A stretch of 64,000 nt of DNA from Selaginella moellendorffii (Eukaryota; Plantae; Lycopodiophyta): positions 3,313,746 through 3,377,745 of the forward strand of contig NW_003314263.1 in NCBI RefSeq assembly GCF_000143415.4, written 5' to 3'. Shown piece by piece: positions 1 to 64,000 of this stretch (positions are counted from its first letter, which is position 1; every line of letters begins with the position of its first letter). The notes beneath the pieces are model-generated. The model worked only from the letters and a program-made list of their open reading frames with translations. It did no database searches and was not told the DNA's origin. Position numbers and translations under genes: made by a program.

Positions 1-44
1 CCTGGGCCATTCGAGAGAAGACCCACAACTCATCTCAAGATGAC

Positions 45-63
45 CTCTCTCTCTCTCTCTCTC
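45..63. repeat. (CT)n microsatellite
   Basis: ctctctctct run seen directly. Confidence 0.85.
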
Positions 64-568
64 AAGAGGGTTTTGGACATCAATGCGGCAATAAGCTATG
101 TTGATCATTAAGAGAGTTTACTGATTAGAAAAATTGTAAGGGATGGTCAGCGCGTAGAAATTCTGAGGTCGAGAGTTCCATTTTTACTCGAGACCTTTTT
201 TCATTTTTTTTATTTCAATAAAGATACCGCAAGCTTGTTTGTTATATAAGTTTTTAACTATATAAGTACTTCATAACTCAGACACTGTTCCACGGCTGTG
301 ACGTCATGTTAGAACTTTTCCCTGTTCTGATTTAGGACCATTTCTCGATTTGTGCGTGTCATCCTTGGGCCATGCTAATCTTCTTTGCCTTGTTCTGGTC
401 TGGTGGGGTTGGGACATTGACAGCGTACCACACTTTTTTTTTAAAACACTAGAGACAACGTCGGGGTTAATCACACACGTTTTACTTATGTCTGTAAACA
501 ACATACGGCAGCTTGAAATCCTGGGTTGCTATAAAACCCAGGGTAAAATCTTCAAGCAGCACACAAGA

Positions 569-2030
569 ATGGCTTCTTCAGGAATTTTCTTCTTTGTTCT
601 TTTTGTTCTCTATGTTTCTACAGGTATCATCTATCGTCCTTTGAGTGCATCTTTGATGTCATATAAATCTCTGTTTTGTGTGTGTAGTCGCTGCCCAAAA
701 CGTGCATTTTGGTTATGGAGTTTATCTTCCCACCACGGATCTGGGATCTCCGTTGAGGACCCTGAGGCCCATTTTCAACGAGAGAGCTAACGAATTCCTG
801 CTGACCGAGAACTATACCTCTGTCAAAAACAACCATGCCCACACTAGTAACAACGAAGAGCTCTACAAATCAGTAAGCCATGCAACAGTGGCAGTTCCTA
901 ATCTGATCGGTTGATCACAGTTTGGAGTTACGTTTGGGATGAACGTTCCTATAAAAGTTCTGCAGCTTAACATCGAGGCATCGTTCAACAAGATTGCGGG
1001 GAGCAAGACAAGCATCAGGACCACCTCCGTGTTTGTGGAGTCATACAACCAGAGGATCTACCTCCGGGACCATAGAAGGGCCATCCAAACCCTCCCACTC
1101 AACTCTGATTTCCTCAGTGACTTGCGCAACCTTCCCGAGCCACCCAGCTCCGACAGCGCTTGGGGGCCATACCAATCCTTCTTGAACAAGTGGGGAACGC
1201 ACTACGTGGCCGAGATGTTCCACGGCTCATGGCTGCGCCAGTGGACCGTGGCCTCCTCCACGGCGACGTTCACCCAGCGCCAAATGCAGGCCAAAGCCTG
1301 TGCCAAGCTCACCGGCCTCAAGGGAGTCCTCCCCAACATGGAGGGCTGCGCGGGGATCACTCTTGAGGAGATGCGCGCCGCGGAGGGGATCAACACGCAA
1401 GACACTCGAGAGGCCCGGGGTGGATCGTCCGCCACCGTCTCGCAGCTGCTCTCGGGTGACATAACCAACGATCTCATCCGGAAGTTCATCGAGGAGGGAG
1501 CCACGAGCAAGGAAGCAGTACGCTACGGCTTCTTTCCAGTGTGGGTGCCCGTCTTGTCTCAGTACATGTCGTCCGCGTCCAAGGAGTGGAGAGTGGCGAC
1601 GGCGCTCCAGGCTTACTATGAAGGCTTCCTCGCCTTCAAGTGTCCCCTGGACCGGCTCAACACACCCGCGACTGTCTTGCAGCAGTTTCGGAGGCTCAGC
1701 AATGGCAAGTATCAGTGCGTTCGCCAGTGCCAGGGCTGCAGGCTTGACAAGGATTGCAACCTTAGTGGTGTATCTGGATGCTACTGCTACGGTAACTCGT
1801 GCATCAACGCTCTGGGACCGGATGGCCGGGCTCAGGTTCAGCGGCAGAAGGATAACCTCGACCGTAATGTGCTGCCTAACAGGTCGTGTGAGTACAAGTT
1901 TCCTCAGTGCCGCTGCAACACTAAATCCAAAGAGCCGAACTGTGGTGCTGACAACATGATTCCGATATGGGACCAGGGTCAGAACAGCATTGCGATCGAT
2001 TCAGACATCCTTCTTTATGACGAAGAATGA
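569..2030 (+). CDS. Secreted MACPF/perforin-like protein with Cys-rich C-terminal domain (~449 aa; exons 569-623, 688-872, 921-2030)
   Basis: ATG 569 gives hydrophobic leader MASSGIFFFVLFVLYVST. GT-AG introns 624-687 and 873-920 join three ORF pieces in frame. The MACPF signature appears as YQSFLNKWGTHYVAEMFHGS, and the C-terminal ~130 aa are Cys-rich. Confidence 0.85.
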
Positions 2031-2859
2031 GCCAGACATGATTGTGTGTTTGTTGGTTGTGATTTGCATTGCATTACGTCTCTACAATAACATGCATCTC
2101 TATGTATATTTTGCATGGTTGTGTGTGGTTTGTATTTAACAGTCCTGTGTTTTCAAAAAGAATAAATAAAAAGACGCAATATCGACAGCTGTGTACACTG
2201 TGTAGGTGAAGGATGTCTTCCATGTATTATATGAGCTCCCCAAGACATGCACACCTCAGCTGGAAGACCTGGGATCAAGTAACTCTCCTGAGCGGGATCC
2301 AGCAGTTGCAAAGAGTGGCCTAAAATGGAGCGGCTACGATTTGCTACTTGACCAGGTTCGTGTGACTGCTTTGGAAGCTAACTCAGCTCTGGTTTGTTTC
2401 TCAGTGAACACACGTACTTGGACAAGGTGCTACCTTCGAAGGAGTTTTGACAACGTCTTGATAAGTCATTGCCGTGCGTTCTCAACTGTAAGTTTTCTAA
2501 GCTCTTTACACTTGGTTTTTGTTTTTTCAGCGCTGTACATGAGCCAAGCAGCTCTCTTACGACATGGTCGCGCGCTATACCAATCATTCGAGAAGGACCC
2601 GAAGCGCCAGAGCATGGGGATCGGGAGTTGATGAGCTCCGACCAGATTGAAGGATCCATTGACCTCTTCCTCTAGGTGCACGCACGGGTCATGCTCTTCT
2701 TGGTCCTGTCTATCATGCCGTCCAGGAATCCATCGATTTAGCTTGGCATCATGTTCTAAAGAGGAGAATATTGGCGATCATGGTGTGGAGGAGACCATTG
2801 TGACACGATCAAGGCTAAGATTAGAATTGCTTGCTCGCAATTGGGATTTTAGCTTGAAA

Positions 2860-2959
2860 NNNNNNNNNNNNNNNNNNNNNNNNNNNNNNNNNNNNNNNNN
2901 NNNNNNNNNNNNNNNNNNNNNNNNNNNNNNNNNNNNNNNNNNNNNNNNNNNNNNNNNNN
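2860..2959. other. Assembly gap (100 N)
   Basis: Run of Ns. Confidence 1.
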
Positions 2960-3176
2960 GGGGGGGGTTTGCTTCATGGATCCTGGAGCTTCTCCTTCAT
3001 CCCCGCCTCAGTTCGGGGTGACGATTTTGGGAGCTCAAGATTCTGTTGCTACTGCTGTAGATTTCCTAGCATCTACAGAAGAAATGTAAGAAGAAAAGAG
3101 GAGGAAGAAATGATGAAATGATCTTCCTATAAAGAAGAATCTCCATTCAGAAAATTTCCGCTACCATTTTCATATT

Positions 3177-4475
3177 TTAAATTCCTTCCTTTTGTATCGT
3201 CTTTTGGATTTCACAAATGGTGGTGATTGCTAGAAAGAGTCCAGTTCCAGAGCCAATCACTCCCATCGTATTTGCAGCCACGGAAACAACACCAATGCCA
3301 AACCCTCCAAGCGCTGCTGCCACTGGAATGTATCGGTCCAGCTCCTTTCTGGTGTTGGAGCTCCTGTGTCCTGGAATTATCACGCCTTGTTCTTTCCACT
3401 TCCTCGCTATATCCTTGGAAGATGACCCTGACAATTCAAGCCACGCCTTAGAGATTAGAGTGCTAGACACCACCGTGAAGACTGAGTAAATGAGAAAATG
3501 GAATGGCTCTTGGATCACGCTCTCTGGTGGATGAAAAACCTTGTAAATCATTCCTCCCAAAGCACCCATTGTAAAATTTTCGTAACCAAATACGTGACCC
3601 AGGCCTTCGTAAACCTTGCCCACGCTAGCTGCAAGCTGAGTTAAAAACATGATTGGAGTCGTCGCCGTGTAGAACAGCCGGATTGAATGATTCATATAAT
3701 CGCCCCTTCTGTTTGTCACTCTGATGATCATGTTGAGAGACTGAAGATATAATATCCCACAAATCATAAGAATCGTCAAGACCATTGTCCAGAGATTTGG
3801 GAGGTAGTTTCTGAAGAATGACTGGCGCACTGTCCTCATGTTGAAGCTGGATATCAACCCTCGGATCAATGCTACAACCGAGCCTTCAGGTTCGTTGACT
3901 CCTCTAAAGTTGGCGGTGATAGGGCTAAACGCGTGCCAAATCACGTCCTCACAAACGCTGCATGCAGTGAAAATGGAAATTGCAGACTGCCCAACACCAT
4001 ATCCCTTTTCTAAAACTTCGTCCATGTAGATTAGCATCAAAACTGCTAGAACCAGCTGCAAGATCACCAATAGCGAGCCAATCATACCAATTGGCCCATA
4101 CACTCCCCCAACAATGTTTAAGATTGCCAACACCACTGTAAAACACATCCCCGCCATCTTTTGTAGCTTGTTGATGGAGTCCTTCTCTTTGATGCAAATA
4201 ATGTTTCCACCAACTAAAAGTTGGATTGCCATACTTGCTGTTGCAATCGGAGCAACACCCAAATCCATCAGTGTTCTCTGACTTGCGTGCTCCGGGGAGA
4301 TCCCAAAGAGCGGCAATCTACTGCTAATCATGTAAACAAACACACACAAGCCTGTGTTTAAGATCCTTGTTTCCAGTGGGATCAACGACTTTGGACTGTC
4401 AATCTCCACACTGAAAAGCTTGGTAGCCCCTCTAAACAATCCACTCGCAGCTCCCTTCATCGTGGACAAAGCCAT
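3177..4475 (-). CDS. SEC61A: Divergent intronless Sec61-alpha/SecY translocon subunit paralog (432 aa), plug region deleted
   Basis: Motifs LPLFGI, TLMDLGVAPI, DEVLEKGYG, AFSPIT, LPNL, IRLFYT, SGSSSKDIA, GHR..ELDRYIPVAAALGG and IGSGTGLFLA are collinear with Sec61-alpha. Single open ORF. Confidence 0.9.
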   Translation of the reverse strand: MALSTMKGAASGLFRGATKLFSVEIDSPKSLIPLETRILNTGLCVFVYMISSRLPLFGISPEHASQRTLMDLGVAPIATASMAIQLLVGGNIICIKEKDSINKLQKMAGMCFTVVLAILNIVGGVYGPIGMIGSLLVILQLVLAVLMLIYMDEVLEKGYGVGQSAISIFTACSVCEDVIWHAFSPITANFRGVNEPEGSVVALIRGLISSFNMRTVRQSFFRNYLPNLWTMVLTILMICGILYLQSLNMIIRVTNRRGDYMNHSIRLFYTATTPIMFLTQLAASVGKVYEGLGHVFGYENFTMGALGGMIYKVFHPPESVIQEPFHFLIYSVFTVVSSTLISKAWLELSGSSSKDIARKWKEQGVIIPGHRSSNTRKELDRYIPVAAALGGFGIGVVSVAANTMGVIGSGTGLFLAITTICEIQKTIQKEGI

Positions 4476-4899
4476 GACTTCCTATTTAGGTTTTTCTTTG
4501 AATCAGTCCATATTTATAGAATAACACCAACTACGTTTTATACAAAAGGCTTAGTGAGTACCGTTTTACTTAGGAAAAGGGAGATAAGAATATTTGGGTA
4601 CAGAATCCCCAAATATTCTAACTTGTATTGGATGCAAGATATTATTGTTTCCCAGAGGTTTTCCTCAAACCGGAGTGATGACATATTAATCCCAGCAAGA
4701 AAAACCGTCGGTTTGGTCGGGCAGATGATATTACAGAAATGAACTGCACATTGAGTAAAAAATGGAGACAAGGAAACAAAGCTTAGCAGACATCTGCGAT
4801 CTTTTCTGTCGTGATCAGAAGACACCTCTGATCACCAAAAGATCTAAACCTGCCCAACGAAGCATATTTAGTATCATGGTACAAGCAATTCGCGAGCTC

Positions 4900-6350
4900 A
4901 CCTTATCCTGAACGCCCGGAACTAGCAAGAACTTGTTCAGTAGCTCTATAAGTTTGTGCGCTTTCTGCACGGAGCATCTCTTCACTGATGAGAATTCTCT
5001 CTCTGACAGTTTTCGAAGCTGGAAGCAGGTTCATAAAAAGGTCCAGGAACTTCGATTTCCGAGCTACGGTCTGAAGATCAATGCACATATCCCGTGAAGG
5101 ATTAGCTTACATACCCAGCTACTATCGTCAAAACATTTGAGCGGTAAGAGAAACTTTGCAAGCCTTTCGCCTCCATCGTCTGCAAGCGGTTCGCAGAAAA
5201 CCACGAACTGTAAGACATAAGCGCGCATTCATCGCCAATCATTTTGAACAGCAGATCAAAGTAAAGAGCCATAGCATCTGGAAAAGCGGCGAGAATCGTA
5301 AGAAACTACCCGGGAAAATCTTCATCGTCAGTAAGAAAGAGTTTGACGTACCTGATTTTCTAGTTCTTTTGAGATTTTTGAGCGGGTTTAACGTTCTGAG
5401 ATATGGTCAGTCGCACCATTCTTCCACACCAGTAGATCTGGCCTCTCGTCTCCAGCTCTTTGCCCTTCTCTACGTTCTCCTTGGCGGCCTGGTGACCGGA
5501 GTCTCCTGAAGTATTGCAGCCGGACTTCGCCGAGAACCCTCCAAGTTCAGCAGGAATGTGAGTCTTTGGAGGAGTGCATGCTTGAGGAAGAATTTTGTGC
5601 TCTGCAATGCGCGCTCCAACCTGGATCGACCGGAACAGCAGCTGAAATGCGACTCGCAACCGTGCCTCCCAGAAGTCATCCCCGAGAGAGCATGTTTCTG
5701 ACAGGAGTTGCATCTCATCCCGGCACGCAGTAATATCCATCGACCAGTGATGCTCCAAACAGTACACCACCTTCTGCTTGATCATCGCCGACGGCATTTA
5801 AGTCGCCTTCAGTGAATGCCGATAAATCCGAGCAGACTTCGGACCTTGATGAATATTGTTCTCGAACAGCTCCGCCAGGATGCCAGCATGATTGCCTGCT
5901 TCCCTGAATGCTTCTTTGTGTTTTCTACAGTCTCCCTGCTTTTCTGTTCGTCGCTGGCTCACTGTTGGAGGTTTGTCGAATGCTGCACCTATCAAGCTCA
6001 TGTCTTTAGCCAAACCTTTTAGAGCTGTCTTTGGAGATGCTTTGTTTCGCTGCTTCGATAAGAGCGACAGTGGTTTGTCGCCTCCTGCTTCGTATTCCCC
6101 GACTCGGCTGCCACTGGCGATGCCTCTACGAGGAGCAACGGCCTGCGATCTTCGTTGGACACGTTTCTGTAAGGCGTCTGGCGAGTTTGTACTTCGTCGA
6201 ATACTCTCTGGGTAGAACGAATAGGAGTGGCAAGTCGGCTGATGACTTTGAGCAGGTTGATAGAGATCGGCATCCAGATGAGCTGCGGCCATCGCAAGAA
6301 CAAACCCTAGAGCTCTCTCCACACGAGAGAGCTCCTAGCTAGCTATTTAT
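4900..6350 (-). pseudogene. Chimeric degenerate gene: copy of the MSL2/3 last exon (~5940-6265) fused to unidentified coding-like sequence
   Basis: [45 protein letters not shown] matches 56960-57150. TATA-like tataaatag on the minus strand at ~6342-6350. Stops and frameshifts downstream. Confidence 0.6.
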
Positions 6351-6479
6351 ACAAAGGAAGCGCGCTCGTTGACAACGGACGGCTGGGATTCCTCGCGAAA
6401 TGCTTTGGCCTTATCCTAATCGCTAAACTTAAATTTAATTTCCAAAATATTCTATAGAATATGCCACTGTCCTTTCTGT

Positions 6480-8545
6480 CTTTCCCCGTTTATTATTTGA
6501 AAAATCGAATGCTTTGAAGTCCTATATCGAGCGATCATTTTCTATTCACATTGTAATATAAACAGATCCATCAAGTTCTACCAATTATTTTCGGAAAAAA
6601 ATCCAGCTTTGAGATCATCTTTCGTGCTATCAATAATCTCGCGAACATCCTTCTCAGTCCAATCAAGAGCACCATCTCCAGCAACGATTCGGATCAAACT
6701 CTGGAAGAAGAGCTTGGTATGATCGCTAGAACCAGATCCAGGAACTCAGCGTAAACTCCTTTCGAGGCACGTAAAGCATCCCATGGACGTGCTCCCCGTC
6801 TGGATACGTAGCACTCGAGTCCTAGCAATGAGTCCTAGCAGGGGCGATGAGAACTTCGACAAAATGCTCAAGGATGGCACTCGTTTCATCGTTTCATTGC
6901 AAAAATCGCAACTTTGATCAGCGAAAAGAAACGTTATACTCACCTCCACACTTTCACAACTCGATTGTTCCCCACTTCGACAATGCCGAAAAGAAAATAC
7001 ATATATCCAGTTGTTGCCCCAAGCTTGCAGAAAGATTGGAGCAAAACGACCACTTCTCATATTTGCACTGCCATCCTTCTTGGAAACACAAGCTCCAGCT
7101 TGATGTAGCAGTATTCTGGTTAAAGAGTTAGCATGCTAAACGTTCCAAACTTCAATGTACGCTCCACTCTCAAAACTGTAACAAGATTGCTTAATCCTTG
7201 AACTCGTCCGTCACGAACCAAGACCCAGAAGCCATGCTCGGTTTGAGTTTCATCAGAGTCATCTGCGTCCTGCAAAAACATTTAAGACAAGACGGAAAAG
7301 ATGAAGGAAAATGTGGAAAGAATAAGACTTATTTCAGCGTCAACTAGTAAGCTCTCAAGATGATCATCATCGCCTCCAGCTAACCTTGGTGTTCCACTTT
7401 GGTTAATAACGCATTATCACTTCATAAACTGAGGTGCCGTTGTAATATTGGGTTTTGTGATTTTGTAAAGGTCCGGAGTTAATGCTCCTTTTGGGATACA
7501 AAAGGAAACGCATGAATTCAATAGAATTGTCGAGTCTCACACTGCAGCGTCCAGTGATACGTCAATAATCTCTTCCATGGCAGCACGCAAAGCATCTGAA
7601 TCCATGGATTGTCCCAATCTTGTCACCAGCAATAGGATTCGCCAGTTCCTCAAGCAGTCGAACGAATGGATTGTTTGCAATAAAACAACTGTGGTATTTG
7701 CTGGGAAGGACATCAATCTTCCGCTGCTTACTTCTTAGATCGCAACAAGATACTACATGATCGACCTCATCAGTAGCATTCAAAGACGAAGCTGGATACT
7801 TACCAAGAAATGCAGCTTTGAGATCATCTTTGAATCTTTTCCTGGCATTGATAATGTTGCAAACTTCTTCTCGGTCCAAGCTAGAGCACTAACGATTCGG
7901 ATCAAGCTCTGAACGAAGAGCTTCGAGTGATCGCATAAACCGGAGCCACGCATTTTCACGTTGGGCAGCATAAACTCCTCGCGAGGCAAGTACAACAGAC
8001 CATGGATGTATTCCCCATTTGGATACGTAGCAGACGAGTCCTTTGAATACTTCGCAGAAAAGTATGCATTTTTGTAACTTTTTGTTGAAGTTATACTTCT
8101 CGTTGGTACAGCAAGAGAATCAATCAGAATGACAACCAAAAATCTACTCACCTTTGCACTTTTACAGCCGGATTATTCGTCAGCTCTAACCAAGCCAAAG
8201 AAGAAATACACACCATACATCCAATCGTATTTGCCCCAAGACTGCAAAAATGGCTGCAAAAAGATTGATCAAGCTGCAGGAAACAATAGCTGTACTACCT
8301 GAATACAAAGCCACGAGACAATCCTCCAATATGTTCTTCGAAGGCCCAGACTTTTTTTGAGATCTCCATCGCCTGTGTTCATGGACAAGCTTTCAAACAA
8401 GAAAAGTAAGACAACACTCTCTCAAAATCTCCAAACGAGCTACCTGAGAATCCTACAAGTTTTCTCTTGCAAGAACCAATTTTTTCTTGGGCAGCAAACT
8501 GCGGAAAAGAAAAAATGGAAGACTTAGAGGCAGAGCCAACCATGA
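6480..8545 (-). pseudogene. Two tandem degenerate copies of an unidentified gene
   Basis: DSSATYPDGEHVHGMLYVPRKEF (~6750-6825) matches DSSATYPNGEYIHGLLYLPREEF (~7970-8045). Flanking segments are also similar, with many stops and frameshifts. Confidence 0.55.
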
Positions 8546-9179
8546 AAAAGGGCTCTTAAATTTCTTCGGGCGAAAATTCTTCATCGTGGAACAATGCCAC
8601 ATACTTTATCAGGTCCACAGAAATATGGGAACGGTTGCATGAACTGCATGGCACGTTGATGCTCACTCGCATGCAATGCTGGATGATTGGTGAGGATGTT
8701 CCTTCACGAGATTGTAGAGCGGTCGAATTGTCATGGCCAGCGACATGGAGCCGGCAAAGGAATCCAATCCCACAAACCAAAGCATGTAGCGAGATGGACG
8801 ACGTCACTGAATCCATCGACTTCGCATGTGCGCTCCAAAAATGTTTGACGGATAGCGCAATATACGTACTCATTTGATCATTTTATTCGGCTAGCTCTCA
8901 CTGTTCTTCTTCTTTTTTTTCCTATTTCTTTCAAGAAGACGAATTTTCTTGTACAAATCATCGGGAAAAGAAGAAATGGAGACTATTTCTCATTGATTAT
9001 CTCAAGAGAAATACGGAAATATAATAAGCTTAAGTGAAAAACCTTTTACAAAATTTTAAGCTCATCTGATTCTCAAACCTTGAGCCTCGCAGCCTTGCAG
9101 CCCCAGGAACATCTTCAGTGTCAAGTTTGAATAGCTCATCCGCCTTCAGGTCAACATATTCTGACGCAAGAACTATGGT

Positions 9180-9545
9180 GTTGCAGTTGGAGCAGCTGGA
9201 TACCTGGACTATCGTCGATGGTGCCTCCATTTACATTGAGAGTCTGGGACCAATTCTCCAGTGCGTTTCTGACGTGGAATCCAATCACCATGAGTTTGCG
9301 AAACAGGGAATCTATGTGTATATGGAGCCCTGGACGCTGCAGGATGCACCAAGGCAGTTGGCTTGAACATCATGGATATGCGAGATCAATATCCCTACTC
9401 CGGAGGAGTTCCCAGATACATCTTTTACTTGGACACAAGCAGACTCAAGAGCCTCATCAACAACGCTTTTGCGAATGTCAGCAACGTCTCCGAGTTATTG
9501 AAGAATCCTGATAGCAAGTTTTCCAACAAGATTTTACATTATAGA
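9180..9545 (+). pseudogene. Crinkler/RHS-type (CR) NTPase-domain fragment
   Basis: TWTIVDG...HEFAKQGIYVYMEPWTL and, after a frameshift, SGGVPRYIF...SNKILHY resemble the conserved YMPxWS / GGxPRY / SHxxxH motifs of CRN/RHS-like proteins. Confidence 0.55.
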
Positions 9546-11154
9546 TCAGTTCTTTGCTTTTACTTCTTTCGATACATGCTCTTCTTTTGCAGGTCTCAGC
9601 ATCCACAAGAAATGGAGGCATCTAGATATAAGGGTGGAAATTAAAAGAGGTTTAATAAAACTCCCTTTACCCAAAACTTTAAACACACATTTCATCCCTT
9701 AAGCTTGTAAAAAAAGGAAATATTTTAGGTTTTCACTTGTCCTTTCAGCAGAGAAGTCAACAAAGATGCTAAACAAGAGTAGCAAAGTGTACAAGGAGCT
9801 CCATCTTCTCCAAAACTACCCATTGTTTTGGTTCTCATCCTCCTAGCAGAGTGGCTTCCAGTTTGGAAGTGTGGATGAGTTGAAGCTGTATTTGAAACAG
9901 CAACACCCAACTTGTATAAAGTGCAATTAAGGTGAGTGTGGCAACTTTGACTACTTTAACAATGACATCGGCCAGCCAAGATATTGCTGCAGTCTGTGCA
10001 AGAAAAAATTTACCTATCGTGGAAAAACAAGACCCACCTACATGAAGTGGCCAAGATCAAGCAGCACTGAGGAAGTTAGCATGGCACATGAGAACAAAAA
10101 CTCAAGCACACTCCAGTTGAAGACAAGATGAGAAAGGGTTTGCTAGTCCACGAAAGTCAAGCGAAGCAGAGTGGTCAACAGGCCGATAAAGCTGGGGCAG
10201 CAGACATAGAAGATTTTGACATGGATGACCTGGAAGTGGCTAGAATCATGGCACTGGTCGAGGAGAATGAAGTCCCAGACGAGGAGGAACACATCCCTCT
10301 TGTGTTCCCTGAGGTGGCAGAAATTGTAGTGAGTGACAGAGAGATGACTGAAATTCTATTGTCAAATCTCGAGGATGTGGATGATGAGGAGATGCTAGAT
10401 CTTGTGCTTGAGGAGGTTTTGGAGCAGCCAGAACACAAGGAGGGGTTGGCAAAAATTCAAATTGGCAATGGGGAAACGAGCCAAATCCTCCAAAAGAATG
10501 TGGACAATGAGGATCTTGTGCTTGAGGGGGATTCTCAGGAGGAGTAGGTAGAGGCAATGGAGGGGGACATTTATTTTGCTCTCGAGCTTGAACAGGATCT
10601 CCAGGCCGAAGAAGATAAGCGAAAGGAGGAATCTATAATGCTCTGGAAGATTGAATTGGAGAAAGTTAAATGTAGTGGTATTTTTAATTTCAAAACAAAT
10701 CCGTAGGGTAGTATTCTTTGTTGATTGAATCAACAATCAAATCAACATAATTAAGATAGAAAAATTATAAAAAAAAAAAATACTTCCATGTTTGGTGTAA
10801 AATTTATTAATAGTATTAAATTGATTCACAACAAGAATTTTCCACTAGTCCTGAAATCGTGCCCCAGAAGGAGGCTTTCTGCAAGGTACTTAATTCTTCT
10901 CACCTAGATTTTCTTCTTTTTCATGTTGCAGACTGTCGGAAATATGTATCAACAGCTGTCCGAGGAACTTAGCTGGATCAAGGTTGAAAAGGAGTTGCTT
11001 CATCAGAGCTGCGAGAGATCCAAGCAGGAGGTAAATCGAAGCTGGTTAAGGCAGACTTTTTTTGTGATTCAGTTTAAAACACTTGACTTGAGAGCAGGAC
11101 TGACTTGAAAGATGGCCTACCAGCCGGGACCTGCAAATACATGCTGCGCAGGTG

Positions 11155-11905
11155 CAAACTCCTGCCATGAAGAATCATAATCATAAAAAAGTAAGCAGTG
11201 GCAGAGTAAACACTAACCTTCACAGAGAGATATTCTTCGTAGTGGGAGGTGTTCACGAAGCATGAAACCATGATCTGCATTAAAAGAGAAAAAGAAGAAT
11301 TAGTAGAACACGAAGATGGTTTCTACCATAAGAGACTGGTTTCACGGGTCAATGTTGTCAAAGAACAGTTTTCGATGCAACCGTCTAGAGCCCTGCAAAA
11401 TCTCAAGTTCTAGGAATCATAAGAAGAAATATCAAGATATCTACCTGCATATTCCGATGATCGCAACACAGGCTACGGAAGAATGTACTTCGTTCGACTC
11501 TTGTCCCGTTCACGTCGCTGATTGAAACACACCACTGTCAGAGCTACAAAGAAAAGAAATTCATGAACTATATGTCTCCACCTAGAAGATATTGCGACAC
11601 AGAAATTTCCTTGGGAAATTCCTTGCGAAGGCCGCGGCATTTCGACAATCTCACGAGCTGGTTGCAGCGACAAAGAATCCTGCCAAGCACCAATTACCAC
11701 AAAACAAGCCCGAGAAACCTAGCTTCAGGCTTCAGCCTACTCGTGGACAGAAGGAAGAGCCCAGCCCCCGGTCTCGATGGAATTTGTACGCTTACACCGG
11801 CGGCAACTCCTAATCCATGAGAATTCGAGCTGAGAGAGGAGTAGCGGCATTGTAAACTCTCGCGTCATACCTTCATCGCGCCATGGAAGAATGGAACCCT
11901 AAATT
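11155..11905 (-). pseudogene. Internally deleted, intron-retaining copy of the MSL2/3 gene
   Basis: Nucleotide matches to 58350-59130 and 57160-57375, e.g. [24 protein letters not shown] and IMVSCFVNTSHYEEYLSVK. Confidence 0.85.
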
Positions 11906-12050
11906 AACAGCCGTCAGATCATTTTCATCCGCGCCCTCCACTGCTTTACCGTTGGGGTTTCTCCAGCCGTCAGATCAAGCGCATCGTGACCGTCCGATCC
12001 CAACATATAAGCTTGCGAGCGGGGCATTTGTGCTTCTTTGCCGGGCAGCT

Positions 12051-12527
12051 ATGGATGTTAGGGATGGCGATGGCGATGGCGATCGCGGCGACGGTGAAGG
12101 AGAGGCCTGTCCAATCTGTTCCAGCGGCATCTCGGACGTCCACACGGACTGCGGCCACTGGTTTTGTCTAGAGTGCTTGGTGGAATGGGTGGAGAGCGCG
12201 CCATCGATCAGGTCATGCTCCACGGCCAGTACCGAATGGACTTGCCCGCTGTGCCGCCACGCGCTCGAGGCATTCGATTTCGATGAGCGATGGAGCGATG
12301 GCACCGACCGCGAGGAGCTCCGGCAGCGATTACGCGACTACCAGCAGGAAATATCCGAGCGTAAGCGCGACCGCGACCGCCGACGAACCCGACGACGATT
12401 ACGACGATCCCGACGACGATCCGCTGTTGTGGAGGACGAGAACGATGCGGATTGCTACCCGTGCTTGTTGTTCATCAGCGCGCTCCTCCTCTGGTTTCTT
12501 CTCATTGCGACAGGAATTCTAGGCTAG
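12051..12527 (+). CDS. C3HC4 RING-finger E3 ligase with C-terminal TM anchor, RNF170-like (158 aa from ATG 12051)
   Basis: CPIC-x9-CGHWFCLEC...CPLCR, then LRDYQQEIS, an Arg-rich stretch and a hydrophobic tail. TATA-like catataag at ~12004. Confidence 0.8.
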   Translation: MDVRDGDGDGDRGDGEGEACPICSSGISDVHTDCGHWFCLECLVEWVESAPSIRSCSTASTEWTCPLCRHALEAFDFDERWSDGTDREELRQRLRDYQQEISERKRDRDRRRTRRRLRRSRRRSAVVEDENDADCYPCLLFISALLLWFLLIATGILG

Positions 12528-12889
12528 AAAGGGAGCGACTTGGAGCGAATTCCCAGCCAGAGGGAGGGGATTTGGAGTCGCTGGGAGCTGCGCTCTCTTC
12601 GATCTCCTGGGATTTTGGAGTGGCGATGTTCAAAGCTTCGATCTTTTGGCAGAGGGAAGAGGTAGCGCAATGTAAGTACTCTCTCGTTTATTCGTTTGAT
12701 CGTTTTCATCGGCTAGCTCTCACTGTTTTTCTTTTTGCCTCTTTCTCGCAGAGTTACGAGTAGAAGAAAGAAGAATATTCCCCATCATCCACTTTTTGTA
12801 TTAAAGCGTAACAATTTTAAGCTTTAGCTAATCTTGTTTAGCGGGGGAGCAAAGAATATGCTTGCATTATCCATTTTCTTAGGCGGGAA

Positions 12890-13890
12890 TGGAAATTTAG
12901 GGTTCCAGGCCATGGCGAGGCTGAGCAGTGGCGCCCAGTTCGCTGAAGGTATGCCGCAATCTCCTCTACTCCTCTCTTATCTCGGATTGGACTAGGGACT
13001 GCCGCCGCTACAGCGCCAGGCGATTTCCATCGAGAGCGCGGTGCTTGGCAGGATTCTTTGGTCTAAATGGTGCTGCTCAAGAGCAACGATTTCCGCTGGA
13101 ATTTCTCAACGAAAATGTGTCCGGGGTCATAGCATTTGCTCGCTGGGGTCTATCCAACTAATATTCTTCCAGGTGGGAATATAGAGTATAAAGTTCGTGA
13201 ATTTCATTTCTTTCTAGCTGACATTGGACTGTTTCAATCAGCGACGTGAATGGGACTAGTGTCGAACGATTAGCATCGAAATATGCAGGTAGATATCTTG
13301 GTCTTCACTTGATATCTCACAGGGCGTCCTAAACAAGCCAAGTTGTGTCAATTCCTACGATTTCCTGAAATTCCTGCGAACTTTCCAGGTTTGTCTATGC
13401 GTAACTTGTGTGTCATAGCAAATCGTAATCTAGTTTCTTTCGACGTGGTCTCCTACAGTTATAGATGCGAAGACTGGGAAGCTGTCCATATACCCAACCA
13501 CAAGTTCAAGACGAGCGTTGTCCGCAATTTAGAAAACTCGCACAATTATTTGGATGCGAGCAAGATCAACGTAAGATAACGTGAATTGATTATCCGTCTC
13601 TAAACACGTAGCCGTCGTTTCAGCTCATTGTCGCAGACATGAGAAAAGTTCTTGCCTATCATCCATAAGTGGAGCACGGACGATTGCATCGAGGAAATTA
13701 TTCTTCTTGCTCGAAGTCCACAATGCCCGACTTGCCACTCCTATTCGCTCTGTATACAACGAAGCAGAAACTCGCCAGGCGAACTTGTCCAACAAAGACG
13801 GCAGGCTGTTGCTCCTCGGAGTCTGGAAATGTTTCGATTCCATGGGAGTTGATGTTAAAGACATGAGCTTCCTATGGAAAAACCTCTAGC
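12890..13890 (+). pseudogene. Second internally deleted, intron-retaining MSL2/3 copy (inverted relative to 11155-11905)
   Basis: aaatttagggttcc matches the MSL 5' flank. Exon remnants include [43 protein letters not shown] and [11 protein letters not shown]. Confidence 0.85.
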
Positions 13891-14324
13891 AAAGATCTGG
13901 CAGTTTTTCTTTTCTGAATTTGTTGCTTTGTTTGTATTTGTTTGTATACATCCAAGAGCATTCATTTAGTTTATATTCCATCAACAATTGAGGTGAAATT
14001 CGAAAGACCACCACATCTTATCTTCTCCATCTCAGCCTTCCATAGCATCATCACTTCCCTGTTTCCCGTTTGAAGATCTTTCTCCAGCTCCAGTGGTGTG
14101 ATTGTCGCATTTCTAGCACATTTACTTTCTCTCTCGGCTGAGGTTTGTTTCGAACAGGAAAGTCTCAGACACCTTTAAAGCTTCTATGCTTTCTTCTAAC
14201 GTTTCCACTCATCCTCTGAGTCTTCGAAGCGTTTCCAGCCCAGAATGGACCAAGCCATCTCAAACTCCGAACTATTGCGGGGTAAGCTCGGCGCGATCAC
14301 CTTCACGAGCTTCTTCAAGGTGGC

Positions 14325-14917
14325 CTACGACATTGTGTCGCAGCTCATAGATCCTGTGCGTGGAAACCGATGGTAGAACACGACGGCGCCCTTGAAATCA
14401 GTCACCAGCTGCAAAAACGGAAGCTTGGACGACCTCGCCAGCAGGTAGAATTCCAGCTCGCATCTGTTCAATCCCTGCCGGCTGCTCAGCTCACTGACGA
14501 CCTCGATCCCAAGAACAGTGTCGCTTCCATGCGCAAGAACGGCCGAGCTCTTGCTCCTCACCTCGACGTCCAAGTTGATAGCACGGAGAACCTCCACTTT
14601 GCTGTCGATCTCCTCCAGATCCAGCCACCGGTATGAAGACTGTGGCACACGATCTCGTGGGCCTGAGCTCGAGGGAGGTGATGATTGATGTAGAGCTCTT
14701 CTTCTTCTTGCGTGATCAAGCCCTGGTGATCGTGCTCCTTGTCGATGGCGACGACGTTTGGATCGTTCACATCCAAATGGTAGCGAAAGGTGAGCATGAA
14801 TTTGTGGCACAGCAGCGAGTCTGCGTCGATCCTACCTCTGGACAGCTTCGCCATCCAAGCCAGCTCCTTGGGCAGCTTGATGCCTTGGATGATCGCCGCA
14901 TTTTGCCGCATCTTGGC
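14325..14917 (-). pseudogene. 3' part of an unidentified ORF interrupted by the hAT element; its 5' part lies at 23805-~24030
   Basis: Removing 14918-23804 plus one TSD copy joins ...FDTIALLPNAK to MRQNAAIIQGIK... in frame. One further frameshift near 14630. Confidence 0.55.
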
Positions 14918-16177
14918 TATGGTTGGTCCCGACCACGTTCTGCTGAAATCTCGACCGCCGCCGAACGCAGTCGGACAGCTCCTTTCGGTAATTCCGTTCA
15001 GCGAAAAAAATGGTGATCGCGCTCGCAGGGGCTAGATTTCTGATGCTGCTGCAGCTATTGCCATCACCACTACATCTTCACTGCTTTGCTGTTCTCCTGC
15101 TGCTATGGAGTGATCCATCCATCCACAAATGCCCAGCCTAGCAAGCCTACATAGAATCCGACGAAGAGGGCTATTGTAAGCAACTAAATTTTCCATTCTA
15201 CTTTAGTCACTTAACCACACCTCTGACCACTTGGAGGAGTCTCATTCACAACCTCCAGAAGTCCAATCCAGGACTTGGGACTTACTAGCCCCGAGAATGG
15301 CATCCATGCCACTCAACATTTGCACTTGGTCCAAGTGCTCCACGTGTCCGATCCCATGACCGACACTCAAAGGTACCACCGACATAGCAGCCCGTTACGC
15401 TAAGGCCATGCCCAATCACCTTTGCCACACTGGTAGTCCAATACCACTTGCATCACAGTCTTGGCTCTCCAAGACTGGGCCATCTGTCCACGAGTGGTCA
15501 TCCTAGATCCACTCCTTAGCATCCTTAGGATGCCCACAAACCGGGGGAATCGCCTTCCCCAAAGTCCCTTTGTCAGTTCCTACCAAGTCCCTTTCTGCCC
15601 CTGGCCGTGTTTGCCAACACTGCCACTGGATCGAGGCCCACAGGCTCGACCACTAAGTCCCACGGTCCTCTGGGACTTCCTCACCACACGACTGTGTCCT
15701 TGGTCACTACCCCAGAGGACTGCTCCTCTTCCTTTCCACAGTCTAGGCCTTTGGGACAACATTTCGGAACACCGTGGCCTTACGCGAGCCACCTGGGTAC
15801 TCTCCCCGCCTTTCACCTTTAGGTGCTCTAGCCATGGGCTTAGAGCGAGGTTTCGTTGAGCCACGCCTGGTATCCAAGTAGGTAGTGCCACCCACACTTG
15901 GACTGGGAGCATCGGCCAGTCGATCTCCCGGGGGAACTAGAGCCGGCTCTTGAACACTTCACCAAGCTACCCTGCTTGTCGGTCCGTGTTCACTCTAGTC
16001 TTGGACTTCCCAGTGGGCAGCTCATCACCCAACACTGGGTCCGGCCTTCCTGGGCCAAACTGGCCTTTCCTGGCCAAACTGGCTCCACTGCAGTCCTCCC
16101 CCTACTATACTTTTGGAGCTCACCAAACCCCCCAGGGTCTGGGAGACGAACGCTTTGGGCTTTCACCCTCTCAGGCT

Positions 16178-16750
16178 CCGGACTCGGACTCGGACTCGGA
16201 CTCGGACTTGGACTCGGATTCGGACTCGGACTCGGGCTCGGGCTCGGTCTCGGCCTCGGCCTCGGTCTCGGTCTCGGTCCCGATCTCGGTCTCGGTCTCG
16301 GTCTCGGTCCCGGTCTCGGTCTCGACTTCGGACTCCATCTCGGACTCCATCTCGGACTCCATCTCGGACTCCATCTCGGACTCCATCTCGGGTCCATCTC
16401 GGGTCCATCTCGGACTCCATCTCGGACTCCATCTCGGGTCCATCTCGGACTCCATCTCGGACTCCATTTCGGGTCCATCTCGGGTCCACCTCGGACTCCA
16501 TCTCGGACTCCATCTCGGACTCCATCTCGGGTCCATCTCGGACTCCATTTCGGGTCCATCTCGGACTCCATCTCGGACTCCATTTCGGGTCCATCTCGGG
16601 TCCACCTTGGACTCCATCTTGGACTCCATTTCGGGTCCATCTCGGGTCCACCTCGGACTCCATCTCGAGTCCATCTCGGACTCCACTTCGGACTCCAACT
16701 CGGGTCCATCTCGGACTCCACTTCGGACTCCAACTCGAGTCCATCTCGGA
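16178..16750. repeat. LTR-internal minisatellite (6-bp CTCGGA/CTCGGT and 12-bp CTCCATCTCGGA units)
   Basis: Seen directly. Confidence 0.95.
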
Positions 16751-19700
16751 CACTTCCACGTGTCATGTGTTGGTCCTTTTGGGTCCCTTTTTGGAGCCTC
16801 GCTTTTTGCTCGCTTCGTGCTCGTTCCTCGAGCACTTCTTTGGGAGTTCCACTCCCACTCTTGACTTTTCAAGTCGGAAACGTGTTACGCTCGTTTGGCT
16901 CTCGCTTCAGCCACTACCACGTGGCACCCTTTCCGGCTCCACTTTGGGGCCTAGGGATTTTGTGTCTCACAACTCCACCACCCATAGACGAAGTTCGATG
17001 TCCTCATCGAACAGTAAACCATTTTGTAAAGTAACACTCGCATGTGTTACCATTTCCATCCTTGGCACCTAGCCAATATTTGTCAATGGTTTGACATTGA
17101 AGGCTCACCATGCCTTTTGCATATGCCTCAATGGTTTGACACCAAAGGCTCACCATGCCTTGCCTATCCTCTAAGGAGGGTAGTCTCCCCAACTTAGAGA
17201 CTGATTGGACCACATGTAGTGGTTCTCTCCTTTTATTGGTTTAGTTCTCGCTAAACCTCTTAGAGACCCTTCTCTAAGTCAATCCCACTTACTCCTTCTT
17301 GAGTAGTCTTAATTTCCTTCTATTGAATGTTTGCACCTTGGAACTTTTACTCTTTTGACTTTTGGAAGTCAATTTCCTAGGTGTCTCCAACACCTTGCAT
17401 TGCACAGATCGTGCGACTCCACTTCCCTATCTTAGGAAGTTCGTTACTTGAGGGCACCATCATCCTCTCTTCTATTTCGTGCCATCTTAGGCACTAAGTT
17501 CCATTTATCACACTTTGTGCTAGGGTTGTCCATCGCCCTATCATTTGGCTACCTTACCACTCCCTCCCTTGGAGCTTCCACTTTCGTCAAATCGGAGCAA
17601 TTCGGAATCCATCCCTGGAAACACACTTCCTTTCCCGCAATTTGTTAGTGTCCAACACATTAGTGTTCCTCGCCTAACTTTGTCACTTGGATTCCTTCCC
17701 AGGGATTCCACGGCCCTATCTTGGCCACTCATCTTTTGCTCCTATCCGTTGATTGTTGCACCAAGCAACATCGAATCTCTACCTCCCTCCTTGAGGTATT
17801 CTTTTGATTCCATAGCAAAGGCTCTACTTTGCCAAGACTAGAGTGTTCACCCCTAGTAAGTCTCTTTTAGCATCTTCTGCTGTGGGCTCTATCCTCGACC
17901 CAACTTTGTGACCCTCTCATGGGTCTCTTTAGAGATTACTTTCCTTGGACACACTATGCCATCGCAATGACATAGCTCATTTCCCTAAGGTGCTTTTCCC
18001 ACTTGGTCACTTTGACCAAGCCACACCATCATCAATAGTTCAAATCAACACTTTGAACTAGGAACCTTATTCCTTAACCCAAACAAGGACCTTGTCCTTA
18101 TTTAGCCACAAGATCACCTAGTGATCTCACCTTGGCACCTTAACAAGTTTGCCAATAGGTGCTAGGTCTTCCAGACCTTTAACTTGTTAACTACGACCCC
18201 GGGGGCATCCCCCACACTTGGCGGTGCGCCCAAGCCAGCCCTTCCGGCCAAGGGTTCATAGCAACTGAGATTAGGTGTCCCCATCTCACTCACCACGACC
18301 TTGGTGCCACTTGCACCAAAGCGTTCAAGTTAGATATGCCGAGCTTTCACACTAAGCAATCTAACCGTGCATCACGACTCCGAGGCATCCTTCGCTTGGC
18401 GGTGTGCCCAAACCAGTCTCCCCACTGAGAGTCCATGACCACCGAAATATGAGTGTCCTCATATTCCAAACCATCACCACGCCCTAGTGATTTGGGACTC
18501 GAACCCAAGCACTAGAGGGTCGGGACTCGAACCCAACCTCCGTATATGCATCTACGGACGGCATCACACTAGATGCCTGGTGTGACTCCCCACGCCGGTG
18601 CACCAACCTATTTTTAAAGCGCGCTATAGATCACAGCTTAGGAACCTAGTTCCTCCACATTGCCAAGTCCTCTCACTTGACATGTCTGTGATCATGCATG
18701 GACTCCTCCATGCTTGGCCCCATGGCCCACCCTTTTTGAAGTTATCACCTCAACTAGGGTATTTGTTCCCCCGACGTGCCAATCTTGCTTGGCAAGTCCT
18801 CCGACCACTGTAACATGGTTCCTGCATAAGCGTGAAAGTCCTTGACCATCGACTTTCGTTCAAAGCCCTCTCTTTGAACACTCGGGAACTACTTCCCTAA
18901 CCTTGATAGCCTTGCCTCATGGCAAGCTTCAAGACCACGCTTCTGCTGCGCCACTCTGATTTCGCGCATTCCATGAACCATTTACACTTGGCCTTTCTAG
19001 GTACTACGCTACCTAGAATCGTCTTTGGGAACCTTGAAGGAACTCTGTCCCTCAGCTTGCTAAGGCCTCCCCTTTCGCAAGCTTTATAGTTGCCATATAG
19101 TCTAACATGGACAATTCCATATTTTAGACTCTCCATGGCATCACGGTTGCTAGCAACAACATCCTCGAGCACCCTCTTGATTCTCCACTCCCAACTTTCA
19201 TAACCACTGTTGGATATGCCCTTTGATTTCTATGGTTCAGTTCCATCCCAATACTACTTGCCTTTGGCTTCACACCTTTCCTTCGGTCATTCTCCTCCAG
19301 ACCAGGAGGATAGCTTTGCACTTTCTATCATGCCTTAGCAAGTATTCTTAGGGATGAACCTACCCAATAGCCCAGGGAGTGGTTCCTCAATCCGGGTATG
19401 CTCAGCTTATAATCCCACACACTAGGATTACATTGTTGCTTATGGGCCTTTACATGCCCATCACTAGCCTTGCCAAAATTCCATTTTTGGCTTTGTCCAA
19501 CTTGGGTAGACAGTCCTCTCCTGTCTCCGCAACCTTGGACATTTGGATAGCACCTTCTATCCATCATTCGCTAGGGACTTAGTCCCTTGGGCTTTATCCA
19601 TTGCCCTCGCGACATCAAACACCACCTTCTAGTGTTCTAGAGTGTCCGGGTGTCCCAATGATGGCTTTCTTGACAATGAGTATTTCCTTTTATGACATTG

Positions 19701-22083
19701 ACTTACTATATCGCAACACAAGCAACTTATCCCCCGTAAGGGTATATCCAACTTCCTTATGCTACTAAGAAGTCTTGGGTAGCTACCTTCTACCCGTTTA
19801 ACCAGTTATTTTGCACCTCTTGCTTAGTTGCCTCATAGTTGTCAAGTCCTACAACTCATTGCTTGGTGCTTTCACACCTCCATCATTATTTGGGTCACCA
19901 CACTCCAACTGCATGCTCTGCAGCTTAGGCTATGCCATTCCCATTTCCGTTGGGATTCCTTTGGCAAGGGGTTCTCATGAACCCACCAACATAGCCTCAA
20001 GTTATCACACCTCGGCACATTTGGTGTCTCCACATCATCGGCTCCACGAGCCTACCTCTATGACATTTCCCCTTCGTGTCTAAGTCTTTGCCAAGACCAA
20101 CACCGCTCTTTCTCATGCCAACCATCTGTTAGCACTGCCCCATAGAGGTCACACACAACTTTATGTCAAAGTTGTTTTCTTCTGGGAACACCTTTCCCAT
20201 AACTTTAGCATGGCATATTTTGCCATCGATGAGATACCCTCTGTTCTCATCCTTGGATCTTATGATCCCCCCCCCATCCTTTGTGGGGTACAACACACCT
20301 CAGTCCAAATGCTTCCATCAGTCCTTTTAGAACCATCCCTTGACTCTACTTGAGTCATCCAGCAGTTTTGGACTTGGTTGATCCACAGACCCGTAAGGTC
20401 CTACTTGTGAGGCACTAGCTCACTGGAATACACTTCTTGCATTCCTGTCCTACTCAAAAGGGCTATTTTCACAAGTGTTACTCCGACACTTGATTTTGTT
20501 CTCTGGGGGCAACTTTTGCCCCTTAGGACTACTTGTCCATGCGATGGGAATACCACTCATCTCTAAGTACACCCCCCAACTCCTTGGGTTGTTCCAGCAT
20601 TTATTAAAGGTAGCCCCGGCTACCATTTCAAGGACTTGAGTCCTCTCCCGTATTTGACCTTCCACGGTCATTACCTTTGGTCTCACATTCATGAGCACCA
20701 ACCTCAACTATATGAGGATAATCTTGTGACTCCTTTATTGTTTTGGAGTCTCTATCTTTCCCGTGATCCCAACTTTAGTTGTTTACCACAACAACCTTAG
20801 CCAATTTGCTGAGACAAATGCTCATCCGGATCACATCCTCAACTCAATGAGGAAAACCTTGCACTGTTCCCAAGATCCCAAAGTCGTTCCATTATTGGCC
20901 CTTTTCTATCCACCACCTCGTCTACAAGTTCACACATGAACTGTAATGGAGAGCCATGTCTTCCCGACTTGCTACTCCTCAAGGATAGGCCCACTCCTCG
21001 GACCTTCCGATGCCAACACTAGTGGTGATATATTTGAGCACCAATAAAAGTCGGACTAAGGAACAGCTCCGATACCAAATTGTAAGCAACTAAATTTTCC
21101 ATTCTACTTTAGTCACTTAACCACACCTCTGACCACTTGGAGGAGTCTCATTCACAACCTCCATAAGTCCAATCCAGGACTTGGGACTTGCTAGCCCCGA
21201 GAATGGCATCTATGCCACTCAACATTTGCACTTGGTCCAAGTGCTCCACGTGTCCGATCCCATGACCGACACTCAAAGGTACCACCGACATAGCAGCCCG
21301 TTACGCTAAGGCCATGCCCAATCACCTTTGCCACACTGGTAGTCCAATACCACTTGCATCACAGTCTTGGCTCTCCAAGACTGGGCCATTTGTCCACGAG
21401 TGGTCATCCTAGATCCACTCCTTAGCATCCTTAGGATGCCCACAAACCGGGGGAATCGCCTTCCCCAAAGTCCCTTTGTCAGTTCCTACCAAGTCCCTTT
21501 CTGCCCCTGGCCGTGTTTGCCAACACTGCCACTGGATCGAGGCCCACAAGCCCGACCACTAAGTCCCACGGTCCTCTGGGACTTCCTCACCACACGACTG
21601 TGTCCTTGGTCACTACCCCAGAGGACTGCTCCTCTTCCTTTCCACAGTCTAGGCCTTTGGGACAACATTTCGGAACACCGTGGCCTTACGCGAGCCACCT
21701 GGGTACTCTCCCCGCCTTTCACCTTTAGGTGCTCTAGCCATGGGCTTAGAGCGAGGTTTCGTTGAGCCACGCCTGGTATCCAAGTAGGTAGTGCCACCCA
21801 CACTTGGACTGGGAGCATCGGCCAGTCGATCTCCCGGGGGAACTAGAGCCGGCTCTTGAACACTTCACCAAGCTACCCTGCTTGTCGGTCCGTGTTCACT
21901 CTAGTCTTGGACTTCCCAGTGGGCAGCTCATCACCCAACACTGGGTCCGGCCTTCCTGGGCCAAACTGGCCTTTCCTGGCCAAACTGGCTCCACTGCAGT
22001 CCTCCCCCTACTATACTTTTGGAGCTCACCAAACCCCCCAGGGTCTGGGAGACGAACGCTTTGGGCTTTCACCCTCTCAGGCT

Positions 22084-22581
22084 CCGGACTCGGACTCGGA
22101 CTCGGACTCGGATTCGGACTCGGACTCGGGCTCGGGCTCGGTCTCGGCCTCGGCCTCGGTCTCAGCCTCGGCCTCGGTCTCGGTCTCGGTCCCGATCTCG
22201 GTCTCGGTCTCGGTCTCGGTCCCGGTCTCGGTCCCGGTCTCGGTCTCGACTTCGGACTCCATCTCGGACTCCATCTCGGACTCCATCTCGGACTCCATCT
22301 CGGGTCCATCTCGGGTCCATCTCGGACTCCATCTCGGACTCCATCTCGGACTCCATCTCGGGTCCATCTCGGACTCCATTTCGGGTCCATCTCGGACTCC
22401 ATCTCGGACTCCATTTCGGGTCCATCTCGGGTCCACCTCGGACTCCATCTTGGACTCCATTTCGGGTCCATCTCGGGTCCACCTCGGACTCCATCTCGAG
22501 TCCATCTCGGACTCCACTTCGGACTCCAACTCGGGTCCATCTCAGACTCCACTTCAGACTCCAACTCGAGTCCATCTCGGA
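22084..22581. repeat. Same minisatellite in the other LTR, with different unit counts
   Basis: Seen directly. Confidence 0.95.
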
Positions 22582-23332
22582 CACTTCCACGTGTCATGTG
22601 TTGGTCCTTTTGGGTCCCTTTTTGGAGCCTCGCTTTTTGCTCGCTTCGTGCTCGTTCCTCAAGCACTTCTTTGGGAGTTCCACTCCCACTCTTGACTTTT
22701 CAAGTCGGAGCTTTTGGTCCAAACGTGTTACGCTCGTTTGGCTCTCACTTCAGCCACTACCACGTGGCACCCTTTCCGGCTCCACTTTGGGGCCCAGGGA
22801 TTTTGTGTCTCACAGCTATAGCCTATAGGAGCTGCGTGTGTACCGAGCTCTACAGGGCAACACTCTCCAGTCGGTCGGCCTCTGCTTTCGATTGAGCGTG
22901 GAGCAGTTCACTGGGGCCTCACAAATTGCTTAGTCCGCGACGCTTGAAATTTTTGCCATAAAATGGAAATTACGATTCCAGTGATTTCAGAGATTTGATT
23001 CTAGCAATTCTAGCAATTCTGGCACAATTGAGCAATGGTGCCTAATTGGGCATGGTCCCATGTTACCAAGCTCACTCCTTATGCTTCCGGCAAAAAAGCT
23101 GGGTGTTGGAAATGTAATTATTGTGGAAAAATGTATGGTAGTCTGCCAAAATGAATCAAGGTGCATTTCACTAAAATTTTTAGGTATGATATTGAAGTAT
23201 GTAATGTTTTAAATGTTCCTCTTCATGTTCAGAACTAAGTTTGCCGAATGTTTGTGGAGCAAATCACAAATGCCCTTTTGTCTTTACCTTCTATAGCAAA
23301 TCTATAGAGTAAGCATTTTGATGGGGCATCTG

Positions 23333-23804
23333 TTTTTGGAACTGGTACACAAAATATTAATCAATCTTAGTCTATAAGTGCTTCTATAGGCCATGAGGGA
23401 TCATCTGCTTTGGTTTTCCTACTTTTATTAATGTAATTTTATTAGAAATGTTTTTTTTTATCAAAAATTTTTTGTGAACCGTTCGGCCATTCAGCATTTT
23501 CACAGCCGGTCAATAACTACGGTCAGCCGGTCGGCCAGTCGGCGGTCAGAACAGTCAGGACCAACCATGTTTGGAGCTGGTACACAAAGTGTTAATCAAT
23601 CTCAGCCTATGAGTGCTTCTATAGGCTATGAGGGATCATCTGCTTTGGTTTTTCTACTTTTATTAATATAGTTTTATTAAAAATGTTTTTTTTTATCAAA
23701 AATTTTTTGTGAACTGTTCAGCCGTTCGACATTTTCACAGCCGGTCGATAACCACAGTCAGCCGATCAGCCGGTTTGCGTTCAGAATGGTCGGGACCAAC
23801 CATG
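23333..23804 (+). repeat. Tandem duplication (~235 bp x2) of the hAT right end including the TIR
   Basis: Units 23333-23569 and 23570-23804 each end in GGACCAACCATG. Confidence 0.85.
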
Positions 23805-25018
23805 ATCTTGGCATTGGGGAGCAAGGCAATGGTGTCGAAATGGATGCAGCCGAGCTCCTCAATCAGCTCGTCCCAAGTGCAAGCCATCCTGTAGTTGACA
23901 GGGAGGGGATGGAAAACCTCTTCACGTCGAGACGAAGGCGAGAGCTGGAGGGAGAGCTCTGCGGGATCCAAGCCGCCTAAACATTGGCAATGGCAAGCAG
24001 ATCCATCTTATCATTGCAAAGAGGAAGACGGATATCCGTTGTATCGGATTTATAACCACTTGTAAAGCCCTAAATTTGCAGAGATAATCTAAACTGTTCA
24101 AATCTAATGGTTTAGATAAAAGGGGAGTTAAAACAATTCTCTTTAAATGGTAAAATGGTTATTTCTTTGAGATACATTATTTATATATTAACATTAACTT
24201 ATAAATGAACATGGGACTATTATTCCCAATGGAAGATGCAACATTAATCTACAAGAGCTAAACTAGTGTATGTGGATCCAATGCACAAATTATGCAAACA
24301 ACAAATCAAGTTACCAAAAATAATACACTAGTTCTATAAAGTTAATAAAATATAAATATTTAAAATTAAATAGTGATAAATATTAATTTACACTTTGTGA
24401 GATTTATGATACCATATACTAATTAGCATACCTATATCTTTGTATTAGGCCACTGGTATATCAAAATAGTATCAAACTTAGTTGTAAGGAACCAACTCCC
24501 CAAAGTATTGTAGCTAAAGGATCCCTGAAAACATGACCAAAATGATAAAGAGTTCATCCAATGAGACCGAGTCTGAGATCAAGTCCAAGACCGACTCTGA
24601 GACCGAGTTTAAGACCAAGTTCGAGATTGAGTCTGAGACCAATTCTGAGTCTGAGTTTGAGACCGAGTTTGAGACCGAGTTCGAGACCAAGTCCGAGATC
24701 TGAGATCTGGTCTGAGGCTGAGTCTGAGATCGAGTATGAGATAGAGTTTGAGGTTAGGTCTGAGATCAAGTTTGAGGTCAGGTCCAAGATCGAGTTTGAG
24801 ACCGAGTTTGAGGTCGAATCTAAGGTCAAGTTCGAGATTAAGTTCGAGACCGAGTCCGAATACTAATATAAGTGGTGAGGTGAAAGCCCAAAGCGTGTGT
24901 CTCCCGGGGGGGGCTGCAAGGGGTTCCAAAAGTATAGTAGAGATAGTGAGGTCTAGGAACCAATCTTGAAATCTTGAAGGAACTCTCTAATAGTGCTTCC
25001 AAATTGACTTCAGGTTGA

Positions 25019-25171
25019 TGGGGCCCCTTTAATTTGGAGCCCAATCCCAACCCCTTTGGGGGGGCCCAACCGGGGGGAAAAAAAGGGGGGCACAAACCCC
25101 CCAAAAAACCAAAAAAATTTTTCCGGGGGGGGGAAAAGCCTTCCCCCCCTTTTTTTTTCAAACATTTGGGG

Positions 25172-25209
<38 letters not shown>

Positions 25210-25783
25210 AGGAACACATGCTTTGGGCTTTCACCTCAAGCCTCCCTTAGTACCAAGAGTTAGTCTCTGGGACAAGCTTGAAACTTACTAAATATGGAAT
25301 ATCCTTAGATTGCAAATTTGGACATGGGACGAACACCATTGTATTCAGGCCAATCTCTACATTCCATAGATATGCCAAATGAGCAAATCTAGACACTTTC
25401 CATAAATAGCATTTGGGACTGAAATGAGACTAACACAAAAGGAATGATAGTGAGGGTGTTTGGCAAACACAGTAAGCTATCATCCAATGATATTGAGGGA
25501 CTAGTCTCAATACGCGAGGGTTCTTGCCAAGCTAGTGCAAAACAGAACAAAAGAGAACTAAGAGCAAGGCTGAGAATGCTCAGCTAGAAACACATAGGAG
25601 TTCCTACCTTATGTTCATCTGGCTAAGTACAAATGCTAAGCCCAGTAAACTAACACTTGGACAAAAGGGGCTATTGAAGAAAACTAGCAATACCGACCTC
25701 CTGCCATCATGGCAATAAGGAAAGAATGCCCGTAAGGACTAGCCAACAAGTATCTTTCAATACCCGAAGTTACATTTGCGACA
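25019..25783 (-). mobile_element. Solo LTR related to the element-3 LTR, inserted in the 5' LTR of element 2
   Basis: TG...ACA bounded by 5-bp TSD GTTGA (25014-25018 and 25784-25788). Absent from the sister LTR at ~31850. 25205-25783 aligns with 42195-42768. Confidence 0.85.
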
Positions 25784-26474
25784 GTTGAGACTAGGACTTA
25801 GAGGCCTTACGTAGGAGTGAGCATAGACTCAGGTGGTGCCAGAGGGGCCACCCAAAGAAATGCTCAACAATAGCTCCCATTCCCAAAAGGGAAACTGACT
25901 ACGGTGCTCTAGGCTCATGTGGAATGGTGCCCCACTTGAGTACCTTGTGACTCATTGGTCCTCGCGCTTAGGCCTTCTATTTGAGATGGAAGTGGGGGAG
26001 CAGAGGTACCCATATCTGGCTATTAGGCCACGGTGTCTCCCCCCGATACCCTAAAGCAAGTGTTGCACCCAAAGTTTGAGATTTAGAGGGTTCTATGATC
26101 AAGTCTTGTTATATCAAGGGATGTTAAGAACCTGGAGGCTTGGTGTGCTTGGTTGCTTATGCCTACGGAGAGTGTAACTAAATCTTAAGTCCAATCTAAC
26201 CCGAGGAGGGGGATTGGGAGAGATTTGGGAATCCATGAATGGATGGCTAATGCTCCATTGCTCATGTAGTGAGTAGCTAAAACTAAGAAAGACCAAGTAG
26301 GAGCTAGTACAATAGGTAGGAACATTAGTAAGGGAACTTAGCTAAGGCCAAGATAGTGTCGGTCGAATAGACAAGGTAAGCTAACAAATTGAAAAAGAAA
26401 AATTTGTGGCTTACAATTTTGTATCAGAACCTTTTCCTTAGTTCTAGCGAAGGATAAAGGTAGATTGCTAGGAA

Positions 26475-29400
26475 ATGGCAAAGGCAGGGTGTAAAAGAAC
26501 CAAGGTAGAGATGGAACCTCCTCCAGAGCTGGAACCTCCGATTGAACAAAAAGCTATGAATGAAGAATCCTTGCATGAGGAGGACTCTAATGAGGAAGCT
26601 TCCAAACAGGAGTCCGATAGTGAGGTTCAATCATTCAATGCTCAATTGGATGTTCTAGAAGGACAATTCACACAGACAAATGCCTTGTTGGAGACTCTTG
26701 TACGCAAGTTAAAGCATGACGAGAAGTGAAAGAAAAAGAAAAATATTACAAATGCTGGCAACGTAGAAGGCATGGACCCTTGGGCAGGGACTGAGGCAAA
26801 ATCGAACAAGATCAAACAAACTAAACTGGAATTAGTTCCTCAAGCAGTTCCTAAGTACAAACCAAAGCCCCCACCGGTCTTCAAGGGAGTGAACGAGTAT
26901 AAGGTGGTGGAGGATTGGTTTATGATATGGAGGATTACTTTCGAGCATTGTAGTTACCGAGCTCAGAGAAAGTCCCATATGCTAAACCATACATGGCAGA
27001 TAATGTTAAGTCTTAGTGGAGAATAACAAAGGCCAACAAAGGACTGGTGGCCACTTATGAAATGATGAAGGCGAGAATCTATGCAACTTATGTTCCTCCA
27101 AATGCTACTCTGCACCTAAGGGATGAAAAGAGTAGGTTGAAGCAGACTAGAACCATTCAAGAGTATGTGAATGTGTTTATGGCAAAGAGGATACTTGTCA
27201 CAAACATGGGTCATATGGATGCATTCCATGCTTTCATATTAGGCTTGCAGACCTAAGCTCGAAACGAGGCAATGCGTTGGAACTTGACTAACTACAAGGA
27301 AGCATTGAATGCAACTATTAAGGTGCATTTCAATAATAACCTGCGAAAGGGGAACACAACGGGGTTGGGATCCACATTTAGCAAAGGAACTAAACTAAGG
27401 GGGACATATGGCAAAGGGAAATTCAAGAAGAGTTTCTCTAAGAATGAGTCCTCAAGGTTTTGGAAAGGCAGATCTAGTAGCTATTAAGCAAGTATATAGA
27501 GGAGTCAAACAAAAAGGGACAACCCCATGGATAATAAAATCAAATCAGCTAGTAGCATGGGAAACAACATATACTTTAACTGCAATGAAGCAGGACACTT
27601 TTTGAGAGAATGTCCTTACCCGAAGAAGGCCAAAGTCAATATGGCTATTAAGTCAAGTGAAAACAAAATTGAGGTACGTGATCCAGTCTCTAGCTCAAAG
27701 TTACTCATTACATGAGCAACTTTGGTAGAGAGTTATTCGCGACATCTATTAGCCCTTCAAGGGAAGCTCGGAAGTAACTTTGTTAAAATCCTTATTGACA
27801 TAAGTGTTTTAGATAATTTTGTAGCTGCAGACATAGCCCAGCAAGCTGGACTAATGGTGCAATAGCTATATGAAAGAACTATAGAGTTTTTTCAAGGTAG
27901 CCAAATCACCGATGAAGTACTTCGACAAACAAGAGTCAAAGTAGGGACATGGAAAGTAAACATGGATTTCACCGTATTGGACATGGGGGGATTTGACATG
28001 ATCTTTAGGATGCATTAGTTTAATCAGTTTGTGGTAGCCTTGCATGGACAAGATAGGAACCTTGTGGTATTGGTGAATGCCTGGGGAGAACGATCTAGGG
28101 TGGAGGCCCAAGATCAAAGATAGGGCAATGTAAGGCCAAAGACTCCTGCTTGAATCTGATGTCCACGAGAGGACAACTCACTAAAAGAACCAAAGTAGCA
28201 TTTTTGTGCTTACTCTCAGTGAAGAGTGACAAAAAGATAGAAACATAAAAAGTACCTTTAGTGATTTAGCAGGTGTTGGACCAATTTCAAAATACCATGT
28301 CGGAGGACTTATTGGCAGGGTTACCCCCCGATAATCGATAGAACATAAAATTGAGTTAGTCGAGGGTATTAAGGCGATGGTTCATCCCCCCTATCATTTG
28401 AACGAAAAGGAACTCAAGGAGCTCAAGTGCCAATTAAAAGAGTTGGTGAATAAAGGGTATATTAGGTTGAACAAGTTGTTATATAGGGCGTTAGTGTTAT
28501 TTGTGAAAAAGAAAGATGGATCTATGCACATGTGCATAGATCACCGGTTGCTCAATAGGTGTACAAAGAAGAACAAGTACCCTTTATCAATGATTGAGGA
28601 CCTATTTGATAAGTTGGGAAAGGCAAAATACTTCTCGAGGATTGACCTAAGGTTAGGATACTACCAGATCAAGGTAGCAAAGGAAGATGTCGAGAAGACA
28701 ACCTGTCAGACAAAATATGGGAGTTTTGAGTTTCTAGTGATGCCCTTTAGGCTGTGCAATGCGCTAGCAATGTTTTCAGTGCTGATGAACCATATTTTTG
28801 TACCCTATCTGGATCACTTCATGGTTGTTTATATTGATGACATCCTAATTTATAACGAAACGCTAAAGGAGCATGCCGAACATTTGACAAAGGTGTTTAA
28901 AAAACTAAGGGAATATAAATTGTATGCTAAAGAGAGCACATGTGACTTTGCTCAACAAGAGGTAAAGTTTCTCGGGCATGTGGTGGGTAAGAACGGGCTT
29001 AAGGTGGACCCTGAAAAGGTCTATGCAATCCAAGAATGGGAGTGACTATTGAATATACATGAGTTAAGCGCATTTTTAGGGCTATGCAACTACTACTGAA
29101 AATTTATCAAATACTATTCGAGAGTACCCCTACCTTTAACGAACGAAACAAAAAAAGGGAAGATGGTATGGACAGTGAAATGCCATCTCACATTTGTCCA
29201 CCTCAAAGGGAAGTTGAGGAAGACTCCCATGTTGGCATTACCAGACTTTGGTAAGGACTTTGAGGTAGAAACAAACACTTTAGACTTTGCGTTAGGCATA
29301 GGTTTGAAACAAGATAACCATCCGGTGACATTCTTCTCAAAGAAGTTGGACAAAGCTCAGCGAAAGTGGCCTGCCCACGAGAAGGAATTATTTGCAGTGG

Positions 29401-30775
29401 TCAAGGCACTCAAAGAGTGGCGACACTACCTTAGGAGACACTTTAAAGTTTACACAGATAATGTGGCAAGAAAACACTTGTTGTCACAGCTCGACCTAAA
29501 AGGAAAACAAAGTCGGTGGGTCAATGCTTTGGCTGAGTTCAATTGTGAGATTCTGTATAAACTTGGGAAGAGTCAAAAAGCAAGTTTAAAGTTGGCGATA
29601 TCTAGCATGATAGCAACCTTTTGGGATAATGTACAGATAGCATATGAGAATGATTGTCTAGCACAAGAAGTGTTGCTAAGGAACCAAGAGGCACAGGATG
29701 CTCACCAAAAAGGTGAGTTGCGGACAAAAGAAAAAATAGGTTATGCAAAATGCAATGGACTCATCTATTATAAACAAATGAGGGTGTATGTTCCAAAAGG
29801 GGAACTACGGAAGGTAGCATTAGAAGAGTGTCATGATAAACCTCTTGCGGGATATGGTGGAGTGCCCAAGACGATGGGCTTACTCAAGAGGAAGTATCAC
29901 TGGCTAGACATGGCTAAAGACGTCCAAGACTATGTAAAGATATGTCCAACATATCAATAAGTCAAAGCCATGACTAAGACTAGTGGGGGCTTGTTACAAA
30001 GCATTCTAATTCCAGATTGTCCGTGAAAATATCTTACAATGGACTTCATCACGAAACTCCCTCAAAGAAAGGGGTTTGATACGATATACGTAGTGGTGGA
30101 TTAGTTTTTGAAAAATGATACATTTCATACCCACCACAACAAAAGTGGATGCAAAAGGTGTGGCAAAACTATTCTTCGAACAAATGGTTCGAGTGTAGGG
30201 AAGGTCAAAAGAGATTATCTTAGATCGAAATAAGATCTTCACTAATAAAGGCAAACTAAATATGCGAACCAAAAGTGCTGGAACATAGAGTTTCAACCTA
30301 GGAAGAAGGTGTGGCTGAGTACCAAGATCCTAAGGTTACCAAGTGGGATCAGCTAGAAGTTGACCCAAAGGTAAAAATGTATGTATTCCTAAAAATGAAT
30401 TAACCTTGAGTTCCTTAAACAAGTTCACAGGGCCTTACGAGATTGAGGCTCAAATTGGTAAAGTGGCTTACCACCTCTAACTTCCTCAAAAGATGGGGAA
30501 TATGCACTATATGTTCCATGTGAACTTACTCAAGTTATACTTTGAGGATCTGTTTCACAAAGACCAAGTAAGACCTTTACCTGAGGTTATCCAAGAGGAA
30601 GAGGAATACGAAATCGAGCCCATCCTCAATGCATGCAAAAACAAGTGACAAGGACGTGAAGTGAGGGAGTTCTATGTGAAGTGGAAAGGATTTCTACACT
30701 GCGAAACAACATGGGAACCAAAGGAGAACTTAGCGAACGTGCAAAATCTAGTGGAGGAATTTTTGCAACGTATAA
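26475..30775 (+). pseudogene. gag-pol pseudogene (gag, PR, RT 28377-29045, RNase H/IN 29163-30300, chromodomain ~30600-30770)
   Basis: ORF-track fragments with canonical motifs, broken by stops and frameshifts. Confidence 0.9.
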
Positions 30776-33049
30776 CTCTATACACTTATGTAAAGTTCAA
30801 TTAAAGCATTAATTTGTGAAGTTTAGCAATGGCATATGTTAAGACCCGAAGGCATGCCAAAGGTAAGCTAATTAGTATAGGTTAGCTAAGTCAACCAGGC
30901 GTAAGGAACTATGCCCGACTCCCCACAGGAATGTCAAATCCATAAGCGTATTTTACAGAGGTTGGGTTTGAATCCCAACCCCCTAGTAAAGCAAGGCTAG
31001 GTTCAAATCCCAACTCTATACTAGAGCGTGGTGAGGTGAGGGGTATAGGGATATCTATATTCTATTGTTATAGGCTCTTGGCCAGGGAGGCTAACTTAGG
31101 CATACCACTAAGTGGGGAGATGCCCCTAGAGACATGGTCAACAAGTCATAAGATTAAAAAGAGATGTTTGATGTAGGCATTGAACTTCTTCTATGGGTGG
31201 TGGAGTTGTAAGGAACCAACTCCCCGAGGTGTCGTAGGCTAAAGGATCCTCAAAAGCACAACCAAAATGATAAATAATTCATTGGATGAAACCGACTCTG
31301 AGACCAAGTTCGAGACCAAGTCCGAGATCAAGTTCGAGACCAAGTCTGAAACTGAGTTCGAGATTGAGTCTGAGATCTAAGATGGTCCAAGACCAAGTCC
31401 GAGATCGAATCTAAGACAAAGTTTGAGGTCGGGTCTGAGATCAAGTCTAAGATCGAGTTCAAGACCGAGTCTGAGGTCAAGTCCAAGGTCGAGTCTGAGA
31501 CCAAGTCCGAATACTAATACAAGTTGTGGGATGAAAGCCCAAATCTATAAGCAACCAAAAGGAACGACTCGAGAGACAATTTATAGGGTTCAAATATAAA
31601 GGGAAAAAGCCCATAAACAAGAGTGCACCCTTTTTTCCAATCGGTTAAGGGTTTTGGGATATTTGGGGTTAAGTGTCTTTGAGTTTGAATAGTACTAAAC
31701 TAGGCAACCTCCCAAGAAGTCCAAACTCAAGAACTTACAAAAGCATGTGTCTCCCGGGGGGGGAGGTTCCACAAGTATAGTAAGGATAGTGAGGTTTAGG
31801 AACCAATCTTAAAAGAACTCTCTAGTGGTTCTTCTAAATTGACTTGAGGTTGAGACTGGGGTTTAGGGGCCTTGGGTGGGAGTGAGCATGGACTCAGGTG
31901 GTGCTGGAGGGGCCATCCAAACAAGTGCTCAAGATCAACTCCCACTTCTGAAAGGGAAATCGACCACAGTGCTCCTTCTTAGGGGTTAGGCCTTCCCTTC
32001 GGGATAGAAGTGGGGGAGTAGAGGTAGCGATACCAAGCCGTTAGGCTATAGTGTTTCCCCCCAGTGCCCCGAAGCAAGTGTTGCACCTAAGGTTTAGAAT
32101 TTATAAGGTCCTATGATCAAGTCTTGTTGTACCAAGGGATATTAGGAATCTGGAGGCTCGGTGTGTTTGGCTACTTGTGCTTGCGGAGAGTGTAGCCAAA
32201 CTTTAAGTCCAGTCTAACCTGGGGAGGGGGGTTGGGAGAGATTTAGGAATCCATAGATGGATGGCTAACACTCCATTGCTTATGCAATAAGTAGCTAAAA
32301 CCAAGTAAGACTAAGTAAGAGTTGGTATAATAGGTGGGAACTTTAGGGAGGGAACTTAACTAAGGCTAAGGCAGTGTTAGTCAGATAAACGAGGTAAATT
32401 AGCAATTTGGAAAGGAAAAATTTGTGGGTTACATTAGTTTGGCTTCATTTTGCATATTAGTATTAGCATTAAGATTTTGGAAGCTTTAAGATTATTCTAA
32501 TGTTACTTCATACTTTTATTCCTTCACTGTTAAGCTATATGTTCAAGAGTTCAACTCTATTTCTTCATTCATTAGCTTGAGACTTTGAAACTTAGATCCC
32601 ACTCTATTAATCTTAGTACATATGTTAAATGGTTGGATTTCACTTTATATAGTAATGCACTATAAGGTATAGGATAAAAATATATTATATTAGCACATTG
32701 AATATTATACTAGTTAAAGAAGAATGCTATGCTGAAAGTGAGTAATGATATCGAAAGGCTTGGAGATCTATGATAAAGGAATAGAGCTAATATAAGGAAG
32801 AAGAGTTGACATATTCAATGAAACAACCCCTAATTAGACTAAATGTTCTTGTTTTCTCAAACAACAAATATTGCATCCATTGTATAAGTCTAAGAGTGAG
32901 TGCAAGCTTATGAAAGTGATTTGCATTATTATAATTCATGCAAAGTTGGTTCTCAATCTAACATCATTATTTAGCCTCAGAAATACACTATTAACATAAA
33001 GCTCTAATATGCCTTACTTATATACTAACAAGGGGTTTTGAGATTATAA

Positions 33050-33620
33050 TATGGAAAATGAAGTTAAGGATTCAATCTTAAAGGAACTCTCTAGTGGAGT
33101 TTCCAAACCATATTAGGGATAGGACTTAGAGTTAATAGCCTTAAGTGGGACATAAAGGGTGCTAAAAAGGATTTTCAAGGAAGTGCTCAAAAACAATTAA
33201 ATATCCCAAAAGGAAAACCAATTACAATGTTTCCAATGCAGGTGGATTAATGCCCCATTTGAGTAAATTACCTTCTTAAAAGGTCTTTGGAATGGAAATT
33301 AGGAGTTGAGATATTTATACTAGATTATTATGCCACAGTGTTTCTTTTTGAGGTTTCAAATTAAGAAATGCACCCAAAGTTTAGGATTTAAAGTATCTCA
33401 TGAACAAGCCTTATTATACCAAGAGATATTAAAAACTTTGGAGGTTTGGAATTCTTGGCTGCTTGTGCTTCTAAAAAGTGTAACCAAGCCATAAGTCTAA
33501 TATAATCCAAAAAAAGGGATTGGGAGAGAAACTTTAGAAATCTATGAAAAGATAGCTAAGACCCTCTTGCCCATATAGCAAGTAGTTAAAGCTAAGTAAA
33601 ACTAAGTAGAATTTAGTACA
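33050..33620 (+). mobile_element. Old degraded LTR remnant of the element-2 family
   Basis: Collinear similarity to 31790-32330 (aggaactctctagtgg, gcacccaaagttt, gggattgggagaga, gcaagtagttaaagc). Confidence 0.7.
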
Positions 33621-34020
33621 ATATCATCTAAAGTGGAAGATTTTGGCATTAATTTATTTTCCCAATTTTATGGTATATGATTTTTCTAAAGGGTTTCTTG
33701 TCCAATGGAAGTGATTATATCAAGTGTTCTAGCAAGTTGAAATATATGTTTATAACATTCAATAAGTCAATCCTCTAAAAATTATGCATATGCAATCTTC
33801 ATAAAGAAAAAATTCTCTTTTGGATGTTCTTCTAAATCTGAACCGATTAATATAAAAAGGAAAAAACAAAAGAGAAAGAATTAAAAAATCTATAAAAAAT
33901 GGGAAATCTAGACAATACAAAAACTATATCTAAACCAAAATTCCAAATCCAAACACTTCTTAGGAACAATTAAAGTTACCCCTTATCTCCACCAATGTGA
34001 TCATATGGATTATGAAAATA

Positions 34021-34168
34021 AAATAAAGAAATATACATATCAATTAGCCAAAAACCCTAATTTATATATAGAAACAAGTGGTCCAGATTAAAACCAATTT
34101 AACGGATTTCAAAATTCCACTATCCTAATATTAATATACAGCATCGTAACCGTACACTTAAACCTTAT
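34021..34168 (-). repeat. LTR fragment, inverted copy of 49427-49575
   Basis: Reverse-complement similarity, e.g. gattaaaaccaat and ctaatattaatata.agcatc.ta.cc.tacactt. Confidence 0.65.
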
Positions 34169-35619
34169 AATTTATTATCTTTTGCTAGTTTTTTTTATTT
34201 AAACACAATTCCACCTAACTGAATGAGCATCAATCACAAATGTCATAATGGAGGCCCAGAATCTTGGCAATGGTGAGGGCCAAGCATGCAGATGTCATTG
34301 GATGTGGTGTTAGGGGGCTCCCAATACAGCCACTTCATTGGAGATGGATTGCCTAGCGAAAAGAGAAAGATTGAGGCCTTGGATCTCAATGGCATTCTAT
34401 TTGCTACACAAGAAGGCTAAGCCTCAGCCATATTGGAGTGACATTTGCGTTCTTCCCTGCACTCTAGATTCTCCACTCTTATGTAACTTCTTTTTTTGAT
34501 TCGGAAAAAAATAAATAAAACTTAACCACCATTTCCATGTCAGAAGGGAGCTCAAATGTGTGGTATAATTGTTGTCAAGCCTTATTATTAACATTCTTTT
34601 TTTCTTGGTAAGTACCCAATTCCATCAATGGTTTCAACTAACACCTGAAGTGTGAATATGACAAAGTGGTGACAGAGGTGATTGAGCCAAGCATATGTTT
34701 TCAATCAGACTTGAGGCTTTCACCTGGGCTTGTAGGATACTTTACTCTCAGATGTTACCACCACTTGTTGGAGATAACCTCGCCTTAGTACTACTGGTGG
34801 TCTTTGTAAGTTAGTCATTAATATTTAGTGTTGAATTGACCCAGATATATAGTCACATTCGCACAGGTAGCTCATAGCTTCGGGCTGACCAATGAAGGTT
34901 CTGGCTGGAACGTAAAGGTTGGGAGTATTCCCTCGCAAGCATCTCACACAACACTAAGCTCTTCTCCTTCAGAGACTTTCTTGGTAGGAGAGCTTTGTCA
35001 TCTAGGAAGCAGTGCAAGAGGAAATTTCCTTCACTTCAGTGAACCTCCTCTAGTTTCTCTATAGGGATTCTGCCCGCTTGGAAGTTACCATGATGCCAAG
35101 TATACCAAGTTCTGCATGAATTTCATGGACTTTATGATGATAAATCTCGAGAGTTTGGAGACCAGGCTGCTTCCATGGAACTGTGAGGAGAACCTCAACC
35201 TGTTTAGAAGGATGCTTAAGGAGTAAATCAAGTTCTATAATTTATCTTTGTTTTTTCCTTATCTTGTTTCTTTAGGAATGGGCAAAGAGGTGATCAGAGG
35301 ATTCAAATTATAATAGTATGAGAAGATGATGAAACATAGAGTGACTTCCATAGCCACAAGCTTCACACCTCAAAGTTGCAGCAGCACAGGAACGCATTGG
35401 AATTGAATGAAGCTCTCGTCCTTTTGTCGCCTTGCAAATTGACACACTTCTGGACTGCGAAAAGGAGCTTGTAGGTTGATAACTTAGAATAAGTTTAATT
35501 AGCTGTTATCTCTTTTAAAACTTCTTAATTTGCAAAGCAAGACATTGTTCATTCATAAAATCAAATGAATTATTTTGTGGTGATCCAACGAAACCATGAA
35601 ATAATAGACTCTAACTTGC

Positions 35620-35916
35620 TTAGTTCTTGATGCAGTGGTCCTTGCTCCATTTCCAGCCAAACTGGCATTGGTGGCACTCGTTGTTGTACCAGTACCAATT
35701 GGTCAGGCAACTCACGCATTTGCTTCCACTCCACTTCCATCTGGAGAGGCATTGGTGGCAATCGTTGTTATACCAGTACCATCCTTTGGGACACTGGATG
35801 CACTTCTGGCCGTCCCAGTTCCATCCAGATTTGCATCGCTTCTGGGCTGTTGCGTTGGTGATGCCACCGACATTCTCTCCAACCAGGAGGGCTGTCACAA
35901 ACATGGCCAGAAGCAT
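35620..35916 (-). CDS. Small secreted Cys/Trp-rich tandem-repeat protein (98 aa from first in-frame ATG)
   Basis: Leader MLLAMFVTALLVGENVGG, then a KR site and five 14-aa repeats C-x3-W-x-W-x4-C-x2. Confidence 0.75.
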   Translation of the reverse strand: MLLAMFVTALLVGENVGGITNATAQKRCKSGWNWDGQKCIQCPKGWYWYNNDCHQCLSRWKWSGSKCVSCLTNWYWYNNECHQCQFGWKWSKDHCIKN

Positions 35917-36585
35917 CAGCTGAGTCCAAGTGAAGACTGCTATGCACACGGAGTTTACTGCTTCTCCAGCGCGACATGCCGTGTTTGTGTTTGACTGACG
36001 GGGTCAATTGACTGGTGTACATGCCGACTATATCCAAATGAAACAGTCTCGAAGTCCCGTGAAATGATCGAAAATATCTCATTATGATTGATCATTACTT
36101 CACATGGATATGGATTTATTTGCTAACTGGACATACGTATTCCAAGATATGATAATATTTTCTAAAGATTGACACGCTTATATGTGTGTATGCATGAGGC
36201 CTATCAACATCTAAAGTATTATTTTGTGATACTTACAAACCTTTAATAAATTCAATATTAGAGGAAGAAGTATCATATGATGCTTCTACATGTAGAAAAA
36301 AAAGGAAGTCAGATCCACTTAAATCACTTAGCTAGAAAATGTCAAACTGAAGAATATGTCAAAACTGAATCATCACTTATTTTGTTATCACAGTTTTTAT
36401 TTTTATTTTTTAATTTGTTTTTTAATTTTTGGGGGGGGGGTCCAATGTAATGGATGTAACCTCAATCATAAGCATAAGTTGACTTACTGGTGGAGCACGA
36501 GAGCAGGAATATGTCAGAATCTTCAATTTAGATAATCTGAGCCCATGCTATATACAAGGTCTGGCAGCGCCCTCAAGAAAGAAGC

Positions 36586-38481
36586 ATGAGACCAAAGGAT
36601 TTCAAAAACATCAAGATGAAATGTATTGTGGTTTTGGTCTCACTTGTCCTTGCTTCCTTAATATGCATCAACGTTTGGGTTCCAAGAATGATAAAATCAT
36701 CGTCATCTCCCGGTTATTACTTTCCTGATCTCGCACAAGATCACGGTTCTACCTGCTGGGAGGTGAGTTACTACGCTATAAACAACGATCCATTCTACAA
36801 GTGGGCAATTGGCTCCTCACTTCCAATGGCACTTAAGCTCGACGAGAAAGGCACTCTTGGCTACCAGCGGGCAAGTGTATGGAGAATCTCTGGAATGAAA
36901 GATGCCCGATCAAATGGTACAAGCATGTTCAACTCTCCAGATCCCCACGTTCTAGGAGGAGTCTTTCACCGTGTAAGTAAAGGTTTGGCTTGGGAGATGT
37001 CTATCAACTGGGGGATGAGTGTTCGACTCTGCATCACTTTGCCCAGAATGACTGGCGACCCGTGTCTCTTCACTGCTCCTGTAGTTTGGACAAACAAGCT
37101 CCATGCAAATGGTACGGGCTCTTATGCGGTCCTCATGGTGGGCGTTCCGTACAGAAAGGCTTCGTCACACATGTTTTCGGTTAGCAGCAGCTCCCTGTAT
37201 TTGCCCTGGGGAGATTACTTGACCAACTTTGCAAGTAACGCTAGAACTCAACTTGGGCTCACGATTGACAAAGGCAAGGGAAACAACGTTAACAAGTATG
37301 TGTACCAAGGAAACGTATGTGAAGCATCCAAGCCCGTTTTCGTCATTCCGGATGTAATATCGTATTTGGGATTTCCAACCCATCAGTGTGGCTGTGATGG
37401 GAACGTTTGCATCATTGACAGCAACTTGACGCAGCTGTCAGATTCGGACCAAGGCATATCTCCTTTGAAGCTGAATTCTACGAGCTGTAGTAGCAGGACT
37501 TCCACTCTTTGGAATCTTGAGGGCATAGTTCCAATGTTCTCTACATACAGCCTCAAACGAAACGGATCATTCACTTTTGAAGTGACATTTAGCTCTGGTT
37601 CAGCTGTAAATTTTTCAGAGGCGATGAAGGACGTTAACTATGGGATCATAAAGAACGTAAGCTCGTGTGTTCAGGGATGGCTGGAGCAACAGCCGGTTGA
37701 AAAACCTCTTACAACCATCTCCCAGGACTGTTCCCTTCAAGGCATGGCAAACCTTGATTATCACAGCGATGAAATGATGTTGCGATTCCCACTTGCTGCA
37801 TCGGGGATGAGAGAGACGTTTGATTATAAAGTTCCCATTGGCAACACACAAGAGGACGTTTACTGTGGCATGGATCAAGGACAAGTAGCACTGACCCAGA
37901 ACTTGTGCATGCTAAGCATGACGAAGCTCAAGCCCTCGGGAGAAATGTCAATGCTAGCACAGCAACTGGATGTCTTTGCAAACGTTGCGGACATAAAGAG
38001 GTTCGCCCTCAATGAATGGGAGAAGGGGTCTTCAAAGAGAGCTCGAGTTCTCTTTGAGATCTTGGTGGCAATCTTCACGATCGGGGCCACAATCTGGGGA
38101 ATGTTTGCCAAGTCATCGGAGAACTTTGAGAAGTCGCTCATCAGATTTGTTTGGACAGAGTTTCAACTTTCAGTGCTTAGAACATTTGCACGGGCCTTAA
38201 TCCTCATTGGAGTGATGATATGGAACACATTCAGCATCTTTCAGATGATCAAAGAGGTGGAACTAAAGCGTTGTCTTGCCACCTCTGGAACAATCATCCA
38301 GGAGTTGAACGGTACCAGCTTTTTGATCACCACCACCTCCACTATTGAAGTGATGCCCAAGTGGTCAATCTTATTTTGGGTGTGCTCACTGGAATTTGTT
38401 ATCTTTGTGGCAGCAGTCGTTCTAATCTTTCATAGATTGCGCAAATCCGAAGAGCTTAAGACTGAAGAGATCAACTTGTAA
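36586..38481 (+). CDS. Orphan intronless membrane glycoprotein (631 aa): N-terminal signal anchor, large Cys-containing ectodomain, three C-terminal hydrophobic segments
   Basis: Long ORF with TATA-like ctatatac at ~36548, multiple NxS/T sites and hydrophobic segments. No recognised family motif. Confidence 0.75.
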   Translation: MRPKDFKNIKMKCIVVLVSLVLASLICINVWVPRMIKSSSSPGYYFPDLAQDHGSTCWEVSYYAINNDPFYKWAIGSSLPMALKLDEKGTLGYQRASVWRISGMKDARSNGTSMFNSPDPHVLGGVFHRVSKGLAWEMSINWGMSVRLCITLPRMTGDPCLFTAPVVWTNKLHANGTGSYAVLMVGVPYRKASSHMFSVSSSSLYLPWGDYLTNFASNARTQLGLTIDKGKGNNVNKYVYQGNVCEASKPVFVIPDVISYLGFPTHQCGCDGNVCIIDSNLTQLSDSDQGISPLKLNSTSCSSRTSTLWNLEGIVPMFSTYSLKRNGSFTFEVTFSSGSAVNFSEAMKDVNYGIIKNVSSCVQGWLEQQPVEKPLTTISQDCSLQGMANLDYHSDEMMLRFPLAASGMRETFDYKVPIGNTQEDVYCGMDQGQVALTQNLCMLSMTKLKPSGEMSMLAQQLDVFANVADIKRFALNEWEKGSSKRARVLFEILVAIFTIGATIWGMFAKSSENFEKSLIRFVWTEFQLSVLRTFARALILIGVMIWNTFSIFQMIKEVELKRCLATSGTIIQELNGTSFLITTTSTIEVMPKWSILFWVCSLEFVIFVAAVVLIFHRLRKSEELKTEEINL

Positions 38482-38679
38482 TGAATAATATTTTCTGTTT
38501 GTATTTGAGTATATGTTTAGAGTAGCGGATTATCAGAATATAAATTTAAGGAGAAGCTAAATTATTGTAATGTGGGATGCTACGAGTTCTTGCTACTCAA
38601 CTACGAAGTCTTCTTCTTCTTTTTGTGATTCTTCAACTCAGCCTGGCAAATCCTTTGTCTGATTCCAAATCGATTACGA

Positions 38680-39702
38680 TTGAAAGAGGTCATCCAGCAT
38701 CTCCAGGTCGATCACCAGCATCTAGATGACAACGATTACGCTTCTCTCCTCCGGAAATGCATCGAATTCAAAGCTCTCACTGAGGGCCGCGACCTCCACA
38801 CCCTCATCTCCAAGGGAGAGTACGGACAGAGCTCCTACCTTTGCAATCTCCTCACCCAGCTGTACGGGAAATGCGGCCACCTCCATGCCGCGAGGGGAAT
38901 ATTCGACTCCCTGGGTGAGAGGAGGAACGTTTATTCCTGGAATATCATGATCATGGCATATGCCCAGAACCGTCTGGAGGAGGCCAAGGAGATCTATGAC
39001 CAGTCGCCACAAAGGACCATGGTGACGTATAACACAATGGTCACGGCATATTCCCAGAACGGGCATCTCCAGTGTGTCAAGGCCTTGTTTGATGGGATGG
39101 AGCAGCAAGACATTGTGTCATGGAACGCCATGCTAGCACCATATGCCCAGAGCAGGCACGACACCCAGACCGTCGATCTCTTCGAGTCCATGGACATCGA
39201 CGGCGTCACGCCCAACCACGTGTCACTCATCTCTGCACTGGACGCATGCAGCATGGTCGGGGAGCTGCGGCTGGCAGACACACTGTACGATGCAGCGCTG
39301 ACTCTTGGGTGTATGGGCGACTACAAGGTGTGTATGGCACTTGTAAACGCGTATGGCTGGTGTGGCAGCCTGGGCAATGCCAAGTGGATATTTGACCCCC
39401 TAAGAGTGATGAGATTACAGCCTGGAATCCTGTATCTGGTGGGCAAGAACCTCAGCGATGCCAAATCACTAGTTTTTTTCCATGCCCGCGCGCAATCACA
39501 TCTCCTGGAACATCATGATGGTCGCATTTGGGCGAAGTGGATTCCATTGCCAAGCCCTGGATTGCTTCTGGCTAATGGATCTCAATGGAATCTCCCCGGA
39601 CAGCGCCACTTTTGTGAATCTGTTGGATTTGTGCTCCACATTGGAAGAGGGCAAGACCATACATGCCTGCACAGAGGAGAGTGGTTATGCAACCCATGGT
39701 GA
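38680..39702 (+). pseudogene. PLS-class pentatricopeptide repeat (PPR) gene, frameshifted and truncated
   Basis: YASLLRKC, NLLTQLYGKCGHL..ARGIFD, RNVYSWNIMIMAYAQN and DIVSWNAML. Frame change near 39400-39480 into RNHISWNIMMVAFG. Confidence 0.85.
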
Positions 39703-39719
39703 CAATTGCTCAATGCTAT

Positions 39720-42700
39720 GTGGTTGCAATTAAACAATCAAACTCAATTGATGGTGACATTCATGGCGTGTGGTACAACTCTTCTTGCTCTTGCTACCAA
39801 CCTCATATTTGGCTAAAGTTCTTCTATAGAAATCCTAGGGATGATGTGTACTATTGTTTACAGTGATTGCCACATATCATTCCTGGGACAATGCATGGTG
39901 TTTGTATAAGTTTCCCATGTGTCTCAAAGGGATGGCATTGCAATTGTACAATGGTCTGAGTGCATCCACTTGTGCGGATTAGAGTATTCTCCTGGAAGTC
40001 TTCAAATATACATTTAAATATGTTGACAATTGTGATGATGTTTTCTAGCAATTGCATCATCTTCATTAAGGGTTATTTAAGTTAATGATGCAATTTAACA
40101 TTTGTTTCCAAAGCCTCTTGTTTGCCAAATATGGTAGAGTGAATTAAGTTGGGAATGTTGTGGCTCTTTCTGATCGTATTACACAATTGCAAATATTGTT
40201 AAAGTTGTTAATAATGTTTTTCATCTAGTTTATGAATTGTGAACAAGTATTTATGGATCTCAAAAAGTTATTGACGACTTTTCTAGTTTTGGCATATCCT
40301 ATTATATTCAACGTTTCATTTTGCGTGTGGATGTTTTTGATATCGATCTTAAACATGTGTTGATGTAAAAGAGTTTAAGTGTGCCTAGTCAATGCCATCC
40401 CATTGCATATATCACTGCATATTACAACCAGCAAAGGTGAACTACTCCACGATAAAGAATGAGTATTTAGTTGGGGTTTTGAGAAATTTCATGTATATCT
40501 ACATGGTTTTCAGACATTACTAAAAGATGATCATGCTGCAATTATTTTGTTATTAAAGTGGAAGAACGTAGTTAGTCATACTATTTGGTGGGCTTTGAAA
40601 CTTCAGATATATGATTTTGATGTTATTCATCACCTAAGATTGATGTTTTATGGTTTTATGGTTGATGTTGATGCCCTTTCTCGAGCTCATTTTCCTTCTT
40701 TGCTCTCTTCTTATGTTTCTAACAAACTTGTTTTAGCATTTGTGGATTTTTTGGACAAATATTTTGTGCCATTGGTAGTTGTTGTACTTGATATTCCATG
40801 TCCATAAGGTTAAGTTGTGGATCTAAAAACTTTGCGTTGGGTTTAAGAATCTTATATCACTTACTAGTGACTTGCCATTTCAATATTTACATTCTCAATA
40901 TCACCTTGAGGATGATATTTTTTATTTTGTGAGGATGAATCCTGATGATCATTTATAGCTAATAGTGTTTTTGATATTTATTCCATCCTTTCTCTATACC
41001 TACCATAATTCTCCTGTTCTAGGTGGGCATATAGGACATCATTGTGTGACTAAGAAGTTATATAGCTCTCTATTGACCGAAGATGTAATATGATGTTATC
41101 CAATATGTGCATAGTTGCATTTAATTCCAAACTTGTAAAACTCCCTCTCATTTTGTAGAAGGATAGTTGAAATCAATTGTAGTTTCCCATATATTTGAGT
41201 TAGTGGCGTTTAATCTGATGGGGCCTTCTCCAAGGTTGACTATTGGTAACGAGTATGTCATTATTGTTTCTAATCACTTAACTCATTAAGTGGAAGTTAA
41301 TGCTCTTGCTAATACATCTACAACTGCTGTTAAATACTTCCTCCTTAATCGAGTGGTATTTTAGCATTTATGTCCGAAGTGAGCTCTTTCAGATAATGGT
41401 TCTATATTTATGGTTAAGGTATTTCATGTTTTAACATCTCAATTGGGAATATGCCACACTTTCACGAGTGTTTATCATTCACAATCAGATAGTTTGGTGA
41501 AATGGCTCATTCGAACCTTCAAAGGGACGAACTACCAATAATAATCTTGGGATTAATATTTGTGAAGCATTATTCCACTGATCCAAGTAGAGTTTATTGA
41601 ACACTTAGGCCACTTACAAGTTGTAGCGCACGTGGTTTTGACCCTTTATCCTATGGTGATTTACCATAGGATAACACCACGAAGCGGAACCTAAACCCTC
41701 TTTGTGCCACGTGACAGATGCCACGTGTCACATACCACGTGTCCATGCCACGTGTCCATAGGAACCCGAGGTTCAGGGCCTTGGGCCACTGAACGAAGGA
41801 ACGGTGCCAAACTCCCAAGCGTGACGCCAAGGAGTGATGAAACCGGACCACGGAGCAACTCCCGAGCATATAGCCCAAGGAGCGAGGGACAGGGGCCCGG
41901 AGCAACTTGGAACAGTCCTAGAGCAACCAGCATCCCAATGCCAGGACCAGCACGCAAAACGGAGCCAAACGGAGTCTGGCGCTATTTCGGCATACCGGTG
42001 GCCTAACGTGAGAATATGGGTACTCCACCAGCTAGCATGGAATGGAACTTGGGCTTAGACCCAAGCCGGACGCAGAACAAGGACAGGCACACAAGCAGGA
42101 GCTAGACTATGCCTCAGGTTGGTCGGCCATGCCCGACCTACCCACTATCCCTACTATACATTTGGAACCCCCCATAGCCCCCCCCCCCCCCCCTTGAGGA
42201 ACACACGCTTTGGGCTTTCACCCCAAGCCTCCCTTAGTATCAGGAGTTAGTCTCTGGGACAAACTCGAAACTTACTAAATATGGAATGTCCTTAGATTGC
42301 GAATTTGGACACGGGACAAACACCATTGTGTTCAGGCCGATCTCTACATTCCATAGATATGCCAAATGAGCAAATCTGGACACTTTCCATAAATAGCATC
42401 TGGGACAAATTGAGACTAACACAAAGGGCATGATAGCGAGGGTGTTTGGCAGACACGGTAAGCTATCATCTAGCGATGTTGAGGGACCAAGCTCAATATC
42501 GCGGGGGTTCCCAACACTAGCAAGTGCAAGTCAACGAATGAGTTTCTCTAACCAGGTCAAGTATGCTTGACTAATAGCACTTAGGAATTCCGTCCTTATG
42601 CCCATCTGGTCAAGTGCACACGCAAGGACCAGTTTCTCAACTAGCTTAGGCGGAGACTAATAACGGGTCCAGCAATACCGACCTCCTGCCATCGTGACAG

Positions 42701-45700
42701 TAAGGTAAGAGTGTCCGTAAGGACTAGCCGACAGGTAACTTTCGATACCCAAAGTCACATGCGCGACACTCTCCCCCCCTTGGGAAGATCGACATCCTCG
42801 TCGATGCATACTCCAGTCTAGAATACCGCCAAGGAAACAACTCCATAAAAAGTTCACGGTACTCACACTATGTGAGAAATGCACCAACTTAAATGAGTTA
42901 GGGGGCAACCTCTTTGTCTAACGCAGATGCGCTACCAGCTCAGACACCTTCCGGCCGTCGCCGACAAGGAAATGACCAACGGAGTCAGCCACCCCTGCTG
43001 CTCTGGGAGTCACCCAGCTGACAAAAGTGTGATATGCCCTGCCCGCAGAGACATAGAGAGAGAAGCCAGAGGCCCCAACCCTCCTGAGCAAAGAAACCAA
43101 ACCCGTCGGTAAGGTTTAGATAGACTACTGTCAACAGGCAGTTTAGAGTTGTTTACACGGTCACGCCCTTTCACGGAACAAGGAACATCGACAAAGAGGC
43201 GGGTTATGTGACCAGTCGACAATAGCTACCCCATGACTAGAGATTTCACCATGCACACGAAGTGCCGAAGCCAGTCTGCCTATACTGGCCCAAACTCAAA
43301 GATCAATAGATGGACAATATCAAAGTCATAGACAATGATATCTTAGAGATTTAATTATCAGTGAATAAAGCTTAGATTAGAACACAAAAGTATTCCAAGT
43401 AAGTTATCATCCGATAAACCAGTAGTATTGTAGATAGGACCCACCAAGATCATCATAATTGGTAAACATAGGAATCACCATCTAACAAAATTGAATAGCA
43501 AGTATATCATCAAGGAAACGCAATGATGAAACTTAACTATCGAAGATAGTAGACAGTAAGCCAACAACTTACTAGAGAGAACTCAAAGAACATAAAGTAT
43601 CATTGACTAACAAGCACAATGCTCGCGAATGTATCACCCAAAGGAAATAACATCCAAATCTATCAAAACTAACTCGAGCAACAATCAACAGAACAAAATG
43701 AATGTTGCAAAGCAAACAAACGCTTGTTCATATTAACCATTACACTAGCCAATCCGAATAGATCCCAACCAACAACACGAAGGAACTCAAGTTGCCTAAG
43801 CAAGTGTTAGCAACATCCTACGGATGTTTCAAACCCAAGAGACCAATCCAGAGCAAACCACAAAGAATATGTGGTATTGTGAAAAGCCATAAGCCATCAA
43901 AGAGAACAACTAACTATCATGAAAGATCGTCAATCATTCCATCAATAAAGAGATGCATAATCATCGTCTAAGAAGGAATCCACCATCCCGAAGAACGGCA
44001 AACCATTCTATACTAACAATAATCAAGCAAAACTTTTTGACATGGATAATCAACTTTCCTAGATGATAGTTAATCATCACCAATGATTGCTAGATGCAAA
44101 AGCCAACTTCAACATCGAAGCTAATGAGCCAAAATGCCTTCCCCAACAACTTCTAACAAATGGAACAATGAGCACAAAACTCAAGAACCAAAAGCTCGAA
44201 GAAGCCTATAACTAAGTCTTGCCTAATAATGATCACGAGTCTCATAGAAGCTAACTTCAATGCTAAAGAAGAAATCATGGTGCAACCCACAATATCTTCC
44301 TCAACACATCCATAAGCCAAACTTCATAATGCCAAAGCTAATGAAGAGCATTTCTGCATCAATCCAAAAGCTAAGCATAACGAAGCTATGCTTAACAAGT
44401 GATCACCAAACGATCCTCCATGAATCCATCTATAGCAAGACGTAACTCACTTCATAGCAAGCACAAGAAGAATCATCAATGATTGATATATTTCAACTAA
44501 AATCCCATAAGGATTCAAAATATTCCAACATCGATCACTAACTCTCCCATTTGTAGAGTTAGCATAGTCCATGACTAAATCACTTTTCAAGGAAAAGCTC
44601 AAAGCTCAACCCCTACTAAATAATCTCGTTTAGAACACAACTAACTCAAACTTGCCACTCAGTTCATTTGAACGTCAACATAGTTGCTAACTAGCAAACG
44701 CATGAATGCCAACAACACAAAGCTAAAGCCAAATCATCAACACTTTTCATTAAAACTAATGAAACTCAATATCAATCCTAAGGAAAGACATTTCATTTCA
44801 CTCAAGTCTCAATATCAACAATATCAATGACAAGGCCTCACTTCAATGCCATCAACACCAGGACAAAGCTAGAAGGAAGCAAGAGTGAATCACCACTTGG
44901 AGCTTTCCAGCAACCAAGCTAACCAAAGTCGAAGATACTATACTTAGTATCCGAGACCAATCCTTCAGCAAAACTCAGTGACAGATAACACATCATCAAG
45001 GAGTGAATCACCACATCCAAGACTCAATGAAATCCAACACCACGGACTAAACGTAACCAAATGATATCGACAGAGATAGAATCGATATACTAACATAGGA
45101 AAGCTATGCAAGTCTAACGACACGATCCTCCGCAACACCATCCGGTAAAGCAAGCCCATCACTGCTAAATCATCATCGAGCAAAGCAAGTGTCAATTGTC
45201 CTTGATGAAGTCTACAAGTAATCACTAGTCGCAAAGCAACTAACAATCACTCCTCAACTTGCGTTCACAAGACCCAAACACCAACTCAAATCATCGAGTC
45301 ACATACTCATCCAATATGAACGTAATACCCCAAGTATGAGATAAAAGTTCATAGACAAGCACAAACTAAATGACCACTCGAATCCAACTCAACCGCAATA
45401 AGCCCACTAATGCATTTAGTCAATAGCTCTGAGCATGCCTTGAAGAGGCTAGCTATGTGATCAACACTCAGTCGAAACTCAAGTGAAGACCATGAGATGG
45501 ACTCATATCGGTACACAACCTCCTCATAGACAAAGCTATAGTACGGGTACCAACATCTCAACCTCAAACAACTAAGTTGGACATCACCATCCTCAGCCAA
45601 GGTGCAGGGCCACCAAAACCAAGTCAAGATCAGTGAGAGCTCACTACTCTCATAGAGTCTAACGTAATGCAAGGTGCAAATTGCCACCAAGCACAATGCT

Positions 45701-48700
45701 ACAAAAGAAAGGCACAAGGGTCACCTTTCTCAGAAAAGCGCAACAGCCACTTTTCTACACCAACTCTAGACTCTATCCAACTCAATTGCCTTAGCCCCAA
45801 AAGTCAGCATCCCTTTCGGGCCGCATCATACAAACTACTTACTAAGATCTAAGCCAACCGAAGTCAACTCCAACCTCTTCACTAGTTTGTACTGGCTTTC
45901 GAAAATGGAATGGTTTTCGAGCAAAGTGATCAATAGATCAGCCATTAGAAAGTCTAAGAAAATTTGTGGAAAATTTTCCATCCTAGAGAAAGAATGACTC
46001 TCAATCCAGAATTGCAAACTTTCAAGACTCAACCAATTTCCTCCTACCAACAACTTCACATAGGCTCACTTCAACACAAATTCTCATGATCGAACAACAT
46101 GCTTAAGCATTGAACATCTTTGCCCATTTAACCGTTATCCAACACCGATATCCGCAAAGTGCAAAATGAACATCCAAGGCTTGATCACGAAGACCACTTC
46201 TTCGGATATCCATATTGCACTAACACTCTTCTTCAATCACCTTCAAGATCCAATGTGAAGCCAAAACACTAACAAGAAAAATGACATGGAAAAATCAAGG
46301 TCCAAGGAAAATTCCTCATCACTTGAAATAACAATGCCACTTCCACTAACACAAGTGCTAGTGATATCAATGCCCCAACTACACATCTTCTCCATCCAAC
46401 AATCTACTCCAAGTGCTAACGGATCAACCGACAAGCCATAGCAAGTAAATGCTATAACCCTTTTCCAACACTAATGGACAAACTCAAGGAAACAAGGAAC
46501 CAACTTAAGCTTAGCATAATGAACCACCACCGAGAATCCAGTCAAAGCTACTACAATGCTACTTCGTGCAAGTAAACTAACTTCTCCATCCACCACTTTG
46601 GGGGTTGATCATCATTTATCCAAGCAACTTCGTAAACACATTGCTCATTATCACATGGATATGATATATAATCACAATGACTTGATCATCAATCGAGCAA
46701 CACTACGAGCATCATCCATGTCACTACTACAAAGGTTTACGTAAATATCAAGTGTCGACTCAATTCAATAAAATGTAACATAAATGCCACACTCCACTGA
46801 TAGAGATTTATAACACCAAATACCACCAACTTTTGTTCACAACACAGATAAGCTCATGCCACCCTCTTTCTGACCAAACTCAAAACTAATCCAACACCAA
46901 GCTACTCAAGGAGCAATAGCAAGGTTTCCCGGAAAAGAATTGAGCATTGCAACCCAAGTCTTCTAATAGCAAGCCTAGACAAAATGGATTAGCGCTTCAC
47001 TGCTATCCATCCCATAACTCACCATTGTAAGACCATCATTTCCAACATGCATCAAGGTAGGGACTCTTGATTGCATAATGTGAACACAAGCAATGAGTTA
47101 ACACCTCATTGCAAATCATCTCTCCTAGAAGAGAAAATGATTTACGTATTTGATCCTCCGTCCCCGATAAGTCTCTTTCGGGTCTCATCTTTGACTAAAC
47201 CTCAAGCTTGCTTTCGCACTGCCTTTAGTCCAGTCCAAGAAAAGCTTATGAGAGAGCACGGCAATGATTACTTGAACCAATAGACTAATCCCTACAGTCT
47301 TAATTGATCCACTTGTAGTCTTGCCTAGGAAGGATCCACTAGTGCCGTGCTAAACAGCTACGGACCAGCCTATTTGCCACTCATAGCAAACCCAAGGAAA
47401 GTTTACTTTCACCCACGGTACATGAAACAACTCATGGAACCAACAATAGGCTAACATTAATCCTGCCAACTCAAAGTGTAACCTAGAGTTGCTAATGTGC
47501 CTCACTCACGAGCCCAAGCGCAAACTCGTGTAACGGAACAACTCAGTCCACCTATGAGCCCAAGAGCAAGCTCACATAATATGGAACAAAAAGGTAACCA
47601 AAACCATACCCAAGGAACGATTGCGAAGTCTTTGCACCCAAACGTGTACCCACTCGGATCATCGTTTTCATCTCTGCGTATGCAACGAGACTAGTTGCCC
47701 AATCTCATTGAATAGTATTCGCTGAGACTCATTCTCTGATACCAAATGTAGCGCACGTGGTTTTGACCCTTTATCCTATGGTGATTTACCATAGGATAAC
47801 ACCACGAAGCGGAACCTAAACCCTCTTTGTGCCACGTGACAGATGCCACGTGTCACATACCACGTGTCCATGCCACGTGTCCATAGGAACCCGAGGTTCA
47901 GGGCCTTGGGCCACTGAACGAAGGAACGGTGCCAAACTCCCAAGCGTGACGCCAAGGAGTGATGAAACCGGACCACGGAGCAACTCCCGAGCATATAGCC
48001 CAAGGAGCGAGGGACAGGGGCCCGGAGCGACTTGGAACAGTCCTAGAGCAACCAGCATCCCAATGCCAGGACCAGCACGCAAAACGGAGCCAAACGGAGT
48101 CTGGCGCTATTTCGGCATACCGGTGGCCTAACGTGAGAATATGGGTACTCCACCAGCTAGCATGGAATGGAACTTGGGCTTAGACCCAAGCCGGACGCAG
48201 AACAAGGACAGGCACGCAAGCGGGAGCTAGACTATGCCTCAGGTTGGTCGGCCATGCCCGACCTACCCACTATCCCTACTATACATTTGGAACCCCCCAT
48301 AGCCCCCCCCCCTTGAGGAACACACGCTTTGGGCTTTCACCCCAAGCCTCCCTTAGTATCAGGAGTTAGTCTCTGGGACAAACTCGAAACTTACTAAATA
48401 TGGAATGTCCTTAGATTGCGAATTTGGACACGGGACAAACACCATTGTGTTCAGGCCGATCTCTACATTCCATAGATATGCCAAATGAGCAAATCTGGAC
48501 ACTTTCCATAAATAGCATCTGGGACAAATTGAGACTAACACAAAGGGCATGATAGCGAGGGTGTTTGGCAGACACGGTAAGCTATCATCTAGCGATGTTG
48601 AGGGACCAAGCTCAATATCGCGGGGGTTCCCAACACTAGCAAGTGCAAGTCAACGAATGAGTTTCTCTAACCAGGTCAAGTATGCTTGACTAATAGCACT

Positions 48701-49575
48701 TAGGAATTCCGTCCTTATGCCCATCTGGTCAAGTGCACACGCGAGGACCAGTTTCTCAACTAGCTTAGGCGGAGACTAATAACGGGTCCAGCAATACCGA
48801 CCTCCTGCCATCGTGACAGTAAGGTAAGAGTGTCCGTAAGGACTAGCCGACAGGTAACTTTCGATACCCGAAGTCACATGCGCGACACAAGTGGGATAAC
48901 AATGATGCTACAACTCTCATTATTGTTCACTTATAGAGTACAAAGTGGATGACTTGGTGTTAATCTATTTTCTTAATCTTACGGCACATGGTTTGTTTAA
49001 AGGGCTCTTTGCTCATTATAAAAGACTATATCGTGTATTGTGGCAAATTAAACCACAAGTTTATGAGGTTTGGCATAATGTCCAATAGGCTGATCCTTTA
49101 GAAACTGTAGCGCATGTGATCATGGGATGAAATTTGGATATATTGTCACCGTGAATCTTTGGAACCTTGGGAGATAAATGGGGATAAAATAGCCACTAAG
49201 GGCTCTCTCATTAAGCAATTGCCCTTTTTTCAGTTAGTTTTTCTCCCCGGAAAGAAATAAGGTGCACTACATTAATTATACATATGCAATAGTTGAAATG
49301 CTTCATACAAAGGGATTAGGAAAAATTAATATCACTTATAGATCCACTGATGTTTGTTCCTCTAGATCTCAGCCTATCCACTAAAGAATCTTAATTATTT
49401 TCCATCATTCTAAAAGGAGGGGATGATGTGATGTCCAAGTGTATGGCTATGATGCTATATATTAATATTAGTGTAGTGGGATTTTGATAGCTGTCAGATT
49501 GGTTTTAATCAGGACTAATTGCTCTTGCATATAAGTTAGAGTTTTTAGGTTAATTAATATGCATATTTCTGTATT
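39720..49575 (+). mobile_element. Old, highly degraded gypsy remnant (RNase H/integrase traces, PPT and 3' LTR start ~49427), interrupted by element 3
   Basis: WWALKLQIYDFDVIH..VDALSR at 40547-40690, integrase-like traces at 41000-41560, and purine tract aaaaggaggggatga followed by tgtgatgtcc. Confidence 0.65.
41622..48887 (-). mobile_element. Non-autonomous (LARD-like) LTR element 3 (LTRs 41622-42768 and 47747-48887)
   Basis: Near-identical TG...CA LTRs and TSD CAAGT. PBS tggtatcagag (minus strand, 47734-47744) and PPT agggggggagag at 42769-42780. The 5-kb internal region has no long ORF. Confidence 0.93.
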
Positions 49576-50359
49576 CCATGCACTTATAAAACTTAATATA
49601 TTAATAAAATTATAATAAAAGTTAATAAAATAAAATAAAATAATTAAATTTAGAAAACATTAGCAAATTATAGTTACAAGATAATTATATTAAAAATATT
49701 TTTCTTTTAAAATAGAGGAAATTTTTTTTAGCAAAATTTATGATTCTCTAAATACTATATATCTGGTATATCTGGGAAAGCATTTGATAAGTAAGTCATT
49801 TATGAGAAGTTTATAGTAATAATGTTTAGAGTAAGTTTTTAATTTGCTTAAGCAAATAAACATGTGGATGATAATGAATATACCTAGAATATGCTTGAAT
49901 ATTCGAGAATATTCTACCATCTAACAGTTGTTATTAATCTAGATTAATCTTGTATTTATAAATTATAAACAAACTTTCCTAAACACTTCCTAGTATATTC
50001 TAGTTATTCTACTATCTAATGGTTGATATTCAATAAATGTTTATAAATTATAAACATGTTTATAATTATATACTTCCATTTGATTAATTGGATTAATAAA
50101 TCAGATTAAACAAGCCAAGCGGTTTTAGAAAAAATTAAAATATAATTTTAACATATAAAACATTAGTAACATTTTTTAGTTACTAATTACTAAGTTCTTC
50201 CAAACCCTCTGTAAACTTCACTTGTATCCAGAGCTCACCCATTACCACTTGGCTCAAGGTAGATGTTCTCAATCCCGCTCCCTTGAAACACAAGCTCGAG
50301 CATGCCTAACTCTTCCCTCTGCCAAGGCCTCCACGATCTGCCATCTTACACGTTTCTGT

Positions 50360-50620
50360 AAGGCAAACTATTCTAAGCACATCATCAAGAAAATCCTGCC
50401 AAACAGCTTGAACTCATGAAATCTATGCAAAATTCATTCAGCGAGGTTTGGGTATATGCTGTTTACTTTAAACTCTGCCAACTTTGTGATGGATTTTCTT
50501 AAAGAGAAGAGACAGCAACGGGTAGCATTTCGAGTCTCAGCGCGCTGAGTTTGTGTTTCACGGGAACTCGATTCTTAAACAAGACCTTGATCCCAGCAAA
50601 GCCAAGTGGAGAAGTTCTAA
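50360..50620 (+). pseudogene. Fragment of the WWE-ART gene family
   Basis: gagtttgtgtttcacggg...cttaaacaagaccttgatcccagcaaagccaag matches 51432-51510 (EFVFHG...LDP.KAK). Confidence 0.6.
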
Positions 50621-50817
50621 TAGAACCTGCAGATCTTAACAGTGTCTTAAGAAGAAAATATCCAGCAAATTAAACTTGGATCTTCCATACACTGTGAATT
50701 CAGCTGAAGCTTCCATTGCTCGTTTGCCGCTAAAAACTTATCTGTCTAGAGAAACAGACGCCAGTTTGTGCATTCCAGATTAAATATTACAACTAATTAG
50801 GTTTTGTCTATCCAAAA

Positions 50818-51729
50818 ATGGCCATGCCGATGGAGCCGGGAGTTTACTGGCGAGTCAAAAACAAGGCCTGGAAGCCATACAAGCAAGACGTTGCTCTAAA
50901 GATCCTTGTCAAATATTTTGAGGTACTGTTCCTTCTTCAAAGATTGCTTTTCTTTTTCCAATTCATATTTTATAGTGGTTGAATAGCGCACTGCAATCCA
51001 CAATGCCATTGGATTTGGGTGAACGAGGTTGGCACAGTATCAATTTCGGGACAATGAAGCTGAAGAGTAGACTCGGAAGATACGATAGAAGCGTCAAGAT
51101 AATCCTCGCGCCCGTAGAGGACGAGCTCATCAAACTGATGGATGCCAAGTTTTTGGAGTCGACTGTCCTCCCTTATCATTCCGGGATTACTTTTTCGCAA
51201 ATCCATCCAAACAAATTATCCCCGGCTACAAAGATCTACAAGAAGTTCGTGAGAGCTCTCCAATGCTACGCCACCCTCCACGACAAGAGCATCTTGGGTA
51301 CGTAAACTCTACAAGTCTGCCAGCTTTTCACGCTCTTCCTGCCAACCTTTGTGCTAAGTTTCTTTGGTGGGTAATGCAGATGAGATGCGGCAAGCGGTGA
51401 ACAAGTGCAACATCTCAAGCCTCAAATCGTTGGAGTTTGTGTTTCATGGAAGCTGGCAGAAAAACATAAGCTCCATCCTTAAACGGGGTCTTGATCCCAA
51501 GAAAGCCAAGGACAGTGGCTTTGGACCCTTTCTGTGGGTTGGAAAGACTCCACGGGTGAGCTGGAGTTACTGTGGTTGCGACCCACGTACAATGGTGCTG
51601 TTTTTGGAGCTCAAAAATCATGGCGAGAGCGACTGGACCTGGGATGGCAGACGAAGTGTACCACTTAACAAGAGCCATGTCTTACTGCCAGTTGCAAAAC
51701 TAGTTATAAACTCGCTCTACGATAGCTGA
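50818..51729 (+). CDS. WWE-domain + minimal PARP-like ADP-ribosyltransferase protein (258 aa; exons 50818-50922, 50976-51297, 51380-51729)
   Basis: In-frame GT-AG model. WWE-like VYWRVKNKAWKPY...HSINFGTMKLKS..YDRSVK, then ART-fold motifs FVFHGS..NISSILKRGLD, FGPFLWVG, SWSY, MVLFL and VLLPVAKLVI. Confidence 0.7.
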
Positions 51730-51821
51730 TACTTCACCATCTTTTTTTTGTATGCCAAAAGTTGATTGACATTGTGTGTGTCCATCGTTTTTTTGTATGC
51801 CAGAAGTTGATTAACATTGTG

Positions 51822-51824
<3 letters not shown>

Positions 51825-51861
<37 letters not shown>
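51825..51861. repeat. (GA)n microsatellite upstream of the USP gene
   Basis: Seen directly. Confidence 0.9.
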
Positions 51862-51865
<4 letters not shown>

Positions 51866-51973
51866 ACGCCCAAGAATACCAGTGAATATTCACAAAACAC
51901 GTGGCACTATGCCATGCTGCCAAATGTAAGCCGTTGAAGTCCACGTGTTTGGCTAGGGCAAAACATCTGCGCC

Positions 51974-53229
51974 ATGAGCGACGAGGAAGTGAGCGAGGCG
52001 GTGGTGATGGCGGAGGCGCCGCCGGTCAAGAAGAAGAGCGTCAAGATCGCCGCCGCTGCCATCGCCAGCGACGAGGCAGCGGATCCCAGCGGCGCCGTCA
52101 ATGTGGGCGGCGATCGCAAGGCCAAGAAGGTCATCGTGGCCATCGACGAGAGCCAAGAAAGCATCCGAGCTCTCCGCTATGCTCTCGACACTGTCGTCCA
52201 GCCCGGGGATGGGCTTGTGCTGCTACACTCGCAGTTCATGCCCCATAGCTACGTTGGTCCCGGCGGCCCAGGTACTAATCTTCTTCTCGTTCTAGCTTTT
52301 TCCATAGAGAATGTGGGGCTTGCTCCTCTTCTTTTTCTCTTTCGAGCTATGGTTTGAGTTCTTTGCTATGGTTTCCTCCTTGCTCCTTGAGTGTGGATGT
52401 CTTTCTCGTTGGGATTAGAGCTATGGGTGTTAGATCTTTTGTCTTTGGCACCAAAGTTTGGTCCTTGTGATCTGCGCTTCACACGCATTTCCGTCAGCTC
52501 TAAAACCAGGTAAAGCTTCGTTGGTTTTTGTTAGAGGATCCAGTCTATAGAGTTTTTGTGATCTGCGCTTCACACGCATGTCCATCAGCTCTTAAACCAG
52601 GTAAAGCTTCGTTGGTTGTTGCTAGAAGATTCAGTCCATAGAGTTTTTTTTTGTGATCTGTGCTTCCATCAGCTCTAAAACCAGGTAAAGCTTCGTTGGT
52701 TTCTGCTAGAGGATTCAGTCTATGCTTTTCTACTAGCTTTCATTCCTTGAGCTTTGGCTTTGGTAGATCTTTTCTTCCTTGGCTTTTAGCTTGAAACGCA
52801 AAGACATTGGTTCTGTAGGCTTCTACATCACTCCCGACTTGGTGGCCGCCACAAGGAAGCACCAGGAGAACTCAAGCAAGGTCTTGCTCGACAAAGCCAA
52901 GAGGATTTGCGGCGATGCCAATGTGGGCTCCTCTTCTGTGTTTAAGATGGTCTTTTATGCACGTTTCTCGCAGGTCCACCACCCAGAGCTTCTGATGGCT
53001 ACTGGAGATCCTCGCGACAGTATCTGCGACGCCGTGGAAAAGATCCATGCCGACTTGCTGGTGATGGGAAGCCGCGGTCACGGAGCCATCAAACGGTGAG
53101 CTCTCACTTTCTTCTCGAAGATCACTAAAGCTCTTTTACTTTCTCGACCGACACAGGACTTTTCTTGGCAGTGTGAGCGACTATTGTACTCACAACGCGA
53201 AATGCCCGGTTTTGATCGTCCGAAAGTGA
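51974..53229 (+). CDS. Universal stress protein A-like protein (4 exons)
   Basis: KKVIVAIDESQESIRALRYALD, GDPRDSICDAVEKIHADLLVMGSRGHGAIKR and TFLGSVSDYCTHNAKCPVLIVRK. Confidence 0.93.
52466..52722. repeat. ~90-bp tandem repeat x3 in USP intron 1
   Basis: gtgatctg.gctt...cagctc.taaaccaggtaaagcttcgttggtt...ag.ggat.cagtc repeated. Confidence 0.85.
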
Positions 53230-53343
53230 GCCAAAGTGGATGGCTTTGTTTTTCTTTCTTTCGTGTATATATACGGTATGGATCTGCAAGTTCTCTCGTT
53301 TCCTTATTTCTCTCAGCTGCACAAATCGGAGGCTTTACTTTTT

Positions 53344-55567
53344 TTACAGTGACAGCAGCCTCCGCTGCTTAAAGAATAATACGAATGCGAGAAAGATCGC
53401 GATGCCAGCAACGCCAGACGTGATGAGAATCCACTTGAAAGCTCGCGGCTCGTCAAAGAGGTCAATCTGGATGTTCATCCCGAAAACACCCGCAATCACG
53501 CCAAAAATCGCCACCACGAACGTCGCGGTCGTGAGCAGCAACTCGAACTGGATCAGCTGGTTCCTCACATTGTCCTGGACGATCAAAACCAAAGACCATC
53601 GATCAAAAACCGAAAAACCTTGGATCGACAACTTCTCGGAAAGTACCAGTTGGATGTTGATGAAATCCTCGGTGTCGTCAATGTACTCCTTGAGCTGTGT
53701 ATAACCAGCGAGATTAACACGGATAACACCACGAGCCTTTCTTTTTTTCACTCGAAAAACTCGAAACCTTCGCCTTACCGAGGTGAGCTTGTTGAGCGTG
53801 CCATCGATGACAACAAAGTAGGCCTCGAGCAGCATCTCCAGCTCCTCCACTCGCTCCGTTTCACTGTCCGAGCCGGGTGGCTGGACCAAGAGGTTTCTTC
53901 CCAGGCTCATCGTCTTGTCCAGGCTCTTGATCTTCTCGGTCGGCGGGCTGCCAACCGGAGACACAGGGGCCGACACCGACGCACAGACGTTGTTTGAGTA
54001 CAAGAAGCCCTCGGCTCGCTCCTTCTTCTCGGTTAGATACATCTCGGCCATGTCACCGTCGTCGTCCATGAGGTGCTCGATCTCGTCCCGGACCTGGAAG
54101 TTCGTGTGAGATGAAGTATCAATGAGGTTTGTGAGCTTGGGAGGCTCGAACAAACACCAGTGAAGTTGGAACGAAGATGAAAGAGCAAGGAGTGTGAACA
54201 GAACCAAAGTTCGTGTGAGAAGAGAGAAGCAAAGATCAACAAGTGAGGTTTGTGAGCTCGGGAAGCTCAAGAAGATGGAGTAAAGTTGGAACGAAGAACA
54301 AGGTGTGACTCCAGCAAACTTATAGGAGAGAATGAGAAGAGAGAAGCAAAGATCAACAATGAGGTTTGTGAGCTTGGGAAGCTGGAGGAAACACCAGTGA
54401 AGTTGGAACGAAAATGAAAGAACTAGGAGTGTGACTTAGTGGTTTCAATGGAAAGAAATGAAAGAACTAGGAGTGTGACTTAGTGGTTTCAATGGAAAGA
54501 AAGCTTCCAAAGGGGAAACGGAGTAAAAGCAGTACCTTTTGGACTCTCCTGGTGAGTGCCACGAGCCTGCTCTTAAGCCTACGAACTCGCTCCAGGTTGA
54601 GCGTGCTGATCTTCGAGGTTAGATCGTCCAGAACTGGATACGCTTCCTCTTCAAGCTCTGTAGCCTGTCAAAAAGAGCAAAAAGACCACCGGTGAGTAGC
54701 AAAAAACGTGCCACAGGAAAGAGGAGAAAGAACAAAAGAGAAAAAAGAAGCAATCAGTAGTAGTATCACAGAAAAAGCAAAAGGCACCAAAAGAGAAAAA
54801 AAAAATATTGAAAAATCTCAGAGAAGAAAAAAAGAAAAGCATGAAAGTTCTTCCAAAGTTTTCTTCCAAGAATCGAGGAACTAGAACTTGGTTACCTGTG
54901 TGTCAAGATACGTGCACGCCGACTCCAGCGCCACCTCGAGCGCTCGAAACTCGAACGGCAAATCGTCCGCTGCCGACGATCCGCTAAACATGTCCGTCTC
55001 TCTCATCAGCGCCGCCCTCCTCATCTCCTGCTTGGCCGGATGATCCTCAGTCCCACACTCCCAGCTCCCTCCTCCACCACCTCCACCACCTCCAAATCCA
55101 ATCGCTCCAATCCCACCACCACCACCATATCTCCCGGCGATGTTGCTACTGCTCGAGGAGCTCGTCATCCTCGGCATCAATCGCCGCTGGAGCTCGCTCA
55201 CGTACTGGAGCACGTAGTGATCCAGCGAATTCAAGAGCAGCACCTCGTCCGCGGTGATGATACACCGGATTTGCTCCAAGTTGACAACGATGGCCTTCTC
55301 TCGTCCCAGCAGCGTGGAAGGATAGACAAAGAGTGGATCCAGCAGCCGCAAGTCGCGAGCCGGAAGCTCACACCTCCTCATGATGCTGAACTTGTCCATC
55401 TCTAGCACCTGGGAATTGCCCGCGCGGTCGATCCGGATCCACGACCGGATGCCCTGCCCGCGCTTCTTCAATCCCACCACGTCCATCCCCTGGAAGAGCG
55501 GCTTGGGCAGATTGGAAGTGGGCGATTGCGCGCGATGGAGGAGCTTGTATCTCAGATGATCGCCCAT
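53344..55567 (-). CDS. MRS2: MRS2/MGT (CorA-family) magnesium transporter, MRS2-1/10-like, 5 exons
   Basis: GLKKRGQGIRSWIRID, LPARDLRLLDPLFVYPSTLLGREKAIVVNLEQIRCIITADEV, LPFEFRALEVALE, DDDGDMAEMYL and the GMN motif between two TMs. Confidence 0.95.
54115..54500. repeat. Tandem repeats (~120-bp x3, then ~46-bp x2) in an MRS2 intron
   Basis: gaggtttgtgagct.gggag/aagctc...aagttggaacgaa repeated, and gaaagaactaggagtgtgacttagtggtttcaatgg duplicated. Confidence 0.8.
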
Positions 55568-56031
55568 GCTTGGTCGCGTGCTCTTGTTCTTGCTCTTGCT
55601 CTTCCATCAACGCCCTAAAACGTCCTGGCCGGCACTACCACCCCCGGGCGGATTGAATTGCTGGATTTGGAGCGTACCCATTTGCGAGCGGTGCCGGGGA
55701 CTCACACCCAATTCGCCCGATCCATCGCCCACGGCCTATCGCGCCGCCTCTCCATCGCCGCCGCCATCGCCGCCCAGGAAGAAGAAGATGGCCGCATTTG
55801 GGCAACCTCTCGATAGGGAAAAGTTTACTGGCTTCGTTTTTTCCCCTTTTTTACCTACTTATCCTAAAAATCTTTGTGTGTGCGTAGTTTACTCACTGTG
55901 GCCACCATCTTCCTCCAGGAACTCCATTTATAATGCGTGGAAGTTCTTCTTCCTTGATCTCTTCCTCCAAGAACTTTGGAGAACTCCATTTAATGCCTGT
56001 GAGTTCTTCCTCCTTGGATCTCACTGCTGCT

Positions 56032-59000
56032 CTAAAGATCTTTGTCTTTCGGCGATCCAGCAGCAGTAATAGCGCCCCTTGTGTCCGAGTCCCCCGTGAT
56101 CTTATCATCGCCATCGCCGCTCAGTGAAAGCGTGCGTTTGGATCCAGCGAGTGCTACTCCCAGCACTAGATTGTCTTCTCCAAAGTTTGCTGGAGGAGAT
56201 TTCTTGAGCTGTTGTTCCTCGTTGTTACTTCCCTGGCCTGTGCTCTTTGTTGTTGGAGGAGATTTCTTTGCCAGTAGTTCCTCGGTGCTCTTTGTTGTCG
56301 GAGGAGATTTCTTTGCCAGTAGTTCCTCGTTGTTACTTCCCTGGACTGTGCTCTTTGTTGGAGGATATTTCTTTGCCTGTTGTTCCTCGCTGTTACTTGT
56401 GCTCGCTTGATTCGAAAAAGAAGAAGGAACTGTTCCTGTTACTGTTGCTGTTGCTGACCCCGTCTCTTTCCATGGATCGTCCACCTGTTGGTGCTGCTGC
56501 CTGTCTCTAGCTTCCTTTTGCTTCACTTTCAAATCTTTCGCTGTCTCGGATGGTCTTGACTTTGTCTCTTGCAACTCTTTCGCTTTCCCTGTGCTCTCGT
56601 TGCTCGCCTCCAGCTTGATCTCTCGTTTCGGCGAAGCTGGGGGTTCCTTGGGCGATGTCGACGCCTTTGGTGGCTTGCTGCTGTCTTTGATCGCTTGCTT
56701 TCCTAAATGCTGCTTTGTGTTTTCGCCGGTCTCGCTGCTTTTCTGGTCCTCGGCCTTAATCGTCGCTGGCTCGCCACCACTGTCAGCCGAGACTTCCGAG
56801 ATCTTTGCTGGAGGTTTTTCGAAAGCCGCACCTAGCAAGCTCATGTCTTTAGCATTAAGTCCCATGGAATCCAAACCTTCGAGAGGTGTCTTTGGAGAAG
56901 GCTGTGCTTCTTCCATATCCTGTTTCGGAACTTCGATAGGAGCGACAGTGTTTGGCGCCTCATGCTTCGCCTTCCCAGACTCGGCTGGTACTGCGGATGC
57001 GTCTACGAGGAGCAACGGCCTGCCATCTTCGTTGACACGTTTCTGTAAGGCGACTGGCGAGTTTCTGCTTCGTCGTATACCCTCTGGATAGAGCGAATGG
57101 GAGTGGCAAGTCGGGCATTGTGATGGCTGATGACTTTGAGCAGGTTGAGAAGAATAATTTCCTGCCATGAAGAATCATAAGAACGCAAGTAGCGGCAGAA
57201 CAAATACTAACCTTCACACTGAGATATCTTCGTAGTGGGAAGTTTTTACGAAGCAAGAAATCATGATCTGCATTCAAAGAAAAAAAAAGGAATTAGTAGA
57301 AATGAAGATGTTTTCCTACCATAAGCGACTGGTTTGACGGGTCGATGTTGTCAAAGAACACTCTTCGATGCAATCGTCTGTGCTCCACTTGGGGATGCTT
57401 GGAAAGAACTTTTCTCATGTCTGCGACGATAACCTGAAAGGAAGAGCAAGTGTTTAGAGAAAGAAAATCAATAAGTGTTTTCTTACGTGGATCTTGCTAG
57501 CATCCAAATGACTGAGACCAATGTACGTCTTAACACGCCAATGAGTTTTTTGACTTAAATTGCGGACAACGCTCATCGTGAACTTGTGGTTGGGTATATG
57601 CACAGCTTCGCGATCTTCGCCTCTGATAACTGTAGGAGACCACCAGCCAACATGCTGAAAACATCGAAAGGCATTAGATTACCATTTGCTATAACACACG
57701 ATTTACGTATCAACCAACCTCGACAGTACCAGAAACTTCCTGCCCATCGATTTTAGTTTGTATCCACTCGTACTCAACAAACGGCCGGGTAGCATGGATC
57801 ATAACACTGGACAAAAAGTTCGTAAAAATCTACAAAACATAAAATCCTGTCATTTGTTTTGAAGAAAACAGAAAGGAGAACGTAATCTAACCTCTCGACC
57901 TGCTAGAGTCAGCAACACTGTACCGAATCCACCGGCCGTCAGCCATTTTTGAGTCGAGAAACCAAGGAGCTCCATAAACAAGCAGACAGCCGCCACCCAC
58001 ACCGAAGTGGACACTGCACTGCCAATAAAACGAATTCCAAGCTGCAATCACTAACCAGATTTTCATGACACAGAGAGTAAGTAGCATACAGTACATACAT
58101 TGCGAGAGTCTTCATTGTTGTGACGATCCATCATGACCCTTTGAATTTGTTGAGTCATCCTGAAACACCCAAAAAAAGAAGAAGAAGAAAGAAATCCATG
58201 ATCCGAGGCAAATAAGCTTTATACCTCGCTGTGCAAAACGCAAATGTCAGGACAGTTGAAAGAGATCGTAGAAAATTCAAGAATCTTTCCTTGACAACTT
58301 GGCTTGTCTCGGACGAAAGAACAACGGGGTCTAGAGCCCTGCAAGATCTCAAGTTCTAGAAAACATAAAAAGAAAAGTTACACCAAGATATCTACCTGCA
58401 TATTCCGATGATCGCAACCCACAATAACACAGGCTTGACATAGGACGTAAGTATGTACTTCGTTCGACTCTTGTCCCATTCACGTCGCTGATTGAAACAC
58501 TCCAATATCAGCTAGAAAGAAACAAAAATTCACGAACTCTATCTTTCCACCTGGAAGATATTGCGACGAATGAGTTGGATGGAAGGCAAGAGTCCCCAAA
58601 GAGCAAATGCTATGACCCCAGCAGCAGCCACGCATTGTACTGGACAAGGGAATTTTCCAACCGTCGCGAGCGTACTGGAAGAAAAGCTAAACCAAAACAT
58701 CACAAAGAAAAATTTCTAGAACCTTGTGAGCGCTCTCTGCGTGATCCTCAGCGATGTCACCGCGATTTCCTTGGGCAATTCCAGCGCAATCGCTGCTCTT
58801 GAGCAGCACAGGCCGCGGCATTTCGCCAATCTCGCGAGCTGGACGCTTTGCAGCGACAAAGAATCCTGCCAAGCACGCCAATTACCACAAAACAATCCCG
58901 AGAAACCTAGCTTCAGCCTACCCGTCGAAGGAAGGAAGAGCTCAGCTCCAATCCACGCGCTCTCGATGGAATTCGCGGCAGCCCCTAATCCATCCATCGC

Positions 59001-59099
59001 CAAGAGAATCCGAGCTGAGAGAGGAGTAGCGGCATTGGAAAATCCCGCGCCATACCTTGAGGGAGTTGGGGCGTGGTAGCGCCAGTCCCCGGCCTCCAT
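56032..59099 (-). CDS. MSL2: Plastid-type MscS-like mechanosensitive channel MSL2/MSL3 homolog (multi-exon; two apparent 1-bp deletions)
   Basis: [77 protein letters not shown] and [14 protein letters not shown]. Confidence 0.9.
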
Positions 59100-59309
59100 T
59101 CATCGCGCCATGGAAGAATGGAACCCTAAATTTCCTCTTTTAGAAAAAGTACGTTTAGCCCTTTTATGCCGCTTAAACCCTAAATCCTCGTGATGATGGA
59201 CATTATTTCGTTCTCACTACCTCTAAGTCAAACCATTAAGCTTATTATTGCAAATATGATATCTCATCAGTTGAGAACTTGGAAACCTCTATTTTCTAAA
59301 AGATGGGCT

Positions 59310-59975
59310 TAGCCTTTATACTTGTGCGACTGGCAGGAAAACATCAGCCTTGTCAAGCGGCAAAATTCGTCTGTCATCAGTCCGGTTGGATTTACCATGA
59401 TTTGTGAGTTCCAAGAACCATTGGTTTCTCACAGCTCTGGCTCCTGCAATACTCTGCACTCACAACTGGAGTTTTTCCAACCCACAAAAAACGGCCATGG
59501 CCAGTGTCTTCAAGCTCTCAAGGATGGAGCTTATTTTTTGCAGCGGGCTTCCATGAAACACAAACTCCAAAGATCTGAGACCCAAGATGCTGCATTGCTC
59601 CACCATTCGATCCAAGTTTCAGTAATCATGTAATCAGGCCTTTGTAAAGGAAAAAGGTGGCAAACATTGGTTTGAGTGGAATTCCATGGTTGTCGTGGGA
59701 TGAGCGTGATTGATGACTTGATCCAGAAAGCTGACATTGATCAGTTTGCTGAGACAATTCACGAGGTCGACCAGGATGATCTCGAGACTCCATTCATGCT
59801 TTGTGCATGTATTTTTCACCTTCATCGCTGAAAAGTTGATGGTGTGCAAACCCCATGGATGTAACCGAGATAAAACTAATGACATTGTTGTCGGCATTCC
59901 ACACTCCATCCAAAAAGATAAAATAGAAAAGAATGGTGTACTTGGAAAGTATACTTTGAGCATATACTTTGTTAT
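59310..59975 (-). pseudogene. WWE-ART family pseudogene
   Basis: LHPWGLHTINFSAMKVKNTCTKHEWSLEIIL matches 63418-63810. gagtttgtgtttcatggaagc (EFVFHGS) is retained. Frameshifts present. Confidence 0.75.
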
Positions 59976-60029
59976 ATGGCTAACGCTAATAACCATCATG
60001 TAATAGAAAAGGAATGAAAAATCAATATT

Positions 60030-62870
60030 AATTATGTATCACATCAGAATACCCAACAGATATGGTGAAATTCCAATGGAAATGTGATACCCCAACAGAT
60101 ACAGTGATTTTCAGATGGCAAGTTTCCTGATGGGAGAGAATGTACCTAATAGGTAAATCTCCTATTGGGAAAATGTTTTCCTGACGGGTAGATTAATACT
60201 GAGAGGCAGATGCTCCCAATGGCATATATTTCCTTTGTAATTCCCAATGGGTTTTCATGTTTTCTATCAGACAACTTGAAGTGTTCCTTTGTTTCTTGTC
60301 ATTGTTAGATGCGAACGCAAGGGCATGGACAAGCACAAGGGGTGGTGGAGGTGGTGTTTTGTTTTTATTCATAATTAGTTCTCATTTTTGTATTCTTTTT
60401 ATTATTTGGATGCTAGGATTTGTGTTTGAGGCAAAGCTTTTGGCTATAACAACTTTTCTATTTCTCTTTTGAGGCAGGAGGCTAAGCCACAATCTGTAAA
60501 TTCTTTCTACAAACAAGGATTGAATATTCTTTGCTTTAATCAGCTATATGACCACCTTGTTAGCTATGAACATGTGGTTGTTCTTACAGCTACCTTATTA
60601 GAACATATCCAAAGTGCACTTGAGATTGCTCATGAGGGCAGGAGGACAATCTAACAATTAGCTCTCACCAATGCATTATAAAAAAACTGGGGCATGATGA
60701 GAAGGACCATGTTCACTGCAAAAGATGTTTATGATTTAGTTGGTGATAGAAAAGTTAAAAAACATATAGACCCATCATGCAAAGGCTCTTCTTTTATCTA
60801 GATAAGAGGAAGTGAAAGTAAACTTAATTGAAATCAATGCTTCTTATCACTACATCCAAGTGAGAATATATTTTTCACTTTTATCCTTTTCAAATTCTTT
60901 TATCTCTGCCATTGTTTTGGCATTGTAGGTATACAGCAAGCACCTCCATAGCCTCAAAGTGATTTGTGGATGTGGTCAATAAGGAACAAATGAATTGGAA
61001 CTAAAAAATCTTTCCACGATGTTTATGGTTGATGACTTGAGCCAAAGTTTGTGTAGTACCTTTGCAATGGATTTGGTGCCTTGACATCAAATTTACATGC
61101 TACTATCAACTCTATTAGTGCATCAAGACAAATCACAACCTTTAGGAGTAGGTGGTGTATGAGAGGTTGAGAGCAGAGAACCTAGATGATGAGTTGGTTG
61201 TAGTAAAGGATCATATTATGACCCTCATAAATACTGTCAAGGCATCTAAAGAGTGTCTACTTCTGCTACATGCATGTCAACTTACAATTTTCCAAAAATC
61301 ATAGATTATAACAATTTTGAGTGATATATGCTTCTTTTGGTATGAAGTCTTGGATGAGATTAGCTTCTACACTTACAGTTATGACCACTCCCTGCATTTA
61401 CTATAGTGTGCTTTGCCTCTCTCCCCTTCAACTAAAAAAAAAGGATAATTGCTTGATTAGAAAGCTTTTAATAATTTTAAGGTCTCAAAGATTTATAGTG
61501 ACAATATATTTAAATTTTATCATATGATCTTTATTAATTATTTTTTTGATCATATTGCACCATTGCAAACATTGTTAAAACTGTCAATAATGTCTTTCAT
61601 TTGGTTTATGGACTGTGAGTAAGTATTTATGGATCTCAAAGAGTTGTTAATGACTTCTTTAGTTTTGGCATATCTTATCCACTACACTTACCATATAGAA
61701 TGAAAATGTTCAAGATAAAAAACCTTTTAACATATATGGTGTACAATTATAAATTTCACAATCAAGATACTTATTAACCTATAATAACAAATGCTAAACA
61801 AGTTAGTGGAGATCAAGTGCAAGACACACTCTAATTTGTGCATTTATATTTAACTAGCATGAGTAAATCTTTAGAATATATCCCTTCCTCACCACATGTG
61901 AGCAATATATAACCCATGTTACTTACAAAATCATTATTTATGGGTTTATAACATATTAGCAATCCAAAAGGTTCAAACAATAGTCAAGAAGCAATTAAAA
62001 TCAATTGCAAGAACTTAGAAGTCACAAGAAAAAAAGACAGCCAACAATATTATTTTTAAAATTTTAGAGTTTTATGATACTCAAATATCCTTTTAATTTG
62101 CAAATAGCCTGTCAAAAAGCTCATTTCTAATTGTTTATCTTTCTATCAGTAAACCTGACCAATTATTTTTTTTGATAAAATTTAGCATGTTGGGAGGAAA
62201 CACATCCTATTTGGAAGATCTTTTCATTCTTATTAGGAACTTTCTCCCATCAATAAGAAATCCCTAACCTATTAAAAGAATTTTTACCAATGAAAAGAAA
62301 AAATTGAATTTGATTCATTGGGAAGTCCTCTTTTGTTGGGAATATAATTGTCCATCAAGAAGTAAATCTCCTAACATGAGCTCCATTAGAAGAAAAATCT
62401 TCCTAACAGAATATATCATCAATAGAAAATGTCTCAACAGGAGGTTTCATTGGGGTTTTTTCTCTTGCCAAGGGAATTTTCCATCTTGTCAAGAGAAAAT
62501 TTTGACCTATTAGGAAAATATAGCAAAAGGAAATGATTCATTGTCTTGTATTATGGAAGATTCCATTTCATTGAGGAACAACCATTTGATGTGGCAAATT
62601 TCAATTGCCACATCATGCCACATAACTAGGATATATTCATCTGAAAGATTCTGATAGGAGATTTCCCATTAGGAAGTCTGAAGTGAAAAATATTGTAGAA
62701 CTGCTACTAAAGGATTGCAAGACTGAACTGGAATGTAATCCATTGTGATCGACTATGGCAATCCAAGTATTCCACAATGAGGAATGTTCTTGTCAGGAAG
62801 ATTTACAATTTAATGGATCACTCCTAGCCATTGGATTAAGAATATCCTCATGCTTTTCCAATGGAAATTT
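60030..62870. mobile_element. Degraded AT-rich insertion, probably a DNA transposon remnant; includes a gypsy fragment at 61556-61680 similar to 40180-40300
   Basis: Short degenerate motifs (ttcc.a.tgg / cc.at.ggaa) cluster near both ends like subterminal repeats. No clear TIR or TSD. Confidence 0.35.
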
Positions 62871-63166
62871 ATAGATATACAAAGCATATGCCATTTAAGG
62901 CCATGTACCAAAACTATAGAGAAAAATACTTTTCAAAGATATTAATTCAGGCTGAGATTTTTAAAAAGTAATAAAAATGAAAAGTAAAAATGCCGCACCT
63001 AGATGTGCAAACAACAATAATGACAAATAACAACAAAAGAAAGAAAGCAATACAGCTTTCTTGCATGACACAAAAGTTACCAAATCTATTGGTTCTTAGA
63101 GTTACATCCTTTCCATAAGCCTTGTTCTCCAATCAAAAAGCTTTTAAAAATTAAAGATATTAAATG

Positions 63167-63977
63167 CTAGAAGATTTTAGTAAAGACTACTTTTGCCACA
63201 GGCAGTAAAACATTGGCCTTGTCAAGTGGCAAAGCTCGTCTGCCATCAGTACTCCAGCTGGATTCACCGTGATTTCTAAGCTCCAAAAACAGCACCATTG
63301 TTTTCTCACAGACATCCTGGCCTTTGGAATACGCTGCACTCACAATAGGAGTCTTTCCAACCCAGAGAAAACGGCCGTGGCCTTCCACCGCTTGCCGCAT
63401 CTCATCTGATCCAAGTTTCAGCTTTTGAAAATAAAAAGGTGGCAGAACTTCAAACACGTACCTATGATGCCCCTATTGACAAGGATGGTGTAGCGCTCGA
63501 GAGCTCTCACAAACCTTCTGTAAGTCTCTGTAGCAGCAGGAGAGTCGAATTGGTTTGGTTGGAATTCTAGGCTTGACTCATGATGAGCTCTCTGAATGAC
63601 TTGCTCCAGAAATTTGACATCGATCAGTTTTCTCAGACAATCCACGAGGTCGACAGGTATATTGAGGATGATCTTGAGGGTCCATTCACGCTTTGTGCAT
63701 GTGTTCTTCAACTTCATAGCTGAAAAGTTGACAGTGTGCAAACCCCGTGGATATAACCGAGATAAAGCCAATGGCATTGTAGTCGGCCTTCCACAATTCA
63801 GCCACTGTAGCTCGAAACACAAAAGCAAACGAAACTAGGAAACAAAAAGTCAAGAAAAATAGTCTGTACCTCAAAGTACTTGGCAACTATTCACCGAGCA
63901 GCTCCTCTTTTGTACGGCACCCAAGTCTTGTTGGTCAATCCCCAGTACACAACTGGTTCTATTGGATCCTTGGACAT
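63167..63977 (-). pseudogene. WWE-ART family paralog with a premature stop and a deleted catalytic strand
   Basis: Exon 1 reads MSKDPIEPVVYWGLTNKTWVPYKRGAAR*IVAKYFE (TGA at 63891-63893). Same exon-1/2 junction as 50818-51729. Jumps from DEMRQAVE to GHGRFLWVGKTP, omitting the FVFHGS segment. Confidence 0.8.
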
Positions 63978-64000
63978 TTTTAGCCTTAAAATTTTATTCG

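Follow-up and report, generated by a model that had tools for sequence, protein, structure and literature searches.

A Selaginella moellendorffii Sec61-alpha paralog without the plug helix and its possible role as an easier-to-open translocon subunit

We found that an intronless gene of Selaginella moellendorffii encodes a strongly diverged Sec61-alpha paralog from which the plug helix (TM2a) is gone. The gene, paralog A, lies in a stretch of 64,000 nucleotides (the window; contig NW_003314263.1, positions 3,313,746 to 3,377,745). It has two relatives in the same genome, paralog B about 60 kb away (86% identity to A) and paralog C on another scaffold (61%). By sequence comparison the plug is among the most conserved parts of SecY/Sec61, and arguments about its role have drawn mainly on engineered deletions. 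A literature search found no paper on these gene identifiers or on a natural plug-less Sec61/SecY. Paralog A is a rare natural experiment on channel gating, which might reveal the real need for the plug (in sealing, gating threshold and client selection) and how far a cell tolerates an unplugged ER channel. The dispensability of the plug and of the lateral-gate pocket also bears on Sec61 inhibitors.

Locus, fold and loss of the plug

The coding sequence (3177-4475, minus strand) starts with ATG and encodes 432 amino acids with 0 internal stops in the ORF list of the window. Pfam assigned the product to SecY (PF00344; 1.6e-45, 156.2 bits against a gathering cut-off of 32.2), with residues 68-422 matching profile positions 1-304 of 306. 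The best solved relatives in a phmmer search of the PDB were mammalian Sec61-alpha isoform 1 (human SEC61A1, 1e-77, residues 23-426 aligned). Identity to canonical Sec61-alpha is 37-42%. The Glycine, Arabidopsis, Sphagnum and Klebsormidium proteins are 37-40% identical to paralog A and 85-90% identical among themselves, and streptophyte Sec61-alpha sequences in general are mutually 85-97% identical. Paralog A lacks the high conservation, at least 85% identity among streptophytes, that marks a housekeeping ortholog. The intact frame, the Pfam match and the low identity bear out the sequence-only reading, which had described an intronless, strongly diverged Sec61-alpha paralog of 432 residues. 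The exact 432-aa product was absent from the protein collections searched; public sets hold only partial models of 351 and 410 aa. MACPF genes neighbour paralog A, which may be a coincidence.

The AF2 model of paralog A (pLDDT 90.1, pTM 0.86) contains ten TM helices and the hairpin of loop 6/7 (strands 247-253 and 259-265 by DSSP), and the plug helix is absent from it. The top Foldseek match of the model was a solved Sec61 (7tm3_1, TMq 0.91); 67 PDB matches were obtained at E<=0.001, and the best 50 of the 67 were all Sec61/SecY chains. The predicted structure shows that paralog A keeps the 10-helix SecY/Sec61 channel fold.

The plug loss appears as an alignment gap of 12 residues against the human protein (phmmer) and of 13 residues against plant proteins (MAFFT with 55 homologues), which MAFFT places between residues H62 and A63 (window 4290|4289). 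Pfam Plug_translocon (PF10559) gave no match at E<=10 in paralogs A, B or C; as controls, canonical Glycine Sec61-alpha matched at 1.2e-17 and diverged copies from Eleusine and Corchorus at 5.8e-09 and 5.9e-05. In the model, the linker region forms only a 3-residue turn (63-65) between helices 33-52 and 74-88 (DSSP). The gap, the PF10559 result and the missing helix together uphold the earlier claim that TM2a is gone.

Among 222 homologues with both flanks of the plug present, all 13 plug columns were empty only in Selaginella A and B, and each of the remaining 218 retains at least 10 of the 13. Paralogs C, A and B form a graded series of plug shortening (-3, -13 and -17 residues, respectively) within one genome, which adds to the value of the system. 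The C model contains a 5-residue helix remnant of low confidence (AF2 pLDDT <50 at residues 63-73). The deletion in A is read from one haplotype, the other A allele falling in an assembly gap there. Paralog B, however, has its bigger gap at the same plug site on both haplotypes, so a slip in the assembly of a single locus does not account for the missing plug.

Table 1. Features of paralog A and its surroundings, with positions in the window
Feature	Positions	Strand	Basis
Paralog A CDS, intronless, Sec61-alpha/SecY	3177..4475	-	ORF list, Pfam, PDB phmmer, AF2, Foldseek
Conserved core promoter/5' leader block; invariant TATA TATAAATA at 4511-4518, 36-43 nt upstream of ATG	4476..4521	-	Flank alignment, sequence read directly
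TM1, model helix, residues 33-52	4320..4379	-	AF2/DSSP
Remaining linker between TM1 and TM2b, SPEHASQR (residues 59-66), replacing the plug segment of ~21 residues	4278..4301	-	Gap against human/plant, PF10559 null, DSSP
TM2b, model helix, residues 74-88; pore-ring V73/A77 and lateral-gate T78 assigned here	4212..4256	-	AF2/DSSP, residue map
Lateral-gate codon Leu115 (human Q127, plant E)	4131..4133	-	Alignment map; Leu in A, B and C
Cytosolic loop 6/7 beta-hairpin, residues 247-265; R256-G257 (human R273-G274) kept, 2 residues shorter	3681..3737	-	DSSP, residue map, indels
Lateral-gate codon Ser283 (human N300)	3627..3629	-	Alignment map; Ser in A, B and C
Shortened lumenal loop 7, residues 296-322, ~17 residues below canonical; human Y344 = Val312	3510..3590	-	Indel table, residue map
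Cytosolic loop 8/9, residues 363-380; G368-H369-R370 (human G403-H404-R405) and plant-like KEL-RYIP motif	3336..3389	-	Residue map
100-N assembly gap, ~220 nt downstream of the paralog A stop, CDS untouched	2860..2959	.	Sequence read directly

Further remodelling was found in the loops and gates. The lumenal TM7-8 loop, said earlier to be shortened, is indeed ~17 residues shorter in the MAFFT indel table (-16/-17 and -3, +2 against 55 homologues), and its helix at residues 300-313 persists in the model. Smaller losses affect the TM2/3 loop (-5), loop 3/4 (-3), loop 6/7 (-2) and the C-tail (-8). The cytosolic 8/9 loop, as had also been noted, is retained with G368-H369-R370 and KEL-RYIP in the residue map; it reads PGHRSSNTRKELDRYIP in paralog A and PGHRESNLQKELNRYIP in plants. 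The key residues of the ribosome-docking loops 6/7 and 8/9 are thus kept, and docking itself is predicted. In the lateral-gate cluster (human T86, Q127 and N300), T78 is kept and the other two positions carry Leu and Ser in A, B and C. The pore ring is apolar (V73, A77, I165, T169, M275 and L414, corresponding to human I81, V85, I179, I183, I292 and L449); the Ala at the V85 position is outside the three commonest residues among the 55 homologues.

Proposed function and comparison with known channels

We tentatively propose, with confidence a little short of even, that paralog A is a specialised, easier-to-open alpha subunit of the translocon. It would pair with the small Sec61 subunits, dock ribosomes at the ER and serve there in place of the usual alpha subunit. 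The vertical gate would rest on the pore ring alone, as in viable laboratory plug-deletion mutants; the Gln/Glu-Asn polar latch of the lateral gate is replaced by Leu and Ser. A gate held by the pore ring alone would open more easily and be less demanding of the signal sequence. Side effects may include more leakage at rest and the disappearance of the pocket bound by known Sec61 inhibitors.

Several laboratory mutants are instructive here. Yeast and E. coli mutants with a deleted plug survive, and channel function hardly suffers, but the channel becomes ion-permeable and easier to open (PMC2585858). Co-translational integration of membrane proteins persists in yeast without loop 7 (PMC3897919), and prl-type mutations in the plug, gate and pore relax client selectivity (10.1101/2022.08.11.503542). 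In crystal structures of engineered plug deletions, substitute plugs formed (PMC2585858), and therefore the leftover polar linker of paralog A might still partly seal the pore. A more explicit version of the proposal, which is possible but on balance unlikely, is a natural 'prl-type' ribosome-docking translocon without plug or polar latch and with loop 7 cut down, which would provide special clients with a low-threshold, probably inhibitor-insensitive ER route. If true, no other natural Sec61/SecY would have been shown before to work without a plug.

Paralog A resembles canonical Sec61-alpha (plant, human SEC61A1) in its SecY domain, 10-TM fold, apolar pore ring, Arg-Gly of loop 6/7 and Gly-His-Arg of loop 8/9, but differs from it by the absence of the plug helix, the loop 7 shorter by ~17 residues, the Leu/Ser pair at the polar positions, the C-tail shorter by 8 residues and the lack of introns. 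Engineered delta-plug channels (yeast sec61; E. coli and M. jannaschii SecY, PDB 2YXQ/2YXR) are similar in that they lack the TM2a segment in an otherwise retained channel. Foldseek also aligned 2yxr and 2yxq to the AF2 model of paralog A (TMq 0.78-0.79). Unlike these constructs, which were made in wild-type channels, the loss in paralog A is natural, under purifying selection and accompanied by a shortened loop 7 and changes in the lateral gate.

A diverged second alpha subunit beside the essential one is also found in yeast, where Ssh1 serves as a model for a specialised ribosome-bound translocon; to our knowledge, Ssh1 has not been described as plug-less. We considered orthology of paralog A to Ssh1 and rejected it on the phmmer values (1e-33 for the Ssh1 chain 2ww9_A; yeast and mammalian Sec61 reach 2e-64 and 1e-77, respectively). 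Yeast sec61 delta-L7 shares with paralog A the loss of lumenal loop 7 sequence; this mutant is viable and keeps co-translational integration, and it loses post-translational import and ERAD of soluble substrates (PMC3897919). Unlike delta-L7, paralog A misses only part of the loop, and the change is natural.

Paralog A could instead be an inhibitor-insensitive back-up translocon, allowing secretion to continue under natural-product Sec61 inhibitors of microbial, fungal or plant origin, a role that is unlikely in our judgement, though compatible with an easier-to-open subunit. All seven inhibitors tested share one pocket, made up of the closed plug and the lateral gate in a partly open state, and hold the plug shut, and yeast N302L and Q129L confer resistance to inhibitors (10.1101/2022.08.11.503542). 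In paralog A the plug is missing, Q127/Q129 corresponds to Leu and N300/N302 to Ser. However, single point mutations already give resistance, so that a wholly remodelled paralog is not required. Moreover, no inhibitor-producing partner or pathogen is known, and the link to defence is limited to the neighbouring MACPF genes.

Sec61 is accepted as a leak channel for ER Ca2+. Paralog A might no longer move polypeptides and serve as a regulated leak for ER Ca2+ or small molecules through its unplugged pore, which we regard as distinctly unlikely. Plug-deleted SecY does pass ions and water (PMC2585858), and the Sec61 leak is raised by V67G in the plug, V85D in the pore ring and Y344H in the BiP site of loop 7 (PMC9582130); paralog A lacks the plug and has Ala77 in place of V85 and Val312 in place of Y344. 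Yet the pore ring is still apolar, and within the family the docking residues (loops 6/7 and 8/9) rank with TM8-TM10 among the best-conserved parts, which is unexpected for a pure ion leak.

Family, selection and origin

Paralog A belongs to a small family of Sec61-alpha derivatives that have no introns, evolved fast and are apparently confined to Selaginella. A, B and C are each one uninterrupted intronless ORF and have in common the N-terminus MALS(T/K)MKG, a promoter block, the Leu/Ser gate substitutions and indels in loops 2/3, 3/4, 6/7 and 7/8 and in the C-tail. In the free ML tree the family forms one clade (support 100) on a stem branch of 1.32 substitutions per site; it sits there among long branches, and that tree does not fix its place within eukaryotes. 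ML favoured grouping it with streptophyte Sec61-alpha, since this constraint gave an lnL 16 units above that of the free quick tree (p-AU 0.86). Plant-only signature states were uninformative, as paralog A has 11 of 38 and some non-plant sequences have up to 14. No ortholog outside S. moellendorffii was found by a 90%-cluster search or by exhaustive HMMER of 1.84 billion representatives; the HMMER matches that followed directly on the family were canonical proteins of plants, 42-45% identical. Among the matches listed in protein and cluster searches for a canonical Selaginella Sec61-alpha, many plants were represented, including the lycophyte Diphasiastrum, and none was named as Selaginella.

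Codon analysis by ML gave an omega of 0.295 for the whole tree (LRT against omega=1: 133, p 7e-31) and 0.379 for the plug-less A/B clade (LRT 30.4, p 3.5e-8). Allele pairs gave 0.18-0.24, and the parsimony-polarised A branch ~0.45 (p 0.006). The A alleles alone differ at 5 synonymous and 4 non-synonymous sites (p 0.036), which is weak by itself; differences adjoining the assembly gap, which look like poor sequence, were left out of this comparison. On this codon evidence, paralog A is a real gene retained by purifying selection, and the earlier view that the copy was kept and is not decaying agrees with the omega of 0.3-0.4, significantly below 1. We rejected a pseudogene given the intact frame and these omega values. 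An omega of 0.3-0.4 is, however, a much looser constraint than usual for Sec61-alpha.

When the 300 nt upstream of A, of two B alleles and of two C alleles were compared, the alignable part was confined to the proximal block, in which the TATA box is invariant; the 3' flanks of the paralogs did not align. Neither a poly(A) run downstream of the paralog A stop nor a flanking target-site duplication was found. The promoter block common to all three paralogs suggests that the family multiplied by DNA duplication, and at most one ancient retroposition would be needed to account for it. The retrocopy origin proposed from sequence alone is, therefore, not supported.

These data bear on whether paralog A is a silent or dying retrocopy, an unexpressed relic whose frame has merely not yet been hit. 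Paralog A is intronless, public protein sets hold only the two partial gene models, the matches listed included no Logan (transcript-derived) copy of the three paralogs, and one allele of sister copy B has two in-frame stops (B on the window haplotype is intact). On the other hand, four of the five complete sequences of A, B and C have intact frames, those of A, B on the window haplotype and both C alleles (allele A2 is interrupted by an assembly gap), despite a dS of ~0.2 between A and B and ~1.1 between A and C. Omega, too, is significantly below 1 for the whole tree, the A/B clade, the allele pairs and the A branch, and the TATA promoter block is conserved across paralogs; together, this leaves a dying copy only a small probability. 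If unexpressed, paralog A would be a mere curiosity of gene-family turnover in Selaginella.

Against the proposal of an easier-to-open alpha subunit we count the stops in the B allele, which indicate that the family is at least partly dispensable, as well as the omega of 0.3-0.4, the lack of an ortholog outside S. moellendorffii in the searches above and the Logan result. A neofunctionalised channel in another pathway or membrane, for instance in retrotranslocation/ERAD or the insertion of a special client class, would fit the very long stem branch of the family and the remodelling of both lumenal gating elements, but it is very unlikely, given that neither a targeting signal nor an extra domain or partner gene was found and that fold and docking loops alike match an ordinary ER translocon.

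Paralog A and its missing plug

Paralog A, an intronless Sec61-alpha gene, has the intact 432-residue reading frame ascribed to it from the sequence alone, and its product scores 156 bits against the Pfam SecY model (cut-off 32.2). Among solved structures, its closest relatives are isoform 1 of mammalian Sec61-alpha (1e-77) and, next, fungal Sec61, whereas yeast Ssh1 and archaeal SecY are far weaker matches. The exact 432-residue product is absent from the public protein sets queried. A partial 410-residue model identical to it lies on GL377567.1 (4.46 Mb), the window's own scaffold, and the partial model SELMODRAFT_419988 (351 residues, 99% identical) is on GL377609.1.

Coordinates of paralog A, its relatives and neighbouring features (window positions unless a locus is named; L002, locus of the other allele of A)
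Feature	Position	Strand	Details
Paralog A CDS	3177-4475	minus	ATG start, 432 codons, uninterrupted
Invariant TATAAATA	4511-4518		36-43 nt 5′ of ATG
Other allele of A, region of the N gap	L002:7100-10000
Mismatches beside gap edge	L002:9965-10000
B, intact allele	L004:2986-4269 (GL377567.1)		window's haplotype; SELMODRAFT_78131
B, disrupted allele	L003:10001-11284 (GL377609.1)		other haplotype; Leu codons 229 and 238 both changed to in-frame stops
MACPF gene	569-2030	plus	Pfam MACPF 1.3e-09 for 939-2030
MACPF genes, two copies	L002:13105-14577 and L002:18964-20436		other haplotype
RING-finger E3 ligase gene	11883-12527	plus
Direct repeats	15100-17100 and 21000-22900
Gypsy-type retrotransposon pieces	28377-29960	plus	reverse transcriptase, RNase H, integrase zinc-binding domain
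PPR protein gene	38680-39702	plus
MRS2-like magnesium transporter, exons	53344-55567	minus

The sequence-only reading had proposed that about 12 residues covering the plug, the TM2a helix that seals the idle channel, are missing. Indeed, phmmer left a 12-residue gap at the plug against the human protein, and in a MAFFT alignment of 59 sequences paralog A lacked 13 plant plug residues, the gap falling between H62 and A63. The Pfam plug model PF10559 had no match in paralog A even at E<=10; the Glycine control matched at 1.2e-17. Among 222 Sec61-alpha/SecY sequences with both plug flanks present, all 13 plug columns were empty only in Selaginella A and its relative B, and the others kept at least 10. 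Unlike the Selaginella family, the diverged Sec61-alpha copies of Eleusine coracana and Corchorus olitorius (52% and 80% identical to the canonical Glycine protein, respectively) keep the PF10559 domain. The MAFFT alignment also upheld the suggested shortening of the lumenal TM7-8 loop, in which 16-17 and 3 residues are gone and two 1-residue insertions are present, and showed that loops 2/3, 3/4 and 6/7, like the C-terminal tail, have suffered smaller losses.

In a confident AlphaFold2 model of paralog A, made with the MAFFT alignment as input (pLDDT 90.1, pTM 0.86), TM1 spans residues 33-52 and TM2b residues 74-88, and the sole element predicted between them is a three-residue turn. The best 50 Foldseek matches to the model were all Sec61/SecY chains, headed by closed mammalian Sec61 (7tm3, TMq 0.91). 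Sites were mapped in vertebrate numbering via a bird Sec61A1. The pore ring (V73, A77, I165, T169, M275, L414) is still apolar, with a small Ala at A77, a position that is Val or Ile in nearly every homologue. The Arg-Gly of loop 6/7 is retained as R256-G257, and the cytosolic 8/9 loop is kept, as had been noticed, with its Gly-His-Arg and KEL-RYIP motif in the plant-like form. In the lateral gate, Thr (T78) is the only member of the polar cluster (human T86, Q127, N300) still present, the TM3 Gln/Glu being replaced by Leu115 and the TM7 Asn by Ser283. In loop 7, Val312 takes the place of the tyrosine (human Y344).

A three-copy family and its origin

The S. moellendorffii genome contains two more intronless copies, B and C. 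B, 86% identical to A and about 60 kb away on the same scaffold, is polymorphic, its intact and disrupted alleles standing at dS 0.076. C (444 residues, 61% identical to A) is on other scaffolds and intact in both alleles; RefSeq models of C on GL377608.1 are truncated (153 residues with a foreign C-terminus, and 221 residues), the full 444-residue model coming from the other haplotype. Loss of the plug was stepwise, the region being shorter by 3 residues (YWM) in C, 13 in A and 17 in B. In an AF2 model the plug remnant of C is a five-residue helix with pLDDT <50. A and C have in common every one of the smaller indels, and the Leu/Ser substitutions at the gate as well, which makes these changes old.

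Since B is gapped on both haplotypes, an assembly artefact as the source of the A/B-lineage deletion is ruled out. The deletion in A itself is read from one haplotype; in the other allele the first ~240 nt, plug site included, lie inside a ~3-kb N gap. The 30 nt that border the gap contain five mismatches, including a TGA that probably reflects low sequence quality and not a genuine stop.

The retrocopy origin proposed in the sequence-only reading found no support. We could not find a poly(A) remnant 3′ of paralog A, and the 3′ flanks of the three paralogs do not align with one another. Their 5′ flanks are alignable only over the ~46 nt immediately preceding the ATG, a block containing the invariant TATAAATA. 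Thus, the family grew by DNA duplication, with a putative promoter carried along; any retroposition would be older than the family, and no hallmark of it survives.

The family is monophyletic and its stem is very long, at 1.32 substitutions per site; a free quick ML search placed it without resolution among long-branched eukaryotes. A tree constrained to join it to streptophyte Sec61-alpha was 16 lnL units better than the free search (p-AU 0.86), and the top non-family matches of an exhaustive search were plant Sec61-alpha proteins (42-45% identity), which together make descent from the plant's own Sec61-alpha the best reading. Of 38 residue states confined to plants, A has 11, and certain non-plant sequences have up to 14, so these states do not discriminate. 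Protein searches, including the exhaustive one, found no ortholog of the family in other species; for the lycophyte Diphasiastrum they showed canonical Sec61-alpha only.

Selection and possible role

Purifying selection has acted on the protein ever since plug loss.

Selection estimates for the Sec61-alpha family
Comparison	Method	Omega	Details
A-B	Nei-Gojobori	0.35	dS 0.20-0.21
A-C	Nei-Gojobori	0.22	dS about 1.1, saturated
B alleles	Nei-Gojobori	0.18
C alleles	Nei-Gojobori	0.19
A alleles	Nei-Gojobori	0.24	5 synonymous, 4 non-synonymous
Six sequences	ML codon model, GY+F3X4	0.295	LRT vs omega=1: 133, p 7e-31
A/B clade only	ML codon model, GY+F3X4	0.379	LRT 30.4, p 3.5e-8
A branch, polarised with C	parsimony	about 0.45	p 0.006

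Sec61-alpha is usually constrained far more strongly than the Selaginella family. Both ML estimates lie significantly below 1, which argues for retention rather than decay, as the sequence-only reading had supposed.

In yeast and bacteria plug deletions are viable and barely impair translocation; the resulting channels are easier to open and ion-permeable, and neighbouring residues can form new, unstable plugs (PMC2585858). In yeast without loop 7, co-translational integration persists, while post-translational import and soluble ERAD are lost (PMC3897919). Paralog A keeps the fold, the pore ring and the docking residues, has lost the plug, a loop 7 segment and the polar latch, and is under purifying selection. 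Set against this literature, these features suggest as the likeliest role that of an alternative alpha subunit that acts co-translationally and opens at a low threshold, which we propose tentatively. Leakiness and inhibitor insensitivity would then be side effects, or else the selected trait.

All seven Sec61 inhibitors tested share one pocket, at the plug and lateral gate, and Leu at either polar gate position confers resistance (10.1101/2022.08.11.503542), so that an inhibitor-insensitive back-up translocon is conceivable, if unlikely. A leak channel, to which the permeability of plug-deleted channels and the location in loop 7 of the BiP site limiting Ca2+ leak in mammals (PMC9582130) could point, seems slightly less probable still. 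We rate equally low a silent relic, given the low omega values. Another new function is the least probable. No transcript-derived copy of the family was found in protein collections, and our literature search yielded no description of these genes or of any natural plug-less Sec61/SecY.

Neighbouring features

MACPF (perforin-like) genes lie tail-to-tail with A, just downstream of it, on both haplotypes; their proximity to the Sec61 paralog may be coincidental. The RING-finger E3 ligase, PPR and MRS2-like genes are ordinary neighbours. Two direct repeats, 98-99% identical and ~5.9 kb apart, may be an LTR pair; each contains a minisatellite in which a 12-nt unit (TCGGACTCCATC) recurs about 30-36 times and keeps all six frames open.
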